Source of the DNA: Perna viridis
Taxonomy: Eukaryota
Direction: 5' to 3'
DNA: 64,000 bases
NCBI GenBank assembly: GCA_037379345.1
Contig: CM074516.1
Coordinates: 14,694,001-14,758,000, forward strand
How positions within the stretch are numbered: the stretch's first letter is position 1; each line of letters starts with the position of its first letter. This document shows positions 1-64,000 of this stretch, piece by piece. The notes beneath the pieces are model-generated. The model was not told where the DNA came from. It did no database searches and saw only the letters and a program-made list of their open reading frames with translations. The translations under genes and the position numbers were made by a program.

Positions 1-25708: not shown

Positions 25709-26104
25709 GGGCTATCCAGTGGCCCTGAAATTCCTAATTACATTTGGCTAACATTCCTAAAAAAAAACTTGAAATTCAAAGGGAATTCCTAAAAAAGCCT
25801 TCATTTTTCATGTGAATTCCTAACTTTTCACTCACTGCTGTTTTAGGAGTTACGAAAATAATCCTTGCATTTTTTGTTTCAATGACTGCTTGTTTTGTAA
25901 TAAAGAGAGTGCATCGTTATTGTCTGTAAATAATTTCTTAATAACAGGCAATTATTCTGTCAGGAATTATCAAAAGACATGAAAGAGAGATCGAAAATTT
26001 TCCCAGTGTTCGTTACTGAAAATTCCTAATTTTGACCCTAAAGTAGCACTAAAATTCCTCATTTTTAATCCTAAAATTAACAACAAAAGTAGCTAGACAG
26101 CCTG
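25709..26104. mobile_element. MITE-like insert (second copy 45999-46410)
   Basis: Ends (ca)ggctatccag / ctagacagcctg; internal aaattccta repeats. Confidence 0.55.
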
Positions 26105-26675
26105 TAAAAAGGTGCCAGATATATTTGTACATATGCTGTACTATCATTTGCCTTCTTACGGGGAGTATTAGGAAGACAACAGAAAGTACATATGAAAAAT
26201 ACAATGTACATGTATTTTAAAATGATATATTTTTTTCATCTTTCGATCAGTTCCAAATTGAGTTCTTGAGTTTGCATATTTATTGTTAATTTTTTTTGCA
26301 AGATTTGTTGCGTTACAATTCATTTTTACATTAAACTATATGGTGTGTATTGCCAGCATTGTAGCTGCTGTAAATATTTACTAGCGATAGGAAGAGGTGG
26401 GGCCCATTAACCTTGCTGCATCTTTTGCAATTGCCCAAGTCAATAACTACTAGACTTTGATAGTCTTGTATGGTTTTTTTTGTTTCTATTACGGGGCACC
26501 AAATGGGACTCTTGTGGTTTTGTAATCAAAATTAAAATTTGTACAGAGCAAAAGTGAATTTTCTTCAACAAAAGTGAATTCAGATTAACAAAATTAAGAA
26601 AACATACTACAAATTTTAATTTTCTGTCATAAAAGTTATTTTTGTGTCAATATTTAGAATGTTTTGATTATGAAC

Positions 26676-26860
26676 AGACACAGACAACAAAGAACATAAA
26701 AATAACTAAAATCATACATACAAAGTCAAAAAAGCAAATGAGCAACTCGGACTCCACTTAAAACTATGAGCATGGACCAGGTGCACCGGTAAGGTAAGCG
26801 TCCTCTGCTTTTCCAGAAACATCTGCTGAGTTGCTCATAAAAAGTCAAGTCCGGGGTTCA
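26676..26860. repeat. Family R2 repeat (paralogous position 47088-47292)
   Basis: gagcaactcggactccactt..catggaccaggtgcaccggtaaggtaagcg. Confidence 0.75.
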
Positions 26861-27699
26861 TTTAACTGGTTTTTTTAAGATATGTTTTCTTTTTTTCTTT
26901 CTTTTTATAAGAGTTGTCGGTTATGCCGTTGTTGTCTCCTTAGAAACTCTTAATTTCTTTCTTTCTTACACTCTATAACGAATAGGGGAGGAGAACGTGG
27001 AGAATGGGTTACGACTATCACGGTAAAGCGAGCTCTCATCGACCTCCTACTGAAAAATGAAAAAACAATGCATGACAGCAAAACCGTACAGAGAAGTAAA
27101 TCATATCTGCCCCACTGCAGATATGTGCATGTCTACAGTCTTGAGATGTTGACCATTAATGTGTATTCGTGTCGTTATTTGAATCAGTTTGTCTTCAAGA
27201 AATGTCATCGTTCTTTTATCGTTCTGGATTTTATTGCTTTTGTTGTCGGGGCCTTTTAGAGTTACTCAAAGGTATTTACACTTGTTAAGATCTTTTGGTG
27301 ATGTGAAGACTGTGGGTTATCATGCATATTCATATTTTGATAAAGTCACTCTTTGTTTACATGTTTATGTATTTATTGTATTTATTCGAAATCTATTTTG
27401 AAAATAAAATGTAATTTAAGATAATTTAGTATTCATTCACTGGGCATTAGTTTCTTTCGTTATGGACTCGTTACCAATTTATTCCTTGTAGAAGTAGATA
27501 TCATTGAGATGGGACCTATCTCTGTGGGCTCCGCTGTCAGGTACATTTAGAAAACAGCACAACAGAAATAACCTACAGTTAGAAAACATCACGACAGAAA
27601 TATTTTAAATGCATTTATATGAGAAAGTTGAAATACGGTAATCACTGTAATTTCATCTACATTCAATTTTACTGATGTATGATACTCCACATCCATTTT

Positions 27700-28340
27700 G
27701 GAGGGTATTATGACACATCGACGTAACTACGAACTAATAACGGTTCTCAAGAAATAGAGCTGACACATTTTTTTTAAGAATGGACAGATGAACAGTACGT
27801 TCGACAGACGGACCTTTGACTTAGGAAGTTGTACAAACATTATGACATACCCTCTGGTGTTGGTTAACATACATGTCAAGTATAAACTTTGAGATCGTAA
27901 CGGTTCTCAAGATATAGAGCGGACACGATCTTTATCACATGACATGGGGTTGTCAACTGAAGCCAAAGTTTTTGACCTTGCCCATTGACATAGGAATTTG
28001 TACATACATTATGACACAATGTCTGTTGTTGGTTAATATACGTGTCAAGTATAAACTTTGAAATCATAACGGTTCTCAGGACATAGAGCAGACACGATCT
28101 TCACCAGAGGACATGGGGTTGTCAACTGAAACCAAAGTTTTTTTTTACCTTCACCTTTGACCTAGGAAGTTGTACATACATTATGACACACCTTCTGTTG
28201 TCGGTTAATATACATGTTAAGTATAAAGTATGAAATAATAACGGTTCTCTAGATATAGATCGGACACGAATTTGTTACAAACGGACGGACAGACAGACTT
28301 ATCACTATAGGGCGACCCGCCTAAGGCGGGGCCCTAATAA
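27700..28340. mobile_element. HINE/Pearl-like element with ~170-bp internal tandem repeats (paralog 49590-50060)
   Basis: About three ~170-bp units (acattatgaca..aacggttctcaagatatagagcggacacgat), a GACG/GACA microsatellite and a terminal palindrome cccgcc-taa-ggcggg, the architecture of bivalve Helentron-associated elements. Confidence 0.7.
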
Positions 28341-31300
28341 AAATGAACATAATATAAAGGTACTCAACTAGATTCGTAATGTGTAGAAGGATATGTTTTT
28401 ACCTCATCACCGATACAGTCTTAAAACAAATGTAGCTGGTTTCAGTATATTGTGAAAGTACTATCATTCGTGAGTACTAATTTTCGTGGTTTAGAAAAAA
28501 AGTTTGTTCGAAGATTCTTGAATTTGTGGATTTGACAACTTCAAACCTTCAAAATAATTGTACAAACCTTTTCTATAACATTACAATTTTATCACTTTAG
28601 CCTGGGACTTGGATGTCAGTGTTTTAAACCTAAATTACTTCCCTTTTCATGTTCGCTTGTACATTGCATCTTAATCAATAGTATAAATATAACGAGAATA
28701 TATGTCAAAGGGACAATAAACACATTGGAATGAAAAATGTCAGCTCAAGACAATCCATGGGTCTTCAATGAACGACGAGGAACCCCCCACACCACAGGGC
28801 CGGCTGTAAAACTATTACTCTGTCGTTTGATATCGAATGATAATTAGAAACGTGTGTATTGTATACATGTATTAATATTCGGTTCAACTTTAGAAAATGA
28901 ACGAATAGTAAAATTAAGCTTAGATAAAAGAACGATGACACTTCTTCAAGACAAACTGATTCAAATAACGACACGAATACACATTAATGATCAACATCTG
29001 AAGACTGTAGACATGCACATGCCTGCAGTGGGGCAGATATGATTTACTTCTCTGTGCTGTCATTTACTTTTTTCATTTCTCAGTAATAGGCCATTGAGAG
29101 GTTGCCTTACAGTTATAGTCGTAACCCATACTCCATGTTCTCCTGCCCCTATTCGTTATAAAGTGTAAGATGGTCTGCAATGCGAGAAGCAGAACTGCAG
29201 TTGAAATACACGCGTGTGTATTAGCCAAACCCGAATTATCCAAAACAATACGAAACAAACAAACAAACAAACAAAACAAACCAAAAAACAAACCAAAAAA
29301 GGTTGTATCTAATCAAAGTGTAATAATGTATGATGTGCATGAAGATTTAATCTGAAAAAAACATATCACCTAAAATCGAATAACTTATTGAGATAAAAAG
29401 AACAAAGCAGACATACATGTACATTGTAATAAAGAGAATTGATGTTTGCTATGGGGAAATTCCCAAAAACCACACATTTCTAGATAAAGGACTTACAAAA
29501 AACAAGAAAACACAGATATATTAAATACAATGTTTCTACAAATAAAAGCATTATCATAAGTAATCCATAAAAATAAGTCCTTGAGTGAATGACCTCATTT
29601 TTTTTAAAAAGCAAATCCTGTTGGCCACAAACGATTGTGTGAACTCGATTAATTTCCTTCCTCAACTGGAATTCCAAAGAAAAACAATGACAAGCGTGAC
29701 TTTGTCTGGTTTGTAACATATTATTAGGCGTCAATGGTTCATACAATAATCTTATCGAATAAACATTTTACAGCCATTTTATATTTACTTTAGTCGCAGT
29801 GTTAAAGCAGTCAAACAGGCAAACAGCAATTTCATCAGCAGAGAAGCAGTAAAAACTGTAAACACGCGTGTAAACACAGAACTCTAGTAAACCACAGTAA
29901 ACACACGTACATGTATAACCTGACTAGAAAATATTATGGTGGATATGTGCATTAGTTTGGGAGCGATAATGGTTGTCACATGAATTGCAGTTTAGTAAAG
30001 TCAAATACAATATACAATAGTCCTGCAAATGATAATTATAACAGGTGCTTGTGGTCGAACGTGCGCATCACTAAAATTGAAGAAGTAAGATTTAAAAGAA
30101 CAATTTAAGGTACACGTAGTCAAACATTGTCTAAATACAAATTCTTTCATTACATAGTCTAGAATTGCTTTCAAAACTTTTACTTCTAGAACTTCTCTTC
30201 TTGTGTATATCCGCCAATGGTATTCTATTCTACGTTATCAATGTGACAGGAATGACTAATACATTAATTTGTTAAAACTGCATGCTATGCTTAAAAATTG
30301 TGTACTTTCAAGATTTCAGGGCAAATAAACGTTTTTAGTAAAATCAGTATTTTCTAAACCCGATATCAGATTACGTTTTGTTCTGGAGGGCATGTTGTAA
30401 TGCACGCACAGATAAGTCGATCTTCACTTTGGCATTGGTTAATCGGTATTACGTAGAGACAATAAGAATCTCCATTACTAGTCTAAGTAAACGAAATTTT
30501 ATTTAAAATTGGGAAGAAAGTGAAAGTTTTACAAAAAGACAACAACGGCACAACCGTCAAATCTACCAAAGAAAGAAAGACAGAAAGGAAGAAGAAGGAG
30601 AAAAAAAGAAAAGCAAACAAAAACAAACAAACAAAAAAAGCTAAACGAAGCCTTTGATTGAGAGCCTTTTTCACAAGTAAGAACTCGACCCAACACGTCT
30701 AATTTACCGATTCATCAACATGGGCACCACGCTATACCCTGAACATATACAAGAAAAAATTCAAAATCACACAAGATTGTCAAAAGCTCGTAACTATTGA
30801 CATGGGAAAAGTGCAGAAGATGCGGAAAGGTTGAACACTAGGTTGATGGGCCCCACCTCTCTCTATCGATACCAAATATTTACAAAAATGACATAAAACA
30901 CACAAAGAAGATCAATTCAAAAAAGGTCAGAATCCAATGTGAAAAACAAAAGTATTTAATAAAAACAACAAAGAAAATATTATTTTAACGATAAACGCAG
31001 GACTATTAGCAGTTAAAAGGAATGCAACCTAAAGAGCTCATTTCGGAACTAATCAAATGATAAAAAAAATATTAATTTTACATATGTGTATTCTGTTGCC
31101 TTTCTACTACTGTCTGTATGTGTAAGAAGGCAAGTGATAGTACCATACTTCCCAACTTATAAATGATTAAAACCCTGATAAAATCGGCGAGGGGTCTGGT
31201 CCCCTTGGCCGAAAACGAAAGTAAGGAGTTTGGAGAACATTCGGTCATGTTTCAAAGGATCAGTTTAAGCTTGTTCCATATGACTCATTGTTTCAAAATC

Positions 31301-31477
31301 TGTAAGGTAGCCTCTTACTGGGAAAAGGGATGTAATTTCTTCCCTGACAATGTCTGAAAACGCTGAGAATATTTTTCGCAACCATGAAACCTAAAAGAGG
31401 GCCAAAATCCCCAAGGATCAGGATGAATCACTGAGTGTTGGCATGTATGAAGTACCGTATATATAGTACAAGTATCT

Positions 31478-34400
31478 AAAGTTGATAAGGGTTTAGCACA
31501 TCTTCAAAATACGAATACAAAAGACCATCTGAGGTCCCCTGAAATTCCTGAAGTCTCGGAACGTCATCTTTGTGAGCAGAATCTTGCATTCCAACCATAT
31601 GTTCCCCGTAGGCTTGTTGGATGTAAGACGGTACATCATGTGGATGAAGGATCGTTATAGTATGCACCAGTAGACATGTCACTTTCGTAATGAACAAGTG
31701 GTTCCTTGTTGTTCTGGCCATTTAACGTTTTTACAGCAAACCCAATAATAACGAGCACAATACACACCGTTCCCACTACTGATATTGCTATATACACTGT
31801 CCGTATTTCAAAATCTGAAATGATAGCTAAATATATTATTCAATTCGTTCAATGCATAAAGACATAAACTGTATCTCCATAACGAAGAACATTTCATCGA
31901 CACAGTTTCGACAACATATTTCATAATATGCAAGTGCAATTAATTAGTGTGCAATTTCGCAATTTTTTTGTTCTTCCACTATATCACTTACTAGTATTAT
32001 AACCCCGTCTTGACAACATATTTTGTGATATTAACTCAATTATTTATCACAATTTACCCGTATATTGAAAACATGTCACTAGCATAAAATACATAAATTT
32101 GATATTATTTTTCTCCAGTGGAAAGAATTTCGCGCAGGAAACTTTTGGATGTAACATATACATCATTCATGTACATGTATATGCAAGTGCAATTGATTAG
32201 TGTGCAATTTCGTGATTTAATTTTTCTTCCACTAAATCACTTGCTAATATTATGAATTGCATTTAAGTACACACAGACAGAAACCCAAATTTATTCAATC
32301 TTCTGCACAGAGGCCTTCCTCGTTATCCGAATAGACTTCTCGCTATGCGGGCTCGAAGTTTATTTGAATAACTCATAAGACAGTGCTGTAAATATAATAT
32401 GTATGAATGGTCATCTGGTGTATAGTATAATGACTTACGCAGTATAATTTGTTTGTATGTGTATGGGTTGCCTGGGTATAATATTTAGTTTTAACCCGGT
32501 GGTTTTTTTCTCTCTTTAACATATACGATGTACACCATACATGTACCTATTATCCTGATATAGTGTATTTAATGTGTTCCACGCCACACAGAACATTCAT
32601 TTATATACCCAAATATTTTAGCATATACAAAATCAATGGTGGATCCTTGGAGGGGTTCCAGGGGTAGGAATATCCCCTATCGTTGGACACAATTGTGTTA
32701 ATGTAAGCAGATAGTAAGGAATCCTAAATGTCGTTTTCGGAACCCACCTGTTTTTTGAAAAATAAATTTCATTATCCTCCGTCGGAATAAGGGATGAATT
32801 TCAGATAAATCTCGATAATAGCCATTTTGTTTTACTTGGTTATTAGAAGACGGCTTGTGAAAAGTTCTACCCACATACAGATGTATGCAGCACCAATTTT
32901 TGCGTTTCCACTACTGGTTTTCAATTGAATCACGTATACGGACCCATACAGCTTATGTGCAAAAAGGTGTGGCCATCTGATTGCTATATTGTGTACATGT
33001 ATTCCTTACTACTGATAATATTGTCACAAGACTACTTCAATAATCATTTCAAAAAGTTTACGTCTGACATAATTTTGTTGGTAAACTCAACAGTAACAAT
33101 ATTTTTTTGACAATGTAATAGTTCCCCTGCAGGTGCACCAGATCAATATTCAAAGTTTAATTTAAGTGAAATACGAATTACTTATTCCTTCCTTATCCTC
33201 TGGGTTTATTGTTTAATAGTATATTTTTTTTTTATTTTGTGCGATCGCAAGCCGTATCTGCATCAGCTAATGCTCATCGACAGATCGCATTTAAGATAAA
33301 AGGGTCTATTCGTACGAAAATCAACACACGTATTTCAGTTTCTAGTTAAGAATACAATACATACATTTAATTTGACATCAACAGACCGCAGAACGCTGTT
33401 GTTTACAAATGTACATCTGTATATGCCCGTATCAGTCATGGACACATTTTTAATCTCTAAAGCATAATTTCCGTACGTCGAATTACGTAGTATCCGAATT
33501 CTTTTATGGACAGGGAAACCGTCATTTATCCGGAAATCATCGATATAAGTGCTGTTTGTTACATTTCTTTTCGTGTCCAGAAAAAGCCATTGCATGACTG
33601 TATTACCCGGTGGGTTTTGGCATAGAAGTATGGCAGTGTTCCCAAGCGAAACATTCTGAACTATGAGACTATTTATCTCTGAAAATAAAATATAATAGAT
33701 CTTGAAAATTAAAGTAGCATGAAACGAGAAGTGTCTATTTTTATAAAATCAGCTTAGACACCAAAAAAAATTGCAATGCCGTTTTATTCGGAAACAGATT
33801 ATATTTTTAAAAGGGAAGGATGTAATCTGCACTTACAGCAGACCACTACAGTGATTTGTTTAGAGAAGAGAAAAAAAACCACGTTGATTTCTTGTAGATT
33901 TTTTAATTCAGAAACGAAAAGTAATTCGGACTTAAAGACAATAATTGTAAACCAAAATGGAACGCAAAACACACAACATGTCAAGATGAAGAGACAATTT
34001 CGTGGTATTATTATTGGTTTCAAAACGAAACTTTCTGAACAATTGAATGCCATTATTTCATGATCTGTTTGGTATTGTTACAAAATGTTGTAAAAATGTC
34101 TTCGCTTGGAAGAATTAAATCCCTGTTAAAGATATCATTATTGTGGCATGTTATGCAAAATTTCAGCTTCATTATGATCAAACATGGGTTTTGCAAGAAA
34201 AAAAATATAGACTTCTTATCAACATTATCATCTTCATAACTTTCAGTGCTTTCGTTCATTTTCTTCTGATATTTAATGTGTTCAATACCATTTACACAAT
34301 CGGAATTGTAAAGTTTCATCTCTATAAATAGCTGATCACGAACCACCGTAATCTTCTTTTTTATCTGTCTTCGTACTTTTTCAGTACAGGATAAAGTTGA

Positions 34401-35267
34401 TTTTTTTTCTTTTCTTTTCCATCTTGTCTGATTATTGTTCCCTGACCGAAAAATTCGTGCTTTTCAATTTGTAACAGTCTTTCATGCCTAACTGTTTATC
34501 TGTTATCGAAACAAATTTAGCGACGATTAGTCAATCGCCGTTTTTCTTTTTTCTGTCCAAAAGGATGTACATTCATGAAACTCATGTTTTTCATTGATTC
34601 TATGTTTATTGTTGATGACTTTGTCACGGTGCTTTCTGCGTCCTCTGCTTCAAGTTCTATTCTTTACACAATGATGTTATTATTCATAATGGAGCTTTAA
34701 ACAAAATTTAAAGAGGCGGTGTTTATTCATGATTAGCCCGGACTTTGAATGCGTATAACCTGGTATTAAATCATACCAAAATATCACTTAAAATATTGTG
34801 CATTACACCAAATAATTTTATAATTTCTGATGATAAGCATTTCAACCATTTTTAACAAAAACCCAGTAGTGTGTTTTATAAAAATGATTTTTTTTAATAT
34901 TTTACATGTATATACATGTACAACAATGACTCAGAAGTCAAAGTTGACTGGGTACCAATGAATAATTGACACAATTTGCATTATACATTTTTAATATTTT
35001 ATTAGTAATTTAATACTTAATTCAATATAGAAAATATAGTATTCGTTATAAACTCGTCTATTTACCTAGTATTGTTATACATGGACTATCATTTTTGTTC
35101 AATATGATACAGAAATTTGCTTGATTGAATAATGGATTAGGCTTTAACGTTAAGTAGACATTTTATTAATTACAGGACGAGATATTTGACAACTAAAATG
35201 AAAGTTTACCTAGAAATAGAAGAGTAAGAATCCATGTTAAAGGCGTCAATTTAGAGAGCATAAACAT
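31478..35267 (-). pseudogene. IgV receptor copy B: intact signal+Ig, disrupted membrane part (pseudogene or secreted 133-aa Ig)
   Basis: Signal exon 35267-35210 (MFMLSKLTPLTWILTLLFL). The Ig exon from 33678 is open, but a 7-nt deletion (gtaatag) at the donor shifts phase; read-through stops at 33335. A ~0.9-kb deletion near 32312 removes the stalk exon. The TM exon from 31814 has a 5-nt deletion giving TGA at 31638-31636. Homology ends near 31478. Confidence 0.8.
34300..34680 (-). mobile_element. Degenerate non-LTR retrotransposon ORF1 fragment in intron 1 (copy at ~38860-39180, +)
   Basis: Broken translation EDAESTV..I..KHEFH..YKLKGTNFSVREQ..YPVLK..VVRDQLFI, typical of LINE ORF1 C-terminal regions. 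Shared by B and C, absent from A. Confidence 0.55.
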
Positions 35268-35862
35268 TGTATATTGAATGAAATTTTAAAAATGAACAAA
35301 TTGAAATCTTGATTGATGAAATCTGGTATATATGCAATCTATTAACTTAAAAGAAAAGTCAATTCTGTAATTGGATATTTCCTCTTATAGACAAAATGAC
35401 AACAGTTCCGGAAAAAATTCAAGATGACATATCTATATTTATAGTTATGGTTATACAATAATAGGTTACCCCCTTTACAAAATGAAAACCTAAAAAAAAT
35501 TAACAAAAAACAAAAAACAAAAAAACAAAAACAAAAACAAAAACAAACAAAACAAGCAAAACACAAAGAAAAAATTAGCAAAAATAAAGCAAAAATCAAC
35601 AACCACAAACAAACTGCTACATGAAATTTTCTTCCCGCAAAAATTAATGATTATGTTGAAAACGTGTATTAATGCTTACATTCACATATTTGGGGTAAGA
35701 ATTTATGTACATGATATTTGTACAGTACATTGTGCGTTCAGTCAGACTTAGGTACGTTGGTGCAATGTTTAGAGGCACAAGTCTTAAAAATCACTGCTAA
35801 GTTTTTTAGAAACCATTTTATATAATTAAATCATCTTAAAAACTTATAGTTTGACATAAAAA

Positions 35863-35915
35863 ATGTGGATATATGTGTTTGCAGTTTTTAACCATGCGTT
35901 GTGGGTGTAGGAAGT
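35863..35915 (+). pseudogene. Fragment of TNF-like exon 1 within inverted unit B
   Basis: tgtggatatatgtgtttgcagtttttaaccatgcgttgtgggtgtagg = CGYMCLQFLTMRCGCR, matching CGYMCLQFKTMHCGCR. Confidence 0.8.
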
Positions 35916-36399
35916 ATAATCTTCCAAAGAGGAAGGAAACCGTCAACATCATTTATTTGCTATATTAAAAAAAACTTGGAACATCACCTGAACAAAGTTG
36001 AATTTTTCTTTAAACAATTAGTAATAAGTTTATAGTTCAGAACTAACTCAATAGTTCACTTCGACATAGAGGCCCATTGAATTGCTGACAGCTGCAATTT
36101 GTTTGAGTGATGCAATCTTTAAAATAAGTATAAGACAAAGAACTAATATCTAATAATCTCATAAAACAATAAAAGTTATTTCATTACAATGATATGTATC
36201 ATGACTTTTTTTTATCTAATGCATATCTCCGACTGTAATAAACTAGAATAATGAATAAGTGAATAATACGTTTGAAAGGTAAGAAGAAAAGGAACTATTG
36301 TAACATACCAATAAAATATAAATACATTTTTGGATACGCCTCGGGTATTATCAGCGATGACATGCGTTCTTTTCCCATAACGTACACTTTCAACATACA

Positions 36400-36840
36400 T
36401 GATTGATTGGTGGATTGGGTGGTGTTTAACTCCCAAACAAAAGTATTTTAGTATTTTAGCTCTATCCAGCAATGGTCAAGAAATGGATTATAAAATGAAC
36501 ATTAAATTATGATGAAATGTAAAATTGGTTGGGACAAAAAGATAAAAGATTTCACCGGAAATAAGAATAAGAGGTGGGAAGCGTCGGGCAATTGAGCCTC
36601 TTGTAGCGTTGCCGAGGTTCCTCCTATCAGAGTTCAATCAAAGTGCTTTTACGTGCCAGGAACGTGGCATTTTTTCCAGCATGGTGCACCAGTTAGGTTT
36701 TCCGTATAATGGTCTGACGACCCCAGCATATAGGATGCCAGGGATACCTAATTCAATCACCTGGCGGAAACAACCCAGTTGCTCTGCGGGCAGAGCATCC
36801 TGGGCTCCGGCCAGTGTTCTATGCGTTATTTAGTCGCCTT
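36400..36840 (-). mobile_element. Older diverged R1 SINE-like copy
   Basis: Reverse-complement homolog of 19785-20200. Confidence 0.7.
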
Positions 36841-37814
36841 TTTTTCAACAAGGAAAAATGATTTCAGTTGTTTATGTCATAAATTGGGAATTTTTTTTCA
36901 GATTTTGTTCTTGATCGATTTATCCATATTATTATCGTTGACTTCCAGTAACCTCCACTATTTAGTAGTAAAATAAATGCATTTGTAGTCAAGTGTCCAT
37001 TAAAATTTTATATGAATACGTAATGACCTATTGGAATATGAGGGATCATAAGGTATTAAAGAAATTTTGTGTTTCCGATAAGATCATCTTCAAAAATAGG
37101 GTCGGTAGGTTTGGTGGGGGGATTATAAATTTGCAGGAATTCAAAACCTACTATTTTGCTGCCTCTGTTATGACACCGCTGAATAATGAACTTGTCGTAG
37201 CCATGGCCATGTTGTTTAATTTTTTTTATGAAATTTGAACCTCCACGGAAACACCGAAAACCATGGCATGCACATAGTGTGGAATTAGATACGCAATTAC
37301 TTACAAAGTATGCCCTATCTATAGAAAGTCCCATATCATAGGTATTGCAATCGGTCAATTCAAGTCCAGGATATCTTTGACGAAAAATATCTTTCTTTCT
37401 TTGTATTTTTTTTAATCCAATTCAAGCACCATAACTCTAACTTCAACTTACTGCCACCTTCATTTAACACAAGTTTTAAAATTAAGCGGAATTTGTTTGA
37501 TGTCAAACTATAAGTTACTAAGATGATTAATTTACATAAAATGGTTTTAAAAAAACACTTATCAGTGATTTGTAAGACTTGTGCCTCTAAACATTGCATC
37601 AACTATCTAAGTCTGACTGTACGTACAATGTACTGTACAAATATCATGTACATGTATTCTTACCCCAAATATGTGAATGCATATAAGCATGAATACAAGT
37701 TTTCAACATAATCATTAATTTTTGCAGTCACAACATTCATGTAGCAGTTTGTTTGTTTATGGTTGTTGATCTTTGCTTTCTTTTTCTTTGTTTTTGTTTG
37801 TTTATGTTTGTTTG

Positions 37815-37954
37815 NNNNNNNNNNNNNNNNNNNNNNNNNNNNNNNNNNNNNNNNNNNNNNNNNNNNNNNNNNNNNNNNNNNNNNNNNNNNNNNNNNNNNN
37901 NNNNNNNNNNNNNNNNNNNNNNNNNNNNNNNNNNNNNNNNNNNNNNNNNNNNNN
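37815..37954. other. Assembly gap (others at 38383-38517 and 48644-48781)
   Basis: Runs of N. Confidence 1.
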
Positions 37955-38166
37955 GGGATAACCTATTAGATAACCTCAACTATAAATATAAATGTGTCAT
38001 CTTGATTTTTTTCCGTAACATTTGGTCTATTAGAGGAAATATCAAATTACAGAAATAATTGACCTTTAAGTTAATTCAATGCATGTAGACCGGATTTGAT
38101 TACTTAAAACATTTAATTCAATATATACAATCAAATTGTGTTCCACATCATTTGTGAAATTAGAGA

Positions 38167-41100
38167 ATGTTTATGCTCTCTAGATTGGCACTTTTAACAT
38201 GGATTATTACACTTCTATTTCTAGGTAAACTTTCATTTTAGTTGTCAAATATCTCGTCCTGTAATTAATAAAATGTCTACTTAACGTTAAAGCCCAATCT
38301 GTTATTCAATCAAACAAATTTCTGTATCATATTGAACAGAAATGATAGTCCATGTATAACAATACTAGGTAAATAGACGAGTNNNNNNNNNNNNNNNNNN
38401 NNNNNNNNNNNNNNNNNNNNNNNNNNNNNNNNNNNNNNNNNNNNNNNNNNNNNNNNNNNNNNNNNNNNNNNNNNNNNNNNNNNNNNNNNNNNNNNNNNNN
38501 NNNNNNNNNNNNNNNNNGGCTTAAAATAAGTTAAAAATGTATAATACCTATTTTGTCAATTACCCATTGGTACTCAGTCAACTTTGACTTCTTGGACACT
38601 GTTGTAAATGTCTATACATGTAAGATATTTTAGTAAAACACACTGTACTGTGTTTTTGTTGAAAATAGTTGAATTTTTTATCATCAGAAATTATAAAATG
38701 ATTTGGAGCACTGCACAATATTTGAAGTGACACTTTGGTATCATTGAATACATGTACCAGATTATAACGCATTCAAAGTTCGGGTTAATCATGAATAAAC
38801 ACCGGATCTTTAACCTTTGTTTAAGGCACCATTATGAATAATAACATTATTGTATCAGTAATAAAACTTGAAGCAGAGGAGGACGCAGAAAGCACCGTGG
38901 CAAACTTCATTAACAATGAACTTAGAATCAATGAAAAACATGAGTTTCATGAATAAACATCCTTTTGGAAAGAAAAAGAAAAACGGCAATTGACTAATCG
39001 TCTCTACATTTGTATCGATAAAAGATAAACAGTTAGGGATGAAAAACTGTTACAAATTGAAAGGTACAAATTTTTCGGTCAGGGAACAAGATGGAAAAGA
39101 AAAGAAAAAAAAATATCCTGTACTAAAAGGTGCGTTGAAAGACAAAAAGAAGATTACTGTGGTTCGTGATCAAATGAAAATGGTGTTGAACGCATTAAGT
39201 TTCAGAAAAAAAACACATGAACGAAAGCACTGAACGCTATGAAGATGACAATTTTGATGAGAAGTCAATATTTTTTCCTTCAAAACCCATGTTTTATCAT
39301 AATGAAGCTGAAATGTCGTATAACATGCTACAGGAATGATAACTTTAACAGTGATTTAATTCTTCCAAGCGCAGATTTGTTTTGATATTTCTACAACATT
39401 TTGTAACAATACCAAACTTATCATAACATAATGCCATCCAATAATATCGTCCACACTTTTTGACGGATGATTTGCCCCAAATGTTCAGAAAGTTTTGATT
39501 CGAAACCAATAATATTGCCACTAAATTGTCTCTTCATCTTCACATGTTGCGTGTTTTGCGTTTCATTTTGGTTTACAATTATTGCCTCCAAGTTCAGATT
39601 ACTTTTCGTTTCTGAGCTAAAACATCTACAGGAAATCAATGTGTTTTTTTTTTCTTCTCTACAAAAATCCATTGCAGTGGTCTGCAGTATGTACATATTG
39701 TATCCTTTCATTTTAAAATATAACCTGTTTCCGAATAAAACGGCATTGCAATTTTTTTGTGCCTAAGCTGATTTCATAAAAAATAAATTACTCATCTCGT
39801 TTCGTGCTACTTTAATTGTCTAGATCTATTATATTCTATTTTCAGAGATAAATAGCCTCATAGTTCAGAATGTTTCGCTTGGGAACACTACCATACTTCC
39901 ATGCCAAAACCCACCGGGTAATACAGTCATGCAATGGCTTCTTCTGGACACGAAAAGAAATGTAACAAATAGCACTTATACCGATGGTTTCCGGATAAAT
40001 AACGGTCTCCCTGTCCATAAAAGAATTCGGATTCTACGAATTTCGACGTATGGAAATTATGCTTTAGAGATTAAAAATGTGTCCATGACCGATACGGGCA
40101 TGTACAGATGTACATTTGTAAACAACAGCGTTCTGCGGTCTATTGATGTCAAATTGAATGTAATAGGTATGTATTGTAGTTTTAACTAGAAACTGAAACA
40201 CGGGTGTTGATCTTCGTACGAATAGACCCTTTTATCTTAAATGCGATATGTCGATGAGCATATGATGATGCAGATACGGCTTGGGATCGCACAAAATACA
40301 AAGAACGATATATTATTAAAAAATAAACTCAGAAACTAAGGAATGAATAAGTACATTGTATTTCACTAAAATAAAACTTTGAATATTGATCTGGCGCACA
40401 TGTGGGGTAAATGGGCGTTTTTCAATAAAAGTGTGATTTTCAGTTGGCAAAACATATCAAAAATAACGTTTAATTATGTGAACTTTTTTAATGTAACCAA
40501 ACTTTTCAACATCAATGCTAACAAATTCCAAGACATGCAATCTTAATGCAAACATTAACTGACTCAAAAAACAACAATATAATGGCACATAATAATAAAA
40601 TATCCACTACGAAACAAATTATTTAGCTGAGATTAATAATATTAAAAAGAATATACTTCTATTTTTCGTGTTGATTTGGCATTAACTATGACAAAAATGA
40701 TATGAAAAGTTTACTCAATATTTGGTATGTCACTTAATGAGCATTCACTTGGACATTTCATATCAAAAATACAATAACTTGATAAAATTATACCCTTTCA
40801 AATACAAATATTCTTTGATGATCTTTCAAAACCTGTTTTCTATACTTTAGAGAGTGTTGACTGGAGGGACTAAATTGATGTTTAATTCGGTTCATAAAAA
40901 TAAATTTGCATATGAGCACAAATTGTATTTTCATGTTGCGTTACGTATTGGACAAGATTGTTTCCTAATGGACTAAATCGTTACGTATTGGACATTCAGC
41001 ATAACTTGCTGTTTGAGTGGAAATTATAATAATACTATTACAAATTAACTGAATTCCTGGTATGTACCCTTACTCAGATAATATTTTCAAATTGCCTTAG

Positions 41101-41703
41101 ATAATCCAAACAAAATAAGAATATGGCATTGCCTTATTATTACATTATTGGAATAGTAAGGTAAGGCTTGTAGTTATAACTTACATGAAAAAAAAAATTT
41201 TTTCGATTATTGTACAGCAAATGGAAATTAATAATTTTAGATTGGAGCTATTTAGATCAAAAGTACATATATTCTGATCTTTGCAAGATATACAAGGGCT
41301 AAAATATGTATTGGAATCCTCAACAAATCATGACATTTACTTGGCACAACTTTGCAGGACAAATATTCATGTAGACGAAATATTATGAGGTGTAAATGAT
41401 ATGAATACGTTGACTTGAACAATAAAATGTATGACTTAAATTGTATGCAAGATTTGACATATCCTACCTACAATGTTTATCATGTGACACAGTAAATTGA
41501 TTTCCGTAGGTTGAGCATCTAATTCATATCAATATTTCAAATGTAGTTTTGCAGTTGTTAATATGGAACTAATAAGGTTGAGTTATTGGCATTCCGTGCA
41601 GTAATATAAAAAGTCCTTTTCTTTCAAAAATATGAATCAGATGGGAAGACCTGAAACCCATTTCCTGTACAAGGGTAAGGCATACTTACAGACGGACAAA
41701 ATG

Positions 41704-41776
<73 letters not shown>

Positions 41777-44700
41777 CCTAGAGATATGAGAGTATGGTAG
41801 CTACATAAATAAAATACACAGAACATCTAGACATATTCAAAACAGTCAATCAATGAGTTTATATCTCTGTATTCGATTATTTCCCTTAACATTTTGTCCT
41901 TTTCTGGAGTTTACCCATCGTTTTCTTCCATGTTTTATCATCAATCTGATAATGTGTTGTCCCCTCAATCGTCCTTGGCTGACTTATTATTCCCAAGATG
42001 TCTTCAAACTCATATCAGGTTTTGTCAAGGATATTTTTTTTTGGCCACAAAAAGCAATTTGCACCCTTAGATCCAACTCTTTGCATACACTCAACATATA
42101 AAATCTGCGATTCTGAATCAATGTTTTCTACATAATATTATCCTGGATACGCGTGTCCTTGGTATTCTATTATAACATATGAACTAACATAGTTCTCTAC
42201 AGTATCTACAGAAAATAAGGACTTTGATGACTGCCCCCTTTTTTTATCTTCCTGGGTTTACCATGATTCATCGTTTGTCCTTTTAATCAGAATATATTCT
42301 GTCTCCTACCACTTGTGTCTTATAATTCAAATGTTAGGTGTCACAATTTGGAAAGAATTATTAAATGACTAACTTGTGCAGTATCTTGAGTGAATGCATC
42401 AAACGCCATATGTACGTAAGTTTCTTTGTTTTGAACATAAATATCTTTTGGTGGAAAAGAGGTATTTCGTAACATTTTTTTCTTTTTAAAATCTTTTTGG
42501 TTTAGAAAAATAAATAATGCGAATAACAAAATGATTTCTTCAATAAATGTCCATTACGAAACGATTTTGTCAACTACGAAACGAAAACTGTCGTTTCGTA
42601 GTTGACCGTTTCGTTGGGGACATATTTGCGGGAAAACGCGGAAAATTTAGCCACTAACACTACTTAAACAATTTTCTGATATGTTTTGATCTAAGCAACA
42701 ACATATCTTCTAAATCACAAATTTAGGAGAAATTTCAGCGTGTGCATGTACGTTAAAATCTCCGTTACCAAGTGGACAAGTAAAAAAATACGGGGTGCTC
42801 TCTACTTACCAAAATGCAAGTATTTTCTTTACTTGTTCATTTCGACTTCCAGTATGCAGCCATGTTGTTACTAGGATATAGTATTAGTAGTAAGACACTT
42901 CCTAGTAACAAGGAATCCAGTTATGTGTTTATATTAGCAACAAAAGTAAAATAGTTTCGTAGTGGACTAAATTTCGGGGACAACTACAAAATGTAATTTT
43001 ACATCGATTATGGAAATAAATCGATCAAATCGTTTTTGGATATTAATTTTGAGTATCTTGTTATGATCAGAAATAATGTATCATTTACTTTTGAATCCAA
43101 AAATCGATCAATTTCGAAGTGTATTTTATCTGTTCATGTTTTGGGGACATGTCAATTCCAACCATTCGAACTTGTTTCTTTCATTGATAACATTGAGGAG
43201 TTTTTTTTCTCCCTACTGTGTTTTGTATATTGACTCACAATATACTCAACAGACTAAAAATTACTCGCATATTTAGACAGAAATTCACAAAATCTTTTAG
43301 GACAAGAATTCTCGCTTTTGTTGAAAAAAGCCCATATATGCGTCCTTTTAGAAATATCTGTCGTAACTGGTGTCACGATATAACAATCAGATGGCCATAT
43401 CTTTTTGTACATAAACTGTACATGGGTCCGTATACGTGATTTAATGGAAAACCAGTAGTGCAAACGCAAAAGGTGGTGCTGCATACATCCGTATGTGGGT
43501 AGAACTTTTCACAAGCCGTCTTTTAATAACCAAATAAAACAAAATGGCTATTATCGAGACCTATCTGAAATACATCCCTTATTTCGACGGAGGACAATAA
43601 AATTTATTTAAAAAAGACAGGTGGGTTCCGAAAACGACATTTAGGATTCCTTAGTATCTGCTTACATTAACACAATTGTGTCCAACAATAGGGAATATCC
43701 TTACCCCTGGAACCCCTCCAAGGATCCACCATTGATTTTGTATATGCTAAAATATTTGGTTATAGTAATGAACGTTCTGTGTGACGTTGAATACACTGTA
43801 TAAGGAGAATAGGTACATGTATGGTGTACATTGTATATGTTAAAGAGACAAAAACACCACCGGGATAAAACAAAATATCATGCCATGGCCACCCATATGC
43901 ATACAAACAAAGTATACTGCGTAAGTCATTATACTATATTACTCCAGATGACTATTCGTACATATTATATTTATAGCACTGTCTTATGAGTTAATCAAAT
44001 AGACTTCGAACCCGCATAGCGAGAAGTCTATTCGGATAACGAGGAAGGCAGTGTTATAAATGATTTGTTACATGAATTGACCACACCCATTAATCGATAA
44101 TTGACGAATGAGAGATATACAGGCACGGGTAGCTCGTGCTCTCGTTCTTTGTTGAATCATTTTCGTCAGAGGCGGAGTTGTCCATATGCAATATTTATGC
44201 TAATGACGTTGGATATTGCACAGCTGTTTTCAAATTGAGTTCTATGGGAACACGCGACCTTTCATGCAATATCATACAAGATTTATAGTTAGAGCACACT
44301 TTGTCTTCCTCTTATATTTATTTGTGAAAAAGAACAAAAGAAAAATCTCAATTCATGAAACAAGTACTTACTGCATGTTAATATTAAACTTCGGGTTTGT
44401 TCTATTGATAGATGTTCTCGATTTGCCAGAAAATGAAGTGGATATGGAACAAAATACTACGACTTTTATCGATCTTCAAAAGGAACAAAGGCAAATAGAG
44501 ATCAAAGGTTTATTTATTGTGCTTGAACATTAGTTTTGTACATATAGACAAGGTCAATATGACTTAGTACGTACATTGATGAATTGTATGTCACGTGGTT
44601 TTCTATTTAACCAACAATCGTTTTATTTTGCGAGTGGCCAAATAAAAAGACTTTCATCAAATCGATGTTCCTGACACTTATGTATGTATATCTCTATTGA

Positions 44701-45866
44701 AGAGGGTGCGACAGGGGCACCAATATTGGTTTCTGAAGGTTGTCTTGCTAATAGATTACTATCTCTTCCACAGACCTATAACCGCTTTCTGATTCATGGC
44801 ATATCACTCCGCTAGCCTATAGGCTATTCTATACAAGATGTGAAAAAAATTAGAAGGCATGAGCACTACTCATAACAAATCTGCTAAGCTACATGTAGTT
44901 CCGTTTTACTGTACTTATTTGCAAGAGGCGGGGTTCAATACTGAATGTGGTTTGAAATAGCGAATCAATCCTCTGTGCAGGAGATTGAATAAATTTGGGT
45001 TTCTGTCTGTGTGTACTTAAACGCAATTCATAATATTAGCAAGTGATTTGGTGGAAGAGCAAAGAACTAAAAATTCGTGAATTTGCACACTATTCAATTG
45101 CACTTGCATATACATGTACATGTATGATGTATGTGTAACATCCAAAAGTGTCCTGCGTGCAATTCTTTCCACTGGAGAAAAAAAAATCAAATTTATATAT
45201 TTTATGCTAGTTAAATGTTTTCAATATACGGGTAAGTTGTGAAAAATAATTGAGTTAATATCAAAAAATGTGTTGTCGAGACGGGGTCGATGAAATGTTT
45301 TCATTCTTTTTCTTCGTTATGGAGATACATTTACAGTATATGTATTTATTCATCGTACGACTTGAATAATATATTTAGCTTTCATTTCAGATTTTGAAAT
45401 ACGGGCAGTGTATATAGCAATATCAGTAATGGGAACGGTGTGCATTGTGCTCGCTGTTATTGGTGTTGCTGTAAAAACGCCTAAGAGCCAAAGAAAACAG
45501 GAACCCCTTGTTCATGACGAAAGTTACATGTCTACTGAAGCATACTATAACGATCCTTCATCCAGAACACGTGATGTACCGTCTTACATACAACAAGCGT
45601 ATGGGGAACAAGATTCTGCTCAGAAATATGACGTTTCGAGACTTCCGGAATTGCAGGGAACCACAGGTAGTCTTTTGTATTCGTATATTGAAGATGTGCC
45701 AAGCCCTTATCAACTTTTGACACGTGATCAGCAGGAATCACATGTATACAAGACTTGCGCAGTGAATAATGCTAAAGGCGGAATGATTTCAAAAAGTGAT
45801 GAAAAGTCACATGACTATGCAGAGTGTGGTCCTACCTCAGAATTGTATATGACCATGTCTGGGTGA
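38167..45866 (+). CDS. IgV type-I membrane receptor, copy C, full length (316 aa) with tyrosine-motif tail
   Basis: Exons 38167-38224 (signal), 39846-40166 (V-set Ig, DTGMYRC), 44412-44507 (stalk) and 45391-45866 (TM + tail ..EAYYND..LLYSYIEDVPSPYQLL..HVYKTC..HDYAEC..ELYMTMSG*). 951 nt in frame, canonical phase-1 introns. Confidence 0.9.
40411..43335. mobile_element. ~2.9-kb non-autonomous DNA transposon in intron 2 of copy C
   Basis: TIRs atgggcgtttttcaataaaagtg / cgcttttgttgaaaaaagcccat; absent from copies A and B. Internal minus-strand decayed coding piece at ~42095-41890 (VECMQRVGSKGANCFLWPKK..*YEFEDILGIISQP). Confidence 0.75.
41709..41773. repeat. (TA)n microsatellite
   Basis: About 32 perfect TA units. 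Confidence 0.95.
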
Positions 45867-46794
45867 AACACTTGATGAACGGGACACGTATTGTAATAGC
45901 TGACATAAATCATGTATTATATACTAATTGTGTATTTTTATCTTTTTTTCATGATTTCTTCACTAACGATAGGAAAAGAAGTAGTTTTATTGTAAAAACA
46001 GGCTATCCAGTGGCCCTGAAATTCCTAAAAACTCTGTTTTCAGTTTGGCTAAAATTCCTAAAAAACTTGAAATTCAAAGGAAATTCCTAAAAAAAACCTT
46101 CATTTTTCATGTGAATTCCTAACTTTTCACTCACTGCTGTTTTAGGAGTTACGAAAATAATCCTTGCATTTTTTGTTTCAATGACTGCTTGTTTTGTAAT
46201 AAAGAGAGTGCATCGTTATTGTCTGTAAATAACTTCTTAATAACAGGTAATTAGGTTTTCTTCTGTCAGGAATTCTCAAAAGACATGAAAGAATGATCGA
46301 AAATTTTCTCAGTGTTAGTTACTGAAAATTCCTAATTTTGACCCTAAAGTAGCACTAAAATTCCTCATTTTTAATCCTAAAATTAACAACAAAAGTAGCT
46401 AGACAGCCTGTAAAAAGGTGCCAGATATATTTGTACATATGCTGTACTATCATTTGCCTTCTTACGGGGAGTATTAGGAAGACAACAGAAAGTACATATG
46501 AAAAATACAATGTACATGTATTTTAAAATGATATATTTTTTCATCTTTCGATCAGTTCCAAATTGAATTCTTGAGTTTGCATATTTATTGTTATTTTTTT
46601 TTGCAAGATTTGTTGTGGTACACCTCATTTTTACATTAAGCTTTATGGTGTGTTTTGCCTGCATTGTAGCTGCTGTAAATATTTACTAGCGATAGGAAGA
46701 AGTGGGGCCCATTAACCTTGCTGCATCTTTTGCAATTGCCCAAGTCAATAACTACTAGACTTTGATAGTCTTGTATGTTTTTTTGTTTCTATTA

Positions 46795-47002
46795 CGGGGC
46801 ACCAAATGGGACTCTTGTGGTTTTGTCATCAAAATTCAAATTTGTACAGAGCAAAAGTGAATTTTGTTCAACAAAAATGAATTCAGATTAACAAAATATA
46901 TAACACAGTACACATTTTCAATTTTGTGTCACAATAGTTAATTTTGTGTCAAAATTTTGAATGTTTTGATTACAAAAAGATTAAGTCCCATTCGGCGCCC
47001 CG
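46795..47002. mobile_element. TA-flanked MITE (truncated paralog ~26492-26670)
   Basis: TIRs cggggcaccaaatgggact / agtcccattcggcgccccg. Confidence 0.75.
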
Positions 47003-50000
47003 TATACGTATGTATATGTTAAGGGTGATGCCCATTTCGATAAGTCGGTAAATTAGACGTATCGGGTCGAGTGGCCTACAATTATAAGAGTAATCAAGAG
47101 AACCAAGGTTCTACACAACAAAGAACATAAAGTGACTAAAATCGTACATACAAAGTAACAAAAGCAAATGAGAAACTCAGACTCCACTTAAAACTGTGAG
47201 CATGGACCAGGTGTACCTATAAGGTAAGCGTCCTCTGCTTTTCCAGAAACACCCGCCGAGGTGCTCATGAAAAGTCAAGTGCGGGGTTCATTTAGCTGTT
47301 TTTTTAAAGATATTTTTTTCTTCCTTCCTTTCTTTTTTCTTTCTTTTGTATGCCGTTGTTGTCTCCTTAGAACTTTCACTTTCTTCGTTTAGACTTTAAA
47401 TGGAGATCTCGATTATATCGTCGTAGTACCGATCAACGAATGCCAACGTGAAGATCTACTAATCGGTGCATTACAACATGACCTCCAGAAGAAAACGGAA
47501 TCTGAGATCGGGTTTAGAAAATACTGATTTTACTAAAATGTTTATTTGCCCTGTAACAAATTCTTGAAAGTACAGAATTTTTAAGCATAGCATACAGTTA
47601 TAACAAAATATATTCAGTCATTCCTGTTACATTAATAATGTAGTAGAGAATACCATAGGCGGATATTTACAAGACGAGAAGTTCGAGATTCAACATTTTA
47701 GGAAGTAATTCTAAATAATTTTTACTATGTAATGAAAGGATTGTGTCTAGACAATGTTTGACTACGTGTACCTTAATTTGTTATTAAAATCAATTTACAA
47801 ATTCATCCATCCACTTTTCTATCCTTTTAAATCTTACTTCTTCAATTTTAGTGATGCGCATGCTCGGCCACGAGCACCTGTTATAATTATAATTTGCAGG
47901 ACTATTGTATATTGTATTTGACATTAATAAACTGCAATTCATGTAACAACTGTTATCGTTCCCAAACTAAAGCACATATTCACCATAACATTTTCTAGTC
48001 AGATTATACATGTACATATGTTTACTGTGGTTTACTAGAGTTCTGTGCAACATGAAGCAACACGCGTGTTTACAGTTTTTGCTGGTTCTCTGCTGATGAA
48101 ATTGCTGTTTGCCTGTTTGACTGCTTTAACACTGCGACTAAAGTAAAAATAAAATGGCTGTAAAAATGTTAATTCGATAAGATTATTGTACGAACCACTG
48201 ACTAATAAAGTGTTGCAAATCTGTGGAAGTCACGCTTGTCATTTTATCAATTATATCTTTTTGGAATTCCAGTTGATGAAGGAAATAATCGAATTCACAC
48301 AATTGTTTGGTGCCAACAGGATTTGCTTTTCAAAGGATGAGGTCATTCACTCAAGGACTTATTATTTTTATAGATTAGCACTTCTCTTAAAAATATGTTT
48401 TTATTTGTAGAAACTTGGTAATGTCAGTTGACTCTTACTTTGTATTTAATATATCCGTGTTTTCCGGTCATTTTTTGTAAGTCCCTTTTTAAGAAATGTG
48501 TGGTTTTTAGGAATTTCCCCATAGTAAACATTGATTCTGTTTGCTACAATGTATGTCTCCTTAGTTCTTTTTATCTCCATAAGTTATTAGATTTTAGGTT
48601 ATATTTTTTTTTTCAGAATAAATCTACATACATTATTACACTTNNNNNNNNNNNNNNNNNNNNNNNNNNNNNNNNNNNNNNNNNNNNNNNNNNNNNNNNN
48701 NNNNNNNNNNNNNNNNNNNNNNNNNNNNNNNNNNNNNNNNNNNNNNNNNNNNNNNNNNNNNNNNNNNNNNNNNNNNNNNNNCAAATACACATGCGTGTAT
48801 TTCGACTACAGTACTGCTTCTGATAATTGCAGACCCTCTTACATTTTAAAACGAATAGGGGGAGAAGAACGTGGAGTATTGGGCAGAACTATCACTGAAA
48901 GATAAGCTCTCATCGGTCTCGTACTGAGAAATAAAAAAAATGCATGACAGCAAAACCGTACAGAGAAGTAAATCATATCTGCCCCATTGCAGACATGTGC
49001 ATGTCTACAGTCTTGAGATGTTGATCATTAATGTGTATTCGTGTCGTTATTTGAATCAGTTTGTTTTGAAGAAGTGTCATCGTTCTTTTATCGTTCTGGA
49101 TTTTATTACATTTGTTGTCGGGGCCTTTTAGAGCTTTCTTAAAGGTATTTACACTTGTTAAGATTTTTTGGTGATCTCGGTAAGTACTCACTATTTTTAT
49201 AAAGTTTATACGGTGGAGCATACTTGTTGCATTTCACCATGTCTGTTCTTTTATTCAATGTGGATTATCATGCATATTCATATTTTGATAAAGTCACTCA
49301 TTGTTTACAAGTTAATGTATTTATTGTATTTATTTGAAATCTATTTTAGAGATAAGATTTAAGATAATTTAGTATTCATTCGCTGGGCATTTGTTTCTTT
49401 CGTAATGGAGTTACTAATTTATTCATTACATTTAGAAAACAGCACAGTCAACAGAAATAATCTACACAGTTAGAAAACAGCACGACAGAAATATTTTAAA
49501 TGCATTTATATGAGAAAGTTGAAATACGGTACTTACTGTAATTTCATCCACATTCAATTTGACTGATGAATGATACTCCACCTCCATTTTTAAGGGTATG
49601 ATGACACATCGATGTAACTATGAAATAATAACGGTTCTCAAGAAATAGAGCGGACGCATTTTTTCAAGAATGGACGGATGGACAATACGATCGACAGACG
49701 GACCATAATTTGACCTAGAAAGTTGTACAAACATTATGACATACCCTCTAATGTTGGTTAATATACATGTCAAGTATAAACTTTGAAATCATAACGGTTC
49801 TCAAGATATAGAGCGGACACGATCTTTACCACAAACATGGGCTTTTCAACTGAAACCAGTTTTTTTTTTACCTTCACCTTTGACCTAGGAAGTTCTACAT
49901 ACATTATGACACACCCTCTGGTGTCGGTTAATATACATGTTAAGTATAAAGTATGAAATCATAACGGTTCTCTAGATATAGAGCGGTCACGAGTTTGTTA

Positions 50001-50165
50001 TAAACGGACAGACAGACTGATCACTATAGGACGACCCGCCTAAGGCGGGGCCCTAATAAAAATGAACATAATATAAAGGTACTCAATTAGATTCGTAATG
50101 TGTGGAAGGGAAAGTTTTTACCTCATCACCGATACCGTCTTAAAAAAATGTAGCTGGTTTCAGTA

Positions 50166-50376
50166 TATTGTGAAAGTACTATCATTCGTGGGAACCAATT
50201 TTCGTGGTTTAGAAAAAAAAGTTAGTTCGCAGATTCTTGAATTCGTGGATTTGACAACTCCATCTTACAACTGTATTTGAAATTTCCTTTTCGTTCTGGG
50301 AGACAAATTTCGTGGTTTACCAAATCCACAAAACCACGAAAAGTGATACCCAACGAAAATACATACTTTCGCAGTA
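50166..50376. mobile_element. MITE with ttcgtgg repeats; half copy at 28448-28540
   Basis: Ends tattgtgaaagta / tactttcgcagta. Confidence 0.65.
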
Positions 50377-51339
50377 TACATGTAGCATGGGTTTATTTCA
50401 AAGAGGTTTTTTTAATTGATAGGACCAGTAGGACTGGATGATTAGAGGCGGGATTAACAAATTTACTTGAATCTTGAAGTCACGGAAGGAAGCATAACTG
50501 ACTCAAGACATTTATGGTACCGAACCATGAAAAAAGTACTTTTTCGCAAGGACATGACGTGTAACAGTAAGCTTAATTTTACTTTTCGTTCATTTTCCAA
50601 AGTTGAACCGGATATTAGTACATGTATAAATACACACGTTTCTAATTACCATTCGATATCAAACGACACAGAAATAGTTAAACAGCCGGCCTTGTGGTGT
50701 GTGTGTGAGGGGGGGGGTCCTCGTCGTTCATTGAAGACCCCTGGGTTATCTTGAGCTGATAGTTTTCATTCCGATGTTATAGAAAAGGTTTGTGAAATTA
50801 TTTTGAAGGTTACAAAACGGTATTCCTCATCGTATGGTGTATGGAATTTACAAATACAATTTCTGTTTTGAGTAGTATTTATCAATGTTGCCTGGTGATT
50901 TAAGAATGTATCAGTTAGTCAGCTAAATAATAATGACATGTAAAACAATACGTTGATAGTTCAATCATTTTGAACCACGATGGGAAATTATATTCTCCCG
51001 TTCTACACCAGTAATTAAAATGCCCGTGACTTTTTAACCAAGGGGCGGTGGTTAAATTTCAGCAGGAGTTTTTCCGCCATTTTACATTTCCGAATTTTCT
51101 ACAGATTTCATGGGAGAAAAAGATTCTCCACAATGTTCTCGATAGTTAAATTTTACTTGTAGATTAAAGCCACCTCTGCAGTATAAATTTTTAATAACTA
51201 TCACGAGTGGTGAAATCATAAAACCCCCTCGAGACTGAAGGGGGAATCTAGTATATTTCTACAACGTATACACTCCTTGAAACGTTCACGTTTCCCATTT
51301 TAGCGTTCGTGCATCGTTTATCGTGCGTTTACGCATTGT

Positions 51340-51425
51340 TTTGCGTTCGTTTAAACGCACGGTATGAGCGTTCGTTTAAACGCACGATAGAAGCATTCCT
51401 TTAAACGCATGATACAAGCGTTCAT
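51340..51425. repeat. 25-bp tandem repeat
   Basis: gcgttcgtttaaacgcacggtatga, ~3 copies. Confidence 0.7.
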
Positions 51426-51912
51426 TATTTTTGTACTTTGATAATTTCCATGATTAAAATGTTATTTTTATATTTTTTGCTATTATTAATTCATTATTAA
51501 TTAATATTATTATAATTTTGATAATTTTATTCTCTATTTTTTTTCTTCCTTCATTATTTGTTAATATTATTATTTTTTGCAACGAACGCCTGTGTTTGAA
51601 TCGGACACTGGTTAATATCACATAAATTCAATGCTAACCAATAATTTTATCTTTTAATGTAAACTTCCCGTTCTAATACGAGCAAAAAACACGCAAGACA
51701 TGTGTAGGATATGTTTTAATAAAGGTACGTGTACGTTGTAGCGAACTTTGGGTTGCTTATGATAATGACCAGGGAACCAGTTTTTAACCAGTTTTAAGCA
51801 GCTGGCAATGAATATTCATAAAGGTCAGGCGTGCTAATGTATATAACATAAATAGTTTTGTAACGAGCCTAAGTGCCTGAATCGGAAACTGGGTAAATAA
51901 ATAAATATATAA

Positions 51913-52975
51913 GATATGTAATTTCATATTGGCCCTGTTATAGGTTTCGGTCAATCATATTGGCCTCGACAGCCGGGAGCAATACGACCGCCTCGACCAA
52001 CATGACTGATCTCAAACCTATAACAGGGCCAATATGAAATTACATATTTATTAACATATATTATTGACTAACGATCGAAGATTAGCCTAAATATGATAAA
52101 AGCTGTCAATAACTAATACAATACAAAATACAAAAGTGCCCCAATGCTGAACTTAGCCGTCCAATACGAATTTTACCAGTCCAATACGAGATTTAGCCGT
52201 CCAAGACAGCTTTTATCCGTCCAATACGACATATTGTCCTGGTAAAGATCCATATTGGCCTAGGCCAATATGACGTATTGGACTAGTTGGTCAACAGTAA
52301 AGGTATAATTACTTAAAAAAGTTTTTCCATATTGGCCGAGCTATTGGTCCTGGGCTAGTAATGTTGGACTGAGGCCAATACAGCTAACCTCGGACCAAAC
52401 AATGAGCCGATAAGGAAAAAGCTGCAGAAACACAAAAAACTTTCATTTTATACAAAAAAAGATATTTAAGACTGATTAATGCAAATATACCTACATGTTC
52501 TTGGTAAACAACTGTTCTACAAAACATTTAGTTGAGTTGGTTAATAAAATTGTTTTCGGTCAATCATATTGGCCTCGACAGTCGTATTGACCCTCGGCGA
52601 TGCCTCGGGACCAATACGACCGCCTAAACTAATATGACAGACCTATAACAGGGCCAGTATGAAACTACATATTTATTAACATATATTATTAACTACCCAA
52701 AATACGTTAAAATATGGCAAAAACTGACCAATTGATATGAATTCAAACCGGGCACTTATACGGACCCAAAATGGATCAAACCAAGGCCAATACGGCATCA
52801 TAACTTCCGGTCGTTTGGCACCGCCATTTTGAGTTAGAATTGTTTTTAATGAACTTTGATCACCAGGAATAAAAGCTACTGAAACACAAATAAGTCTTCC
52901 ACTTATACAAAAGGATTTTTAAAACTGGATAATTCAAATATGGGCCAATATGAAATTACATATTTATTAACATAT
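51913..52975. mobile_element. Foldback-type non-autonomous element
   Basis: 33-bp perfect inverted repeat atatgtaatttcatattggccctgttataggtt / aacctataacagggccaatatgaaattacatat (~51913-52046), partly repeated at 52550-52690 and 52940-52975; internal gtccaatacg repeats. Confidence 0.6.
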
Positions 52976-53411
52976 AAAATATATATGCATATTATATGGT
53001 TCATTACTGTTGGTCTTAGCGGATCAAAATACGACCAACACTAACCGTACAACTATATACCCAGAAAATTTGAAAGGGGTCCAGAAAATGTGGTGCCGGG
53101 CAATATTGTTAATATTTTTTTAACAAACTTTTCAAAAACAAGGGAGTTCCTACCCTAAAAACCTAACCCCTTCTCCGGGATGAGAACGCTTTATTTTCGA
53201 TGCGTAACGACAACTAAGTTCTCTGTCTCAATTCACTCCTAAAATTAGATCTACATGTACAATGTACGTCCCTAGTCTATCCCACAACTCCTTATCCAAG
53301 ATACATCATATATATGACGATGCAGAACAAACAAAAATAATTATATAAGTCTAAAGGATTGTACAACGATACCGATAAAGATGTTAACACACTATAATAA
53401 AGTATATAATG

Positions 53412-53450
53412 GGCAAAATTTTCAGTCAACAAATGACCTTCTTCAGTGCC
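53412..53450 (-). ncRNA. Minimal type I hammerhead ribozyme
   Basis: Minus strand ggca-CTGAAGA-aggtc-atttgtt-gact-GAAA-attt-tgcc: stem I ggca/tgcc, catalytic core, stem II and a palindromic minimal stem III, in the Penelope 3' repeat. Confidence 0.8.
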
Positions 53451-53642
53451 TTAAATCAACTGAGTGTGTATGAAAGTAAATGGTCTGTGAACACAACTCA
53501 CTTCCTAATCAGATGAATAACTGTGACGTTTAAAATTTTTTTTACCGACAGTAACAAAGACCTTGAACATTGTGCTATAGACACACTTGTGTGTTGATCC
53601 TGAATACTGAACTATAAAAATAAAAAATATTTACAAACACTG

Positions 53643-64000: not shown

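What the first reader, a model, noticed from the sequence alone, without database searches (positions are those of the whole stretch)
45474..45866. Tail with an ITAM-spaced pair whose halves also fit ITIM, plus Grb2- and PI3K-type motifs
Seen: YSYI-EDVPSP-YQLL fits YxxI/L-x6-YxxL (ITAM). LLYSYI and SPYQLL also fit the ITIM-type pattern (I/V/L/S)xYxx(L/V/I). YYND fits YxN (Grb2 SH2) and terminal YMTM fits YxxM (PI3K p85; cf. CD28 YMNM). The TM has no charged residue. Inference: an adaptor-independent, CD28-like single-V receptor that could switch between Syk and SHP outputs.
Basis: partly seen in the sequence, partly recalled or inferred. Interest (0 to 1): 0.7.

Follow-up and report, generated by a model that had tools for sequence, protein, structure and literature searches.

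The report
Single-Ig receptor with tyrosine-motif tail
This is a spliced, expressed animal gene for a cell-surface protein with one immunoglobulin domain and a tyrosine-rich tail that likely signals by docking phosphotyrosine-binding proteins; the motifs are real, but the ITAM spacing is not kept in its one intact distant relative, and tails like this are common in the same genome.

Summary
The motifs are present as described. They sit in the last exon of a real four-exon gene (signal peptide, V-set Ig, stalk, uncharged TM plus 130-aa tail; 316 aa), spliced in transcript contigs. The interpretation only partly survives. In the one intact distant paralog (contig C8, V domain 35% identical) both tyrosines of the 'ITAM' are kept, but the spacer is 20 residues, not 6, and YxN and YxxM are absent. 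What is kept is an ITIM-type first tyrosine plus a long-spacer module on the second and third tyrosines (YQLL-x9-YKTC; YEPL-x10-YKDI), which also occurs twice in an unnamed protein from elsewhere. CD28 hallmarks are missing. Short-spacer ITAM patterns occur in 9 of 11 other receptor tails tested from this genome. The genome has Syk-, SHP2-, SHIP-, Grb2- and p85-like SH2 exons, so adaptor-independent tyrosine signalling is plausible but untested. Three broken tandem copies lie in the window; one stops before every tail tyrosine and may be transcribed. Verdict: a new member of a known kind (invertebrate IgSF receptors with ITAM/ITIM tails); Syk/SHP switching unproven.

The parts
38167..38224 (+). 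Exon 1: ATG and hydrophobic signal peptide (19 aa), phase-1 GT donor
   Evidence: Sequence and hydropathy; exon1-to-V joint GT..AG in 1 of 4 contig runs, X7, laid on the paralogous copy A
39846..40166 (+). Exon 2: V-set Ig domain (Cys39, Cys108; 6 N-glycan sequons)
   Evidence: Pfam V-set E 1.1e-11; model pLDDT 64 matches V/I-type Ig folds; sequons
44412..44507 (+). Exon 3: 32-codon acidic stalk, no cysteine
   Evidence: Contig piece and joint in X7 plus one X21 read; V-to-stalk joint in 4 of 4 contig runs from 4 studies
45391..45866 (+). Exon 4: TM and the whole cytoplasmic tail, stop TGA
   Evidence: Open frame; 19 listed runs from 9 studies hold at least half its words; acceptor confirmed by joint
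45405..45473 (+). Transmembrane helix (aa 164-186), no charged residue
   Evidence: Hydropathy
45543..45554 (+). YYND (Tyr210), Grb2-type YxN; kept in broken copy B, destroyed in copy A, absent in C8 paralog
45672..45689 (+).
45678..45719 (+).
45708..45758 (+). Conserved long-spacer module YQLL-x9-YKTC (Tyr265/Tyr278)
   Evidence: Matches C8 tail (13 of 5000 shuffles reach the score) and two repeats in P0002
45816..45857 (+). YAEC-x6-YMTM (Tyr301/Tyr311); YMTM is the p85-type YxxM; absent in C8 paralog
21446..25576 (+). Tandem copy A: all four exons and splice sites intact, but TAA at 25238-25240 (aligned to Tyr210) leaves a 23-aa tail with no tyrosine; candidate decoy or young pseudogene
   Evidence: copy-A-type contigs in 1 of 4 runs, X11
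31479..35267 (-). Tandem copy B, broken: altered V donor, no stalk exon found, frameshift and early stop in tail
5510..6631 (+). Decayed copy 0: V and tail remnants with many stops

Best explanation
The gene encodes an expressed type I membrane protein with one V-set Ig domain, a short stalk, an uncharged TM and a 12-tyrosine tail, and it likely works as a self-contained phosphotyrosine-signalling receptor of an invertebrate (probably bivalve) immune or cell-recognition system. Shown: gene structure, splicing, motifs, paralogs, SH2 partners in the genome. Inferred: ligand binding to the V domain clusters the receptor, a Src-family kinase phosphorylates the tail, and SH2 proteins dock on separate sites. 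The inherited core would be an ITIM-type site (Tyr255; SHP2 or SHIP) followed by a long-spacer ITAM-like pair (Tyr265/Tyr278; Syk-family tandem SH2). The 6-residue Tyr255/Tyr265 spacing, YxN and YxxM are likely features of this locus only, which may add or substitute docking options but are not family-defining.
For: Four-exon spliced transcript. C8 paralog: best V-domain relative outside this locus in both directions, same V/stalk/TM-tail exon plan, and in an otherwise 24%-identical TM-tail exon the invariant residues cluster on YSxIE and YxxLT..Q.SHVYK (shuffle 13 of 5000). A profile of the two tails against 1.84 billion representatives hit only the gene's own tail and P0002 (E 1.8e-5), which has two YxxL-x10-YKxV units. 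A related YxxL-x9-YxNL end is seen in many C13/C14 receptor tails. Best PDB hits of SH2 exons in the genome: Syk, SHP2, p85, SHIP, Grb2. Oyster CgIgR recruits Syk through an ITAM defined with a 6-12 spacer (PMC6994640, passages); oyster CgNCAM1 with ITIMs binds SHIP2 (PMC11841013, passages).
Against: Tyr278 has Cys at +3, not Leu/Ile, so the long-spacer pair fails the strict ITAM pattern in this copy, and neither pair has an acidic residue at -3. Copy A versus this copy gives pN/pS 0.98 overall, so no purifying selection is shown; the motif region is similar at silent sites and in the 3' flank too, which points to gene conversion. Conservation rests on one intact paralog and one unnamed fragment of unknown origin, whose units may be convergent. 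Tails of the C13/C14 family align only weakly (most shuffle p > 0.02). No ortholog from another species was found. No phosphorylation, binding, ligand or tissue data. The animal group is inferred, not determined.
Confidence: 0.55

Rival explanations
1. One reading: Tyr255/Tyr265 is a working short ITAM whose halves double as ITIMs, so the receptor flips between Syk and SHP output, with Grb2 and PI3K arms as in CD28.
For: Pattern overlap in 0.13% of shuffles. YxxI-x6/7-YxxL pairs are present in 9 of 11 C13/C14 tails tested, so this spacing is used in the genome. One ITAM giving either output is known in mammals (PMC5557797, abstract), and Botryllus FcoR3/4 swap ITIM and hemITAM by alleles and splicing (PMC12582321, passages).
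Against: Spacer is 20 in the C8 paralog; YxN and YxxM are absent there. No acidic residue at -3. Copy B has Phe at +3 of the first tyrosine (a broken copy). 0 of 11 C13/C14 tails have both halves fitting ITIM. CD28 hallmarks not met.
Confidence: 0.2
2. A purely inhibitory receptor: SHP2 or SHIP dock on Tyr255 and on a second site, and no Syk activation occurs.
For: The ITIM-type first site is the one motif that fits a strict consensus in both intact paralogs. Uncharged TM. SHP2 binds widely spaced sites, 31 residues apart in GAB1 (PMC12132298, passages), so a variable spacer would be tolerated.
Against: The C8 second tyrosine does not fit the ITIM pattern, and P0002 keeps the long-spacer module without any ITIM.
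Confidence: 0.13
3. An adhesion or uptake receptor whose Yxx-hydrophobic motifs are sorting and endocytosis signals, or largely neutral sequence; no SH2 signalling.
For: Any Yxx-hydrophobic motif appears in 89% of shuffles; pN/pS near 1 between copies; nearest folds are adhesion-type Ig domains such as IgLON, nectin, CAR/JAML and Dpr (low-confidence model). That such motifs bind the AP-2 adaptor is recalled, not tested.
Against: Paired, flanking-residue conservation (T..Q.SHVYK) is more than a sorting signal needs; 12 tyrosines in 130 residues; similar arrays recur across a large receptor family.
Confidence: 0.12

Closest known systems
Oyster CgIgR (ITAM, Syk-ERK) and CgNCAM1 (ITIMs, SHIP2); PMC6994640 and PMC11841013, passages read
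   Same: Invertebrate IgSF type I receptors carrying tyrosine motifs in their own tail, with Syk or SH2-phosphatase partners.
   Different: Those have five Ig or three Ig plus FN3 domains; this has one V domain and a stalk, and carries ITIM-type and ITAM-like sites together. Sequence homology was not tested.
Teleost NILT receptors (PMC3022915, passages read)
   Same: Leader, single V, connecting-peptide and TM exons in phase 1; tandem cluster with pseudogenes; ITAM or ITIMs in the tail.
   Different: NILT tails are split over further exons and their V domains have an extra cysteine pair; here TM and tail are one exon and the V has two cysteines. Analogy, not homology.
Hydractinia Alr family (bioRxiv 10.1101/2022.03.04.482883) and Botryllus FcoR (PMC12582321); passages read
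   Same: Clustered invertebrate IgSF genes with ITAM, hemITAM or ITIM tails that diverge fast; mixed or switchable motifs are already reported.
   Different: Those are multi-domain and tied to allorecognition loci. Here V and tail look nearly invariant among the runs seen, and no link to self-recognition is shown.
CD28/CTLA-4 (features from PMC8631826, passages read)
   Same: Single V domain, uncharged TM, YxxM and YxN patterns in the tail.
   Different: No MYPPPY-type loop, no stalk cysteine, YxN and YxxM on separate tyrosines, YxxM 125 residues from the membrane; CD28 and CTLA-4 are not among the listed PDB sequence or fold hits.

Membership tests
IgSF V-set type I receptor | V-set domain with B/F cysteines and C-strand Trp | tested here: met
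   Pfam V-set 45.3 bits over cut-off 26; C19, W30, C88 invariant in alignment A1
IgSF V-set type I receptor | Signal peptide, one TM, spliced transcript | tested here: met
Canonical ITAM receptor | YxxI/L-x6-8-YxxI/L | tested here: met
   45678-45719
Canonical ITAM receptor | Acidic residue at -3 of the first tyrosine (D/ExxYxxL/I, as written in PMC6994640) | tested here: not met
   Serine at -3; also absent in 11 of 11 C13/C14 tails
Canonical ITAM receptor | Spacing conserved in homologs | tested here: not met
   20 residues in the C8 paralog; 6 in the close tandem copies, which are not independent
Canonical ITAM receptor | Phospho-dependent binding of Syk tandem SH2 | not testable with these tools
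   A Syk-like SH2 exon exists in the genome; binding untested
ITIM receptor | (I/V/L/S)xYxx(L/V/I) | tested here: met
   Two sites here; the first also in C8, the second not
ITIM receptor | Recruitment of SHP1/2 or SHIP and inhibition | not testable with these tools
   SHP2- and SHIP-like SH2 exons exist
CD28/CTLA-4 family | Single V domain | tested here: met
CD28/CTLA-4 family | MYPPPY-type PPP loop | tested here: not met
   No PPP in the protein; feature from PMC8631826
CD28/CTLA-4 family | Disulfide-linked homodimer (stalk cysteine; the position is recalled) | tested here: not met
   Cysteines only at 39, 108, 176 (TM), 281, 304
CD28/CTLA-4 family | YMNM-type motif joining YxN and YxxM on one tyrosine | tested here: not met
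   Tyr210 and Tyr311 are separate; both lost in C8
Polymorphic allorecognition receptor (Alr/FcoR type) | High allelic diversity of the ectodomain | tested here: inconclusive
   V-exon contigs of 3 runs differ from copy A at 28-30 places, against 29 for the genome copy, so about one difference each; few samples, and contigs drop rare variants

The most novel reading that the evidence does not exclude
The tail exposes an uncatalogued long-spacer ITAM-like module (YxxL-x9/10-YKx[I/V/C], with Q.SH[V/I] before the second tyrosine) that is reused across invertebrate receptor families and coupled to an upstream ITIM, and this locus is a paired system in which tandem copy A, stopped before all tyrosines, is an expressed decoy for the signalling copy.
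Probability: 0.2. Interest if true: 0.6.

Novelty: new member of a known kind. Interest (0 to 1): 0.32.

Why it matters
If the tail signals as inferred, it adds a compact single-V receptor to the short list of invertebrate Ig receptors with built-in activating and inhibitory tyrosine sites, and a simple chimera could test which tyrosine pair an invertebrate Syk prefers. It also shows that pattern-matching a mammalian ITAM can pick the wrong pair. It does not push CD28-type co-stimulation back to invertebrates, and ITAM/ITIM tails and motif switching are already reported in oyster, Hydractinia and Botryllus.

Tried and rejected
My first three-exon model missed the stalk exon; transcript contigs corrected it. 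Three word-indexed protein searches (tail, V, V alignment; only the 'longer' length class) found nothing: weak evidence of absence. ESM Atlas on the TM-tail gave only scores under 0.9 (transmembrane adaptors such as SCIMP, LIME1, GAPT): leads only; the V domain could not be run there. No run is on record as RNA among the holders; expression rests on splice joints instead. Raw reads of three 2026 RNA runs gave very low cover of exon 4 (about 1x or less in 19-24% of each run); tissue unknown, so no level is claimed. Motif identity between copy A and the intact copy was rejected as evidence of selection: silent sites (pS 0.049) and the 3' flank (32 mismatches in 1035 columns) are as similar as the motifs, against 8-10% mismatches in introns. 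The excess of amino-acid change in the proximal tail (21 non-silent, 2 silent) was not tested for significance against neutrality. L049 could not be named; L051 served for Grb2. P0002 found no match in this genome, although it aligns to both tails pairwise, which shows the genome search misses short modules. No V-domain dimer prediction was obtained, so homophilic binding is open. No signal exon was fixed for the C8 gene (5 candidates). Nine literature searches listed no paper on this gene family; the species is unknown to me, subscription journals are missing, and no supplements were read, so an existing annotation cannot be excluded.

Full report
Observation. The stretch 45474-45866 translates to a 130-residue cytoplasmic tail with 12 tyrosines. 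The preceding helix (45405-45473) is uncharged. In 100,000 shuffles an ITAM pattern arose in 1.8%, an ITIM pattern in 33%, YxN in 25%, YxxM in 32%, and an ITAM with both halves fitting ITIM in 0.13%. The patterns were chosen after the fact, so the small figures flatter the case. The first tyrosine lacks the acidic residue at -3 that the ITAM consensus in PMC6994640 includes (passages).

The gene. It has four exons, all joined in phase 1 by GT-AG introns: signal peptide 38167-38224, V-set Ig 39846-40166 (Pfam E 1.1e-11), stalk 44412-44507, TM plus tail 45391-45866; 316 aa. A 1301-nt contig of run X7 covers stalk and last exon with a GT..AG joint and runs back into the V exon. Laid on the paralogous copy A, 4 of 4 contig runs from 4 studies show the V-to-stalk joint and 1 of 4 the signal-to-V joint. 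These contigs carry the intact copy's letters. So the gene is spliced and expressed, and it is single-V. Raw reads of three other RNA runs barely covered it. The genome is 723 Mb in 46 contigs, about 33% GC here; I take it for an invertebrate, probably a bivalve, from recalled features only.

Tandem copies. The window holds three more copies. Copy A (21446-25576) keeps all exons and splice sites but has TAA at the codon aligned to Tyr210, leaving a 23-residue tail without tyrosine. Run X11 has copy-A-type contigs over the last exon (2 differences in 296 nt; 0 in 171 nt), but also a low-depth intronic piece, and the output did not show whether the stop is among the differences (129 difference rows and 111 pieces were not displayed). 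Copy B and copy 0 are broken. Copy A against the intact copy gives pN/pS 0.98; the motif region and 3' flank are both unusually alike, which suggests gene conversion, so these copies say nothing about selection on the motifs.

The conservation test. The own-genome search found one clear relative outside the locus, on contig C8: V 35% identical, best match in both directions, with V, stalk and TM-tail exons in the same plan (predicted from sequence, no RNA laid). Its TM-tail exon is 24% identical, and the identities cluster on YSxIE and YxxLT..Q.SHVYK (13 of 5000 shuffles reach the score). The pair that keeps its spacing is the second and third tyrosine: YQLL-x9-YKTC here, YEPL-x10-YKDI in C8. 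A profile of the two tails against 1.84 billion representatives returned 2 proteins: this gene's own tail and P0002 (E 1.8e-5), an unnamed 138-aa singleton with two YxxL-x10-YKxV units. Its organism is unknown and convergence is possible. A broken second C8 tail keeps the same spacing.

Background in the genome. A tail from a multi-Ig locus on C13 retrieved 26 matches on C13, C14 and C11. Many end in YxxI/V-x6/7-YQxL-x12-YxxL-x9-YxNL (20 loci printed). Of 11 tails I selected as full length, 9 have a 6-8 spacer ITAM pattern, 4 have an ITIM pattern on its second half, none on both halves, 11 have YxN and 1 has YxxM; several are near-identical paralogs. Only the two loci at C13 10.93-10.95 Mb were checked for Ig exons.

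Partners. A Pfam SH2 search gave 43 matches. Five exons had best PDB hits to Syk, SHP2, p85, SHIP and Grb2; a sixth was unclear. Presence in the genome is not co-expression or binding.

Mechanism. Shown: structure, splicing, motifs, paralogs, partner exons. Inferred: ligand-driven clustering, Src-family phosphorylation, then SHP2 or SHIP at Tyr255 and a Syk-family kinase at Tyr265/Tyr278, with YxN and YxxM as optional local additions (0.55). A purely inhibitory receptor (0.13) and a sorting or adhesion role (0.12) remain.

Comparison. CD28 membership fails on the PPP loop, the stalk cysteine and the joint YMNM-type motif; CD28 and CTLA-4 are not among the listed hits of the PDB sequence search or the fold search, the latter on a weak model. 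It works, if anything, like oyster CgIgR and CgNCAM1, Hydractinia Alr, Botryllus FcoR and fish NILT (passages read). Switching between activating and inhibitory output is already known: Lyn/Fyn control of immunoreceptors (abstract), Draper isoforms (passages), FcoR3/4. I also read passages of a review of invertebrate IgSF (PMC11999971) and of a tandem-SH2 modelling preprint (PMC12132298). One earlier scan note reports a similar single-Ig family in another genome (unchecked).

Verdict. Real, expressed, unannotated in the collections searched, and a new member of a known kind. Interest 0.32.

Noticed in passing
window 21446-25576 (+): Copy A has intact exons but a stop before all tail tyrosines; four proximal tyrosines of the intact copy are replaced. 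The stop is in the last exon, so the transcript would likely escape decay. Copy-A-type contigs occur in 1 of 4 runs.
   Followed up: partly
L013 9403-7145 (-), G000 contig C8: Distant single-V paralog with a Ser/Thr-rich stalk and a tail holding an ITIM-type site and YEPL-x10-YKDI; a broken second tail lies about 7.7 kb upstream (L029).
   Followed up: partly
L061-L085, G000 contigs C13 and C14: Large family of receptor tails with arrays of three to four spaced tyrosine motifs (6/7, 12 and 9 residue spacers); at least two sit behind multi-Ig exons. A better target than this gene for studying ITAM arrays.
   Followed up: partly
P0002 (unnamed, ENA source): 138-aa protein with two copies of the YxxL-x10-YKxV module and a terminal acidic YETL site.
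   Followed up: partly
L015, L016, L017 (within 30 kb 5' of the window): TNF-family exon (Pfam TNF) with a degenerate second copy, a single-exon Toll-like receptor (LRR plus TIR, 781-aa frame) and a broken TLR copy: an immune-gene neighbourhood.
   Followed up: partly
L018 (within 10 kb 3' of the window): Single-exon rhodopsin-family GPCR and a fibrinogen C-terminal domain exon.
   Followed up: no
window 53643-57165 (-): Reverse transcriptase and GIY-YIG frames, split by frameshifts, with a 614-bp direct repeat: a Penelope-type retroelement by recalled definition.
   Followed up: no
window 16182-16701, 58329-58848, 63023-63529: Three copies of a 500-bp interspersed repeat about 95% identical, also seen on contig C13.
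   Followed up: no
L049 and L051, G000 contig C4: Two Grb2-like SH2 exons 15 kb apart on opposite strands, each with an insertion of several residues; L051 has Grb2 as best PDB hit.
   Followed up: no
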